A DNA stretch of 54,783 nucleotides from an uncultured virus (IMG/VR IMGVR_UViG_3300025844_000001) (IMGVR_UViG_3300025844_000001), one strand, 5' to 3'. Positions 1-54,783 are shown, counted from the first letter of the stretch. Numbers and translations: made by a program. Notes: generated by a model from the sequence alone, not told the origin.

Positions 1-774
1 ACTAGTAATATACAAGCAGTCTGTATTACAGAGGAGGACTTATTCGCTGCAATGGAAAAGGTAGAGTTACCTATGCCAATTCAGTTTAGTAAGGATAAAG
101 ATAATATAATAGGTAATGTAGTAGAATTATTTAGGTCAGAGTATTTAGGTGAGAAAAGCATAGGTGCTATATTTGAGCTACATGAGGAACTATTAGATGA
201 TAAATTAAAGTTATCTATAGGTTTTACCTGTGTACCTACCCTAGGTAAAAATGAAGAGATAGAGCTACTAGCATTTAGAATAAAGCTATTCTTTATTGAA
301 AAGTCCTTAGCTTATGACGATATTGCCCCTGTACATCTATTAGGAGAAACAAAAATGATTAAGTGCAAAACCGATAGTATAATGTCAATTATAGCTAATC
401 CAACTAAAGAAAATATAGCTATGTATGGTAGAGGTAGTTATGTAATCTCAGTAGATGAACTAAGATTAGCTGTATCTAAGGTTAAGCTTCCAATGGTAAT
501 ACTAGAAGATTATAGAGAGGATTTACCTCCAGTTGGTGTAATAACAGAACTATTTGAATCTGTTCATAATGGATTATTTAGTATTGGTGCCCATTTTAAC
601 TTAATGCCAAATAATAACTTTAAATACGTATCAGTAGGTTTTAGTTTCTTATGTAAAGATGAGGATTCCTCTAGTAATACAAAGTTTATTAAAGACGTAG
701 AAATAGTAAATGCTGCTGCTTTTACTATTACAGGATATGATGATGTAGCTGAATTTAAAATCCTGGAGGACTAA
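1..774 (+). CDS. Hypothetical protein made of two tandem homologous domains with a possible prohead-protease/assemblin-like fold; 5' end probably lies outside the window
   Basis: The frame is open from base 1 (TSNIQAVCITEEDLFAAM...). Internal duplication: KVELPM..IIGNVVELF..SIGAIF..LSIGF..AYDDIA vs KVKLPM..PVGVITELF..SIGAHF..VSVGF..GYDDVA. Confidence 0.6.
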   Translation, partial: TSNIQAVCITEEDLFAAMEKVELPMPIQFSKDKDNIIGNVVELFRSEYLGEKSIGAIFELHEELLDDKLKLSIGFTCVPTLGKNEEIELLAFRIKLFFIEKSLAYDDIAPVHLLGETKMIKCKTDSIMSIIANPTKENIAMYGRGSYVISVDELRLAVSKVKLPMVILEDYREDLPPVGVITELFESVHNGLFSIGAHFNLMPNNNFKYVSVGFSFLCKDEDSSSNTKFIKDVEIVNAAAFTITGYDDVAEFKILED

Positions 775-1082
775 TGAGAGTATTAATTATTTCACCAGAT
801 GAAGAATCTATTTCCCCCCAACAAGCAATTGAGCAGGCTAAGCTTGCTCATGGCTCCTACGCAACGGTAATTGCTCTACCATCCTCTGGCAATGATTACG
901 CCAACTTATATTTCTGTGCTCAAACTCTATTAGCCGAGAAGATTGCGAATATTCTAGTTGACTCTAAGGACAAAGAGTATTATAATATTGCAAAAGATAA
1001 GTTAATAACAGATGTAATTACCCAGTTTAGGGAGATATTAGATGAAGTAGTATCTGATACAGAAGAAAAGATGAATAAATGA
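774..1082 (+). CDS. Hypothetical protein upstream of helicase
   Basis: 102-aa ORF with GGAGG RBS, overlapping neighbouring stop/start codons. Confidence 0.75.
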   Translation: MRVLIISPDEESISPQQAIEQAKLAHGSYATVIALPSSGNDYANLYFCAQTLLAEKIANILVDSKDKEYYNIAKDKLITDVITQFREILDEVVSDTEEKMNK

Positions 1083-2557
1083 ATGTAGAAGCAGTAGTAA
1101 TATATCTGCTGCTAAAATCAGAGTCAAGAGAGGAAGCGTTAACTAGGTATACAGAAGTAAAGAGAGAGTACTTTACCCCTGCGTATACTTCGATTCTACA
1201 AGCTATATCTAGGTTTTATGATAGACATGGTAAAATGCCCACTTTAGGGGAGCTGAAGTTAGATAGTTCTCGTAGTCCTATGCTTAGCATTAGTATAGCA
1301 GCATTAGAATCACTAGATATACCTGACATTACTGACTTTGACTTAGCAATAGAAACCTTAAAGGATCAATATACCCAACAACAATTTTTAACGTTGATAT
1401 CTAAAGCAATTGATGATATTTCGTTAAAGTCATCTTCGGAGATAATGGAACTAGCAAACTCTATTCCTGTAACTCTAGAAGAATCTATAAAACCATCATC
1501 ATATATGCATACAGCTAGAGATATTACCATCTTCAAAACAAAAGAAGATGCCGCAGAAGAAGTTATGTACTCAGGTATCAGTAATAAACTGGATGCAGAG
1601 TATGGAGCGTTACGTCGTGGTGAAGTATTCCTTATAGGTGGTAGACGTGGTGCAGGTAAATCAGTAATATGTATTAATATTGCTAAAAAGTCCGTGCAAG
1701 AAGAAAAGTTATTTGTACCTTATTTCTCTATAGAAATGTCAGCAGAAGAAACAATGCTACGTTATATAGGTATATGTGCAGGTATTGATGCAATTAAAGT
1801 TCGTAACCAAGACTATACCATTACAGATTTAGAGAACATGGCTAGAGTTCGTGCCGATATGTTTATAAATGGTAGAGAGATTCTAGCTAGTTGTGGTACC
1901 TTAGTAGAATTTGATGACTTTATTAAGTTAGAAAAACTGCTACAGACCCAAGGCATAGATGACCCAGACAAAGGTTTAATTGTAATTGATGACCCGGAAC
2001 TAAAACTATCTTCTATAGACATGTATCTTACCAACCTAAAAGCCAAATACGGTAAAAAACTAGGGCCAGTTATTGTGGATTATATAAACCAAATAGTAGT
2101 AGACGGCTCTAACGATGCCAACATGTATGATTGGAAAAATCAGATAGTAATTGCCAAGAGACTAAAAGCTCTGGCGCGTAAGCACGATGTAACTATATTC
2201 GCGCCGTACCAGATTGACGAGAATGGCGAGGCTAGAATGGCCAAGGGTATCTTAGACTCATGTGACTTTGCATTTACCGTAGAAGCAATTCATAGTAAAA
2301 ATGGAGAATCTATGGGTGCATTAAAATGGACAGGAACTAAAGCACGTTCGCTACCTACAATTGACTTTGCCACTGGTATAGATTGGGATAAGCTTACTAT
2401 TAGTAGTATTGAGTTATCTCCTCAACAGTTAGCTTCTATAATGGGAGCTGATTTATCTAGTGCAGGTAATGAAGATGAGAAGCCTAAAAAACGTGGAAAG
2501 AAAAAAGATGATGAATCAAAGGAATGGGGAACACCAGCAGCTATGGAGCTTGACTAA
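1079..2557 (+). CDS. Replicative DnaB-like (SF4) DNA helicase, T5 D6-like
   Basis: Walker A GGRRGAGKS, FSIEMS, Walker B VIVDYIN; lies directly upstream of primase as in T5. Confidence 0.92.
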   Translation: MNVEAVVIYLLLKSESREEALTRYTEVKREYFTPAYTSILQAISRFYDRHGKMPTLGELKLDSSRSPMLSISIAALESLDIPDITDFDLAIETLKDQYTQQQFLTLISKAIDDISLKSSSEIMELANSIPVTLEESIKPSSYMHTARDITIFKTKEDAAEEVMYSGISNKLDAEYGALRRGEVFLIGGRRGAGKSVICINIAKKSVQEEKLFVPYFSIEMSAEETMLRYIGICAGIDAIKVRNQDYTITDLENMARVRADMFINGREILASCGTLVEFDDFIKLEKLLQTQGIDDPDKGLIVIDDPELKLSSIDMYLTNLKAKYGKKLGPVIVDYINQIVVDGSNDANMYDWKNQIVIAKRLKALARKHDVTIFAPYQIDENGEARMAKGILDSCDFAFTVEAIHSKNGESMGALKWTGTKARSLPTIDFATGIDWDKLTISSIELSPQQLASIMGADLSSAGNEDEKPKKRGKKKDDESKEWGTPAAMELD

Positions 2558-3414
2558 TGAGTAAGGTATTAGAATTACTGAATAGAAAGCAAATCCCATA
2601 TATTGAGAAAGGCAACGACGCATTAGTTTGTTGCCTATCTCCTGACCATAATGACTCTAGCCCCTCTATGCGAATAGATAAGACTGTAGGTAAGTATAAC
2701 TGTTTTGCTTGTGGATTTGCAGGACAGAATATATTTGAATACTTTAATGAGTACTACAACCCTATTAGTAGAAAAGCAGCAGAGCTAAAGAATAAAATAT
2801 CAAATATAATGATGGATATTTCAGGTATAGAAATACCTGAAGGTTCCGAGTTTTACCTAGGAGACTATAGAGATATACCTCCTAAGTTATATAAGAAGTA
2901 CAAAACTTTTCAGCATCCTAATTTTGAGGATAGACTATGTTTCCCTATTACAGATATTAGTGGTAAAATTACTAATATTATAGGTAGAAACTTCTATTCA
3001 ACAGTGCCACCTAAGTACAAAGTATACCCAGAGAGTAGGGCTATACCAATTTATCCCCATGTTGCTGGTAAGTATGTTGTACTAGTAGAGGGTATATTCG
3101 ATATGCTAAATCTAGAAAAACATGGTATGACTAATGTAGCCTGTCTATTCGGCACAAAGTCTCTATCTGAAAGAAACATACTAGATAAGATAACACCTTT
3201 AATGTTATCAGGGGTACAGGAAGTAATACTATTATTAGATAATGACAAGGCTGGTAATTCAGCGGCTGCTTATCTTAAAAAGATAATAGAAATTAAAACT
3301 AGTATGGCAGTACACATATTCAACGAATACTTACCTTTTGACAAAGACCCAGGATCACTAGAGGAACAAGAAGTACATCTTATTAGCGCAGAGATTGATA
3401 AACTAGTTTACTAA
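2557..3414 (+). CDS. DNA primase (Zn finger + TOPRIM)
   Basis: C..PDHND..PS...CFAC zinc finger; TOPRIM motifs VEGIFD and LDNDKAG. Confidence 0.93.
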   Translation: MSKVLELLNRKQIPYIEKGNDALVCCLSPDHNDSSPSMRIDKTVGKYNCFACGFAGQNIFEYFNEYYNPISRKAAELKNKISNIMMDISGIEIPEGSEFYLGDYRDIPPKLYKKYKTFQHPNFEDRLCFPITDISGKITNIIGRNFYSTVPPKYKVYPESRAIPIYPHVAGKYVVLVEGIFDMLNLEKHGMTNVACLFGTKSLSERNILDKITPLMLSGVQEVILLLDNDKAGNSAAAYLKKIIEIKTSMAVHIFNEYLPFDKDPGSLEEQEVHLISAEIDKLVY

Positions 3415-3435
3415 TTAGTTGGAAATTGCTATAAT
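3407..3435 (+). promoter_or_regulatory. Sigma70-type promoter upstream of DNA polymerase
   Basis: TTTACT-17-TATAAT with extended TG. Confidence 0.7.
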
Positions 3436-3465
3436 AATTAAGTTAATAAAACAAATGAGGTTATA

Positions 3466-5874
3466 ATGAAAGATAAGGTATTAGTTATTGATAAAAATCC
3501 TAATAGAACAGATTATTCTAAACTATTAGGGGGAATGCCTGTTGATGTTGTATATCTAACAGAAGAAAAAGTAAAGACATTATACAAAAAGCACGTAACC
3601 TTAGATATGAATATTATCTTCGATTATGCACATGTAGTATTAGTAGGAGCAGATGCCTTAAAAATCTTCTCTAAGTCTACAGCAATATCAGACGCTACTG
3701 GTCGTAATGTAAAATTAAAAACTAGTAAAGAGTTTGAGGGCAAAGAACATGATGGGTTATACGCTATTGTAAACCCAGCTATGCAACACTTTAAACCTGA
3801 AATCAAACCTATACTAGAGACCTCTGTAAATGCAATCATATCGCTTATTTCTGGTAAAACAGTTAGTAAAGCACCTGTTGATTATAAAGCAATTACTACA
3901 GAGGAAGAAGCCTTAGCTTACTTAGATTTGCTACAGGCAGAAAAGGTACAAGCTATTGGTCTTGACTCGGAAACTACAGCATTCTATCCTCGTGATGGTT
4001 ATGTTCTAGGCGTGAGTATTTCGCATAAAACACATCAAGGTGTGTATATTCATGCAGATGCTTTAAGTGACTTAGTATCCTTCCGTTTCCAAAAGGAAGT
4101 ATTAGATAATCCTAATGTAGATATTTTCCTACATAATGCTAAGTTCGATATGAAGTTTTTTACATATCACTTCCATTGGCAGTTTGCTAAAGCATTTAGA
4201 GAACATCGTTTACACGATACAATGCTACTACATTATGTTCTAGATGAACGTAGTGGTACACACGGGTTAAAATCATTAACTATCAAGTACACAGATATGG
4301 GTAACTATGATGAAGCACTTGATGACTTTAAGAAAGAATATTGCTCGTTGCATAAACTAAAGCAAGAAGATTTCTCATATGACTTAATCCCATTCGATAT
4401 TATCTGGCCTTATGCTGCTGGAGATACTGACGCAACTCTACGATTAGCTAAGAAGTTCAAGCCTCTTGTTGATAGTAACCCTGCATTAAGTAGCTTATAT
4501 TACAATGTAATGCTACCAGGACTACAGTTCTTAACTACTATGGAAGACCGTGGTGTTCCTACAGATAAAGAGCGTTTAATTAAGTGTAAGCATGCATTAT
4601 ATGATAAAATTAATGTATTAAATGAACGTCTATATACTAGACCAGAAGTAGCTGAGTTCGAAGCTAAGATGGGTAAGAAGTTAAACCCTGGTTCAGTTAT
4701 GCAATTAAGAACCTTATTATTCGATATTGCTAAAATTACACCACTTAATAAGTTTACTGGTACTGGTGCTATCTCAACAGATGCGGAAGTACTAGAGAAG
4801 TTAGGTGAAACTCATGAGTTACCAAAGTTACTATTGGAAATTCGTAAAGCAACAAAAGTACTTAACACATACATTATCAAAATGCTAGACAATATTGACC
4901 GTGATGGTTGTTTACGTACAGGGTTCAGTCAACATACGACCACTTCGGGTCGTCTTAGCTCGTCTGGTAAACTAAACCTACAGCAACTTCCTCGTGATGA
5001 TGCTATGGTTAAAGCGTGTATCGTAGCCCCAGAGGGTTATAAGATTGTTGCTGTGGATATGGAAACTGCGGAAATGTGGGTAGCTGCTGCTTTAAGTGGT
5101 GATAAAAACCTACAGAAAGTATTCAATGATATGGCTGACAAGTCTGTTATTTCTGCCGACTTCCATAGTTCTATTGCACACATGGTATTTAGACCTAACT
5201 GTTTAGCACATGAATTAAAAGAGATGTTCCCTGCTTTACGTCAGGCATCTAAAGCTATTTCATTCGGTATTCTATTCGGTAGTGGGCCCTCTAAAGTAGC
5301 AGAATCTATTAATGAGTCGTTATTCGAACAACATGTTAAGACGGGTTGCCCATACGAGCCTATTGATAAGATAGATGCTCAAGGCTATATTGATACATAC
5401 TTCAATAGATTCCCTGACTTAAAACGTTGGATTGAAGATTCACATGAACAGATTAAGCAACATGGTTTCATTTATAGCCATTTTGGTCGTAAACGTAGAC
5501 TACGTAATATTCGTTCAGCATCTAGAGAAACTGTAGGTGAAGAATTACGTTCAGGATTTAACGCTATTATTCAGGGAGCATCTTCTGATGTACTTTTATT
5601 AGGTGCAGTAGAAGCAGAAAATAGAATCCAAGAGCTAGGAATGGATGCTAGTATTCGTATGTTGGTACATGACTCTATCGTAGCTATTGTACGAGAGGAT
5701 CAAGTAGATGAATATACTGCTTTAGTAATTGAGTGTATTCAACGCGACCGTGGACTTAACTTCGGTGGTCATGGTGTTGGTGTTGAATCAGACTCAGAGA
5801 AAGGTGGTTCTGATGACTATAGTTGTGGTAAGTTTGCTAAGCAATACCCAGAGTTATATGAACTTAAAGGATAA
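3466..5874 (+). CDS. pol: Family A DNA polymerase with 3'-5' exonuclease
   Basis: Exo motifs LDSETT, HNAKFD, YAAGD; pol motifs GRLSSS..NLQQLP, RQASKAISFGILFG, LVHDS. Confidence 0.97.
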   Translation: MKDKVLVIDKNPNRTDYSKLLGGMPVDVVYLTEEKVKTLYKKHVTLDMNIIFDYAHVVLVGADALKIFSKSTAISDATGRNVKLKTSKEFEGKEHDGLYAIVNPAMQHFKPEIKPILETSVNAIISLISGKTVSKAPVDYKAITTEEEALAYLDLLQAEKVQAIGLDSETTAFYPRDGYVLGVSISHKTHQGVYIHADALSDLVSFRFQKEVLDNPNVDIFLHNAKFDMKFFTYHFHWQFAKAFREHRLHDTMLLHYVLDERSGTHGLKSLTIKYTDMGNYDEALDDFKKEYCSLHKLKQEDFSYDLIPFDIIWPYAAGDTDATLRLAKKFKPLVDSNPALSSLYYNVMLPGLQFLTTMEDRGVPTDKERLIKCKHALYDKINVLNERLYTRPEVAEFEAKMGKKLNPGSVMQLRTLLFDIAKITPLNKFTGTGAISTDAEVLEKLGETHELPKLLLEIRKATKVLNTYIIKMLDNIDRDGCLRTGFSQHTTTSGRLSSSGKLNLQQLPRDDAMVKACIVAPEGYKIVAVDMETAEMWVAAALSGDKNLQKVFNDMADKSVISADFHSSIAHMVFRPNCLAHELKEMFPALRQASKAISFGILFGSGPSKVAESINESLFEQHVKTGCPYEPIDKIDAQGYIDTYFNRFPDLKRWIEDSHEQIKQHGFIYSHFGRKRRLRNIRSASRETVGEELRSGFNAIIQGASSDVLLLGAVEAENRIQELGMDASIRMLVHDSIVAIVREDQVDEYTALVIECIQRDRGLNFGGHGVGVESDSEKGGSDDYSCGKFAKQYPELYELKG

Positions 5875-5877
5875 CTC

Positions 5878-5905
5878 AGAAGGGACGCGCAAGCGTCCTT
5901 TCTTG
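5878..5905 (+). terminator. Rho-independent terminator after pol
   Basis: Hairpin AGGGACGC-GCAA-GCGTCCTT followed by a T-rich run. Confidence 0.7.
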
Positions 5906-5922
5906 CTTCTGGGAGTAAATAA

Positions 5923-6423
5923 TTGATTAAATATCCAGTATTCGCACTAAGACAATATGAGTTAATAGAAGAAATAGATAATATAGTATATATTAATACC
6001 TTTTATACTAGATATGTGCTAGATGATAAGAATATTGATTCAGATAGCTTTCTAGAGCGTAGAGTACTAATGCTAGCTAGAGAGTATGAATATAAAATAT
6101 ACCCATTAAAATATAAGTGTACTACAGTAATACAGGTAAATAAAACCTATAGATTATTAAAGTACAATAAGTTCATTGATAGTACTGGTCATATTACCAC
6201 GTATAAACCTAAAGAACTTACTAAAGTAGAATGGAAACCTTGTAAAAATATAGTAAGTGCAGATGGACAATTCTATGCTGCCATAGTACAAGGAGAGCCT
6301 TATCATTTTGTGACACAAGAGCCGTATAATTACTTAGGTATAATCTCTTACAAGGGAGGCCGTCATATATTTGATACAAGCAACACCAAACCTACTAAGG
6401 AGGTAGAGTGGAGAAAGATATAA
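5923..6423 (+). CDS. Conserved T5-like hypothetical protein between pol and D10
   Basis: 166-aa ORF, GGAG RBS, syntenic position; YPVFALR/YVLDDKNI/FIDSTG motifs. Confidence 0.75.
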   Translation: MIKYPVFALRQYELIEEIDNIVYINTFYTRYVLDDKNIDSDSFLERRVLMLAREYEYKIYPLKYKCTTVIQVNKTYRLLKYNKFIDSTGHITTYKPKELTKVEWKPCKNIVSADGQFYAAIVQGEPYHFVTQEPYNYLGIISYKGGRHIFDTSNTKPTKEVEWRKI

Positions 6424-6764
6424 AGAAGCTAGTATTATCAAACAAGTTATTTTTTAATTGTACAGATAATAAGAAACTGGCAATATTAGAAAAGGCGCTA
6501 ACATACCAAATAGAATCTATGGGAATGAGTACGCAACCTAGATTTGTTAAACGTATTGGTAAGGTAGCCAAAGATGTATGGTGGGCACCTTTAGGTAATA
6601 TAGATTATGTAAAGGATGTATTAGCAGCAGATGAATACGTTATTATTGATAAACGTAGTGTAGTACCAGCAGAGATACCAGCACCTACATTTACACTCCG
6701 GGGGGATCAAGAATCTATATACAATGAGTTTGAGGATTCCTGTATTATCAACGGTAAACCAGGT
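6408..6764 (+). CDS. D10: D10-like SF2 (UvsW-like) helicase, exon 1
   Basis: AGGAGG RBS; Q-motif TLRGDQ; ends in half of Walker A (NGKPG), completed by FGKT in exon 2. Confidence 0.88.
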
Positions 6765-6911
6765 TAGAAATCCGAGGCTTGGTATAAACTCCTTTAATTG
6801 CTGGAACCCCCTTAGAGCAACTTAAACTACAACGTGACTAGAAATAGTGAGCGTGAATGTTTGAAAATTAAGTTGATTGGGCAATCAGCAGCTAAGATTC
6901 TAATAATATTA

Positions 6912-6940
6912 TTTACAAATCCATTTAGTTTTGGTAAAAT
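6912..6940 (+). promoter_or_regulatory. Internal promoter in intron P6 loop, likely driving the endonuclease
   Basis: TTTACA-17-TAAAAT, the same class as the other early/late promoters of this phage. Confidence 0.6.
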
Positions 6941-7018
6941 AATATCAAGAATAAAGTTCAGAGACTATCTAGAAATAGAGTAGCTACTAACGGGTGGCGA
7001 AACGGGGAGCAATATAAA

Positions 7019-7759
7019 ATGAAAGAAATACCAACATCAAGTGTATGTTTAGACCGTGCAAAACAAATGAAAGTAGAAGTATTAAAGTCTATACGATATA
7101 GTAACTATACGTCTAGGAGTATACTTTGCTCCAACTGTAATTACACCACAGAAATTCAAGACCAAACGTTTATACGCTGGCATAAGAAAGGTAACATATT
7201 TTGTGGAATATGTAATGGTGCACAGAAGAATATACCTGACGAAGTTAAGGTAGCCCAGATAAATAGTAGGCGTCCACCCGCATATTTAAAGCTAGTGGAG
7301 GTTGTAGAGTATTTGGGTTATAATAAAGAAACTACACAGGCGTACTGTACTGTAAAATTTTTAAAGTGTTCACATACTAAGAAATACTCAACTACGACTT
7401 TAGGTCATCTTTTCTCTAAAGGGAAAGGATTGCGGTGTGATATATGTAATTCTAATATATCATGTATAGAGCAGTTAGTAGAAGATAAATATTTAGATGA
7501 ATCATTTGAGATACAGGTACCTTATGCGTGTATAGGTAATACTAAACGACGTTGGATTGCAGATTTCTATTCAGAACAACTTAATACTATAATAGAAGTA
7601 ACCTCTGGTAACCTACAAAGCACTGAAGACTATTCCAATAATATAGAGGAAAAGAAGCTATGGTGTAGGGAACAAAATATAGAGTTTATACTAATAAATA
7701 GTATTAATAATATTGAAGATATAGTCCGAACTCTAGAGAAATCTAGAGAGTGTACCTAA
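7019..7759 (+). CDS. Intron-encoded putative homing endonuclease (CxxC zinc ribbons + C-terminal Vsr/DUF559-like PD-(D/E)xK domain)
   Basis: CSNC, CGIC, CDIC motifs; C-terminal SCIEQ..RWIADFY...IIEV..KKLWCREQNIEFILI; inserted in L8 and runs through the S element. Confidence 0.75.
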   Translation: MKEIPTSSVCLDRAKQMKVEVLKSIRYSNYTSRSILCSNCNYTTEIQDQTFIRWHKKGNIFCGICNGAQKNIPDEVKVAQINSRRPPAYLKLVEVVEYLGYNKETTQAYCTVKFLKCSHTKKYSTTTLGHLFSKGKGLRCDICNSNISCIEQLVEDKYLDESFEIQVPYACIGNTKRRWIADFYSEQLNTIIEVTSGNLQSTEDYSNNIEEKKLWCREQNIEFILINSINNIEDIVRTLEKSRECT

Positions 7760-7784
7760 CGGGGTACATGTAACATAAGTCTTG

Positions 7785-8786
7785 TTCGGTAAGACAATTA
7801 CAGCATTAGCTATCGCACATAAACTACAACAAAAAACACTAGTAGTATGTACAACAACAACTATTAGAGATCAATGGGTAGCAGAAGTAAAGAAGTGGTT
7901 TGGGTTTACTCCAGGAATCATTGGTTCGGGTAAGTTCAATATTGACCCACCAATAGTAATAGCTAATATACAAACAGTAAGAAAGCATGGTGTGGCGCTA
8001 AGTGCTAAGTTCGGTATACTAGTAATAGATGAAGCCCATCACTGTTGTGCTGCTACATTTACTCAAATTATCGATGAAAGTAGAGCTAGATATACTATTG
8101 GACTAACAGGTACACTGAAACGTAAAGATGGACTTGAAGCCACTTTTAGAGGTTACTTCAGTGAGAAAGTATTTATTCCAGCAGTTAGCAATACTATAAA
8201 ACCAGTAATACATGGGTATTCTACTAAGATTCCTATCCCTGGTAACATGGCTACGCCATGGGCACATAGAATAAATGAATTAATTGAGAATCCTAAGTAT
8301 AGAGAGCTAGTACTAAACCTAACTAGAGCCTATATTGATATGGGGCACAAGGTATTAGTAGTATCTGATAGGGTAGAGTTCTTGGAATGGATTCATGAGA
8401 ATATAGAGGGGTCTTACCTTATAATTGGTCAGGGAGAGACTAGTAAGCTAGAGAATAGAAATAAAATCATGGCAGCAGTAGCTAATGGGCCACCAACAGC
8501 TTTAAATGCTAGTATTTCTATATTCTCTGAGGGTGTTTCTCTAAATGAGTTATCTTGTTTAGTGAATACAACTTCTACTAATAATGAATCTCTTGTAGAG
8601 CAGTTAGCTGGACGTATTATGCGTATTACAAGTGACAAGTTAGACCCAGTTATAGTTGATATTGGGCTTGGAGGACAAACAGGTACTAGACATAGATCTA
8701 TGAGATATGCTTGCTACGCAAAGAACGAATGGAACATTATACCAATGACTGATACTAATATGGCTGAACTATTGCAGGGTAAATAA
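7785..8786 (+). CDS. D10: D10-like SF2 helicase, exon 2
   Basis: FGKT, DEAH, TGT, SEGVS, QLAGRIMR motifs; spliced product about 452 aa. Confidence 0.9.
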   Translation, partial: FGKTITALAIAHKLQQKTLVVCTTTTIRDQWVAEVKKWFGFTPGIIGSGKFNIDPPIVIANIQTVRKHGVALSAKFGILVIDEAHHCCAATFTQIIDESRARYTIGLTGTLKRKDGLEATFRGYFSEKVFIPAVSNTIKPVIHGYSTKIPIPGNMATPWAHRINELIENPKYRELVLNLTRAYIDMGHKVLVVSDRVEFLEWIHENIEGSYLIIGQGETSKLENRNKIMAAVANGPPTALNASISIFSEGVSLNELSCLVNTTSTNNESLVEQLAGRIMRITSDKLDPVIVDIGLGGQTGTRHRSMRYACYAKNEWNIIPMTDTNMAELLQGK

Positions 8787-8800
8787 TACTGAATAAGTTC

Positions 8801-9024
8801 TTTACTAAATGCTAAATAGTTTGTATAATAGTTTCTTAAAGTTTGAGGGAAAAAGTCTCTAGCTCTGAAAACACAGTAAAGCAATTAGTTTTAAAAATTG
8901 CTTTACTGGCTACTTAGATTAAAGTATAATATTTATATCGAAATAGCAAAGGGGACAAAGGGTATAACGATGTTGAAATAAAAGTTAAATTCTTCTTTAC
9001 AACTTGATTATAATCTTGTATAAT
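8801..9024 (+). promoter_or_regulatory. Three tandem sigma70-type promoters
   Basis: TTTACT-17-TATAAT (8801-8829), TTTACT-17-TATAAT (8902-8930), TTTACA-17-TATAAT (8996-9024). Confidence 0.75.
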
Positions 9025-9375
9025 ATGATCTTATTCAATTACTCCGCAATATATTTACTATCAAAAGGCGATAGCTCGCTAATTGTCAAATACCTACAAG
9101 CTCGTGCTCTCGGAAATTATCAGAATCTACTAGGTTTAAACTTCTTAGTTAATACCGCAATCTTGTTTAGCGACAAGTATTCTGATCGCGAAAAAGCTGA
9201 ATTTGTAGGTTTATGCAGTCTAAGGTTATACTCGGACTATAAACTAACACAGAAAACTAATCTCCATATTTCAAGAATACCGCCTTGGGTTTCCAAATAT
9301 GTTGTCGAAAACAATCCACTAATCGAAATAAACCAACCTAACTTAATATTCAAAACAGAAGGAAATACTAAATGA
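9025..9375 (+). CDS. Conserved T5-like hypothetical protein preceding D11
   Basis: ORF with likely ATG at 9025 (MILFNY...); syntenic with T5-like phages. Confidence 0.7.
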   Translation: MILFNYSAIYLLSKGDSSLIVKYLQARALGNYQNLLGLNFLVNTAILFSDKYSDREKAEFVGLCSLRLYSDYKLTQKTNLHISRIPPWVSKYVVENNPLIEINQPNLIFKTEGNTK

Positions 9376-10085
9376 CACAAACTAATCAAGCACTTGCATG
9401 GGGCGAATCTAAAGGCGAAGCAGCAAAGAACGGCCTACCGTTTATGAAGTTTCAAAAAGATAACCAATTCCGTATTATCAGCGGTATCGTACCTCGTTAC
9501 GTATACTGGGTTAATAACGCAGAGGGTAAGCCACGTACTTTCGAATGTTTAGCATTTAATCGTGCAACAGAGCGCTTTGATAACTCAGCTAAAGACCCTA
9601 TCCGTGAAGCGGGATTAACGCAGAAAGGTGAAGGAAAAGATGCTGGTAAGTTAGTCCCATTAAAGTGCAAACGTGCTTATGTGTGTCTAGCTATTAATCG
9701 CGCAACTGGTAAAGTAGAAGCAATTGACCTTAAAAAATCAATCTTCGATGGTACTAGCGATACAGCAGCTCAATTAGGTAAGTCTCCATTAGACTTCGAT
9801 ATCTTTGTTCAGAAAACAGGTTCAACTTGGAGTGACACAAAATATACTGTTCAGCAGTTAAAGTGTGGTGCTTACAAGCAAACTGACGAAGAACGTGCCG
9901 CAGACCAATTACTTATTGACGAATGCGATGATATTTCTAGCTTATTCCCGCGCCCAACATACGACGAAGTCAAAGCAGCTTTAGCGTCTTGGATGTCTGG
10001 TGAGAAAGAAGCTAAAGAAGAAGATGCTGATGGTAACTCTACGCACGAAGCAAGTCAAGAAGCTATTAACGAGCTTGAAGACTAA
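9372..10085 (+). CDS. D11: Single-stranded DNA-binding protein, T5 D11-like
   Basis: PRYVYWV..FECLAFNR motif; acidic C-terminal tail; synteny. Confidence 0.85.
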   Translation: MTQTNQALAWGESKGEAAKNGLPFMKFQKDNQFRIISGIVPRYVYWVNNAEGKPRTFECLAFNRATERFDNSAKDPIREAGLTQKGEGKDAGKLVPLKCKRAYVCLAINRATGKVEAIDLKKSIFDGTSDTAAQLGKSPLDFDIFVQKTGSTWSDTKYTVQQLKCGAYKQTDEERAADQLLIDECDDISSLFPRPTYDEVKAALASWMSGEKEAKEEDADGNSTHEASQEAINELED

Positions 10086-10093
10086 ATAACTTA

Positions 10094-10118
10094 GGGAGCT
10101 TCGGCTCCCTTTTCTTTT
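10094..10118 (+). terminator. Rho-independent terminator
   Basis: GGGAGC-TTCG-GCTCCC then TTTTCTTTTT. Confidence 0.85.
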
Positions 10119-10128
10119 TGGAGTAACT

Positions 10129-10488
10129 ATGAAATCTTTAAAAGACCTAATAAACATATCTATTATTGAAGAACCACCTCTTAAAGAAGGAGATAAACCT
10201 CTTAAAGCTGTCAAAGCAACTATCCCAGAACTACGTTATATTAGGTATTTCCCCGATCACTATCAAGATAATCTTTCTGATGCAGAAGCCATGTTTATTT
10301 ATAATGAAAGTATTAAACAGGACATGCTGGAAAGTATGCATGAAAGAGAGATTAATGTAATATATTCTATTTCCCCACTACTAAAAGAATTAAAGTATCA
10401 GGCAAATGATCCTAGTAAGGTAGCATTAGTACTGGCTTTAGAGAAGAAGATACAAACACTTGCGGGATATTTAAGAGGTATTAAATAA
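10129..10488 (+). CDS. Hypothetical protein
   Basis: 119-aa ORF with GGAG RBS. Confidence 0.7.
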   Translation: MKSLKDLINISIIEEPPLKEGDKPLKAVKATIPELRYIRYFPDHYQDNLSDAEAMFIYNESIKQDMLESMHEREINVIYSISPLLKELKYQANDPSKVALVLALEKKIQTLAGYLRGIK

Positions 10489-10694
10489 TGGAAGCTAAAT
10501 ATAACTTACTAGTAATGTTCACCTGTTCTAATAATTCAACTCAAAGATACGAGGGTATGTTAACTAAAAGTCAGTTAACCAAATACTTAAATGAAATTAT
10601 TAAAGGCAATCCCAAAACACTTAGTGTTGTACGTAGAGATGATGGTGAAGTATATACCTTAGACGAAGGCTTTAAAGAGGGTATTAGATGGTAA
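10488..10694 (+). CDS. Hypothetical protein
   Basis: 68-aa ORF, GAGG RBS, coupled TAATG. Confidence 0.65.
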   Translation: MEAKYNLLVMFTCSNNSTQRYEGMLTKSQLTKYLNEIIKGNPKTLSVVRRDDGEVYTLDEGFKEGIRW

Positions 10695-10767
10695 AAATTA
10701 CCACCGCATTCTACCTAGTACTTAAACACCCGCGTGCAGGTATTATAAATATAAAGGATAATATAAC

Positions 10768-11757
10768 TTGAAAATACTATTCAGTGCCGATTGGCATATA
10801 AAATTAGGGAAGCGCAATATTCCCGATGAATGGCAAAGAAATAGATTCCTACTAATGGTAGACGCTATAAATGCTATTTACAAAGAACATAATTGCGAAT
10901 TACATATTATTGGTGGGGACATACTAGATGTAGCTAACCCATCAACAGACGATTTAGATTTATACTTTGAGTGTATTGCCCGACTAACTGGTGATATTTT
11001 ACTATACTCTGGTAATCATGAAATGTTAAAAAACTCACAAAGCTGCTTAACTAGCTTAGCAGCAGAAACTTCTAGATGTAATCCCTATGCTAGAGTTATT
11101 ACAGAGCCATATCGTTCTAAAGACTTCGATATTATTGACTATACTGAGTTACACAAAAAGACGTGGGTGCCTGCACTATCGACGATTTGTTTTACACATG
11201 TTCGTGGGGCTATAGACCCTCACGTGAAGCCAGAGATTTCACTAAATAGATTTGAAGAACACGGGTATAATCAGGTTATTGCGGGAGATCTCCACTCTGT
11301 AGAATGTTGCCAAAACACCCCAAACATCCCGTTACTTTATCCAGGCTCTCCTTTCAATACTTCTTTCTCAAGAGAAATTCCAAAGTCAACACATGGAGTT
11401 TTTATAGTAGATACCGATACTGGTAATACTGAATGGGTAGAGTTAACTGGGCTACCACAGTTAGTTAGACGCACAGTTGACTCAACAGATAAGATAGTAG
11501 CAGATAACTTCCACAGAATAGTTTATGAGTTAGTTGGTGATGTTATTGCATTAGGTAAAGTAGATAACTCTGAGCTATTAGATAAGAAAATAAATACTGG
11601 TATTAGTAAAGACGCTAAGCTACCGGGATTAGATGGAGATATACCTAATGAGGTTAGTGCGTACTGTACGGCTATACTAGGATTATCTACCGATGATACA
11701 GCTGATTTAATATCAGAGCTTCACAATATTGTGATTCTGGACGACTATAATGATTGA
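10768..11757 (+). CDS. D12: Mre11/SbcD-like recombination nuclease subunit (T5 D12)
   Basis: Metallophosphoesterase motifs ADWH, GGDILD, GNHE, GDLH, YPGSP. Confidence 0.92.
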   Translation: MKILFSADWHIKLGKRNIPDEWQRNRFLLMVDAINAIYKEHNCELHIIGGDILDVANPSTDDLDLYFECIARLTGDILLYSGNHEMLKNSQSCLTSLAAETSRCNPYARVITEPYRSKDFDIIDYTELHKKTWVPALSTICFTHVRGAIDPHVKPEISLNRFEEHGYNQVIAGDLHSVECCQNTPNIPLLYPGSPFNTSFSREIPKSTHGVFIVDTDTGNTEWVELTGLPQLVRRTVDSTDKIVADNFHRIVYELVGDVIALGKVDNSELLDKKINTGISKDAKLPGLDGDIPNEVSAYCTAILGLSTDDTADLISELHNIVILDDYND

Positions 11758-13873
11758 ATTAGGTAAGTTACAATTTAGTAATTGCCTACCTTTTGGGGAT
11801 AATATTGAAATTGACTTAGCTAAAAATGTTACAACTCAATTAGTAGGTAAGAATGGTTCTGGTAAAAGCTCGATCCCATTAATACTAGAAGAAATACTTT
11901 ACAATAAAAACTCAAAGGGTGTTGCAAAAGGGGATATACTTAATAGATTCTCAGGAGCTACCGAGTATACTATGAAGCTAGACTTCAAAGTAAATGGAAC
12001 ACCATATAGTATTGAGAAAGTAGTTAAGACCACAGCAAAAGTAACATTAATGTCTGATGGCGTTAATATAGGTGGACATACAGCCACACAAACTTATAAG
12101 ATAGTAGCTGATATACTAGGTATGGATATGACCACATTCTCCAAACTAGTTTATCAATCTCTTACTTCAAGCTTAGACTTCCTAACTGCTACAGATGGTA
12201 ATCGTAAAAAGTTCTTAATCAATCTACTTAACCTTGAAAAGTATCCTAGTATAGAAACTAGAATAAAGGAAGAAAGAAAGGATGTGGCTAATACCATGAC
12301 TAATCTTACTAGGGAATCAGATAGGTTAGAAGCTACTATTAAAAGTACTATTATACCTGATGTTATGTTAGAGATAGAAGTACCTGAGTCCTTAGCGGAT
12401 AAGTACCATGATGGTATTCTAAAGCTTAGTGAGGCTAAATCTATAGCACGTAATAGTCTTGATAACTTGCAAGAACGTGTAGATACGGAAAAGGCTAATG
12501 CGCTTAAAGATGCAGAGATTCATAAACATAAGCTACAAGAGTGGAATCGACAAGAAGCCATATGTCAAAGTATAGATAATGATATTAATATCTTAGATAA
12601 TAAACTAATCCCTGAAGCTAAGCAATCTAAGGAATACTTAGATACGTTGAAGCCACCTGATGAATCTAATATTTCATCTATAAGTGATGCTATTTCGCGC
12701 CTTGAGGAGACTATACGAAAACTTCAATGGGATATGGATGAGACTAAAAAGCTTTACAAAACATTTACTGCTGATGCCTTAGAGACTATATGTACTGCGT
12801 GTAATTCACCATTAGATAAAGCACAGGCAGCAAAGGAAGCAGAGAATAAGAAGCAGCTATTTATACAATGTAAGTCACAAAGAGATAGTTTACAAGCAGA
12901 ATTAGTAGCGTTACAGCGTGAACATAAGAGCCTATCCTTAGAGAGTAAATTGTATAAAGATGCAAAATATAGTTTTGAAGTAGCAGAACAAGCTGTAGTA
13001 TACGCTGAGAAATCTTTAGCAAAGAAACAAGCAGAATTTGCAAAAAGCTTAGGGGCAAATATTGAAGCTGTCCTAAGTGCAAAACCGATGACTAATTTAC
13101 TAAGTGCAAAACCGATGGTAGATTTACTAAGTGCAAAACCGACAATAAATATAAAAGAGGAATCAGAAGCACTTAAAGCAGAGATAACATCTATAGACAA
13201 AACTATAGCCGAGCTTAGGTTAGATATTATAGAAAGAGATAAACTAATTAAACGTGCTCAAGAATATAATATCGAAGCTGCTAAGAACAATATGAAACTC
13301 GATATTCTTCAAGAATCCTATAATAAAGCTGTAGTAGAACTTAAAGGTATTATGCAAGATAAAGTAACCTTACAAACTAGATTAACTAACATAGATGTAC
13401 TAGCTAAGATATTCGGACCGAAAGGTTTAATAGCTTATAAGCTAGAATCCTGTGTAAAGGTATTTGAGAATAAAGTTAACGAATACCTATCTAGTATTTC
13501 TGGTGGGAAGTTCGCTTTAGGATTTGAACTGGATGAAGCTAATCTTAAAGTAATAATGTTCTCCTCTGGTAAACAAGTTAACATAAGAACACTTAGTTCC
13601 GGTGAACTTAGTAAAGTAAACATATCAACACTTCTATCTATTAGAAGCCTAATGTCAGCAGTATCTAAGAATAGCTTGAATGCATTATTCCTAGACGAGG
13701 TAGTCTCTACTATTGACGAAGAAGGCATGGAAGATTTAATAGAGGTCTTAATTAAAGAACATAACCTAAACACTTTTGTTGTTAGTCACAACTACCAGCA
13801 TCCTCTAGTAGAGGTATTAAAAGTTATAAAGGAGAATAACATATCGAGGTTAGAGAATGGCGACTGGAGTTGA
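11750..13873 (+). CDS. D13: Rad50/SbcC-like ATPase subunit (T5 D13)
   Basis: GKNGSGKS, coiled coil with CTAC hook, LSSGE, LFLDE, VVSH. Confidence 0.93.
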   Translation: MIELGKLQFSNCLPFGDNIEIDLAKNVTTQLVGKNGSGKSSIPLILEEILYNKNSKGVAKGDILNRFSGATEYTMKLDFKVNGTPYSIEKVVKTTAKVTLMSDGVNIGGHTATQTYKIVADILGMDMTTFSKLVYQSLTSSLDFLTATDGNRKKFLINLLNLEKYPSIETRIKEERKDVANTMTNLTRESDRLEATIKSTIIPDVMLEIEVPESLADKYHDGILKLSEAKSIARNSLDNLQERVDTEKANALKDAEIHKHKLQEWNRQEAICQSIDNDINILDNKLIPEAKQSKEYLDTLKPPDESNISSISDAISRLEETIRKLQWDMDETKKLYKTFTADALETICTACNSPLDKAQAAKEAENKKQLFIQCKSQRDSLQAELVALQREHKSLSLESKLYKDAKYSFEVAEQAVVYAEKSLAKKQAEFAKSLGANIEAVLSAKPMTNLLSAKPMVDLLSAKPTINIKEESEALKAEITSIDKTIAELRLDIIERDKLIKRAQEYNIEAAKNNMKLDILQESYNKAVVELKGIMQDKVTLQTRLTNIDVLAKIFGPKGLIAYKLESCVKVFENKVNEYLSSISGGKFALGFELDEANLKVIMFSSGKQVNIRTLSSGELSKVNISTLLSIRSLMSAVSKNSLNALFLDEVVSTIDEEGMEDLIEVLIKEHNLNTFVVSHNYQHPLVEVLKVIKENNISRLENGDWS
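13073..13142 (+). repeat. In-frame 27-bp tandem repeat x3 (LSAKP units) in the D13 coiled coil
   Basis: CTAAGTGCAAAACCGA at 13073, 13100, 13127. Confidence 0.9.
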
Positions 13874-14345
13874 TTCAAGGGCTAAAGGCCAACGTGCAGA
13901 ATATGCAGTAAGAGACATGCTTAGAGAAGCAACTAAGCTAGAGTGGGATAGAGTTCCTGGTTCTGGTGGATTTGGTGCTTCACATGGGTTAAAGGGGGAT
14001 ATTTATCTCCCTACCCCTACAGGTAAAATAGCTGCTTTCACTATTGAAGTAAAGCACTATAAAGATGACGTAGTTAATAGTAATCTATTCAATACTACAG
14101 TCTCCCAATTAGAAAAGTTCTGGGAACAAACAGTACGAGAGTCTATTCAAATGAATGCTATGCCAATGCTAGTATTTAAGAAAGACAGAGGTAAATGGTT
14201 GGTTGCTCTCAATGTAGAAGATTTACCAGTAGAATACAAAATACCAGAACCAAACATTACATTTAATAAAGGTGAAATGCAAGTAGTTGTATTCCTATTT
14301 GAAAGCCTACTAGAAACAACAAAAGCGGAGTATTTTGTAAAATGA
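13857..14345 (+). CDS. D14: Holliday-junction resolvase-like nuclease (T5 D14)
   Basis: DSRAKGQRAE..RVPGSG..KGDIY..IEVKHY, PD-(D/E)xK fold. Confidence 0.85.
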   Translation: MATGVDSRAKGQRAEYAVRDMLREATKLEWDRVPGSGGFGASHGLKGDIYLPTPTGKIAAFTIEVKHYKDDVVNSNLFNTTVSQLEKFWEQTVRESIQMNAMPMLVFKKDRGKWLVALNVEDLPVEYKIPEPNITFNKGEMQVVVFLFESLLETTKAEYFVK

Positions 14346-15235
14346 CAATAAGCTGGGAACAACAAAATCGTCGTGGTACAGGTAATAACCTTATCATAGT
14401 AGACGGAATCAACTTAGCAATGAGATTCAAGCATAGAGGCCATAATATATTTGGTGCTGAATATCTAGCAACTATTAACTCTTTAGCAGCCTCTTATGGT
14501 GCTAAAGATGTATTACACTTATCAGACTTTGGTAAGTCAACTTACCGTAAAGAGCTACTGCCTACGTACAAAGGCGACCGTGAAGCTAAGCGTGAAACAC
14601 AAACAGAGGAAGAATCTCAATCTTGGGCTGACTTCTTTGATGGGTATATTCGTGCAGTTGAGTTAGTAGAAGAAACAGGTCATTGTATCATAAAACTAAA
14701 AGGTGTAGAGGCTGATGACTTGGCAGCTTACTTTGCACAGCATTTATACGATCGTTACGATACTATTTGGTTAATATCAACTGACCAAGATTGGGATCAA
14801 CTCCTTAACGATAAAGTAAAACGTTGGGCGTATACTAGTCAGAAAGAGTTTACAATTGATAACTTCTATGATGAACATGGGTGTGATAGCCCAGAACAGT
14901 ATTCTCATGTAAAAGCAATTCAGGGAGACCGAGGAGACTCTGTACCAGGTATTGATGGTATTGGTGTTAAACGCGCTTATAACCTAGTTAGGGAGTATGG
15001 CTCAGTTCATGACCTAGTAGGGGCATTACCAATTCCTGGTAAGCAATTATTTGTACAGAATCTTAATAGTAGTGGTGAAGAAGTTCTTCTTCGCAATCTA
15101 GAGTTAATGGATTTAATTTCATACTCTGATGATGCTATTGAACACGCTAGTAATACATATGATGGTGATTACTTTACTAAACTAGAAAATACATTAAAGG
15201 ACATTCGTAGTGATAAATATAGTATGCATAGATAA
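14342..15235 (+). CDS. D15: Flap endonuclease / 5'-3' exonuclease (T5 D15)
   Basis: IVDG, YRKE..YKGDR, GVEADD, STDQD, GDRGDSVPGIDGIG. Confidence 0.95.
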   Translation: MTISWEQQNRRGTGNNLIIVDGINLAMRFKHRGHNIFGAEYLATINSLAASYGAKDVLHLSDFGKSTYRKELLPTYKGDREAKRETQTEEESQSWADFFDGYIRAVELVEETGHCIIKLKGVEADDLAAYFAQHLYDRYDTIWLISTDQDWDQLLNDKVKRWAYTSQKEFTIDNFYDEHGCDSPEQYSHVKAIQGDRGDSVPGIDGIGVKRAYNLVREYGSVHDLVGALPIPGKQLFVQNLNSSGEEVLLRNLELMDLISYSDDAIEHASNTYDGDYFTKLENTLKDIRSDKYSMHR

Positions 15236-15653
15236 AGAATTAGTTCCAGTTATTGGCAGCGAAGATGCTGCTGGTATGGACTTAAAGACTTCAGTAGACT
15301 TCTGCCTAGAGCCAGGTAAAGAGATAAGCTTTGGGACAGGGGTTTCTGTAGAATTACCAAAGAATACGGTAGGCATTGTAGCTCCACGATCGAGTATGGG
15401 TAAGTATGAAGGACTACACATTGTACTTAAAAATACAATAGGAGTTATTGATTCTGATTATCGTGGAGAGATTCAAGTTAAACTACGTAATATAGGGACA
15501 AAAAATATTACCATGTATAAAGGAGATAGAGTGTGCCAACTAATAGTAGTACCTCATTTATCCCCAAAATTCAACCTTGTAACCGAGTTAACCAATACTG
15601 ACCGCGGAGCGGGCGGGTTTGGTAGTTCCGGTTGTGACATTAAACTAAAATAA
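15210..15653 (+). CDS. dut: Trimeric dUTPase
   Basis: AAGMDL, PRSS, GVIDSDYRGEI, RGAGGFGSSG. Confidence 0.96.
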   Translation: MINIVCIDKELVPVIGSEDAAGMDLKTSVDFCLEPGKEISFGTGVSVELPKNTVGIVAPRSSMGKYEGLHIVLKNTIGVIDSDYRGEIQVKLRNIGTKNITMYKGDRVCQLIVVPHLSPKFNLVTELTNTDRGAGGFGSSGCDIKLK

Positions 15654-15669
15654 ATAATAGGAGATTATT

Positions 15670-15885
15670 ATGCAAGACAAAGACGAAACAATTACTAAAC
15701 TTAAAGCTAACTTATTTGATAAGGGCGAGCAAATAGCAGAACTTAGTGGTATTTTACAAGCAATTGTAAATGTATTACAGCTTCAAGCTAATGAAGAAGG
15801 TAATATAACACCTAATATGTTAGTGGATGAAGTAACTAGATTAAAGGCACTTACACAGGCCGAGTATATTCCCTCAGAGGGATAA
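15670..15885 (+). CDS. Small hypothetical coiled-coil protein
   Basis: 71-aa ORF with AGGAG RBS. Confidence 0.7.
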   Translation: MQDKDETITKLKANLFDKGEQIAELSGILQAIVNVLQLQANEEGNITPNMLVDEVTRLKALTQAEYIPSEG

Positions 15886-15924
15886 AAGAAAACCCCATAA
15901 CTAAATAGTTATGGGGTTTTTTAT
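15885..15924. terminator. Bidirectional terminator between the convergent early and late modules
   Basis: AAAACCCCATAACTA-AA-TAGTTATGGGGTTTTTT. Confidence 0.85.
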
Positions 15925-15927
15925 TGC

Positions 15928-16305
15928 CTAAGCTACAGGAAAGTTAGTATCAAGTACTTCACTATTTAAGTGTAACTCACAGATATCTAGTGCAGGTAAA
16001 CCATCATACTCAGAAAGCATAGGTACGTTAAAGGTAGGATCACCGTATATACCCATACTATTATAATTATATAGTATATAAGGAACTAGTCCAGAATCAT
16101 AACTAGCTTGGTCAGGCCAGTATACAGCAGTATAGTTAATATTTCTATTATTAGACGTAGTACCATTGTACGTAGGGTTTAATAAATCACTAGTATCTAG
16201 TATATTACTAGATGATGTATTAGTATTCTCATTAATAGTTTTAACTGTTACAACTGCGTTATTATATACAGTGCCTTGTGGATCTCTAAATTTAATTGTA
16301 AACAT
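15928..16305 (-). CDS. Hypothetical tail-fibre-associated protein
   Basis: 125-aa ORF at the end of the tail fibre operon, GGAG RBS. Confidence 0.65.
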   Translation of the reverse strand: MFTIKFRDPQGTVYNNAVVTVKTINENTNTSSSNILDTSDLLNPTYNGTTSNNRNINYTAVYWPDQASYDSGLVPYILYNYNSMGIYGDPTFNVPMLSEYDGLPALDICELHLNSEVLDTNFPVA

Positions 16306-16326
16306 ATTATCTCCTTCGATAATTTA

Positions 16327-17568
16327 TTATGGTCCGTAGAACTCGAACCAGTAGTTAGTTGTGCAGCTTACTACTTGAGTAGGTGCTTTTGGGTGTCTTG
16401 CGTATATTGTAATCTGTCCTTGATAACGTCTCTCTACATACGAAGGTACCGTTATACCTATCTGTATGTCTCTATTAAGATTGCTCCATGTTCCTATAGC
16501 TACTGCAGATGAAGCTGAGACCCCAGTACTAGAACCTGTCTCGGTAACTACATATCTATATTCTGCTATATTCATTACATCAGGATGGAATCCTAGGAAC
16601 CAGTCAACACCTACTTCCCATCGTAAATAGAATGTGCCACCTTGTGACGTAGTATCATAAGATATAATTTTATTAGCTGGATAGGTTGATACATAAAATG
16701 AAGTAGCAGATCCTAAGAAGCTTCTTAAACTTAAAGGTAGAGAACTAGATACTGCACTATTTTGACTAATATCTGGTACTCTAGTTCCTCCAGGAGCCTT
16801 TAAGTAGTTACTAAGAGGTACGTTAACATCATATCTTGGTTTACCAAATAAGTCTGATAAATCCCTAATACTTATATTCCCACTAGTTATACCTATAGGT
16901 ATAATCTGACCAGCAGCAGGAGATGCCATAGTAGTAACATTAAAAGTAACTACTCTAGAACCTACTGTAACGCTAGTTACTTTAGTGGAACTATAACTAC
17001 TATTAGATATAATCTTAACTCGTATTTTATCCCCATTAGATATCGTCTGTGACGAAGCATAGGAACCGTTATTCTTACTAATCAAACCACCATTATTTGC
17101 AGAAGCAGTTACTGGTGTATTAATGCCTGTAATAGTAACTATATCTGTATAATAAGTTTGTAAAGGATTAGCGTTAACAATGTCAGTACCTAAGCTAAAA
17201 TTATCGGGTAAGGTATCAATACTAGATACACGATATAGGTACCAGTATGAAAACCCTGAGCCAGTAGTAGACACACGACAACTATCCGCATTAGGAATAG
17301 TGCCGCCTGTCTTTACTGTACGTGTAAATGAACTACCAACACTATACAAAGTAGCTAAAGAGCCATCTGTAAATGTATTAGTAGATATATTACCAAAATT
17401 AAGTTGACTCGGAGGTGCTCCAGCAACAGAGCTTATCCAAGTAAAAGTAACCGTATCCCCCTCAGTAATAGTTAAGGGGCTACCTGAACTGGTACTAGGA
17501 GTAATAGAAATACTATAGTCAGTACTTGTATTTCTCACAGTTGTTACATTAAATGCATGATTAGCCAT
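16327..17568 (-). CDS. Putative tail/fibre-associated virion protein (beta-sandwich domains)
   Basis: S/T/G-rich 413-aa ORF directly downstream of the L-fibre; DTLPDNFS..ITGINTPV pattern typical of virion accessory proteins. Confidence 0.6.
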   Translation of the reverse strand: MANHAFNVTTVRNTSTDYSISITPSTSSGSPLTITEGDTVTFTWISSVAGAPPSQLNFGNISTNTFTDGSLATLYSVGSSFTRTVKTGGTIPNADSCRVSTTGSGFSYWYLYRVSSIDTLPDNFSLGTDIVNANPLQTYYTDIVTITGINTPVTASANNGGLISKNNGSYASSQTISNGDKIRVKIISNSSYSSTKVTSVTVGSRVVTFNVTTMASPAAGQIIPIGITSGNISIRDLSDLFGKPRYDVNVPLSNYLKAPGGTRVPDISQNSAVSSSLPLSLRSFLGSATSFYVSTYPANKIISYDTTSQGGTFYLRWEVGVDWFLGFHPDVMNIAEYRYVVTETGSSTGVSASSAVAIGTWSNLNRDIQIGITVPSYVERRYQGQITIYARHPKAPTQVVSCTTNYWFEFYGP

Positions 17569-17570
17569 AG

Positions 17571-20500
17571 TTATCTACCTATATTCAAGTCTAGTAGCAT
17601 CTGTTTAATACTATCTATCTCAGCTTGTTGTTTAGTTATAACAGCATCTTGCTCTTTAAACGCAGCAACTAATAAGCCGATAAGCGCAGTAGATGAGACA
17701 TTAAGCTTCTCACCTAGTACTTCATCTTCAGTTTTAAAGATTGCCACAGGATAGACTTCCTCTACCTTTTGAGCAATCACACCACCATGACGACGACCAT
17801 CCATATCACTTCGATCGAAGGTCCAACCATCAAGTTGATTAACCATCCAACGAGCATTCTGAATTAATTCTAGATTAGACTTAACTCGAATATCTGAGGT
17901 TGAGATACAGTCAGCACCATAGACGGTATAAGCACACACCCAATTACCAGTATTATCAGACCACGCGCTCCACCCACTTGACGAGTTCAAGAACCCAATA
18001 CGATTGGAGTTACAATGTATTCGTCTAGTAGTGTTATCTGTATCTGTCATATAAATATTGCTAGCGGTTCCACTACCTACAGTTAGGTCTCCTGCCATAC
18101 TTACGGTACCCGTAGAAGTAACTTTAAAACTCCCGCCATTACTTCCAACCTCAAGTTGACCGTCCGTTCGTAAGACACTACTGCCACAATATATTCCTGA
18201 CGAGAAGGCGTTAAGGGGATTAATGCGTAACCAACTGTCACTAAACTGGATAACCCCTTTACCATCCCCATAATAGGTATCCCCGTTGGAGTTAACATTA
18301 CCCGCAACAGTTATCGCCCCACTTAAAGTTAAACTCCCTGAACTGCTCAAATTGCCTACGTTTCCATTTGCACCGTTACCAAAAATTATGCCACCATTAC
18401 CACTATAATAATTCAGGTGTAGTGTCCCCGTAGTCCCACAATCAATATGGAGGTTGCCATTTGTCGAAGCTATTGAGCTACCAAGAGCTGTGGTAATAGT
18501 TCGGCCATTGCCGCCTACGCGTAATATTCCACCCCAAGTACTATTACCTGCAAACTCAAGGTAGCCGTTTTGGGCTACCGTGCCACCCGCAACATTAATT
18601 GCACCACTCGCAAGTATATTCCAAGAATTACCATATAAGTTATTACCCCTAAAGTTCTGGTCACAACCAGAAGTATTACCGTGATATGTAGTACCAGCAT
18701 AGTTGTAGAAAATACCTACCCCAGTATTGAAGTACATATTACCACCTGTAAATTGGGTATAGTTTGCATCACCATAGAAGTAACCAGTTGCAGTGCCTAC
18801 CTGTAGACGTGCAGCTCTAAGTGTCCCAGTTGAACCCTGAATCTCAACATTTGCAGATGAATATACTGTATCTCCAGAATGCCATACAACGTCATACCAA
18901 TAGGCTGATAAATTATTAGAGTTAACATCAACAGTATCCGCCCATGTAGCAGTATCAGCATGACCTTTAAACGTACCATAAAAATTAGTAGAGTAAATAG
19001 CAGAGAATGGCCACGTAGTTGTACCAATACTACTATAACCTCCTGCTTGGTAAGGTAGAATACCTAATGTCGTAGTTCTTACCCAAGTGGCATTACTGTT
19101 ATCTTGCCCAAGTATACCAGCATAACCATTAGCATATTGGCTACCAATATACTGGTTTAAATGGCCGTGGTTGCCAGCCGCATAGTTTGTCGCCCCACTA
19201 CCAATATTATTATAACCGGCATGGTAAAGGGGGTTACCATTAGCCATAACTGTACCACCATTAGGGTTTAGGTTAATAATCCCCCCAATATATGCGTATC
19301 CCGTAGAGGAATGGCCACACTGAATATTTAACTCACGGCTGTTACTCACATCACCATTTTTAAGCCATATCGCTGCAGCATTATTCCCTCTAACTATCTT
19401 AAAAGGCACAGTACCATTATTATTCCAACATGATGAATCATTATTAGTAAAGTTTGGGTCACTAATACCCCCCTGAAAAGTAAGTTCTTGAACTTCATCA
19501 TAACCATTGTTTAAGACATACTGACTATGTGAGTGGTTCCCCGCAGCATAATTACTAGCCCCACCCCCAATATTCTCACCTGTGAAAACAAAGGTTTTCC
19601 AGCCACTCCAAGTAGCCTCAGAGACAGAACCACGATAGCCGACCACCCCATTGTCCCCAAAGGCCAGTTGCCCACTTAACCCTCCAGAGATGCCACCCCA
19701 AGCGTCAAGGTTTAGTACTCGGTGATAAGTCCCCCCACCCGCAGTAAATCCATCAGCAGTATTTTGTTTAAAGTGGTATCCAACACCAGAGTCAGAGTAA
19801 CCCGATGGTGGTAAATTTTCTGTACGAGTATCTTGACGGACTAAATATAATGAAGACCCAGATGTACCAGAGATTGAGCTATGGTCATGGTTCCCTGCTG
19901 CATAATTTGTAGCACCTGTTCCAATGTTGGTATTACTAGCAGAGTATTGTAATACGTTAACTACATTACCTAACCCAACTTGAGTAGGACTATGTGTGTG
20001 ACTACTAGTAGCAGCATCAGTAATTCCATAACCAGCTAAGGTTGTTGGTTTACCAGTAATTGAAGCAAAAGTATGTGTATGTCCACTAGTAGCAGCATCA
20101 GTAATTCCATAACCAGCTAAGGTTGTTGGTTTACTAGTAATCTGGCTAAATGGAATAGATGCACTTAATCCACCAACTGTTAAAGCCAGTGACATATTAC
20201 CTGAACCATCTATAATAACAGAACCAGTAGCATCCCCAGTTACACTAAGAGTTCTAGCAGTAGTCCATTTAGCTGCTTTTGCTACAGTTAAAGCTACTGC
20301 TTTATTAGCTGTACCATCAAAAGTAGTAGATCCAGTTGCATCACCTGTAAAGCTTATTGTACGAGCTGTAGTTAGCTTAGTTGCAGAAACTGCATTAGCT
20401 GCTGCATCTAGCTTACCGTCTAATACTAATTGAAGATCTGCTTGGTCTGATAAAGTACCTACGATACCTCCCCAAGTTCCTCCACCAGTTCCACCCATAC

Positions 20501-21575
20501 TATCTGCAATAGACTGTGCTCTATCAGCCTCATTTTTTGCTCTAACTGCATCAGTACTAGCAGATATAGCAGAAGCAGATGCATTAGCAGCACTATTAGT
20601 TGCAGAAGTTGCGGAGTTAGTTGCAGAAGTAGCTTTACTAGTAGCAGTAGTAGCACTAGTAGCTGCTGCAAGAGCATTAGTAGCCGTTTCATCCACTAGC
20701 CCTTGTATATTTGCCTCTACACTTAATACAGAAGTAGCACTAGAAGAAGCTATACTAGCTGCACTATTAGCTGAAGTAGCTGAAGTGCTGGCAGCAGTAG
20801 CTGAGTTAGCAGAATTAGTAGCTGCTTGTTGTGCTGATGTATCTGAATTTTCGGCAGATAAAGCAGCAGCCTCAGCGCTATCTTTAGCAGCAATAATAGT
20901 ATCAATATTAGTATTAGCGCTAGAAGCACTACTAGCCGCAGCTATAGCACTATCGGCAGCCGCTACCTTATCAGCTGCTGCGCTATTAGCACTAGCTAGT
21001 GCAGAAGTAGCACTGGCGCTTGCTTCAGTTGCTTTAGTAGTAGCTATATTAGCTTGGCTAGTTGCTGTACCAGCACTAGCTGCCGCAGCTGTCTTACTAG
21101 ATAAAGCTGAGCTAGCTGAGCTAGCTGCACTAGCTGCATCTGCATCAACAGCTAATGCTACTGAATCTATATTATTAGAAATAAGTACAACACTATTTGT
21201 AGCATTAGTAGCAGTAGTGGCAGCATCTGTAGCTATAGTAGCTTGGTTAGTAGCTATAGTAGCTTTAGTATTAGCAGTATTAGCTGAAGCCAAAGCACTA
21301 GCTGCACTAGCAGCAGCATCATCTGCCTCTGCTGCAGCAGCTAAAGAGTACGCCTGTGCAGAAGTATTACTGGAACTAGCGCTTGATGCATAGTTACTTG
21401 CAGCTAATGCTTCCGCCGCCGCACTATTAGCACTAGCTAATGCATCCGATCTAATTTGATCTAGCTCAGATCTACTAATACCACTAAGACCTGCTGTAAG
21501 TACTTGTACAACAGAACCTACACCAGTCTCAGCATTAGTTTGGCTATCTCTTTTAAAAAACTCTACTATAATCAC
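17571..21575 (-). CDS. ltf: L-shaped (lateral) tail fibre, T5 pb1-like, with C-terminal intramolecular chaperone (peptidase S74-type)
   Basis: Ala/Ser-rich N-terminal coiled coil, KPTTLAGYGITDA repeats, HxH motifs, C-terminal SDIRVKSN..GVIAQ..coiled coil. Confidence 0.88.
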   Translation of the reverse strand: MIIVEFFKRDSQTNAETGVGSVVQVLTAGLSGISRSELDQIRSDALASANSAAAEALAASNYASSASSSNTSAQAYSLAAAAEADDAAASAASALASANTANTKATIATNQATIATDAATTATNATNSVVLISNNIDSVALAVDADAASAASSASSALSSKTAAAASAGTATSQANIATTKATEASASATSALASANSAAADKVAAADSAIAAASSASSANTNIDTIIAAKDSAEAAALSAENSDTSAQQAATNSANSATAASTSATSANSAASIASSSATSVLSVEANIQGLVDETATNALAAATSATTATSKATSATNSATSATNSAANASASAISASTDAVRAKNEADRAQSIADSMGGTGGGTWGGIVGTLSDQADLQLVLDGKLDAAANAVSATKLTTARTISFTGDATGSTTFDGTANKAVALTVAKAAKWTTARTLSVTGDATGSVIIDGSGNMSLALTVGGLSASIPFSQITSKPTTLAGYGITDAATSGHTHTFASITGKPTTLAGYGITDAATSSHTHSPTQVGLGNVVNVLQYSASNTNIGTGATNYAAGNHDHSSISGTSGSSLYLVRQDTRTENLPPSGYSDSGVGYHFKQNTADGFTAGGGTYHRVLNLDAWGGISGGLSGQLAFGDNGVVGYRGSVSEATWSGWKTFVFTGENIGGGASNYAAGNHSHSQYVLNNGYDEVQELTFQGGISDPNFTNNDSSCWNNNGTVPFKIVRGNNAAAIWLKNGDVSNSRELNIQCGHSSTGYAYIGGIINLNPNGGTVMANGNPLYHAGYNNIGSGATNYAAGNHGHLNQYIGSQYANGYAGILGQDNSNATWVRTTTLGILPYQAGGYSSIGTTTWPFSAIYSTNFYGTFKGHADTATWADTVDVNSNNLSAYWYDVVWHSGDTVYSSANVEIQGSTGTLRAARLQVGTATGYFYGDANYTQFTGGNMYFNTGVGIFYNYAGTTYHGNTSGCDQNFRGNNLYGNSWNILASGAINVAGGTVAQNGYLEFAGNSTWGGILRVGGNGRTITTALGSSIASTNGNLHIDCGTTGTLHLNYYSGNGGIIFGNGANGNVGNLSSSGSLTLSGAITVAGNVNSNGDTYYGDGKGVIQFSDSWLRINPLNAFSSGIYCGSSVLRTDGQLEVGSNGGSFKVTSTGTVSMAGDLTVGSGTASNIYMTDTDNTTRRIHCNSNRIGFLNSSSGWSAWSDNTGNWVCAYTVYGADCISTSDIRVKSNLELIQNARWMVNQLDGWTFDRSDMDGRRHGGVIAQKVEEVYPVAIFKTEDEVLGEKLNVSSTALIGLLVAAFKEQDAVITKQQAEIDSIKQMLLDLNIGR

Positions 21576-21585
21576 GTTATTATCC

Positions 21586-21978
21586 TCATTTATTTAATAC
21601 TTGGTTTAGGTATACTTTACCTCCAACTATCTTAATTTTAGTACCTAAGTTATTGGTAGCTACTATATCATAGTAACCCCATAGGTATGTAGGATCAGGT
21701 CCTAACTCTATATTCGCACTAGCAGAGGCTGGTAAAGTAACTAAAATTTCACCAGCAGTTGCATTCTCAATAGAAACGTTAAACGAGGCTACTAATGAAG
21801 CACTACTACTATAATTCTTTTTTATATCTCCAGATAAACTAACTATGTCAGATAAGTCTATTGGGGTCTTTGTTGTTTGGCCTGTTTGGGCGTCTTCGAC
21901 CAAGTTGGCCAGACCCAGGTATATTTCATATAACATACCTGAATCTACATATAAATTAAATGTTGGATTATTTTCCAT
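21586..21978 (-). CDS. Tail-tip collar protein (T5 p132-like)
   Basis: 130-aa BppU-like ORF between the pb4-like and L-fibre genes. Confidence 0.7.
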   Translation of the reverse strand: MENNPTFNLYVDSGMLYEIYLGLANLVEDAQTGQTTKTPIDLSDIVSLSGDIKKNYSSSASLVASFNVSIENATAGEILVTLPASASANIELGPDPTYLWGYYDIVATNNLGTKIKIVGGKVYLNQVLNK

Positions 21979-21979
21979 A

Positions 21980-24900
21980 TTAACCCTCCGTAGAGATTAA
22001 TGTTAATGTCTGTGCTTGTACACTAGAAGTTACATGATATCTAGTATACGCTGTTATTTTAACTCTATAAATAAAGTCTCCTGTAGCTGCTGAAGTATCT
22101 GGGAATGTTAAAGAACCATCCACAAATTCAGTAACATCATACTGCCCCGTTTCGGGATTAGATCTAGAAGTAGTGGAACCACTAAAGGTACCAGAAGTCA
22201 ACACTGTGAATGCCGCTCCACCAATGCTACGTTCTAATGTCCAAGATACGCTCGGTTGCGTTAGAGTACCTGGCGCAGTGCTTGTACTGCTACTAGCTGC
22301 TAGGGAATATGATACAACAACAGTCTTAGACCCACCATTGGTAGCAAAAGGCCCTACCTCTACAGGATATGTATTAAGTACGTATTCTGTCTTTAAAGAG
22401 TTTGTAACTCCTGATTTAAGAACACCAGCACTTAAACTACCACCAAAGTAAGCATCACCAGTAGCTGTTAAGTAGGTTATAGCATTACTCTTTAGTAATG
22501 AGTTCCACGAAGGATTACCTAGTTCATCAACTAATCTTGGCCCCGTCCATTCAATTAGGCTATGTGGGCCAAATGGAGTAGAACTAGTAACTCGCATAAT
22601 AGTAGATCCAATCATCTGCACAGTACCACCATTAATTACAGGTGCTTTTATTTCTGTACCAGCTACAAACCTATCACCTAATACTGAGCCGGATGCTATC
22701 ATATCTCCATGTACCATAAGTCCAGGAGTTACCCAACTAGATCCATTAAATCTTTTAGTATTAGCTATAGAGAAGTCAGTTGCTTTATAGATAGTAACTA
22801 CATCATCCTGAACTGGGTAACCTGGAACAGCAGATGCAGCAGTAGTATCACTCCAAGCACCTGTAGATGTAGCAATAGTAAATGTACCCGCGCCCCTAGA
22901 GCCTACGTCTCCATTTTGTGCTAAAACTACCGGAGTAGCCCACTCAGTCGCAGCAATTACATCAGTACTACTAGTAGATACTGCGGTTGCCGTAGTAACA
23001 TATAGTGGATCAGTACCTGAAGGTATTCCTTGAACCCAAGCATTGTTAGCTCCAGTTAGTACACCGCTAGCAAATGTATACGTAGTAGATACTGAAGGTT
23101 TAGTAGGTACTACAGTAGATCTTCTATATAAGAAAATAGCTGCGGTATTTACACCATCACTACCATCTGCTCCATCAGAGGCTAATATAGTAGGGGAAGT
23201 CCATTCATTACTCGCTATAGTATCAGAACTAGAGGCAGAGCTTGCTGTGGCCGCTATTATATAAACTGGGTCAGTACCTGCAGGTACACCTATAGTCCAC
23301 CCATTATCAAATCCTGTAAGAGTTTTAGTAGTAAAAGTATAGATACTATTAGTAGTAGGTAATGCAGGGGTACTAGCACTTCTTTTATATAAGAATACTG
23401 TAGCGTTATTATAGCCAGGTACACCATTAGCTCCATTAGCCCCATTAATACCATTAACACCATTAATACCACTAAAACGTATACTAGCACTCCAACTATA
23501 TCCTGTTTGTAATACCCCTGTAACATCGTTAAGAAGTCCCTGAGATACCCAAACATTTTCATTACTATTAGCAGGGGCAACTGGTATAGTAGACCACCCA
23601 GCTGGTGGATAAGCATTACCTGTAGGAGATTCTTGTGTGGCACTAGACTTATATACATAAACAAAACGCTTAGCAATAGTATCTTCTAGTGGAATATCCC
23701 CATTAACAGTACCAATAACTACTTGACCCGATATTAGTAACTTAGATCCATCCCAGCGTATATACTTAGCAGAGTTACCTAAATCAAACTTATAAATACC
23801 ACTAGTATTATCGTAACCAGTCCATATACCTGAAACGCCACTAGCATATGTCTTACCCTCAGTATAAAGGGCAGGGTTATCTGTACCAGTAAAGTTAGTA
23901 AGTACGAAACTAGCCGCATTAATTTTCTTTGTTATTACACCACCATCTACAGACAATACACCAGTGGTTCCATCAATCTGTATCGGATGCTTACCAAAAA
24001 TAGGAGTACCAAAACCAGCATTACCTGTATTAGCATCTAGTTTAAATGTTACTATCCTAGCTAGTGGGCCATTTCTATACGCGGTAATACCATTATAGTT
24101 TATATCAATAAGAGTTTCTTTAGTAAAGCTATTATCTAATACAGAGCTACTGGTAATAGTTAAATCTAGTATCCCAGAATTGGCTCTATAGTTAACTTCA
24201 CCATAAGACATAGATACTATGCGAATCTTATGTGGTATATTAAATGGAAAATTAGTAATAATAGTAGATAATGTATTACCAACAGCTAGTGTTTTTGCTT
24301 TATCGAAACCATTAATTGCATAATCAGCAGTAGATGTATATTCAACAACAAAACCTCTTAATCCTGCACCCGTACCTTTAACCCAATTCCAAGTTAATTT
24401 TACATCGTATCGTTCAAAGGAATCATTAATTTTAGCTATTTTAGCTGTAGGGGTACTTGGTGTACTAGGATTAGAAAAGTTAAGCCCTACATCCACAATA
24501 TTAGGCCATACTACATAGTTAGAGCCTTCTTCAATAACACCAACACCATTATAGAATGCACCTTTAACTCTAAACTCTAAAGAACCTAGTTTAGGAGCAG
24601 GTATAACAACACTAGAACTCATTGGTCCAGAGTAAATACGCTCCCATGCGGCAGTACCCTCTCTATACTCTACTATAAGTACATCACATGCACCTACTAA
24701 GGCAAAGTTAAGATTAGGTATAGTTACACCAATATCTACGTCTAATGTTTCAAAAGTAATACCTGTTATACTAGGACCACTTTGTGTTACTACTGTATAA
24801 GGGTCGGATACTTCTATCAGTACTTTAGCATCCAAGGTAGCATCATTACTAAAACTATCATAAAATGCACCTGTTACAGTATAACTTTTATTTGCTAGTA

Positions 24901-25111
24901 ATCCACCTAAAGAGGCTGAATTACTAAAAGGATCTAACTTGTAGGTAGTAGGAGGCAGCGCAGAGCCGTCCTCCTGAACCCAGAATATTCTACCTAGAGC
25001 ATCATAGTCTCCAGAGGTAGAGTGAGATACATATAGCTTATTAAAACCACCACGTACCTCAGATATAACCATTTTTTGTGGTGCTAAGTTAATCAATTTA
25101 TTGTACTCCAA
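21980..25111 (-). CDS. Central straight tail fibre (T5 pb4-like) with extended C-terminus
   Basis: N-terminal FNIII-like domains, GxNG collagen-like stretch, internal repeats; synteny. Confidence 0.75.
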   Translation of the reverse strand: MEYNKLINLAPQKMVISEVRGGFNKLYVSHSTSGDYDALGRIFWVQEDGSALPPTTYKLDPFSNSASLGGLLANKSYTVTGAFYDSFSNDATLDAKVLIEVSDPYTVVTQSGPSITGITFETLDVDIGVTIPNLNFALVGACDVLIVEYREGTAAWERIYSGPMSSSVVIPAPKLGSLEFRVKGAFYNGVGVIEEGSNYVVWPNIVDVGLNFSNPSTPSTPTAKIAKINDSFERYDVKLTWNWVKGTGAGLRGFVVEYTSTADYAINGFDKAKTLAVGNTLSTIITNFPFNIPHKIRIVSMSYGEVNYRANSGILDLTITSSSVLDNSFTKETLIDINYNGITAYRNGPLARIVTFKLDANTGNAGFGTPIFGKHPIQIDGTTGVLSVDGGVITKKINAASFVLTNFTGTDNPALYTEGKTYASGVSGIWTGYDNTSGIYKFDLGNSAKYIRWDGSKLLISGQVVIGTVNGDIPLEDTIAKRFVYVYKSSATQESPTGNAYPPAGWSTIPVAPANSNENVWVSQGLLNDVTGVLQTGYSWSASIRFSGINGVNGINGANGANGVPGYNNATVFLYKRSASTPALPTTNSIYTFTTKTLTGFDNGWTIGVPAGTDPVYIIAATASSASSSDTIASNEWTSPTILASDGADGSDGVNTAAIFLYRRSTVVPTKPSVSTTYTFASGVLTGANNAWVQGIPSGTDPLYVTTATAVSTSSTDVIAATEWATPVVLAQNGDVGSRGAGTFTIATSTGAWSDTTAASAVPGYPVQDDVVTIYKATDFSIANTKRFNGSSWVTPGLMVHGDMIASGSVLGDRFVAGTEIKAPVINGGTVQMIGSTIMRVTSSTPFGPHSLIEWTGPRLVDELGNPSWNSLLKSNAITYLTATGDAYFGGSLSAGVLKSGVTNSLKTEYVLNTYPVEVGPFATNGGSKTVVVSYSLAASSSTSTAPGTLTQPSVSWTLERSIGGAAFTVLTSGTFSGSTTSRSNPETGQYDVTEFVDGSLTFPDTSAATGDFIYRVKITAYTRYHVTSSVQAQTLTLISTEG

Positions 25112-27930
25112 TTATATGATGCGGCAGTACCTCCACTTTCAGCTCGTATTTTAAACTTCAACTGTCTATTAGCTCCTAGTGACCCTATAGTACGGGTATA
25201 GTCTTCAATATTTTGTGTGAAGGTATAGGTAAAAGTACCTGTTGCTGTGCCGGAATCTGCTATCTCTATTTCTCGTAATATAGTATCATTAATATCTAAA
25301 ATTTGCAACCTATATATTATAGAGGGAAGCGAACTTTGGATACTATCCCATTGTAAATGAACATAGTTTTGTATAAACCTATTAGTGTGCCCAGGTTCCA
25401 GATTATTTACTACAAAGTTAGTAACATCTGGAAGATATTTAGTTGGTGTTACATTAACCTGAATACTAGTAGGTGCACTAAATTTACCTGCTAGATTTAC
25501 GGCCTTAACTGTAAATGTATAGGAACCGATAGGTAAGTCAACAACTGGATACTCAACTCTAGTAGTCTGTGTACCTGTAGTAGGTTTAGCTACTATTATA
25601 AGCTGGGGAGCACCATCATAGAATACTGTATAGTGCGATATATCTGTGCTTAAACTAGGAAGCCAAGATACTATACCATTTAAATTAGCAATAGATTCTG
25701 TAGTATTAGGTGTATAGGTTAAATCTCTAACAGGGAGTGTAGCAGGTGTATGTACTACTCCCTCATTATCCCCTACTTGTGCCTGTCCAGAGTTAATAAA
25801 TACATCAGGTGGAAACTCCATAACTGTTACTTGTATCTTACCATTACTAAGTATATCTAGGGAATCTACAATGAAACGTTTATTAATCCAAGAGAATCTC
25901 TTATATGTAATATTAATATTATCATTTGGAGATAGGCTGCCTAAGTAGTAATATGGTAAAGTAAAGCTAATAGATCTAGAGAATCTAGACTTCTTTAACT
26001 CTCTATCTACAATCGATCTAGCTGTATAGTAGTTAGTAACAAATGGGAAAGATATATTTAACTTCTTCTCAACACCTCTATCCTCAGTCTTATATACCCC
26101 ATCATAGAATGTAATAGTATTAGTAGCCCATCCTTTAGCAGGATCTAGTATAGATGCAGAAACAGTATTATACTTCTTAGTTCCAGTCATATCCTTAACA
26201 GTAATATCATCTATACTATTATCATCTAAGTCAATAGATATTACAGCATGGTCATCACTTTCTACCTTTAAGAAGTATCTACCACCAAACTTATTTAAAG
26301 AACATTGGGTTTGGTTAAGCATAGATTGAATATTTTTAAATACAGTATCTTCGGTCTGAATAACCATATTAGTCTGCATAGTTGTACGTTGGCTATCAAT
26401 AGAATCTGTCCAACCTAAATATCTCCAATAAGGAACCCAAGATGCTTCATAGGAATCATCAATAAGCTCAAACTTATTAGCAACATCTTCGAATGACTGT
26501 ATATCAAACTGACTTATGGGTAATGTAAGCCCATATACAGGTGATTTAATGTAGTCAAGTAGTTGCCAAGCCATGTTATTACTAGTAGTAGTTTGAGTCT
26601 GCTCAAACCCTGCTGAGTATGTACTAATAATCTTTCCACGTAGTTCTGCTTCTAGCTTAGGTATAGATGTTCTACCACCCTCTAAGTCACTTAAACTATA
26701 TCTACAAATAACATAAGCTGTATCTAGTAGTTTAAAGCTAGAGTCCCAATACTCTGGGCCTTGGTTATTTAATCCTTGAAGATAGAATTCCCCATTAGTT
26801 GCTTTTGTTACCATAGTAGAAGAAGCTAATTGATTAGCTAAACCATGAAAAGTTCGTATAGACACTTCCCCTTGCCCATCGTCAATAATATATTCTTGAC
26901 CATGTACACTAACTGGAGAAGTAGCTCCTGGAGAGCCAGCTACTAAATTAATAGTATCACCATTTACTTCTTTTCTACCAAAACATACTCTACCACCTGA
27001 GTCAGCCTCACTAAAGCATATAATTGGTGCATCATCTAAGTAGAAGTCTAAGAACCCCTCAATCTCTCCCTCACAGAATGCATATACAATCCACACCTGA
27101 GATGGATCATTTCTATCTGTATCAGCAAAGATAGGTATACCTTGTACTTTTTGAGTACCATATATAACAGGGATAAATTTAGCACTTAAATCAAAGCGTA
27201 AATCAACCTCTTTAGTTACTACTTCAGTATACTCTTGCATAGAATAGCTTTTAGACAAACCAAACCAGCTAGACTTTTTATTAAGCTTATACTTAGTTTC
27301 TTCAGTCTGGTATTGCGCTAGGAATGTTGTACTTTTATTCGCGTGGAAGAATCCTTTATCAAAGGCATACTCTGGTTTCTTAGTTGCTACAGAGGGAACC
27401 CATACACCATTCTCTACTACCATACCTCTATGGGCGTAATCATCTGTAATACGACCAGTTACTTGTTGGAAATCTTGGAAGTGGTTAGCACATTCCCATT
27501 CAATAGTAGAACTACCTACCCCAGAACCACGTTTATCATCAACAGAAGCTCCGGTAATAATACCCTCCATAAGGATAACTTCTTCACCAATAGGTTCTTC
27601 AGTTACAGAGTCAAAGAATACATGAGATATACGTAAAGACTTATTTAGAAAGGAAGAAGAAGAATCAATAGCTAAACTAAGCTGTTCTTGATCTAACCCT
27701 GTAAAGGATATTTTAGTCTTATGTGCAGTTAGTTGTTTCGTAAACTTGATAGTTTTTACTTCTTTAACTACGTTAGATTGGTATACTACACCATTATATG
27801 TTAAATCTCTACCGAAGTCAGTATAGTACTTATAGATAGGTGCTATCTCAGTACTATTAGGATCTTCTAGTCTTATTAAGGCTGCACGTAGAGTATGCAA
27901 CCTATCTTTTAATAAGTTAATATTAGCCAT
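25093..27930 (-). CDS. Baseplate hub / Tal protein (T5 pb3-like)
   Basis: 945 aa; IPVIYG, CEGEI, C-terminal FNIII; synteny. Confidence 0.88.
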   Translation of the reverse strand: MANINLLKDRLHTLRAALIRLEDPNSTEIAPIYKYYTDFGRDLTYNGVVYQSNVVKEVKTIKFTKQLTAHKTKISFTGLDQEQLSLAIDSSSSFLNKSLRISHVFFDSVTEEPIGEEVILMEGIITGASVDDKRGSGVGSSTIEWECANHFQDFQQVTGRITDDYAHRGMVVENGVWVPSVATKKPEYAFDKGFFHANKSTTFLAQYQTEETKYKLNKKSSWFGLSKSYSMQEYTEVVTKEVDLRFDLSAKFIPVIYGTQKVQGIPIFADTDRNDPSQVWIVYAFCEGEIEGFLDFYLDDAPIICFSEADSGGRVCFGRKEVNGDTINLVAGSPGATSPVSVHGQEYIIDDGQGEVSIRTFHGLANQLASSTMVTKATNGEFYLQGLNNQGPEYWDSSFKLLDTAYVICRYSLSDLEGGRTSIPKLEAELRGKIISTYSAGFEQTQTTTSNNMAWQLLDYIKSPVYGLTLPISQFDIQSFEDVANKFELIDDSYEASWVPYWRYLGWTDSIDSQRTTMQTNMVIQTEDTVFKNIQSMLNQTQCSLNKFGGRYFLKVESDDHAVISIDLDDNSIDDITVKDMTGTKKYNTVSASILDPAKGWATNTITFYDGVYKTEDRGVEKKLNISFPFVTNYYTARSIVDRELKKSRFSRSISFTLPYYYLGSLSPNDNINITYKRFSWINKRFIVDSLDILSNGKIQVTVMEFPPDVFINSGQAQVGDNEGVVHTPATLPVRDLTYTPNTTESIANLNGIVSWLPSLSTDISHYTVFYDGAPQLIIVAKPTTGTQTTRVEYPVVDLPIGSYTFTVKAVNLAGKFSAPTSIQVNVTPTKYLPDVTNFVVNNLEPGHTNRFIQNYVHLQWDSIQSSLPSIIYRLQILDINDTILREIEIADSGTATGTFTYTFTQNIEDYTRTIGSLGANRQLKFKIRAESGGTAASYNWSTIN

Positions 27931-28549
27931 TTGTTACATGCTCCTCTAGTTCTAGAGTAAACCCAGAGTAATGTCTATCTGAAGTAAAGGTAGATTCTAC
28001 TGCTTCTGGTTTAGCTAGTACTGTTTGAAATAGTATACCATTAAATACAGGCTTTTCATTACCTGTAGTAGGTACTCGTAAATTAGGATAAACTTCTAGT
28101 GTTAGTATAGTACCTACTAATACTACATTAGTTATCTTATATACCTTGCTACTATGGTTAGTTAACTGAAATAGGTCACCAGCTTTTGGTGCCCCAGTTA
28201 GATTGTAATTCTGCATAGTAAGGTTATTACCTTGTTGTCCTGCTGCAATTGTGATACTACTAGGATCTCCTATTGTATGGAAATTCTCATACTGTGGTAG
28301 TAAAACCATTAAAGGTTGACCCTTATGTTTGCAGTTTAGTAAGGAAGTACTTAAAATGTATTGCTCTTCAGGGAATAACTCAGAGTAAGTTAGGGATATA
28401 CTCCAATATTGTGCACCGCTAGCTAAAGTAACTACGCTACCTCCGGCTAGTCTATCCCTATAGATTGGGTAATTATCAATCAGACGTACATCTGTGAACC
28501 CAGGTGCATTAGGGTTAGTAAGTGGATCTGGTAATCGTAAAGTTGTCAT
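27923..28549 (-). CDS. Distal tail protein (T5 pb9-like)
   Basis: N-terminal RLPDP.TNP..PGF; 208 aa; follows the tape measure gene. Confidence 0.88.
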   Translation of the reverse strand: MTTLRLPDPLTNPNAPGFTDVRLIDNYPIYRDRLAGGSVVTLASGAQYWSISLTYSELFPEEQYILSTSLLNCKHKGQPLMVLLPQYENFHTIGDPSSITIAAGQQGNNLTMQNYNLTGAPKAGDLFQLTNHSSKVYKITNVVLVGTILTLEVYPNLRVPTTGNEKPVFNGILFQTVLAKPEAVESTFTSDRHYSGFTLELEEHVTNG

Positions 28550-28584
28550 TTTAGTTCCTCAATGATGTTTATTAAACTATATGT

Positions 28585-28613
28585 GTTATATCATACTATA
28601 AAAGATTTGTAAA
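28585..28613 (-). promoter_or_regulatory. Late promoter for tail-tip genes
   Basis: Minus strand TTTACA-17-TATAAC. Confidence 0.6.
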
Positions 28614-28643
28614 GTAAAGTTTTTAATCTAAATTTATTAAAAT

Positions 28644-28670
28644 AAAAAGGGACAGCCAATTGACTGTCCC
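28644..28670 (-). terminator. Terminator after the tape measure gene
   Basis: Minus strand GGGACAG..CTGTCCC then TTTTT. Confidence 0.75.
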
Positions 28671-28684
28671 ATTATGATTACTAG

Positions 28685-31600
28685 TTATCTCTCTAAAGTA
28701 TAACCCCTAGAGTTTGCTTCTGCCTCTACAGCAGCAAAGATTTCAGCAGCTCTATCTATAACAGACTGAGAGTCAAGTGCATTAATAGTAAGTGCCATAC
28801 CTATACCTTTTCTTCCTGAAGAAGTTCCATCTACATTCTCAGCAGAAGTAACACTAGTTCTAGAACTATCAGAAGATACAACCTCTATGCCATGTTCACC
28901 AGTAGCATAAGAAACGTTAGGACTCATGTTATTACCACGTGCTCTAGGTACAAAGTCTTGAATTCCACCAACACCGCTATTACCGCGAACATAGTTTAGT
29001 TCTCCACTTGTAGCTCCTTTATCTAGGTTAACAACGTTATCTCTACTACCTAACTCTAGTTTACCTATATTACCAGCCCCTGAAGGGTCAGCAACGGTTC
29101 CAGAATCAAGTGAAGATAGCTGCATAGCACCCATAGCTGCAATCATAGCAGCAGGTACTGCGCCCCATGGACCTAACTGAGCAAATGATTGCATGATACC
29201 AGCAGCAGTACTTGAAACAATACTGATTCTTTTGGCTTTCATTTCTTCATTTTTACGCTTAGCTTCTAGTTGTGCTATCTTTTTCTTAGACTCAGCAGAT
29301 TTACCATCCTTTTTCTTTTCTGCCTCTATTTGCTTATCAATATCCTGAATAGCTTGGTCTGACATAAATGACATAACACCAGCAGCAGCTTGGATACCTG
29401 AGCTAACACCATTCCAAACCCCCTCTGAAGTATTACCCATATTTTTCAATGCGTAAGTAAACTTCTCTAGGCCATCGAACATAGATCCCATAGCTGGGTC
29501 AAAACCATCTAATACAGCTCTAGATGATTCGTATATTGATGCCCCAATTTGGTTTTGGTAGGCCAACTCTTCTTCCATATTCATAGCTATAGTAGACTGC
29601 ATACCTATTCTAGACATAAATAGGTTTTGTAATGTAGCCTCCCTACTTAATTCCATCTGCTGTAATTGGACTTTTAATGCTAGTTCATTACTTAAACGCT
29701 CTAAGTATTGATCATGGAACTCAGCTCCTTTAGCTTGTGCAATAGCAGTTTGTTGCTCTGCTAGCTGTACCTGCTTAGTTAGGTCACTAATAGGCCCAGC
29801 ATTACCAGTAGAGTTACCTTGATTTAATGCATCTGTCTCTTTACCAAACTTGTTAGTTAACTCAGCTTTATCTAAGTCCGTACTCTTCTGTTTAGTTTGT
29901 AGTATCTGCATCTCAAGAGCAGCTCGCTCAGCTAGTGGTTTATTCTGTGCTACTGCTAAATCTAGTTGTTCCTGTTGGAATATCAACTGTTGAGTTGTTA
30001 TAGCTTTCTGTCTAACATACTCAGATGAAGCATTAGCTACTTGATCAATATATGTAGCCTGTAATAATGATAGTTCTCTAGTAGACTGAGATGCATCTAA
30101 TAGTGCTCTAGCCTCTGCTTGTAATAAGAAACCACGCTCACTTATTAAAGTATTACGCTGAGCTTCTAGTTCTAATATTGAACCCTCTGATTTAGTTGCA
30201 GAAGCTTGCTTAGCTAGTGCTATCTCTTTAGTTAGAAGATTAATACTTTGTTGTTGTAACTTAAGTGCAGTAGTTTCTGTAGCAACCCCTTTCTGTGCAT
30301 CAGACCAAGTAATAGCTGCTTGTGATGCCCCAAGTGTGGCAGTAGCAACTGCTACTTTCTCCATTGCAGCCTGTAGGTTAGTATAACCATCTATAGTCTC
30401 CTTGGAGATTTTAATTTCCTTATAGAACTCCTCAGCCGTACCACCAATAGCTATAAAGTTAGCTAACCCCTCACTTACACTAGTTAAATTATTTTGTAGT
30501 ACTTCATAAGGTTTAGCTACCCCCTTTACTGCTGAAGTAATCTTTGTATATTCTTCTGCACTTTTAGCAATAGATGCAGCTTCTTTATACGCCTCATTAC
30601 CTGCTTCTATTTGTGCATCTGAGTGCTTATTCAAATACGTCTTACCTGACTCAAGGGCCTCATTATACACTCTCATCTTAGCAGTTACTGCATCAATAGC
30701 TGACTCTATACCACTAATCTGTCTATAAATTAAATTCTTCCCTAAGTTATCTGGTGTTGCCGCTAAAGTATCTCTCATAAGTTCAGCTTGATATTGTAGG
30801 TTTAACATATCAGCATTTAACTTTTTATACTGTGCTTGCGCTTTAGCATCTCCAGTTAACATACTATATACACTACCTTTATCCCCTGCCTCAATAGACT
30901 TCTTAAGAGTTTCAAGATTAGCTTCTATAACTTTTTGACCTTTAGTAAGATTATCTTCACTAAATATATTAGCAGCTGCTGCAGCCGCTGGTTCTAGGAA
31001 TCCTGAAATCCACTGTTTACCTCTAGTAGTTGCTCCAGATAGTGAAGCACCTAATCTTTCCCAACCAGTAGCTTGGGTAAGGGGGTCTACTGCAGACTGT
31101 CTTGCTTCAGATTCTTTAAGAACAGCGTTTAAGTATGCCTGTTGTTTTTGATAACCAGATAAAGAATCTGCTGTCTTACCGATACTACGTGCATACGTAT
31201 CATAGGCTTCTGTCAACCTAACTGTAATACCTAATTCATCTAATAATTCAATCTCTAACTTAGACACACCACGTATAATACGGTTTAGCGCATCTGTCAT
31301 ATCTACACCTAGAGCAACTGAGGCTCTACGAGCAGCTATGGTCATATCAGTAATTTGTTCTGCACCAAACCCATATGTGGCAGCAGATGTAGCTTGTCTT
31401 AGTGCCTGCTCATAACTAATAGTATAACCTGTTGCTTCTTCCATATCACGAGCAATACTTTGTATAGGAACACCAACTTGTGCCCCTAGTATAGTACCAA
31501 CTTTTTCTAACCTATTTAACTGATCTCCCTCTGTCATTACACGGAAAGCCTCAGATAAAGTAAATACGTTAGCAGCTATAACAGCATATAGACCTGGTAG

Positions 31601-32152
31601 TGGTCCAGCTACTCTAGCTATATTAGCAAAGTTTCTCGCCTGCCCCCTACCTTGAGCATTAGTACGCCCTAGGCCTCTATTTACTCGTTCTTGTGATGCA
31701 GCTAGTTTTTCATTTAATTGAGTTTGAAGTGTATTACGTCTACCTACGTTCTCAGTAGTATCTTCTAATCTCTCTAACTGTACTATTAAATCATGAATTT
31801 CATTAGCACTATTAGATGACATACTTTTAAAGCCTTGCTCTAAGGTTTCATTCATTTTAACAGATGAACCCACTAGTTCTAGCATACTATCTTCAATTTC
31901 TTGCAGAACTGCTTCTAGTCTATCAGTACCTGCCCCCATACCTAAGTTACCTATTATCTGATCAACTTGTTTAGCCTCGGCTAGAATTTGTTTTAAAGAT
32001 TCTGGGATAGGTTTAAGGGAACTGTCTAATAGTTCAGCACCAGCAGCAGCATTTACCATATTATCTTGGAGCTTCTTAACATTATTAGTGACAGTAGTTA
32101 GACCTTTCTGTTTAACGTTAATAATTAGCTCTTCGATTAATTTATTAGCCAT
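28685..32152 (-). CDS. Tape measure protein (T5 pb2-like)
   Basis: 1155-aa helical protein; GVSKLEIELLDELGI motif; hydrophobic segments; synteny. Confidence 0.92.
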   Translation of the reverse strand: MANKLIEELIINVKQKGLTTVTNNVKKLQDNMVNAAAGAELLDSSLKPIPESLKQILAEAKQVDQIIGNLGMGAGTDRLEAVLQEIEDSMLELVGSSVKMNETLEQGFKSMSSNSANEIHDLIVQLERLEDTTENVGRRNTLQTQLNEKLAASQERVNRGLGRTNAQGRGQARNFANIARVAGPLPGLYAVIAANVFTLSEAFRVMTEGDQLNRLEKVGTILGAQVGVPIQSIARDMEEATGYTISYEQALRQATSAATYGFGAEQITDMTIAARRASVALGVDMTDALNRIIRGVSKLEIELLDELGITVRLTEAYDTYARSIGKTADSLSGYQKQQAYLNAVLKESEARQSAVDPLTQATGWERLGASLSGATTRGKQWISGFLEPAAAAAANIFSEDNLTKGQKVIEANLETLKKSIEAGDKGSVYSMLTGDAKAQAQYKKLNADMLNLQYQAELMRDTLAATPDNLGKNLIYRQISGIESAIDAVTAKMRVYNEALESGKTYLNKHSDAQIEAGNEAYKEAASIAKSAEEYTKITSAVKGVAKPYEVLQNNLTSVSEGLANFIAIGGTAEEFYKEIKISKETIDGYTNLQAAMEKVAVATATLGASQAAITWSDAQKGVATETTALKLQQQSINLLTKEIALAKQASATKSEGSILELEAQRNTLISERGFLLQAEARALLDASQSTRELSLLQATYIDQVANASSEYVRQKAITTQQLIFQQEQLDLAVAQNKPLAERAALEMQILQTKQKSTDLDKAELTNKFGKETDALNQGNSTGNAGPISDLTKQVQLAEQQTAIAQAKGAEFHDQYLERLSNELALKVQLQQMELSREATLQNLFMSRIGMQSTIAMNMEEELAYQNQIGASIYESSRAVLDGFDPAMGSMFDGLEKFTYALKNMGNTSEGVWNGVSSGIQAAAGVMSFMSDQAIQDIDKQIEAEKKKDGKSAESKKKIAQLEAKRKNEEMKAKRISIVSSTAAGIMQSFAQLGPWGAVPAAMIAAMGAMQLSSLDSGTVADPSGAGNIGKLELGSRDNVVNLDKGATSGELNYVRGNSGVGGIQDFVPRARGNNMSPNVSYATGEHGIEVVSSDSSRTSVTSAENVDGTSSGRKGIGMALTINALDSQSVIDRAAEIFAAVEAEANSRGYTLER

Positions 32153-32230
32153 GTTTTTTCCTTATAAAAAAAGCCTTGGCAATATAATCACCAAGGCTAA
32201 ACCCTCTCTTAATTGCCTTTTGGAGGAAAA

Positions 32231-32623
32231 CTACTTCTTAACCCTGTTCATATCCTTTTTAGCTCTAGCTTCTAGTATATTTAATAAGTTGAGAATAATA
32301 AGTTGCTCTTCAGGGGAGTCAATAAAGTGTAGCCTAAATAATAAGTCTAGGCAACTTTTATCTTTGCCCTGATAATAAGGAGTTCCCTCCATTCTAGGGA
32401 TATAAATATCCGGTAGATTGGAGAATATATCTAAACTAGTTAAAACTAGTGAAGGGAAGTCCTCTAAAGCAGCTGGACAGTCTGACATAGGCTGAGGCGG
32501 TTGGCCTATCTCTATCCATTGTGTACGCATAGCTAGGAATTTATCCTTAGTAATACCAAGAGAAGTATTATCTAAATACTTCTTAAACTCGGTATATACT
32601 TTGTCTATATTACTTAGTGCGAA
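32231..32623 (-). CDS. Tail assembly chaperone, C-terminal (frameshift) part
   Basis: Frame is open from ~32629 to 32231, overlapping the end of the upstream chaperone in the +1 frame. Confidence 0.65.
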   Translation of the reverse strand, partial: FALSNIDKVYTEFKKYLDNTSLGITKDKFLAMRTQWIEIGQPPQPMSDCPAALEDFPSLVLTSLDIFSNLPDIYIPRMEGTPYYQGKDKSCLDLLFRLHFIDSPEEQLIILNLLNILEARAKKDMNRVKK

Positions 32624-33026
32624 ATTTTGTTAAAGATTTACACGACGTGGTTACCCAGCGATTTAACGCTACGCTCTCTAAGTATAGAGCCAGAGCATTC
32701 TCTGGTGAGTAATCAATTTCTACTGATGGGTCAACATCGTCTGGAATCTCAATAAGCATAAGATTACTAAGAATCTCATAAGTTAAACCTGACCAGCCTT
32801 TAATAGCGTGTCTACAGAATTGCTCTGCGAATACGTTATTATCCACTTCTTCAAATGGTACGCCAGATTCTGGGTCTAACTTAGTTACATAAGATTCTTT
32901 ATACATCTTACGGCTTAGTTCTGTTGATAAGTAACCGATTTGAACCACAAAAGTAGGATACTCTGGGAAATTTAAATCGATTGTTTTAGTGTTTAGTTTA
33001 ATACTTTTAATTGAAATAGCTGACAT
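32610..33026 (-). CDS. Tail assembly chaperone (gpG-like)
   Basis: AIKGWSGLT motif; between tube genes and tape measure. Confidence 0.82.
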   Translation of the reverse strand: MSAISIKSIKLNTKTIDLNFPEYPTFVVQIGYLSTELSRKMYKESYVTKLDPESGVPFEEVDNNVFAEQFCRHAIKGWSGLTYEILSNLMLIEIPDDVDPSVEIDYSPENALALYLESVALNRWVTTSCKSLTKFRTK

Positions 33027-33910
33027 TAGCTGTACCCTCCTAAGGTAATGGAATTAAGAGATTGATGTTTAATATCAAAGAATACCTTGAAAACCTCAGA
33101 CGGTTCTTCTCTCGATGTAATCTTTGCGTTTGGTATATCTATAAAGAATACTTTATTACCTAAGTGAACATCTTCATCAAAAGGTAAACCATTATTAGAT
33201 AATAGTGGATTAAACCCCATATTAGATGTTACCATTGCAGTAATATCGTACCCCGTTACTACTGGATTAGTAGGTGTAGCAAGAGAGCCTAAGTTAAACT
33301 GAGTAGCTCCTTTGTTAAGTCTATTAATACTTCTAGTAATTGTAAATGCTGCACTAACAACACTTGGAAAATTCTGTGTACCTAGTTTAAAGTCTATGTA
33401 CGATGGACTTCTTATTTCTGGTTCAGGACTTGGTTGCAATACTGCTATATTAGTTTTCTGTATATCAGAGAACTCAATACCAAATACCATTCTACTCATA
33501 CCACTAGCAGATAGACCAAAGTCTAAGTTTGTTACTACTGCATCAATTATTCTATGATATGTATTAGATACCCTATTAAATAGTACTATGTCAATACCTT
33601 GTACTCTAGTCGTATAATTATTATCAAAAGTATACTCAGCATTATTATTAGTAGTAAAGTCTAATGTTTCTAGTAGTATTGGAATAGCTAAACATTCCCT
33701 ATTGAAGTATACCTCAATAGAGCCAGAACCTAAGTTCTTAGACCTATTAATAATACTCTTGGGTGCTATACTAGCAAACTGACTTTTTCTATTAATAGTT
33801 TTCTCCGAAACCGTTTGGTTTAGAGAAAAATCGGCTACAGAGTTTAGTAAGTAGCCGATACCATCTTTAACCACGTATAGTTCGGAGTTGCGTTTAAATG
33901 AAAAATTCAT
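33026..33910 (-). CDS. Baseplate tube protein (T5 p140-like)
   Basis: 294 aa directly after the major tail protein; tube-like sequence. Confidence 0.75.
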   Translation of the reverse strand: MNFSFKRNSELYVVKDGIGYLLNSVADFSLNQTVSEKTINRKSQFASIAPKSIINRSKNLGSGSIEVYFNRECLAIPILLETLDFTTNNNAEYTFDNNYTTRVQGIDIVLFNRVSNTYHRIIDAVVTNLDFGLSASGMSRMVFGIEFSDIQKTNIAVLQPSPEPEIRSPSYIDFKLGTQNFPSVVSAAFTITRSINRLNKGATQFNLGSLATPTNPVVTGYDITAMVTSNMGFNPLLSNNGLPFDEDVHLGNKVFFIDIPNAKITSREEPSEVFKVFFDIKHQSLNSITLGGYS

Positions 33911-33925
33911 TAAACCTCCTAAAGG

Positions 33926-35143
33926 TTATACAGGTATATTCATATCCTGGTTAGCAATGAAGTTAGCAACGTAACCTGCGTTAGCATCATTAGTAATACC
34001 GATATAGATAGAATCAGAAGTACCAAATGATGATGGAATAGCTTTAAATTCAATACTAGTACCGATTACATCACCAGACTCAACAGTAGGTGTTGATAGG
34101 TGACATGTTGGTAGTAGAACCATAAGTAAAGGATTCTTCAACTGAGTAGCTGTATTTGTATTATCAATAACAGCTTTAGAAGAGATACCACCTAAACAGA
34201 TAGCAAATTCGAAGCTATTAGTAGTAGAGGTATCACCCTGCATCTTAGCTAGTAATTCCGCAGTATACTTATCTCCTGCGCCCGTATCATTACGTAGATA
34301 AGCTGTTAAGCTTCCAGTAACTTCAAAAGAACCTGTGAACGAACCAATTGCTTGGTCTACACGAGATAAAGTAGATGGTGTTAAGTATGTAATATTATTG
34401 CTAATAGTCATAGAACCACCAGTAATAGGGATAACATATTCTACACTATCTTTATTATCTTTACACTTAATAACTGTTAACTTATTTTTAATATAAGTAG
34501 CCGAGTTAAAGATAGCATCTGATAACTTATAATCAGTACTTGCTGGGTCAAATGGTTGAGTAGGTAAAGTTTCTAACTTAGTACCAGAACCACTCCAAGC
34601 AGCCATTGTAATAGCAGATATATCAAAACTAATTTCGGCTTGACCTACTTGACAGTTTGATATTTTATACCATACAGAACCCATCATAATATAGATAGTA
34701 AATGTAGTTAAAGTATGTACTTGGTTATCTTCAAAATTAACTATCATGTTAGCTGCATTAGACGCTACACTATTAGTAGGGTCAGCTGGATCATAAGGGC
34801 CAGAACCTGCTAGACAGTGCCATAAGATTGAGTCTAGTGCTAAAACACCAGAGTCAGTAGCAGTACCATCGCCATTTAAATCTAGTTCTTGGAATGCACG
34901 AGTATAAGTAGAGAAGCTCCACTCAACTGGATCTAAAGCCTCGTTAAAACGAGCAGAACCACGCGCAGGGGCATAACCAGCTTCATCCAAACTAACATCA
35001 CTTGTAGATGTACCTTGTGAGAATGATAAGTCATCCTGTAATAAAATTTCTTTTGTGTTTAACTTAGTAATAGCTGCTTGAGTAGGCGCTGTGCTTACCC
35101 AAAGTCTGGCATTACGAAGTAGTTGAATATTAGAACTCATCAA
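33926..35143 (-). CDS. Major tail tube protein (T5 pb6-like)
   Basis: QLLRNARLWVST, EILLQDD.SFSQ, RGS.RFN.AL.P.EWSFSTY motifs. Confidence 0.92.
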   Translation of the reverse strand: MMSSNIQLLRNARLWVSTAPTQAAITKLNTKEILLQDDLSFSQGTSTSDVSLDEAGYAPARGSARFNEALDPVEWSFSTYTRAFQELDLNGDGTATDSGVLALDSILWHCLAGSGPYDPADPTNSVASNAANMIVNFEDNQVHTLTTFTIYIMMGSVWYKISNCQVGQAEISFDISAITMAAWSGSGTKLETLPTQPFDPASTDYKLSDAIFNSATYIKNKLTVIKCKDNKDSVEYVIPITGGSMTISNNITYLTPSTLSRVDQAIGSFTGSFEVTGSLTAYLRNDTGAGDKYTAELLAKMQGDTSTTNSFEFAICLGGISSKAVIDNTNTATQLKNPLLMVLLPTCHLSTPTVESGDVIGTSIEFKAIPSSFGTSDSIYIGITNDANAGYVANFIANQDMNIPV

Positions 35144-35602
35144 TTATCTCCTTTGAATATTTTGATACCTAATTTGTGTGGTTATTTCCCCGAAAGCCAA
35201 TGGGGCGAGAATTCCTTCATCAGTAGTTACACTACGAATATTAGAGTCTGCGGTATAACCTGTTATTGTATCCCCTGATGCTTTAGTGATAGTATACTCT
35301 AATTGTAAATTAGAGTCAATTATATTTTCTATATCTGCGATGAGCAGCTCTAATTTGCCTTGAGCATCTTCTTCGCTTCGAACATATAATCTTATATATA
35401 CATCTAAATACTTCCATTTTATTCCAGAACTTTCTAGAGTAATTGTACTAGGGCCAGGGGAGACAGTACAGTATGGGAAGTCGGGTATTTGGTCGAAGTG
35501 TAGATTCTTAGTTGATACATTACCATAAAGGTTTGCATAATCAGAACCATCTACTCCTGCTTTTATTAATGCTGCTAAAGAGTCTACTATTGAACCCCTC
35601 AT
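35144..35602 (-). CDS. Tail terminator protein (T5 p142-like)
   Basis: LYGNVS, FP..TV.PG, TTDEGILAP; synteny. Confidence 0.82.
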   Translation of the reverse strand: MRGSIVDSLAALIKAGVDGSDYANLYGNVSTKNLHFDQIPDFPYCTVSPGPSTITLESSGIKWKYLDVYIRLYVRSEEDAQGKLELLIADIENIIDSNLQLEYTITKASGDTITGYTADSNIRSVTTDEGILAPLAFGEITTQIRYQNIQRR

Positions 35603-36336
35603 AATTGGTTAATCCTTATATTATATTGCCTACTAGAAACTAAATCATCTAGTACCTTAGTAATTGCTTCTCCTATAATCTTACGAGGATTTCTTTCTGG
35701 AGTAGCTAATCCTAAACCATTCGGCCCTGCTGGATCAAAAGTATGGTATGGATACATTTGGTACCCAAAAGTTATTTCTAGTATAGGTAATGAACTACTA
35801 GGACTATTATAAACCTGTACATTACTAACATAAGTACTAGCTACAAATCTACCAGTTCTATATACTAAAGAAGGACTAACCATATCTTTAACTATATAAG
35901 GTTTCATTAGTAAGCTAACTAAACCTTTGAAAGCTTCTATACCAATAAATCTACCGGACTTAGTACGTATAGATAATAGAGAACCTATATTTTCAGTGCC
36001 CTTACCTGTACCCCTAATAGGTAGGGAACCCATAACTTTAGTACTTTTACCTATACTTTCTGGGTCTATACCTGCTTTACCTAGTATTGCACCTATAACA
36101 CCTAAGCGTCTAGCGGATAGGTTAGTAGATAGGATATTTATAAAATCAGGCATAATCTTTTCTAGATCAGCTTCAGGTATAGGTTTCTTAAATTTAAAGT
36201 TAGTAGTAAATACGTCGGGATCAGCCCTACTACTATTAATCTCTAGACTATAGCTTATTGTCCCATCATCATTTTTAGAGTATAGTTTATTAATCAGCTT
36301 ATCAACTACCTCTTTTGCAAAACTAGATAAAGACAT
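35599..36336 (-). CDS. Tail completion protein (T5 p143-like)
   Basis: SGRF, LVYRTGRF, YPY..FDP, RNPR.IIG; synteny. Confidence 0.8.
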   Translation of the reverse strand: MSLSSFAKEVVDKLINKLYSKNDDGTISYSLEINSSRADPDVFTTNFKFKKPIPEADLEKIMPDFINILSTNLSARRLGVIGAILGKAGIDPESIGKSTKVMGSLPIRGTGKGTENIGSLLSIRTKSGRFIGIEAFKGLVSLLMKPYIVKDMVSPSLVYRTGRFVASTYVSNVQVYNSPSSSLPILEITFGYQMYPYHTFDPAGPNGLGLATPERNPRKIIGEAITKVLDDLVSSRQYNIRINQL

Positions 36337-36842
36337 TATAGTGGCCTATAGTGCGCTACTAAGGACAATATATGTTTTGGTATATTACTTGATAAGGTTA
36401 CAAAGCTAATAGATTGGCCAGCAGCTGATGCACTAGCTTTATATTCTTCTCGCTTGTAGTATCTAGCTAACGTATGTGCTGCTAGTATAATATCTGCAGG
36501 ATAAGTCCCACCAGTCAGGGGGATATGATTTGAGTATGTAAAATTAACAATACCAACATAATCATTAGTTAATGTATATCTACCTCTACTACCTGTTAAG
36601 CCAGTAAGAGGTACTCCATCTACATCAGTAACTATAATATCAGCAGCCCTATCTAGAGTATCTAAGAAAAATGACTCTGTAGTTTCTACCTTTTCTAGAT
36701 AATCAGAAGTATTATCTAGGTCTAATATATCAGATAAGTACGAGTTAACACCATTTACTATTGTGGTAATCTGAGCATCTGAATCGGGGCTATTAATACC
36801 CTCAGCGGCTTTAAAGTCCGCTACACTAATTATTTGTGCCAT
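36336..36842 (-). CDS. Head completion / head-tail adaptor (T5 p144-like)
   Basis: 168 aa directly after the major capsid protein; PADI.LA..YYK motif. Confidence 0.78.
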   Translation of the reverse strand: MAQIISVADFKAAEGINSPDSDAQITTIVNGVNSYLSDILDLDNTSDYLEKVETTESFFLDTLDRAADIIVTDVDGVPLTGLTGSRGRYTLTNDYVGIVNFTYSNHIPLTGGTYPADIILAAHTLARYYKREEYKASASAAGQSISFVTLSSNIPKHILSLVAHYRPL

Positions 36843-36854
36843 ATATTTTCCTCA

Positions 36855-36885
36855 ATAAAAAAGGGCAAGGCTAGAAGCCCTGCCC
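36855..36885 (-). terminator. Terminator after the major capsid gene
   Basis: Minus strand AGGGCAGGGC..GCCTTGCCC then TTTTTT. Confidence 0.75.
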
Positions 36886-36902
36886 TCATTTGGGTTATGC
36901 GA

Positions 36903-38297
36903 TTAAGCAGCCGCGTAAGTACCTGTAACAATACCTTTACCAGCAATCATACGTTGTAGGTTAAGACGTTGTGTAACGTAGTACGCATCACGTTGCTTAC
37001 CAGCTTGACGCTCGCGTTCAACAGTAATTGTGCGTTGACGAGGAACAACGAAGTTCTCACGATATACGATAGCACAGAATTCTGAACCTAAAGCTTTTGC
37101 AGGGAAGTAGTTAGAAACTACAACAGCTAGACCGTAGATACGACCAACTTGTCCTTGAAGCTTTAACGAATTATCAGCACCAACTTGGTTAACGTCCTGC
37201 CATTCTTCATCTTCTAAAAGATCGAAGTATGCGTCCATTGAAACTACTAGTGCTAGTTTAGATAAATCTAAACCGTATTGACCCATGTTACGACGTAACA
37301 CGTGAATCATTTTAGCTGTAACTTTAACAGTACCAGTATGAGTAGCTAAAGTAGCTTTCTTCATAGAATCTGCAGCAGCCATAGTTAGTAGACCAGCAGG
37401 TTGACCAGTACCAGTACCACTCATGAAAGCAATTTCGATAGCTTTAACGTGTGATTCAACTAAGTGACGACGGATAATAGGTAGTAATGCTACGATAGCA
37501 TCTTCTTCTGTTTCATCAGTCATGTAAGCTTTACTAGCTAGTTTGAATGTACGGAAAGTTGTTTCACCTAGAGCAGCTGTAATTTCTTTACCAGTAGTAG
37601 CGTCAGTACCATAAGTTGTAGAATCAACCCATGTTGCAACTTGTGAATCAGGTTCGATCATCATAGTAAGTAACTTACTAGTCATCGGTAATTCTTCGAA
37701 CATGTTACCAACAACCATTAACTTCTGCATATCACGTAGAATACGTTGAGAAAAGATTGTTTCGTAGTTTTCACTAGAAACTTGGATGCTTGAACTTGCG
37801 TTAACAGCTTTTAAGTGAGCTTCACCATATTTGGTTTCGAACATGCCTTTTTCAGTAATGAAACTTACTAAAGCAACATTTTCAACTTCTTTTTCAAAAG
37901 TTTCTTGGTCGTTACCGAACATAGCTTTACCAACTGCACCAGCCACGAAAGAGTGGTTGTTTTCACGTGATGCTAAAACTTGTTTAATTTGATCTTGATA
38001 GCCAACAACTTCTGCTTGCATTTGTTCTAATGCTTTAGCGAATGCTGTATTGCCTGTATCAAGTTTGCTTTCTAAAGCTTTGATTGTATCGTTTGCTGCG
38101 ATCAACGCTTCGCGTTGTTCTCCAGTAGACGCTTCGATTAACTTAGTTACACGAGCTTCTTCTTCTGCTGCTTTTGCTGCTAGAGCTTTAGCTGCCTGAG
38201 TTTTAGCATTTTCGTCACTAACTTGCTTTAGAGCGTCAGTGATTGCGGTAAGACCAAGTTGATCTCTTAATTTGTTAATATCTAATGAATTTGGCAC
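36903..38297 (-). CDS. Major capsid protein precursor (HK97 fold with N-terminal delta scaffold; T5 pb8-like)
   Basis: Coiled-coil N-terminus; VSSENYETIFS.RI.RD, DETEEDAI, GQVGRIYGL, YVTQR.NLQR. Confidence 0.95.
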   Translation of the reverse strand: MPNSLDINKLRDQLGLTAITDALKQVSDENAKTQAAKALAAKAAEEEARVTKLIEASTGEQREALIAANDTIKALESKLDTGNTAFAKALEQMQAEVVGYQDQIKQVLASRENNHSFVAGAVGKAMFGNDQETFEKEVENVALVSFITEKGMFETKYGEAHLKAVNASSSIQVSSENYETIFSQRILRDMQKLMVVGNMFEELPMTSKLLTMMIEPDSQVATWVDSTTYGTDATTGKEITAALGETTFRTFKLASKAYMTDETEEDAIVALLPIIRRHLVESHVKAIEIAFMSGTGTGQPAGLLTMAAADSMKKATLATHTGTVKVTAKMIHVLRRNMGQYGLDLSKLALVVSMDAYFDLLEDEEWQDVNQVGADNSLKLQGQVGRIYGLAVVVSNYFPAKALGSEFCAIVYRENFVVPRQRTITVERERQAGKQRDAYYVTQRLNLQRMIAGKGIVTGTYAAA

Positions 38298-38356
38298 AAT
38301 TAATCTCCTATGATTATATCGTTGTAAAAAATTTGGTCTTAATTTAAGATAGAATT

Positions 38357-38386
38357 ATTATATACTAAATAGTTAGGTTTTGTAAA
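38357..38386 (-). promoter_or_regulatory. Late promoter for the capsid gene
   Basis: Minus strand TTTACA-18-TATAAT. Confidence 0.55.
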
Positions 38387-38400
38387 CCAACTTTTATATT

Positions 38401-38976
38401 TTAGTCTAGGGAACCTAACATTAGTAGAAGTTTTTCAATCTCGTTTAAAGGCTCAGGTTCAGATTTAATGAACTTTTGCTTTAGTTCTATATAGTCTTTC
38501 ATACATAAGGTTTTTTCTAGACTAAAGATAGAATCTTGGTTACAAGGTACTGATACTACTGAAAGTTCTAGTAGTTCTAAGTCTTTTATTAAGAAAATAC
38601 CTTTCTCATGTTCGTAATCCGCATCTAAGATTCGGAAACCAACACTGAAAGCTTTTAATATACCATCCTTGATTAGTCCATATACACTAGCAGGTGCTGA
38701 CTTAACAACTCTAGCGACTACTTCCAATCCCTCTGGTGTAATATTCAATTCTGTTACTTCGCCAATAGGTAGTTTATGGTCATGGAATGCAAGAAGAATT
38801 GGATTCTTCATGTAGTTTGTTAATGCATTACTAGATTTCCAAGTTTCAGTAGGAATAACATCCCCAGCTCTATCCTTGGTAACTGTATTTGCATATCCAC
38901 GTATAATAATATCACCAGTATCTTCAGTTAAAGATACTGATTTAATATACGCAGTAATTTCAGGGTTATTTTGCAT
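38401..38976 (-). CDS. Prohead maturation protease (T5 pb11-like)
   Basis: GYAN..KDRAGD, NPILLAFHDH..PIG, FSVGF, ELSVVSVPCN. Confidence 0.93.
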   Translation of the reverse strand: MQNNPEITAYIKSVSLTEDTGDIIIRGYANTVTKDRAGDVIPTETWKSSNALTNYMKNPILLAFHDHKLPIGEVTELNITPEGLEVVARVVKSAPASVYGLIKDGILKAFSVGFRILDADYEHEKGIFLIKDLELLELSVVSVPCNQDSIFSLEKTLCMKDYIELKQKFIKSEPEPLNEIEKLLLMLGSLD

Positions 38977-39190
38977 TAGTAGCTCCTTTAGCTTTTACAG
39001 CTACATTTTTAGTTTTAGAAGCTGCCAAAGCTTTCTGTACAGCTACATAACGGTAATACTCATTATTAAATGATACCCAGCTACCAAACTCCTTGAAAAG
39101 AAGAGCACGTGTAGGTGCTCCCTCCGATGCAAAGAATACATGGCGCTCAGGTAGTGTATCACCAAAAGTTTTAAATAGTTTATCAATCAT
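38966..39190 (-). CDS. Capsid decoration protein: stand-alone pb10-like capsid-binding domain
   Basis: FGDTLPERHVFFA resembles the T5 pb10 N-domain (FGEKLPESHIFFA); pb10 position. Confidence 0.7.
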   Translation of the reverse strand: MIDKLFKTFGDTLPERHVFFASEGAPTRALLFKEFGSWVSFNNEYYRYVAVQKALAASKTKNVAVKAKGATNAK

Positions 39191-40611
39191 TATAATACTG
39201 CTCCTACAGTGCTACTGAGATGCCAATTTTGGCCTGAATCTCCAGTTCTAAGGGTACTAGTTGTATTTCTAGCTGCTAATACATAAGTAACACCATTATT
39301 ACCTAAGTCTTGCCACTGTAGAAACTCTCCTACACCAGCTGTACTTAATACATTTCTAGTCCAAGTAGCTCCTCTATCTGGAGAGTAACCTAATACAGCT
39401 TCGTTATTAGAGCCTTGGACAAATCCGAATAACTGCTTACCGTCATATGATATATTTACTTGTAAATAATCAGAAAGTAAATCAGTAGGTAGAACTAAAT
39501 TATTCCATGTAGCACCACCATCATAAGAAACTATATGAGCAGCATCGTTACCATCACATATCACTATACTATTAGTATTATGCGACATGCTTGCACTAGA
39601 CCAGTACCCGCTAAATTGTATTTCCTGTAGTGACCAGTTTCTACAACCATCTTTACTAATAAATATCTTATTATCGTTTATTATAATACAGGTATCACCC
39701 TCAACATTATTAAGAATTATAGGATTATTTAGTGAAGCATACTCGCTAAATACAACAGCTGTTTGTGTATATGGATTTGTTAAAGTACTCCAAGAACCAC
39801 TTGAGTACTCAAGTAAAAACTCACCAGTAGCAGAGATTAGTCTAATAATACTACTATCATCAGATACCCAACCACTATTAAAGCCAGATACTAATGCTGC
39901 CGTACCTGTGGGTAAGGCAGGTAATGTAATCCAATTTAGACCACCATCTATAGAGTAATTTACTATATCCTCACTAATACCTGTATCTAGTGCTATAATA
40001 GTATTACCATCAAAATTAGTAATAAATTTATAAGTTTTATTAGTAGCACCTGGGACAGTAAACTCAGACCAATTAAGTCCAGAATCTCGGCTTATAGCCG
40101 CAGTAGAGTTATACCCACGAGCACTTATTAGTGTATCGCCATCCCCAGAAAGTGTACCAGCTACCCAGTAACCACTAGTCTGTAGTGGTCCTGGTACTAT
40201 TTGTTTAATAATAAAATTATAAGCGTTTAAATCCAAAGTACCTAGAGCAATATCTTCTGCTATAGCATTTACTTGAATATCAGTAACATATGTACTACCA
40301 GTATTATTAATTAAATCACTTAATGAAGCTAAATATGTATCATAACCACTGTTAGTACGTAACTCACTTAGATTAAGACTATTAAACTTTCTATTAGCTA
40401 CATAGTAGGTATAAACATTTAAGAAGTCCTTCCATAAATCAAGTTCTTTACGGTTCTCAAGGTCGCCTTGTTTATATCTCTTTATAAAATCATATAACTG
40501 TGCTCTTGTAGGGGTACCACTATGTGCATAGAATATATGGCTCTCAGGTATAGTACCATTAAATATCTGTAATAACTCTTCCATTATCTCATTAGGCCAT
40601 GTTTCAATCAT
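39190..40611 (-). CDS. Capsid decoration protein: pb10-like anchor fused to a BNR/Asp-box beta-propeller
   Basis: N-terminal FNGTIPESHIFYA..PTRA; at least five S-x-D-x-G-x-x-W Asp-boxes. Confidence 0.72.
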   Translation of the reverse strand: MIETWPNEIMEELLQIFNGTIPESHIFYAHSGTPTRAQLYDFIKRYKQGDLENRKELDLWKDFLNVYTYYVANRKFNSLNLSELRTNSGYDTYLASLSDLINNTGSTYVTDIQVNAIAEDIALGTLDLNAYNFIIKQIVPGPLQTSGYWVAGTLSGDGDTLISARGYNSTAAISRDSGLNWSEFTVPGATNKTYKFITNFDGNTIIALDTGISEDIVNYSIDGGLNWITLPALPTGTAALVSGFNSGWVSDDSSIIRLISATGEFLLEYSSGSWSTLTNPYTQTAVVFSEYASLNNPIILNNVEGDTCIIINDNKIFISKDGCRNWSLQEIQFSGYWSSASMSHNTNSIVICDGNDAAHIVSYDGGATWNNLVLPTDLLSDYLQVNISYDGKQLFGFVQGSNNEAVLGYSPDRGATWTRNVLSTAGVGEFLQWQDLGNNGVTYVLAARNTTSTLRTGDSGQNWHLSSTVGAVL

Positions 40612-41820
40612 TTATTTCTTTTCCTCTTTTGCGGGTGGTTTACCACCGGTTTGTCCAGTAACTCCAGTTCCTGAGCCTGCAATATTCTGAGGTATTCTGA
40701 TCTTAGTCATTTCCTCGTCTGTTAGTTCAACTAGACGTAGCATTCCGCGACCCTCATTACCAGTAATAATACCGTTATTAACAAGTGCACTAACATAGTC
40801 TGCTTGAATCTTCTTATCTGGTGCTAGAGCCATAACATCTTCTGTCATTAGCTTAACATCATAACCGAAGAAGAACTCTATCGCAGCCTCTGCCTTACGT
40901 AGTGTAGGCATTACAGTCATAGAGTAAAATAAATCTAGGTTAGGTCTGATATTAGCATTATTACCGGAGTCAAATAATATAGGAGGTATACCAATAGCTG
41001 TTGCTATAGACACACGTAAATCATCCTGATCTTCCTTAGTCCCCATATCACGGAAACTAGTATTTGATACCGACTTTGCCTTAAACCCACCATCTAAAAC
41101 TAGTACGCTAGATTTACCTGTACTAGGATTATACCTAATAGAAGTTTCTTCTTCGTAACGTTGTTTATGTTTTTTACTTAATAATTGGTCAGTTTCAATA
41201 ACTAAACCAAGTACAGCTCCATTATCATAGAACTTTTCTTTAAAGGTTGCTAACTTACGTAGACGTTTGATACTAGCTAGTGAAGAAGCTAGACGACTAT
41301 ATCCGCTAGTCATAACTGTATTTGCATAGTATGCGTTATCTTTAATAAAGATAATTTGGTCTGGACGATAATCATCCTTACCAGCAAATACAAACTTATT
41401 AATAAACTTTTTCTTGTCCATAACTACTTCCATCTGGGATGCTGGTAGCGGGTATAAACCTGCGCCGTCCCAGAAGATGTAGGCTGCTCCTTCCATAATT
41501 AAGTCCATAAAGACTAGGCGACGGAATAAGTTTACATCCATATATGGATTTGGTTGAACATTTAAAAGTTTTTGTAGTTGATCCTTTCGTACACCCGTAC
41601 CATGCGATATTACACCAGCATGTTTTTCCTTTACGTCATATGTAACTTCAGAGCAAGAATCAACAAACATGTTAACCGCTCTGTTTACAAACTCTACCTC
41701 ACGGTAAGCTTGTGATATGGTATAAGGATCACTAGTAGTACGTTTACCACCGGGATCACTATTTTTTATTCTTTCTTGTGATGGATTTAGTTTCTCTACT
41801 ATTGAGTGCCAAAGTCCCAT
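40612..41820 (-). CDS. Portal protein (T5 pb7-like, HK97 family)
   Basis: LLN.QPNPY, GIPPIL..GNNANI.PN, GIITGNEGR. Confidence 0.94.
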   Translation of the reverse strand: MGLWHSIVEKLNPSQERIKNSDPGGKRTTSDPYTISQAYREVEFVNRAVNMFVDSCSEVTYDVKEKHAGVISHGTGVRKDQLQKLLNVQPNPYMDVNLFRRLVFMDLIMEGAAYIFWDGAGLYPLPASQMEVVMDKKKFINKFVFAGKDDYRPDQIIFIKDNAYYANTVMTSGYSRLASSLASIKRLRKLATFKEKFYDNGAVLGLVIETDQLLSKKHKQRYEEETSIRYNPSTGKSSVLVLDGGFKAKSVSNTSFRDMGTKEDQDDLRVSIATAIGIPPILFDSGNNANIRPNLDLFYSMTVMPTLRKAEAAIEFFFGYDVKLMTEDVMALAPDKKIQADYVSALVNNGIITGNEGRGMLRLVELTDEEMTKIRIPQNIAGSGTGVTGQTGGKPPAKEEKK

Positions 41821-41822
41821 TA

Positions 41823-42284
41823 TTACCTCGTTATGAAATTACTTAGTGGTTGTGAATCGGTACAAAATTGGGTTAGACTAGAGGGTAGTGATACTATTAA
41901 AGCACCCTCGGTTCCACTAGCTACTTTTTCTCTTTGACGCTCAACCCAGATTTCTTGTTTTTTTGCGGTATTTAGAGCAGGCTCTTTACCATATAATTTA
42001 TGCAGTAACTTATGATGACTAGCACAAAGGGTTACAGCTTCCTCAACCATCTCACGCCACTTCTCTTTTAAAAATGGTTCTCGCATAGCAAGAATATCTT
42101 CTTTAGTATCCACAGATATTCCGTGTTGTTTGACGTAGTTGTTAACGGTCAAGGAAACCGTATTATAGTGATGGAACTCCAGTTCGTGTTCCACACCACA
42201 TATTGCACATTTTGTATCTTTTGCATAATGGCTTTTAGCTAAGTCCCTAATCCACTTGATAACACTTCTAGTGTTTGTTGCCAT
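41823..42284 (-). CDS. HNH nicking endonuclease (packaging-associated)
   Basis: CAICG..LEFHH...TLCASHH.LLH..YG; T5 synteny. Confidence 0.85.
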   Translation of the reverse strand: MATNTRSVIKWIRDLAKSHYAKDTKCAICGVEHELEFHHYNTVSLTVNNYVKQHGISVDTKEDILAMREPFLKEKWREMVEEAVTLCASHHKLLHKLYGKEPALNTAKKQEIWVERQREKVASGTEGALIVSLPSSLTQFCTDSQPLSNFITR

Positions 42285-42310
42285 GTATTTGTTCCTCTAA
42301 CTTAGAATCT

Positions 42311-42338
42311 ATTATAAAGTAATATTTAGATTTGTAAA
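42311..42338 (-). promoter_or_regulatory. Late promoter upstream of HNH/portal
   Basis: Minus strand TTTACA-16-TATAAT. Confidence 0.5.
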
Positions 42339-42402
42339 GTAATATTTATAATACAACCATACCAGAACTAACTAGTATGGTTGTACTTTTACAAGTATTA
42401 AA

Positions 42403-42696
42403 TCACTCAATATTATATTGTGCAGTAAATTCTTTAGCCTCTTCCCAAGTAACTAGCATAGGAGTATTTCCTCCTAAACCATACGTAGGAGTATAACCTA
42501 GGGAGTCTAATTGTGCTATAAACTCCTCTACGTTATCTTTATGAAAATTAACTAATCGATAGTCGCCATATATAGCTGCACTAGGCCAAGTTGTCTTAGC
42601 TATCTCATTAGCCTGATAACCCTCCTCAGATAATATAACAAATATATACATACCAGAATTAACCCAAGTATCTAATTGTATCATAATGCTACCCAC
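42403..42696 (-). CDS. Hypothetical protein
   Basis: 97-aa ORF overlapping the upstream gene, followed by a hairpin at ~42352-42385. Confidence 0.65.
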   Translation of the reverse strand: MGSIMIQLDTWVNSGMYIFVILSEEGYQANEIAKTTWPSAAIYGDYRLVNFHKDNVEEFIAQLDSLGYTPTYGLGGNTPMLVTWEEAKEFTAQYNIE

Positions 42697-43532
42697 CCCG
42701 CTGGATTATAATTAACTATCGTAGCGTTGATGCTTCCAGCAGTAGCAAGCTGGTTAGCACCAGCAGATTTATTATTTAATGGTATATTATTAGATATAAC
42801 TCCTGATTTAATTACTTCAAATCCAAATAATCCCCATATTGATAATTCTCCAGATCCACGACTTCCTATTGTAGCCAATGAGCTGGTAGATGTTGGAGTT
42901 ATTTCTAATGTATGCCACCCTGAAGTCGGTATTGCTGTTCCTGTTGATATAGCTATACCATCAAGTTTAGCGGTACAGCTATTAAGTCTAAATGTGTTTC
43001 CAGAAGCATTAGAGTCAACTCTCGTTGCATAATCTGCTGACTCTATAAACTTTCGATACGCCCCAAAAAAAGACGGCACACCTAAAAATTTAATCTTTAT
43101 TACTGTATTGGCATCAAAAGGTATTTGGTTGCTCAACTTGTGGTATTGAGCCACACCGTCTAATTGGTATACATAACTCGTCACACCTAAAATTGCGGCA
43201 CTAGAAGTAATTATAGTGCCAACACTATCAGTCACAGTAACCGTAATCGATGCATTTTTATCCGTAGTAGCAGCTACAAAAGATAGTGAATCACTATTAG
43301 TACCTACGTTAATACCATTCTTCTTCCACTGATAAGTATATGGTCCTACCCCCCCTAAAATAACACAACTAAAGGTAGCTAGGGAATACTGGTCAACTGC
43401 TTTACTTTGTGGTTGAGAAGTAAAGGATAATTGACCTGAGCTTAGTAGTTGAGCAATATAGGTACTAAGTCTAGTAAGTGCTAAGTTAGTAAGAGGAGGT
43501 ACTACACCACCACCTCTAATTAGTATACTCAT
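42681..43532 (-). CDS. Putative virion surface protein: Ig-like domain + concanavalin/LamG-like domain
   Basis: GGVGPYTYQWKKNG...ITVTVTDS Ig motif; GWHTLEIT..TIG..IWGLFGFEV LamG-like C-terminus. Confidence 0.68.
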   Translation of the reverse strand: MSILIRGGGVVPPLTNLALTRLSTYIAQLLSSGQLSFTSQPQSKAVDQYSLATFSCVILGGVGPYTYQWKKNGINVGTNSDSLSFVAATTDKNASITVTVTDSVGTIITSSAAILGVTSYVYQLDGVAQYHKLSNQIPFDANTVIKIKFLGVPSFFGAYRKFIESADYATRVDSNASGNTFRLNSCTAKLDGIAISTGTAIPTSGWHTLEITPTSTSSLATIGSRGSGELSIWGLFGFEVIKSGVISNNIPLNNKSAGANQLATAGSINATIVNYNPAGWVAL

Positions 43533-43810
43533 TAAGCCACCTCTACATGTGCGTCAGTAGCCCCATTAATAGCTTTAACCCAGACTTCTGACGAGCCCGC
43601 TTCTATATAAGCAATAAAGCCTATATCTGTAGGGACTAAACGTCTAGCCTTAGTAGTAGCAGCAGGCTTAGTAGCTCCAACATTAATGGCTAGCACTGAG
43701 TCTCCTTGATTTTGTATTGTTATTGCAGTTCCCACAGGCGTGCCTGTGAGTGCATTCAATGAGTAGTACTGGTCACCGTAAACTGGTACTGCATTAATTG
43801 TATCTGCCAT
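43532..43810 (-). CDS. Small beta-rich hypothetical (likely virion accessory) protein
   Basis: 92-aa ORF, AGGAG RBS, coupled to the Ig gene. Confidence 0.7.
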   Translation of the reverse strand: MADTINAVPVYGDQYYSLNALTGTPVGTAITIQNQGDSVLAINVGATKPAATTKARRLVPTDIGFIAYIEAGSSEVWVKAINGATDAHVEVA

Positions 43811-43830
43811 GTTATAATTTCTCCTAAGAA

Positions 43831-45138
43831 TTATCTATTGTGTGTATAAATTGCGTATCTCACGGCATCTGCCATATGAGAGTATTCATTGTGTAAAGGA
43901 CGTTCTGAAGTTAAGCCTTCTTTATCATCCCATCTATAGTTCATAAACATACTAATAGTCTTAGTACACTTATGCCATACTTTTATCTTACCTGCATGTA
44001 TTAATGATGCTAAGTGTCCAATCCCCTCGGACTGAGCTTTATTAGCTTTCGCACTAGATATATCATAATCGTAAGCTAAGTCAGCAATAAACTGAGCAGC
44101 CGCCGAGTCAACGAATATATAGTGAGGATCAAATCTATCTTCGAACTGTCTAATAAACTTAGCGTGAACAGAAGTCTGAGCACCTGCTTCTTCATACTCA
44201 TCTAGAATATAGTAGCAGTCAGATTCGTCATCATACTTAATACCTGTCATGGCAGTTGGGTCACGATAACCTGGGTCAATACCTAGGATACCCTCACAAT
44301 CTTCCGAAACCATTAAGCGGCCATATAAGTCCTCATCATTGAATACATGTTCCTCGTAATCGAATGATTCGTAAATTTGACCCTCAAACGTTGCAAAGTC
44401 AGCTTCGTATTCTTGTTTAAAGAATGCAGGGCTATTATTAGCACGTGCTTCATCAATATCTTCCTTACTAGCACGAGGGTTATCACGGTAAGTACCATGT
44501 AATGAACACCACTTAGATAACAAGGGATCACTACTAAACCCACGACGGTAGAACTCTTGGAACCAGTTAGCACCTCGAGGTGTTGAAATAAACAAAGCTT
44601 TAGAGTTAGGTTTATCAAGTGTAGGGCGTAACTGAATTGAGAAAGCATCCCCACCCTTAGGTGAGATAGCCGCTTCGTCAAATATAATAAAGTCGTAAGA
44701 ACGACCAACAGCGGAGTCAGCATTACCAGCAGAAGCTAGTTTAATAAGAGTACCATTAGATAACTCAATCTCTTTATCCTTGGCGTTTTCTTTCTCTGTT
44801 TCTAAACCATACTTACGTATAAGTCCTTTGATATGTGTCCAACCAATATTCGCTAGCGAGTAGTTGGGGCACACAACTAGTACTTTTACATTAGGCTCTA
44901 AAGCTTTTAAGAATCCTAAAGTATAGGCGATGAAAGATTTTCCGACACGCCTAGAAACGCAGCCGACCACGAAGCGTATGTTAGGATCGTTCAACGCATT
45001 AATGATAGCTATTTGTGGCTCGTTGGGGATAATTCCTTCCTGCAACATCATATTTTCGACAGGCAATTTGAAAAATCTTTCCCCGACAGGGTAGTTGGTT
45101 ATGCTAGTACGTGAAATAAAATCTCTAGAGAGTTCCAT
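43831..45138 (-). CDS. terL: Terminase large subunit
   Basis: SRRVGKS Walker A, IIFDEAA Walker B, ISTPRG, GIDPG, HMADAVRY. Confidence 0.96.
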   Translation of the reverse strand: MELSRDFISRTSITNYPVGERFFKLPVENMMLQEGIIPNEPQIAIINALNDPNIRFVVGCVSRRVGKSFIAYTLGFLKALEPNVKVLVVCPNYSLANIGWTHIKGLIRKYGLETEKENAKDKEIELSNGTLIKLASAGNADSAVGRSYDFIIFDEAAISPKGGDAFSIQLRPTLDKPNSKALFISTPRGANWFQEFYRRGFSSDPLLSKWCSLHGTYRDNPRASKEDIDEARANNSPAFFKQEYEADFATFEGQIYESFDYEEHVFNDEDLYGRLMVSEDCEGILGIDPGYRDPTAMTGIKYDDESDCYYILDEYEEAGAQTSVHAKFIRQFEDRFDPHYIFVDSAAAQFIADLAYDYDISSAKANKAQSEGIGHLASLIHAGKIKVWHKCTKTISMFMNYRWDDKEGLTSERPLHNEYSHMADAVRYAIYTHNR

Positions 45139-45624
45139 TTAATTTCCTTTGGCTAGGGAGGCTAGAAGATTGTCGTAGTTGCTGCCGCCATTAAGGTTAA
45201 CTTGTACGTTATTCTGACGACCTATGGTAGGGGACTTAGCTTCGTGTAGTTCCTTTTCCATTTTCATCTCTGCCATTTTCATGTTATGATACTTAACCAT
45301 TAGTTCTAAAATATCTGCATCTGTAGTAGTACCAGTTTCTTCCATTTCTTCTAACTTACGGTTAATAATCTCGTCTAAGGCACCAAACATGCGGTGTCTA
45401 TTTCTGAAGCCTGTCTCCATGAATACTGCGTTAGTATACGAACGGACTTCTGGTGTTCTTAATAATCTACGAACTTCTTGTTCATCAATCTTTAAAGCTA
45501 GAGCTGTTTTCTTAGCATCTTGGCCATTGGTTAGGTATGTGTCTGCAATTAATAATCCCTGGGGACTAATAGTCTCTGGGAGCAACGCGTCATCATACTC
45601 TACTAGTTTATCTTGGGTAGACAT
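45139..45624 (-). CDS. terS: Terminase small subunit
   Basis: T5-like P.TISP.G..I...YL..G.D, GFRNR, KLEEMEET; upstream of terL. Confidence 0.88.
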   Translation of the reverse strand: MSTQDKLVEYDDALLPETISPQGLLIADTYLTNGQDAKKTALALKIDEQEVRRLLRTPEVRSYTNAVFMETGFRNRHRMFGALDEIINRKLEEMEETGTTTDADILELMVKYHNMKMAEMKMEKELHEAKSPTIGRQNNVQVNLNGGSNYDNLLASLAKGN

Positions 45625-45660
45625 ATACTTTCCTCTTAGATGTGTGTTAATAATAGGGTT

Positions 45661-45689
45661 ATTATAACGTTATTATTAATATATGTAAA
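45661..45689 (-). promoter_or_regulatory. Late promoter for the terminase operon
   Basis: Minus strand TTTACA-17-TATAAT. Confidence 0.72.
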
Positions 45690-45807
45690 GATTAATTTTC
45701 TACCTCGGATGCAAGTAAGGTACTAGCCAAGTATTTTTAAATTAAAAAATTAAGAATTGTATTTGGAGTCTTTTAGATTAGTAGTCTCTTTGGGAGTGGA
45801 GGGGTGC

Positions 45808-45943
45808 GGGGAGTATAGGAAGTAAAGGGAGTATAGGAAGTTGGGAAGTAAAGGGAGTATAGGGAGTTAGGGGAATTATGCATAGTTATGGGAATTATGT
45901 ATAGTTATGGGAATTATGCATAGTTGGGGAATTATGCATAGTT
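45808..45943 (+). repeat. Purine-rich repeats and a 4x 18-19 bp tandem repeat near the inferred terminal-repeat junction
   Basis: GGGAGTATAGG x3; GGGAATTATG(C/T)ATAGTT x4 from 45871. Confidence 0.85.
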
Positions 45944-46039
45944 GCTTTCAGGGAACCGCTTAGTTGCTCTTAGAGGCGGCCTAAGCCATTTCCTCTAATT
46001 TTTCATAGTAGTTACATGAAAAGGGGTGGGGCCTGGGTC

Positions 46040-46146
46040 AAATGAGAATGAGTCTCATTACCGCCCCCACCCTAAATGCGAATGATTATCATTTGTTCCT
46101 GGCTTATCATATGCGAATGATTCTCATTTGATATTGATTATCATTT
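46040..46146. promoter_or_regulatory. Cluster of four Fur-box-like palindromes
   Basis: AAATGAGAATGAGTCTCATT, AAATGCGAATGATTATCATTT, ATGCGAATGATTCTCATTT, TTGATATTGATTATCATTT. Confidence 0.72.
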
Positions 46147-46154
46147 GTACATAA

Positions 46155-46186
46155 TAAAAATGCCCTTACTATATATTAGTAAGGGC
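46155..46186 (-). terminator. Terminator ending the pre-early leftward operon
   Basis: Minus strand GCCCTTACTA..TAGTAAGGGC then ATTTTT. Confidence 0.7.
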
Positions 46187-46266
46187 TAATGCTCTAACAG
46201 GGGGATAATGCAATGCTAACATATTGCACTATATTAGCATTGATGCATATACTACCAGCATTGCGC

Positions 46267-46890
46267 TTAGGCTGCTCTGCTGTCAAATTCAATTACCTGA
46301 TGAATAGCGCTCATTTCCCCGTCCAGATAACCCGCGTCTAATCCTTGCGCAAATCCTTCTTCAAATCCCATATCAAGAAAATCAGCCAGCATACTATTAA
46401 CACTAATTGCATCGTACACTTGAAAGCCAAACGATTGCGCCACCTTTAATACGCCTTTATGGTCATCGTATACAGTAAACGAGGCAAGAGGAAAACGGTT
46501 CTGTAAATGGTTAAACCAATGCCATTTGTAGTTTGCATCATTAAGATTATAAATCATTGATGCGGTTTCATTATCGAAGCGCTTGAATAATTGGTCACGA
46601 CTGCAAGTATACGCGGTTTTTAATCCGTTCTTTCTTAGGTATATGTAATCACTCTTAATCATGCGCCTTGCAGTAACGATTACCACGGTTTCCCCTTGGG
46701 CTATGCGCGATTGCATAAGTTTAGCTAAGGGTAAAAGTGTGTCATTCATAATGTTAGCGTGTGTTTGGTTGTCGCGATATGCTGCTAAATCTAGGTTGCC
46801 ATCATTATCGTAGGGGGTGCGATGGTCGCTATCTATAACGGTTCTGTCTAGGTCAAAAATTGTAATATGCTTTGGCTTAAATTGGCTCAT
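46267..46890 (-). CDS. dmp: Deoxynucleoside-5'-monophosphatase (HAD family), T5 dmp-like
   Basis: IFDLDRT, VTARR, YDD HAD motifs; position in the pre-early region. Confidence 0.85.
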   Translation of the reverse strand: MSQFKPKHITIFDLDRTVIDSDHRTPYDNDGNLDLAAYRDNQTHANIMNDTLLPLAKLMQSRIAQGETVVIVTARRMIKSDYIYLRKNGLKTAYTCSRDQLFKRFDNETASMIYNLNDANYKWHWFNHLQNRFPLASFTVYDDHKGVLKVAQSFGFQVYDAISVNSMLADFLDMGFEEGFAQGLDAGYLDGEMSAIHQVIEFDSRAA

Positions 46891-46929
46891 TTTTTAATAC
46901 TCCGTCATTACGGGGAAAAAGGGTTGCTT

Positions 46930-46945
46930 TGTTCCACGTGGAACA
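46930..46945. promoter_or_regulatory. parS: parS centromere-like site 1
   Basis: TGTTCCACGTGGAACA within a 24-bp perfect palindrome (46926-46949). Confidence 0.78.
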
Positions 46946-46956
46946 AAGCGGGTTAA

Positions 46957-47193
46957 TTATTTAATGGTTGCTTCGATTTTTAAATCAATAACTAAGTTAT
47001 CGCGGGTAAGCTTTTCGTCTAGGTTTTCAACGTCCATTAATTGACCACTAGATAAAATAACGCACACATGGGTGTCGTCAGTTATTAAAATCAATTCGTT
47101 TGTATGGCATTCATTAACCTGAAAAAATTGCCCTGTTTCAGGTTCGAATGATTCTGGGGTGTCTTTGGTAAACGTGATATTAACTTGTGACAT
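46957..47193 (-). CDS. Pre-early hypothetical protein
   Basis: 78-aa ORF with GGAG RBS, flanked by the two parS repeats. Confidence 0.72.
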   Translation of the reverse strand: MSQVNITFTKDTPESFEPETGQFFQVNECHTNELILITDDTHVCVILSSGQLMDVENLDEKLTRDNLVIDLKIEATIK

Positions 47194-47223
47194 TTGGGTA
47201 ACTCCGTAAAAAGGGGGTTGCTT

Positions 47224-47239
47224 TGTTCCACGTGGAACA
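47224..47239. promoter_or_regulatory. parS: parS centromere-like site 2
   Basis: TGTTCCACGTGGAACA within an identical palindrome (47220-47243). Confidence 0.78.
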
Positions 47240-47289
47240 AAGCGGGTTAAGTTACTTAATGGGGTAGCCGTTATAATCTCTATCTAACA

Positions 47290-48963
47290 TTATGCTTGCT
47301 GCTCTCCTATTGCATACGTGGGAATTAATACGGCTGTATCATTTGGCAGGATTAAGGCGTTTGCTCTATCCCACATAGTACCACCTTTATTGTAGCCCAT
47401 TTCCAGCGAACCAGTAACGCCCACGGTTAACACATTACCATCACGGGCGGGTGAATGTGTATGGCCGCTAATCCAAGGCATCTGATAAGCTTTAAACGAG
47501 CGTTGCGAACCACGTGCGCCGCTGTTACCTAAATGCCCATGAGAACCACATTCGAATCCGTTAATCTTATGGCTCATATCTAGACGGCCAAATATAACAT
47601 TACTGGCTAATGGTTCCGCTAACTGCTCGACTAGTTTAGTGATTGCTAAATCAAACATTGCTAAGCGTGGTGCGTCTAGTTCGTCCCCGCTGTCAATTGC
47701 TTCTAAAACAGCATGTTTCAAGAAATAATACGTTTTAGCGTTGATAGGGTCTTTATCAGCGTTGTATTTTGGGTCATCAAGCCAGCTATCAAGGGCTAAG
47801 TCGTGATTACTGCAAACGATAAAAACGCTATCGCATTGGGCAGCAATTCTATTTACAACATGAACAGCATCATTTAAATCATCTAAAACAGAGCGGGAAC
47901 CCATTGTATATAGAAACAAACCGCTATTTCGATTGTGATGATTTCTAGACATAAAATCTAGTGTATCGTGTAAAATAACTTGTGAGGGCTGATAAATATC
48001 AATTTGGGCTAATGCTCTTACAAGCGAGTTTTCGCACATCTTTTCACAATGTAAGTCACCTAAAACTAGTGCTGGTGTCTTGTGAATCTCTGTTATGTTA
48101 AAACCATCATAACAGGCCATATCATAATAAAATGCCCCGCTTTCATCTGCCACAATTTCTTGATGCTCGACATAACCCTCATTAACAGTGACAACTAATG
48201 CCCCGAACGTATGTGAATCACATCCCTCCTCGCCTGCTCTGGTGTCAGTGTAATGGCGTTGTGTACATGAACCCGTTGTATATACCCAACGATGTGCACC
48301 ATCTTTTGAACGGGCTAGTGTTTTGAGTTGCTTTTTAGGTGAGGCAACAACGGTTAACGACTCGCCTTTATTCAAGTTTGCTGCCGTGTTAATTGGCTGC
48401 TTAGCGGTTGGCAGGATATTTGCCCCAACTGCCAAGCGAACACAGCCACGACCACCTAGCCAGATATTATTCTCTACTAGATAAGGTGTAACACTATCGT
48501 CATAAGTTGGCGTTTTGCGTTCCAAGCTATCAAGCGTTGTTGTGTATTTAATAGGCATCAATAAAAGTTGAGCCTCTAAAACACCCGCTAAAGTTTTTAA
48601 TGATTTTAGTGTAGGGTGCGGCAATGTATTATTTTGCGCACTAGAAATAATATAAACGCCATCAGGTAAGCTTTGCATAATATCGTCACGATGCATTAAC
48701 TCGCCGTTGAAAGTAGGAACTAACGGAGCGTTAACTTTTTCGGCTTTTTCTTTGGCTGGTGCTGGTGCTGGTTTATTTTCTGCCAGCCATTCCACTAAAT
48801 CGGCACTTTCTACCGTTCCGATTAACTCACATTCTCTAAGCATTTGTTCAGCACAAGTTAGGCGAGTTGAACGGGTACGCTTGCCATAATAATTAAACTC
48901 ATTTTGAGCAAGATTTAACAATGCCGCTTGTGTCGCTACAGATAGGTTTTTAACTTGTTTCAT
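47290..48963 (-). CDS. A1: A1 protein (pre-early DNase, needed for second-step transfer in T5)
   Basis: 557 aa; ISSAQNNT, TTGSCT, LGDLH, SNHD, HGH.G..GARGS, GHTHSP, MGYNKG. Confidence 0.9.
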   Translation of the reverse strand: MKQVKNLSVATQAALLNLAQNEFNYYGKRTRSTRLTCAEQMLRECELIGTVESADLVEWLAENKPAPAPAKEKAEKVNAPLVPTFNGELMHRDDIMQSLPDGVYIISSAQNNTLPHPTLKSLKTLAGVLEAQLLLMPIKYTTTLDSLERKTPTYDDSVTPYLVENNIWLGGRGCVRLAVGANILPTAKQPINTAANLNKGESLTVVASPKKQLKTLARSKDGAHRWVYTTGSCTQRHYTDTRAGEEGCDSHTFGALVVTVNEGYVEHQEIVADESGAFYYDMACYDGFNITEIHKTPALVLGDLHCEKMCENSLVRALAQIDIYQPSQVILHDTLDFMSRNHHNRNSGLFLYTMGSRSVLDDLNDAVHVVNRIAAQCDSVFIVCSNHDLALDSWLDDPKYNADKDPINAKTYYFLKHAVLEAIDSGDELDAPRLAMFDLAITKLVEQLAEPLASNVIFGRLDMSHKINGFECGSHGHLGNSGARGSQRSFKAYQMPWISGHTHSPARDGNVLTVGVTGSLEMGYNKGGTMWDRANALILPNDTAVLIPTYAIGEQQA

Positions 48964-49003
48964 TTTGTTACTCCGTCATTACGGGAAAATTTAAAGGGGT
49001 TGC

Positions 49004-49441
49004 TTACTTGCTACGTTTTTCTAGCGCTTGCCAGTTAACCGATAAGCCTGCCATACTACCATAAACAGCACAACTTTCGATATATGCTATTTTTGCTTTA
49101 AATAGCTTTACCATTGCGTCATTGTAGACGTTAACGGCCTTATCATACGCTAGTCTAACTTCATCATTTGAGCTGTTATAAGCAGTAAAGTTAATATTGA
49201 TTGCGCCAAGCAAAGCGCTAACATTTGCTTCTTGCAACATGCCGTTGTTGCTTGGGTGACGCTCGTTAGACAATTGGCGTATTAATTGCGTTAACGTATC
49301 ACGGTCAAGTTTAGCCGCTTCTTTTTGCTGAAATGCTAGTTCCTTTAAGCGCTCAATTTCGGACTGGGTATCTAATACGGCTGCAATATGGCCTTTATGC
49401 TCTGCGACTAAATCAGATAAGTTGAGTTTGGGTGAAAACAT
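49004..49441 (-). CDS. Pre-early hypothetical helical protein
   Basis: 145-aa ORF preceded by the conserved leader cassette with GGAG. Confidence 0.75.
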   Translation of the reverse strand: MFSPKLNLSDLVAEHKGHIAAVLDTQSEIERLKELAFQQKEAAKLDRDTLTQLIRQLSNERHPSNNGMLQEANVSALLGAININFTAYNSSNDEVRLAYDKAVNVYNDAMVKLFKAKIAYIESCAVYGSMAGLSVNWQALEKRSK

Positions 49442-49502
49442 TTTTTAATACTCCGTCATTACGGGAAATTAAAGGGCGCTAGAATTAACGCCCAGTTAAC
49501 AA

Positions 49503-49970
49503 TTACTTAACAGTGATTTCTGGCATTTCGGCAGCTTTCAACACTCCGTTTAATTTCGCTGTTAAGGTTTCCAACGCTTCTAAATTGGCCTTATCAAGCG
49601 TTTGGATTGTTTCAAGGTCAACGCCTAAACCCTCGGCAATTGAACGCACGTACTGACCTTTTGAGATACGTGTCGAGGTGCTTGGAGTTGGGACGGCTTC
49701 AAGGGTAATATAAACGCCCTCTTTTGATAACTTACCGCGAACAGCACGACCAGATTTCGCCCCAATTTTAACAGCGATTGCATTTAAAGCTTTTTCGCTG
49801 TTTGCTACCGTGTGTAAATCGACAGTAGGCTTCGAACCAACTTCAAAATCCAGCGTTTTAGTAACAGGGTTGTAAGTTGCACCTAGTAATTCAGCATAAA
49901 GCGCGGCAGCTTGTGAACAGGTTTCATCATTCCAAGCGAATTTTTTAGCTGGTGTTTTAGTTGTAGTCAT
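49503..49970 (-). CDS. A2: A2 DNA-binding protein
   Basis: KFAWNDE..A..LY, ANS..L..IA..IGA.S..AVR.KL, K..YVR.IA match T5 A2. Confidence 0.87.
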   Translation of the reverse strand: MTTTKTPAKKFAWNDETCSQAAALYAELLGATYNPVTKTLDFEVGSKPTVDLHTVANSEKALNAIAVKIGAKSGRAVRGKLSKEGVYITLEAVPTPSTSTRISKGQYVRSIAEGLGVDLETIQTLDKANLEALETLTAKLNGVLKAAEMPEITVK

Positions 49971-50059
49971 TTGTAAATCTCCTAGAAAGGGTTAGTTAGT
50001 TAATGGCTAAAGTTAGCCACAAAGAGCGCTTAATAAACGCTCTTTAAGATAACTCTATA

Positions 50060-50266
50060 TTACGGTTTAAATTTCCTTAACCTGCTGGCTTGCGTAAGCA
50101 AGGGCAGGATAGGCCAGAACAAACACAATACACATAAAACGTGGCCGTGGATAGGCTCTGAGGTAAAGAAAGTTTTATCTCTTGACTCCAATAATTGGCC
50201 TGTTAATAAACCAATTAAATAAGCCGCTAACATGTATATAGCAACAAATAATATAAACATTAGCAT
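50060..50266 (-). CDS. Pre-early small membrane protein
   Basis: Two hydrophobic segments, LFWP motif. Confidence 0.65.
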   Translation of the reverse strand: MLMFILFVAIYMLAAYLIGLLTGQLLESRDKTFFTSEPIHGHVLCVLCLFWPILPLLTQASRLRKFKP

Positions 50267-50269
50267 CCC

Positions 50270-50656
50270 CTAAATAATGCGAATTTCAGCGCTTGAATTA
50301 TGCGAATAACCGAGCATTTGCACAATTTGGCCTGCTAGCTGTTTCGGGTGTCTTGCCTTGCCACCGTTCAACACATAAAGGTCGAATAATGTTTTAGGCT
50401 TAACAGGTTTTTGGCGTTCAAGCGTTCGCAAATCGGCGCGGTATGCTTCGCGATAAAGTCGCATTGCTTCGGCGTCTTTGTCTTTGTCGCCCGTTCGCAT
50501 TGGTTCGAAATTTCCAGAACATAAAACGACTTCGGTTTTAATCCTTCCGTTTAATGTTACCCAAGATTTTTTAGGGGGAAAATTGCCCTTAGTACCGTGA
50601 TTTTTACGCAATACGGTAGCTTTTTTCGTTTCTTGGGTTTTAGGTGCCTTTGCCAT
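50270..50656 (-). CDS. Pre-early basic hypothetical protein
   Basis: Likely ATG at 50656 after GGAG; Lys/Arg-rich. Confidence 0.72.
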   Translation of the reverse strand: MAKAPKTQETKKATVLRKNHGTKGNFPPKKSWVTLNGRIKTEVVLCSGNFEPMRTGDKDKDAEAMRLYREAYRADLRTLERQKPVKPKTLFDLYVLNGGKARHPKQLAGQIVQMLGYSHNSSAEIRII

Positions 50657-50782
50657 TTTTAAAATCTCCAATGATTTTAGTTAGTGGTATTGACTAAAAG
50701 TTAGTCAATAATCACACTACTAATAAATAATGTGATTAATGATAACTTTAACTAGGCAAGTGAAACTTTTTTGTTACCAGAT

Positions 50783-50794
50783 TGTTAAAGAACG
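50783..50794 (-). promoter_or_regulatory. boxA-like antitermination element in the pre-early leader
   Basis: Minus strand CGTTCTTTAACA(AT), one mismatch from consensus CGCTCTTTAACA, about 25 nt after the promoter. Confidence 0.6.
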
Positions 50795-50822
50795 TTTAGG
50801 ATGCTGCCTAATCAGTGGAGCT

Positions 50823-50852
50823 ATTATTGCATGGAACCGTTTTTATTGTCAA
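50823..50852 (-). promoter_or_regulatory. Pre-early leftward promoter
   Basis: Minus strand TTGACA-18-AATAAT with extended TG and an A-tract UP element; weaker tandem candidate TAGACG-17-TCTAAT at 50948-50976. Confidence 0.65.
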
Positions 50853-51644
50853 GCTTTTATTTTTTCCTAGTACCTCGCGCTAATCAAAGCCGCTTCACAT
50901 CACAGGGTAAAAATAACATTGAAATGATGTCCCGTTTCAATGAAGCTATTAGACCACGTTTAAAAAATACCGTCTAATAACTAGTTAATATAAGTTATAA
51001 CTAGAATGCATAAGCCTGGGCTAGTTTATAAAAGAAACAGGTGCGAGCGCGTAGCAATAACCATGCCAACATGGTTATATATTAGATATAACTAATATGC
51101 CCGTAAAGGCATCAAAACAGCGATTTAAGCGACTTTAATTTTTTGGTCAGTCGTATATCAAAACAAATAGATTGTTGAATCTGGTGCTATTTGGTACTTA
51201 TCCACAGGGCACTTATCCACAGATAATTTTCCTGGTTTGTAATTTTGTGGATAACTTTCCTAGAATCCAAGGAATCGGCCTATTTGGTAATAGTTATCCA
51301 CAAGGGGCACGTCCAGGCTCTACCAGGTGGGGATAACTTTGTTAAGCATTATTTCAAATAAATTTGACATTTGTAAAACATGCTAGTTATTCACTTATCC
51401 ACAGATTTTTTATGTATAACTAGCAAATTGTGGATAGAAATGGCCTTTTGAGAATGTCAACCCCATTGCTTGTGGATAACTTTGTGGATAAGTCACGCTT
51501 TGGCTGCTGGTGGCATTTTAAAAAGGTTTTGATACTAGGGCTTCAAAAAATAATAGTACCGGCAAATCACGTTATAGCGCGTTCTAGAGCTATATATTAG
51601 ATTTTACTGTTATGGCACGATTCTTGACTTGGCACGATTCTTGT

Positions 51645-51777
51645 TGATAATAGTTCGCAACAAAAACCATGCCAACTTATATTAGTAGAATCTAATGTTA
51701 ATATTAGCAAACTTGCATATAGGTATATTAGCAAAAACGCATATGATAATAGTTCGCAACAAAAACCATGCCAACTT
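51645..51777 (+). repeat. 34-bp direct repeat with 99-bp period
   Basis: TGATAATAGTTCGCAACAAAAACCATGCCAACTT at 51645 and 51744. Confidence 0.9.
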
Positions 51778-51799
51778 GTATTAGCAAACTTGCATATGC

Positions 51800-51864
51800 A
51801 AATGATAATCATTCTCATCCTGGTAGCTCACTGGGTTGAATGCAAATGAGAATCATTCTCATTT
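51800..51864. promoter_or_regulatory. Two Fur-box-like sites
   Basis: AAATGATAATCATTCTCAT (51800) and AAATGAGAATCATTCTCATTT (51844). Confidence 0.75.
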
Positions 51865-51981
51865 CGCCGCGCCGAAAATTTTTTGGCATGATTCTTGCAT
51901 GTGTGGTACTTGTGGATAAGTCTAGACTTATTAACAGGTGAGTTATACATTAAACAAAATAATTTTGTGGATAACTTGGTC

Positions 51982-51998
51982 AATTGGTCTTACCATTG
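51982..51998. promoter_or_regulatory. PdhR-operator-like site
   Basis: AATTGGTCTTACCATTG vs AATTGGTnnnACCAATT. Confidence 0.5.
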
Positions 51999-52251
51999 TC
52001 AAAATGTTGCTGGTGGCCTATAAACCCTGTTGATAATGTATAACCTGTTAATAACCTGTGGATAAAAAAATCATTGAAACAGCCCTTATACATTATCCAC
52101 CGACAGGAAGCCGCCAAAACAGCGATTTAAGCGACTTTTGCAAGAAATAGGTATATTTGCCTAGGCTGGCTGGCTGGGCAGGTTTACCTGCCGGTAACCC
52201 TGGTTGGTTCCTGGTAAGAACAATGTTTTTCATTTTAGACCAAATAAATAG

Positions 52252-52335
52252 TTGATATGATTTATCAGTGTGCTATACTGTCTTTGTCGGGTAAGAAAAT
52301 AATTTCAACCCACTAAGCTAGGATTCAAAATTATG
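52252..52335 (+). promoter_or_regulatory. Rightward pre-early promoter + 50-bp leader (copy 1)
   Basis: TTGATA-16-TATACT with extended TG; leader 52286-52335 identical to 53169-53218. Confidence 0.7.
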
Positions 52336-52512
52336 TTTATTTCAGGCAAGCAAGAAGTCGTTTACATGGTTCAACACAGAACACTGAAAGGTCAGCAGGT
52401 GATTAAATTGCAAACAGACTCGGGGGTAGTTGTTACACTTGAGCGTGACGAATTAGCAGCTATATTTTCACAAATGCAAATGGTGCCATTAACCACTAAA
52501 TCAACTACTTAA
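52333..52512 (+). CDS. Pre-early hypothetical protein (59 aa, not in the ORF track)
   Basis: MFISGKQEVVYMVQHR...TTKSTT; starts at the ATG of the duplicated leader with AGGA RBS. Confidence 0.7.
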   Translation: MFISGKQEVVYMVQHRTLKGQQVIKLQTDSGVVVTLERDELAAIFSQMQMVPLTTKSTT

Positions 52513-52555
52513 CTTGGATAAGGCTAGCCTACGGGCTAGCCTAGAGGTGATAATC

Positions 52556-52702
52556 ATGCTAGTATTAATATTAACTATTTTAGCGGCTTTGTGTGGCGTA
52601 ATCGGTATAGCTCGTTCAATAGGTACAAACGACTTTAAGGCTGGTTGGTCAAAGCTTATGTTTACGTTCATCATGGCAGCACTTTTTGCGGGGGCATTTT
52701 AA
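52556..52702 (+). CDS. Small membrane protein
   Basis: GAGGTG RBS before ATG 52556; two hydrophobic segments. Confidence 0.65.
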   Translation: MLVLILTILAALCGVIGIARSIGTNDFKAGWSKLMFTFIMAALFAGAF

Positions 52703-52830
52703 TGAATTGTTTAATTGATATGGTAGCGTTAAAACTAGGATTATCAGAACGTATGGCTGTTGAGTTACTTAATTGTTGCGGCGTGGTGATTGTTATCGCT
52801 TTGTTGCTTTTCTGGGGGTGTAATGGTTGA
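52702..52830 (+). CDS. Small membrane peptide
   Basis: TAATG coupling; MNCLIDM...VVIVIALLLFWG. Confidence 0.55.
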   Translation: MNCLIDMVALKLGLSERMAVELLNCCGVVIVIALLLFWGCNG

Positions 52831-53041
52831 ACTATACTTACATGGCTGTGATAACGAAATTGATTGTTATTGTAACATTTCGGTAACAAAGCCAGAAGTT
52901 AAAAATTATGAGTTTTGTTATCATTATCGAATTTACGATTTGGAGGATTTAGCGGGTATATTAGCAGATGCTAATAAGTACAATTGTTCACAAAGTGTTA
53001 ATGAAATTGTCAAACTACTAGCATTAGTGGAATTTGAATAA
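52823..53041 (+). CDS. Pre-early hypothetical protein
   Basis: Likely ATG at 52823 after GGGGG; ends LLALVEFE. Confidence 0.6.
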   Translation: MVELYLHGCDNEIDCYCNISVTKPEVKNYEFCYHYRIYDLEDLAGILADANKYNCSQSVNEIVKLLALVEFE

Positions 53042-53067
53042 TAGAAGTTCACTGTTAACGCAAAGCT

Positions 53068-53124
53068 AAATGAGAATGATTCTCATTCGCTGCGCCGATT
53101 TTGGGTTTGGACGTCTAGACGGCT
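53068..53124. promoter_or_regulatory. Fur-box-like site plus two tandem Met boxes
   Basis: AAATGAGAATGATTCTCATT (53068); GGACGTCT-AGACGGCT (53109-53124). Confidence 0.68.
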
Positions 53125-53134
53125 AAAAGATTAC

Positions 53135-53218
53135 TTGCTACCAGTTGTCAGTGTGATATACTTATTTGGTCGGGTAAGAAAATAATTTCAACCCACTAAG
53201 CTAGGATTCAAAATTATG
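53135..53218 (+). promoter_or_regulatory. Rightward pre-early promoter + 50-bp leader (copy 2)
   Basis: TTGCTA-16-TATACT with extended TG; leader identical to copy 1. Confidence 0.7.
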
Positions 53219-53656
53219 AAAAACTCAAACCGCGCTACCCAATCTGTATCTCTTTGTGGTGATAAAATAGACTTTTCAGCCAAATCGTTTCACGATAATA
53301 ATAGAACTATTGTTATCGGCCATTCAGTACAACTAAACACTGGACTAGTTAGATCTATGGCTTCCCCTGCTCCGATTTTCGTATCTACTAAAAGCGTTGC
53401 AATGGATTACTCTAATTCAATTGGTACTTGGCTTACCGAGCAAACACTAGCCAAGGCAAAAACTCGAGTAGGTTACAGCGAAAAAGCTAGAGCAGAATTT
53501 AACCGCGAACAGGTTGCAAACTGCTCAATCGATTATACCGAATGCTATCAGGAAACATTTGACGAGGATATTTTCAACCACCTAGAAGCTGTACAGTATA
53601 ACGAGGATGAAATGGGCGCAGAATGTGAATTGCTAGCATTAGTGGAGTTTGGATAA
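53216..53656 (+). CDS. Pre-early hypothetical protein
   Basis: 146-aa ORF from the duplicated leader; acidic C-terminus ending LLALVEFG. Confidence 0.75.
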   Translation: MKNSNRATQSVSLCGDKIDFSAKSFHDNNRTIVIGHSVQLNTGLVRSMASPAPIFVSTKSVAMDYSNSIGTWLTEQTLAKAKTRVGYSEKARAEFNREQVANCSIDYTECYQETFDEDIFNHLEAVQYNEDEMGAECELLALVEFG

Positions 53657-53853
53657 TGAGCCTATCAAATAAAGAAAAGCGCTATTTATACTTGCTGCAA
53701 CAATACGAATTTGCTTGCAGCAAGCTAGCCAGCATATTAGATGAAAAATCTGATATTGAAAAGCGCATCACTAGACAACGTGCCAACGTAGATCACGCCC
53801 GAAATAAATTAGGGCGTGCTAATTTACCTAAACTTAAGGAGCTTTTAAAATGA
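53656..53853 (+). CDS. Pre-early hypothetical coiled-coil protein
   Basis: GGAG RBS, TAATG coupling. Confidence 0.7.
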   Translation: MSLSNKEKRYLYLLQQYEFACSKLASILDEKSDIEKRITRQRANVDHARNKLGRANLPKLKELLK

Positions 53854-54140
53854 GCTATTCTAATAACGCACGACTAGGAAGTATTAAAAATTCTAGTGTT
53901 GAAAAATTAACTATCTTAGATATAAATTTGGGTATGTTTTTATGCGCGTACCCTAGGGATAAATGGCATGATTTACTTCTAGAATCTACTATAGAGCTAG
54001 ACAATATAGAGGCCGAATCTTATTGTGAAGTAGCACAATTTACAGTACAGGACTTTAAGAAATTAGCCCCAATAGGCTATGGTATATTAGAAGAAATGAA
54101 TATACTAGAAGGAGTAGACAGAATTTATTTCCAGTGTTAG
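53850..54140 (+). CDS. Pre-early hypothetical protein
   Basis: AAGGAG RBS, ATGA overlap. Confidence 0.7.
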   Translation: MSYSNNARLGSIKNSSVEKLTILDINLGMFLCAYPRDKWHDLLLESTIELDNIEAESYCEVAQFTVQDFKKLAPIGYGILEEMNILEGVDRIYFQC

Positions 54141-54149
54141 CATAAAGTC

Positions 54150-54204
54150 AAATGAGAACTATTCTCATTCACCGCGTCGAAAAATAGTTGGCATGATTCT
54201 TGCA
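54150..54204. promoter_or_regulatory. Fur-box-like site followed by a sigma54-like element
   Basis: AAATGAGAACTATTCTCATT (54150) then TGGCATGATTCTTGCA (54189); same module as 51844-51899. Confidence 0.68.
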
Positions 54205-54366
54205 TAGGACTACACGCTTGCGCGTGTAGTTCGCCGTTTACACGCTATAACAGGTAAATCTAATATAATCCCTCCAGGCTATAGAATCTAGTACCACCTA
54301 ATATATAGCCCATCCCTGAAAGCAACTTACAGAGCCATTTAGACCCCTTAAAATGGACGTTTACAC

Positions 54367-54503
54367 TTATCCACATGTTACTACCACTGTATAAACATAC
54401 AGTGGTATAACCCTGTTAATAAGTTGTGGATAACTCGTTAGGTTGCTTTACAGGGATTATGCAATTAACGTGCCATGTGGATAATGTATAACAGTGTGGA
54501 TAA
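54367..54503. promoter_or_regulatory. DnaA-box cluster 2 with an embedded sigma54 element
   Basis: Perfect boxes at 54367, 54425, 54476, 54495; TGGCACGTTAATTGCA on minus strand at 54460-54475. Confidence 0.82.
54387..54402. promoter_or_regulatory. LexA (SOS) box
   Basis: CTGTATAAACATACAG = CTGT-N8-ACAG, inside the longer palindrome TACCACTGTAT-AAAC-ATACAGTGGTA. Confidence 0.72.
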
Positions 54504-54517
54504 CTTTGTATAACTTA

Positions 54518-54575
54518 GTTGACGTTTACGTAAAGGTAAACATTAGAAAAAACGCATATTGACGTTTACGTAAAC
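54518..54575. promoter_or_regulatory. Two LiuR-operator-like sites
   Basis: GTTGACGTTTACGTAAAG (54518) and ATTGACGTTTACGTAAAC (54558) vs GTTTACGTwwACGTAAAC. Confidence 0.65.
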
Positions 54576-54590
54576 TGCTAATCGTAATCG

Positions 54591-54638
54591 AAATGAGAAT
54601 GATTCGCATTCAAGGTGGGAATGAGAATGATTCGTATT
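54591..54638. promoter_or_regulatory. Two Fur-box-like sites
   Basis: AAATGAGAATGATTCGCATT (54591), AATGAGAATGATTCGTATT (54620). Confidence 0.62.
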
Positions 54639-54647
54639 CAACTTTGC

Positions 54648-54727
54648 GGACGTCTAGACGTCTAGATGGCCAGATGGCTGGACGTCCAGATGGCTAGACG
54701 GCTAGAAGTCTGGATGGCTAGACGTCC
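54648..54727. promoter_or_regulatory. Array of ten contiguous Met boxes (MetJ operator-like)
   Basis: GGACGTCT AGACGTCT AGATGGCC AGATGGCT GGACGTCC AGATGGCT AGACGGCT AGAAGTCT GGATGGCT AGACGTCC in exact 8-bp register. Confidence 0.8.
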
Positions 54728-54783
54728 AGCGTGAATGCACTAAGGCGGTGAGCGCAGCTCGGCGCTTTAGTGCGAAACCGATA

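Follow-up and report, generated by a model that had tools for sequence, protein, structure and literature searches.

Operator-like sites for host proteins in the gene-free terminal-repeat DNA of a T5-like phage from an aquifer metagenome

What stops T5 DNA transfer once the first 8% of the genome is in has been asked for decades. Papers of 2023 to 2026 still call it unexplained in their available portions, and one of 2026 adds, in the part available, that host components are possibly involved. DnaA boxes in the T5-type repeat and a DnaA docking model of the stop are already in print (Davison 2020, bioRxiv 10.1101/866236, from its available text), and DnaA is the only host factor named in the accessible portions of the papers found on the T5-type stop. 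The window analysed here, the whole 54,783-nucleotide stretch from an uncultured virus of an aquifer metagenome, was described in an earlier note as ending in a mosaic array of operators for many unrelated host regulators, and it raises the question of which of these sites are real and what they might do in entering DNA.

The region is almost certainly the cis-acting, gene-free DNA of a T5-like (Demerecviridae) terminal repeat, the counterpart of T5 Repeat Regions 1-3 (Table 1). TerL, TerS, dmp, A1, A2, a gene-free block, small rightward ORFs and a long gene-free block follow one another as in the annotated T5 repeat: dmp, A1 and A2 form a leftward operon, the small ORFs diverge from it, and on their right-hand side comes the long gene-free block of repeats. 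Both gene-free blocks carry DnaA boxes, and these are followed by a GCGC nick consensus and then by GTGCAAATCCGA-type repeats. From its counterpart position in T5, the second block is taken to be the injection-stop region; we infer first-injected and terminal-repeat status from the same synteny, the contig being collapsed. Base 54783 is not the genome end, as in the nearest record (89.9 kb) non-coding repeats continue to ~55,700 and then give way to genes. The 'DRD'-type repeats go on beyond the window end. A megablast search of 50,697 phage records with the region as query gave no match, distant blastn matched only pieces of 55-113 bp, and an IMG/VR scan with A1 returned two identical contigs and nothing else. 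Rfam gave only two sub-threshold chance matches on the region, and Pfam found neither a ribbon-helix-helix nor any other DNA-binding family in the small ORFs.

Table 1. Features of the terminal-repeat-like region, in window coordinates.
Feature	Position	Strand	Remarks
Cluster of four Fur-like 19-bp palindromes (46043, 46077, 46112, 46129)	46041..46147	.	Downstream of dmp, near inferred left repeat tip
GC-rich hairpin then T run, likely terminator of leftward pre-early operon	46162..46186	-	Hairpin and T run
dmp (deoxynucleoside-5'-monophosphatase type) gene	46267..46890	-	phrog_415, E 1e-25; position as in T5
24-nt perfect hairpin holding 'parS-like' 16-mer, between two leftward genes	46926..46949	-	RNA fold -15.6 kcal/mol
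Second copy of the same 24-nt 'parS-like' hairpin, just past A1 stop codon	47220..47243	-	RNA fold -17.1 kcal/mol
A1 (DNA transfer protein) gene	47290..48963	-	phrog_1745, E 2e-145; 49% identity to Vibrio phage Brizo A1
A2-type DNA-binding protein gene	49503..49970	-	phrog_1725, E 4e-17
Central gene-free block, between divergent pre-early operons	50672..52332	.	Counterpart of T5 Repeat Regions 1-2
Sigma-70-type promoter match, best for leftward operon (TTGACA, 18 nt, AATAAT)	50823..50852	-	Consensus match only
Sigma-54-type -24/-12 element, facing leftward operon	51053..51068	-	Syntenic copies in Hades, Pontus, D332
Ten exact DnaA boxes (TTATCCACA)	51198..52065	both	Exact match
Two Chi octamers	51506-51513, 52009-52016	+ (both)	Inside central block
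Two tandem degenerate sigma-54-like units (family D16)	51613..51645	+	Overlapped by sigma-70-like promoter match
Two 41-nt repeats (D14, D17), each a sigma-70-type promoter TTGGCA, 17 nt, TATTAT	51645..51784	-	Consensus match
Two Fur-like palindromes	51801..51865	.	Consensus match
Strict sigma-54-type element, 37 bp after Fur-like palindrome	51884..51899	+	Composite repeat D19
Rightward promoter match P_R1	52252..52279	+	Inside 94-nt repeat D6
Fur-like palindrome (53069-53087), then two-box Met-type operator (53109-53124)	53069..53124	.	Just upstream of second rightward promoter
Rightward promoter match P_R2	53135..53162	+	Second copy of repeat D6
Injection-stop-type gene-free block, start	54141..54783	.	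Counterpart of T5 Repeat Region 3; ~900 bp more past window
Fur-like palindrome and strict sigma-54-type element	54151..54204	+	Second copy of composite repeat D19
Four exact DnaA boxes flanking LexA-type palindrome and sigma-54-type element	54367..54503	.	Exact match
SOS-box-type palindrome (perfect core CTGT-N8-ACAG at 54387-54402)	54385..54404	.	Centre of 26-nt palindrome
Strict sigma-54-type element abutting DnaA box	54460..54475	-	Syntenic copy in 7/7 aquatic-type phages
Two copies of 17-nt direct repeat ('LiuR-like' sites)	54519..54575	+	Lineage-specific, missing from 10/10 relatives
Two Fur-like palindromes	54592..54640	.	In slot holding T5's Fur-like repeats
Ten tandem 8-bp Met-box-like units	54648..54727	+	First two match 15 of 16 to ideal two-box operator
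GGCGC...GTGCGAAACCGA	54760..54783	+	Counterpart of T5 major nick site and first T5 'DRD'-type repeat copy

The DnaA, Fur-like and sigma-54-like classes of site are each far above dinucleotide shuffles. All 14 perfect DnaA boxes that had been noticed were found as exact copies of the 9-mer TTATCCACA (TTWTNCACA), ten in the central block and four in the stop block, against a mean of 0.54 and a maximum of 3 in shuffles of the window and a mean of 0.07 in 100 dinucleotide shuffles of the 10.3-kb region. Nine palindromes fit TGAGAATNATTCTCA with at most two mismatches (0.10 in the same shuffles) and a tenth, at 46129, has the textbook Fur 7-1-7 form, which bears out the earlier count of about 10 Fur-like boxes; all of them are non-coding. 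Four strict elements of the form TGGCAYG-N4-TTGCW (51053-, 51884+, 54189+ and 54460-) compare with a shuffle mean of 0.06. The first 45 kb had been said to hold no comparable clusters, and indeed positions 1-45624 contain zero exact DnaA boxes and the first 45.6 kb zero Fur-like palindromes. In the 89.9-kb record, 14 of 15 DnaA boxes and every Fur-like (9/9), LexA-like (1/1) and sigma-54-like (4/4) site lie inside a 10.1-kb repeat-like stretch. These main sites are genuine and well above what chance would give, yet what they make up is the repeat architecture already known from the terminal repeat of T5. The picture of non-coding DNA packed almost end to end with such sites has to be given up: they occupy 635 of 3472 non-coding bases (18%), or 40% within 54141-54783, and many additional repeat families without a host look-alike occupy the same space.

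For the Fur, LexA, sigma-54 and Met classes, the consensus or pattern was used as a query on the E. coli K-12 chromosome. The Fur-like consensus finds 16 places, against 2 for its reversed control. Eight of the nine places looked up are 5' ends of yoeA (encoding a TonB-dependent receptor), ryhB, fecA, fecI, fhuE, bfd, gpmA and yddA, and all three looked up for the Met query are metC, metN and ybdL, but these are not unbiased fractions, because the places were partly picked by recognised coordinates. At least six of the Fur-query places adjoin genes annotated as iron-related, and gpmA and yddA are presumably Fur-regulated. The 19-bp palindromes, of 7-1-7 type, appear equivalent to genuine E. 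coli Fur operators. The single LexA site that had been claimed proved to be one perfect CTGT-N8-ACAG; its consensus finds 14 places (2 and 4 for the control), and the four looked up are the recA, umuD, sulA and dinD promoters, so that the palindrome would pass for a genuine SOS box of the gammaproteobacterial type. The strict sigma-54 pattern occurs at only two places in 4.64 Mb, yeaG and rtcB, and both (2/2) are sigma-54 sites bound in ChIP-seq. In each of the four strict elements of the window (TGGCACG-N4-TTGCW), the spacing of GG and GC is exactly 10 nt. The remainder of the roughly eight -24/-12-like elements first counted are degenerate copies (51613+, 51630+, ~51668- and ~51767-, the last two read by eye from repeat family D14), and two 'sigma-54-like' matches are better explained as -35 regions, because the 41-nt repeats in which they lie read as sigma-70-type promoters.

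The evidence for MetJ is more mixed. The 12 Met boxes of the earlier count are present as ten tandem units and two more, but only one is an exact AGACGTCT and six have one mismatch. Two tandem 8-bp boxes, as in a MetJ operator, appear at 54648-54663, with eight more units in register, and at 53109-53124, where the pair matches 14 of 16 positions of the ideal two-box operator. On the E. coli chromosome the ideal operator finds its best place with two mismatches, against one at 54648 in the window; the Met pattern gives 7 matches, fewer than the 19 of its reversed control, and a 24-mer of the array consensus finds no place. MetJ is a probable candidate protein. Judged by sequence, the sites behave as host operators in tests that cover DnaA, Fur, LexA, sigma-54 and MetJ; the host of the aquifer phage would have to possess these proteins. 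DnaA is the firmest candidate host protein, followed by LexA and Fur.

The idea of operators for many unrelated host regulators is supported by sequence for these proteins and is not supported for parS, LiuR and PdhR. The two parS-like 16-mers match 14 of 16 positions of the consensus TGTTNCACGTGAAACA, the change being symmetric, and sit in intercistronic hairpins, in short gaps between co-directional genes, with a T run after each on the coding strand. Hairpins resembling them occur in JSF10 only, and the remaining phages have unrelated hairpins at these positions. The LiuR-like and PdhR-like sequences, putative at best as operators, are lineage-specific and missing from 10/10 relatives, and one PdhR-like match lies inside dmp.

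Comparison across T5-like phages separates a common core of sites from variable additions. The LexA-type palindrome is found in 10 of 11 phages and Fur-like sites somewhere in the repeat in all 11, T5 being among them in both cases. The LexA-type palindrome and the DnaA boxes remain near-consensus although the A1 proteins are only 33-49% identical between phages. A shared order runs from the LexA-type palindrome, DnaA pairs and sigma-54-type element through lineage repeats or Fur-like palindromes to the 8-bp array, nick-site consensus and DRD repeats. The relatives likewise bear a Fur-like site near the left repeat end; the stop slot is without one in Pontus, Hades, JSF10 and D332, and the repeats lying between DnaA cluster and nick site differ from phage to phage and are lineage-specific. 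Strict sigma-54 elements are present in 7/7 aquatic-type phages and 0/4 enterobacterial-type ones (T5, PR1, Stubb and GZ8), and 8-bp arrays in 5/11 phages, with none in the other 6. To our knowledge, the hosts of the compared phages all possess sigma-54 and MetJ-type proteins; these elements and arrays come and go irrespective of host repertoire, which runs against the suggestion that the site set might track the regulators of each host. The set differs between lineages, so apart from DnaA and LexA none of the proteins can be essential family-wide.

The best overall explanation, which we consider about evenly balanced between right and wrong, is that T5-type gene-free repeat DNA carries host-protein sites on which a complex would form at the injection stop. 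The conserved short elements would be sites for host DNA-binding proteins already present at DNA entry; aquatic lineages would add sigma-54 RNA polymerase, bound and not transcribing, and probably MetJ. These proteins would assemble in a set order immediately inside the stop point, and the nucleoprotein complex would hold, anchor or insulate the first-injected DNA during the pause. According to the available text of Bonocora et al. (2015, PMC4591121), DNA-bound sigma-54 holoenzyme occurs in a transcriptionally inactive state. That such a complex serves the pause is a tentative proposal, to which we give somewhat less than even weight. The notion that the array coats or anchors entering DNA fits the position beside a T5-type stop, and its DnaA part agrees with the published model as far as the available text of that model goes. 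However, cytoplasmic proteins on DNA that has already entered are not an obvious brake to further entry, and the lack of sigma-54 elements in the enterobacterial-type phages and of the 8-bp array in more than half of the set also counts against a host-protein complex. Many of the repeat families close by resemble no host site, so factors specific to the phage must be at work as well. Mutants in rpoN and in himA/himD resist the Salmonella T5-like phage Aji_GE, but the rpoN resistance is not counted as support, because its authors trace the effect to RpoS and glutamine.

The repeats could instead be sites for phage-encoded or virion proteins, e.g. A2 acting with A1 to restart transfer or to shut off pre-early genes, alongside ordinary promoters and terminators; likeness to host operators would then be incidental, or a matter of competition with host proteins. 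This account is credible though rather unlikely. In its favour, A2 is a DNA-binding protein, many repeat families lack a host look-alike, and the stretch from the DnaA cluster to the nick site is filled by lineage-specific repeats; the two matches reassigned to sigma-70 -35 regions also speak for it. Against it, four or five independent matches equal or surpass the quality of natural operators, which makes coincidence unlikely, and the LexA-type palindrome and DnaA boxes hold to consensus across diverged A1 lineages. The T5 stop, moreover, comes before expression of any phage gene.

Some sites lie where they could affect transcription. Fur with iron, MetJ with SAM, intact LexA, DnaA-ATP and sigma-54 with an activator might sense the state of the host and control pre-early, antisense or non-coding transcripts, or the timing of the second step. 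A Fur-like palindrome and a two-box Met operator stand just upstream of the second rightward promoter (53069-53162), sigma-54 elements face both operons from ~380-450 bp upstream, and a Fur-like palindrome precedes two of these elements by 36-37 bp as a composite repeat. Yet the best promoter matches are mostly not overlapped by sites, the stop-block sites have no downstream gene, and neither a site for an enhancer-binding activator nor a gene for one among the ORFs of the repeat was found. A pause of a few minutes also gives a virulent phage little time for control, and we hold such sensing to be quite improbable.

Titration of host regulators, with derepression of the iron, methionine and SOS regulons and sequestration of DnaA, was the function first suggested for the array. 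The sites are clustered and of high quality, and multicopy sites are known to titrate Fur or DnaA in E. coli, as in the Fur titration assay and at the datA locus. Nevertheless, one entering genome offers only ~1-14 sites per protein, whereas host regulator pools comprise hundreds to thousands of molecules, and the site set does not follow host repertoire. According to the available text of the sources, the pre-early functions of T5-type phages need no more than ~four minutes to break down the host DNA, and host expression is shut off too, so derepression of host regulons would achieve little. The decoy function is extremely improbable, and the complex proposed above would not be a sponge draining the host of its regulators.

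A further reading takes the DnaA clusters for a DnaA-dependent replication origin, or the region for one of packaging or terminus recognition, with the other repeats serving replication or terminase. A stretch of 870 bp, AT-rich and rich in promoters, contains ten exact DnaA boxes, the terminase genes are direct neighbours of the repeat, and the repeats reach its inferred boundaries. In the available text of Davison (2020), however, T5 origins lie near the genome centre and the replication genes enter only with the second step. The DnaA boxes of the window form two inverted modules on either side of the rightward operon, an arrangement that in 25 T5-like phages is linked to the stop region. 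An origin or packaging role is accordingly very unlikely.

The host-protein complex also has a more specific version, which we consider distinctly unlikely: the stop region would be a composite landing pad on which DnaA-ATP, uncleaved LexA and iron-loaded Fur, with SAM-loaded MetJ and idle sigma-54 polymerase in aquatic lineages, load in a fixed order as brake or anchor. Each of these proteins would, on this version, bind DNA only in a cell that is healthy and well fed. If true, the phage would read the condition of its host physically, on the entering DNA, before the remaining 92% of its genome is committed. The stop-region palindromes match SOS, Fur, sigma-54 and Met operators, beside the known DnaA boxes, and therefore yield a short list of host genes (dnaA, lexA, fur, rpoN, metJ and ihf) and, with it, a short list of candidate boxes.

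The earlier note knew of no description of such an array. For DnaA this was mistaken, both boxes and docking model being in print; for the other proteins no paper was found, and in the literature searched on first-step transfer no link to Fur, LexA, sigma-54 or MetJ was seen, although Heusterspreute 1987, Wang 2005 and Davison 2015 may name some of the look-alikes. What is new relative to that literature is that the conserved palindromes of the repeat would, as read here, act as host operators.

Among known systems, the non-productive sigma-54 sites of E. coli (PMC4591121, available text) share the strict -24/-12 motif; the holoenzyme there can be inactive, and many of those sites have no gene to serve. 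The phage elements differ in being syntenic in 7 phages and paired convergently around the rightward operon. The closest relative of the array is the T5 repeat itself, of which the window phage carries an unusually rich form. The two share their gene order and both gene-free blocks, each with DnaA boxes; also common to them are the palindrome beside DnaA pairs, AAATGAGAATCATT-type repeats, and the nick-site consensus followed by GTGCAAATCCGA-type repeats. The window has 14 exact DnaA boxes and T5 has 3, its central block measures 1.66 kb against the 188-bp Repeat Region 2 of T5, and T5 is without both the strict sigma-54-type elements and the 8-bp tandem array. The datA locus, a non-origin DnaA-box cluster of E. 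coli, is similar in that the cluster here has consensus boxes and is probably not an origin, but the phage cluster lies on single-copy entering DNA, interleaved with other operators, and its proposed role is anchoring, not initiation control. Operators for a host global regulator on phage DNA have precedents: host LexA or Fur operators are present on CTXphi and at the stx1 promoter, and the temperate phage GIL01 reportedly carries one as well. In temperate phages such an operator overlaps with a promoter and thereby switches lysogeny or a toxin, whereas those in the window belong to a virulent phage and lie in gene-free DNA at the injection-stop position, among sites for other proteins.

The window is the reverse complement of an interior part of its nearest record, the 89,861-bp virus record G001, and not a genome end; 1-bp indels near 47218 and 54743 are the sole differences between the two, and DNA of the window is found in aquifer metagenomes. 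In G001, the gene-free repeats run on to about 55,700 and are followed by genes. The gene order is that of the annotated left terminal repeat of T5, including its 'injection stop signal', and the nearest relatives of the A1 protein are Vibrio phage A1 proteins (49% identity). From this synteny with T5 we infer that the stretch would be terminally redundant and the first to enter the cell. The region also carries other repeat families. A near-identical 30-nt leader, D12, is common to three leftward genes and forms a small hairpin immediately 5' of the ribosome-binding site, while a 94-nt promoter-leader repeat, D6, opens both rightward operons. The G-rich, 9-bp-phased repeats of D3 and the four 19-bp tandem units of D10 fill part of the interval from TerS to the first Fur-like cluster; neither family has a host look-alike, and they may indicate where the repeat ends on the left or where terminase acts. 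A GTTGCTTTCAGGGA-type motif is found on either side of the repeat-like stretch (window 45941 and 54314, and about 55130 in the nearest record); at up to two mismatches the 89.9-kb record holds three copies inside the repeat-like stretch and three elsewhere.

Genes, repeats and candidate sites in the window
Feature	Position	Remark
TerL (large terminase)	43831-45138	
TerS (small terminase)	45139-45624	
D3 and D10 repeats	within 45792-45943	
dmp	46267-46890	family assignment
D12 leaders	46888-46917, 48959-48988, 49439-49468	minus strand
A1	47290-48963	family assignment
A2-type DNA-binding protein	49503-49970	family assignment
Central block	50672-52332	gene-free, 1.66 kb
Exact DnaA boxes	51198-52065	n=10
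Chi octamers	51506-51513, 52009-52016	central block
Degenerate sigma-54-like hits, better read as sigma-70 promoters	about 51668, about 51767	minus strand
Composite 60-nt repeat	51847-51899, 54153-54204	
D6 repeats	52242-52335, 53125-53218	
Seven small ORFs	52333-54140	rightward
Two-box Met-like site	53109-53124	2 mismatches
Second gene-free (stop) block	54141 onward	
Exact DnaA boxes	54367-54503	n=4
Two-box Met-like site	54648-54663	1 mismatch
8-bp array	54648-54727 (blastn-matched stretch, 54649-54729)	
Nick-site counterpart	54760-54783 and beyond	

The earlier note had described the non-coding DNA of this region as an array of operators for many host regulators, and most of its counts hold. 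All 14 exact DnaA boxes are present, against 0.54 in shuffles, and the first 45.6 kb contains none. About ten Fur-like boxes had been counted; nine palindromes fit TGAGAATNATTCTCA at up to two mismatches, and the tenth fits the textbook Fur form. The one LexA site is a single perfect CTGT-N8-ACAG. Four of the about eight sigma-54-like elements are strict (TGGCAYG-N4-TTGCW) and the other four degenerate; two of the latter are better read as sigma-70 promoters (TTGGCA, 17 nt, TATTAT). The 12 Met boxes are made up of a ten-unit 8-bp array and a two-unit site. When the 10.3-kb region was compared with 100 dinucleotide shuffles of itself, the observed counts exceeded the shuffled means for DnaA boxes (14 vs 0.07), Fur-like palindromes (9 vs 0.10), strict sigma-54 elements (4 vs 0.06) and the LexA-like site (1 vs 0.07), while single Met boxes at up to one mismatch reached only 8 vs 2.0. 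The 10.1-kb repeat-like stretch of the nearest record contains 14 of its 15 DnaA boxes and all of its Fur-like (nine), sigma-54-like (four) and LexA-like (one) sites. Packing 'end to end' was an overstatement: of 3472 non-coding bases the listed sites occupy 635 (18%), and within 54141-54783 they occupy 40%; a dozen or more further repeat families share the same space.

The identity of the sites was examined in the forward direction, with phage-derived consensus patterns run against the whole E. coli K-12 chromosome and the reversed pattern as control. The Fur-like 19-mer (up to three mismatches) found 16 places, against two for the control. Nine of these were looked up, namely all three at up to two mismatches and six others, and eight coincide with the 5' end of a gene: yoeA, which encodes a TonB-dependent receptor, ryhB, fecA, fecI, fhuE, bfd, gpmA and yddA, of which the last two are taken to be under Fur control on grounds other than the annotation; the ninth lies within ydeM. 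The LexA-like 18-mer (up to two mismatches) found 14 distinct places, against 2 and 4 in the control, and the four looked up are the promoters of recA, umuD, sulA and dinD. The strict sigma-54 pattern matched exactly at two places, yeaG and rtcB, against 0 and 1 in the control; the phage carries four such elements in 10 kb. Both E. coli places are among the sigma-54 ChIP-seq sites of Bonocora et al. 2015 (PMC4591121). The Met assignment is less distinct: an ideal two-box operator (up to three mismatches) found seven places, against 19 for the control, with no E. coli place at up to one mismatch, and a 24-mer of the Met array consensus had no match in the chromosome. Three of the seven, picked by recognised coordinates, are the promoters of metC, metN and ybdL (methionine transaminase). 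These tests show that the window's sites are equivalent in sequence to operators of a model gammaproteobacterium; in the phage's own host they would be candidate binding sites.

Other assignments are not supported. None of ten relatives has the PdhR-like or the 'LiuR-like' sequences; one PdhR-like match sits within dmp, and the slot of the LiuR-like repeat is filled by unrelated direct repeats in other phages. The two parS-like 16-mers agree with the consensus at 14 of 16 positions, and each forms the centre of a perfect 24-nt hairpin. The two hairpins are identical (-15.6 and -17.1 kcal/mol), occupy short intervals separating genes of the same direction and come with a run of T on the coding strand. 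The same spots hold unrelated GC-rich hairpins in other phages, with similar ones in JSF10 only. These elements are more probably RNA hairpins or terminators than ParB sites.

Conservation was followed across 11 repeats, those of T5, Hades, Pontus, D332, JSF10, PG07, AhSzw-1, PR1, Stubb, GZ8 and the window. At least two exact DnaA boxes occur in every phage, and the 14 of this phage are by far the most (others, 2-6). An SOS-type palindrome adjoins DnaA pairs in ten of the 11, T5 having two copies. Fur-like palindromes occur somewhere in all 11 repeats, and in seven they fill the interval from the DnaA cluster to the nick consensus. In T5 itself, AAATGAGAATCATT-type units crowd the stop region. 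Strict sigma-54 elements are present in all seven phages of Vibrio/Aeromonas type and in none of the four of enterobacterial type; among the 19 copies, the consensus G after TGGCAY is kept in 17. In the stop block, one minus-strand copy is always found immediately to the right of a DnaA pair, with its defined positions kept and its spacer varying among phages. The composite repeat is built from a Fur-like palindrome, GC-rich DNA, a run of A/T and a strict sigma-54 element, and in PG07 a Fur-like site lies 56 bp upstream of the central sigma-54 element; this pairing hints at a coupled function.

The 8-bp arrays are found in five of the 11 (window, Pontus, JSF10, AhSzw-1 and PR1). Distant blastn matches to the window's array (77-78% over about 73 bp) occur in the jumbo E. 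coli/Salmonella phages 121Q, A4, Turkey3 and SD-1_S14, so CTAGA-phased 8-bp arrays are not confined to T5-like phages. The nick consensus comes after the arrays, and at the syntenic spot in seven of 11 phages GTGCAAATCCGA-type repeats come next after the T5 major-nick consensus. Around the annotated major single-strand interruption of T5 (9743-9760 of its repeat locus, L010), CTGCGCY...GTGC is kept at the same spot, directly after Fur-like or 8-bp arrays, in seven of 11, which suggests that this phage too has a site-specific nick there. Chi octamers (GCTGGTGG) number 20 on the plus strand (T5 orientation) and two on the minus strand over the 11 repeats, where length alone would give an estimated three or so in total. 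By the RecBCD rule, Chi sites so oriented would affect an enzyme that comes in at the right end and not at the first-injected left end.

The earlier note had proposed that the array might act as a decoy that titrates host regulators, which is weak and unlikely. With one genome entering, each protein would meet about 1-14 sites, and the host pools of these proteins number hundreds to thousands of molecules. According to a 2026 T5 preprint, T5-type pre-early genes moreover break down the host DNA in some four minutes, and there would therefore be no gain from freeing host regulons. The alternative, docking, is plausible, and for DnaA it is already published. In both repeat blocks, a comparison of 25 T5-like phages (Davison 2020, bioRxiv 10.1101/866236) finds eight DnaA or DnaA-like boxes; its proposal is that DnaA bound to the membrane halts injection by binding them. 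The note knew of no description of such a multi-regulator array, which holds in part: DnaA boxes and a docking model for DnaA had been described. Fur, LexA, sigma factors and MetJ are not mentioned in the accessible parts of that preprint, of the BF23 paper of 2023, of the 2026 T5 preprint or of a 2026 PNAS paper, where the T5 stop is still called poorly understood, with 'host components' as a possible cause; a literature search, which did not cover Heusterspreute 1987, Wang 2005 and Davison 2015, gave no link of first-step transfer to these regulators.

The conserved nick consensus begins a short way to the right of the sites, and Davison 2020 puts the T5 shear point at about 9618. Taken together, these positions would mean that the sites have only just entered the cell at the moment of the halt. 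In T5 the halt comes before phage gene expression, which, with the position of the sites, favours a complex of pre-existing host proteins. Such a complex might hold, anchor or insulate the first-injected DNA, with DnaA as its firmest candidate member and LexA and Fur next; in aquatic lineages, idle sigma-54 polymerase and MetJ could join it. It might also block polymerases leaving the rightward operon toward DNA still in the tail. Sites turn over between lineages and many repeats lack an explanation, which argues for an additional part played by phage factors such as A2; none of the added proteins is by itself essential across the family. The SOS, Fur, sigma-54 and Met operators identified by sequence at the stop region provide a testable lead. 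The first observation was largely right, and the element is a known one, the gene-free terminal-repeat DNA of T5-like phages, in a richly equipped new form.
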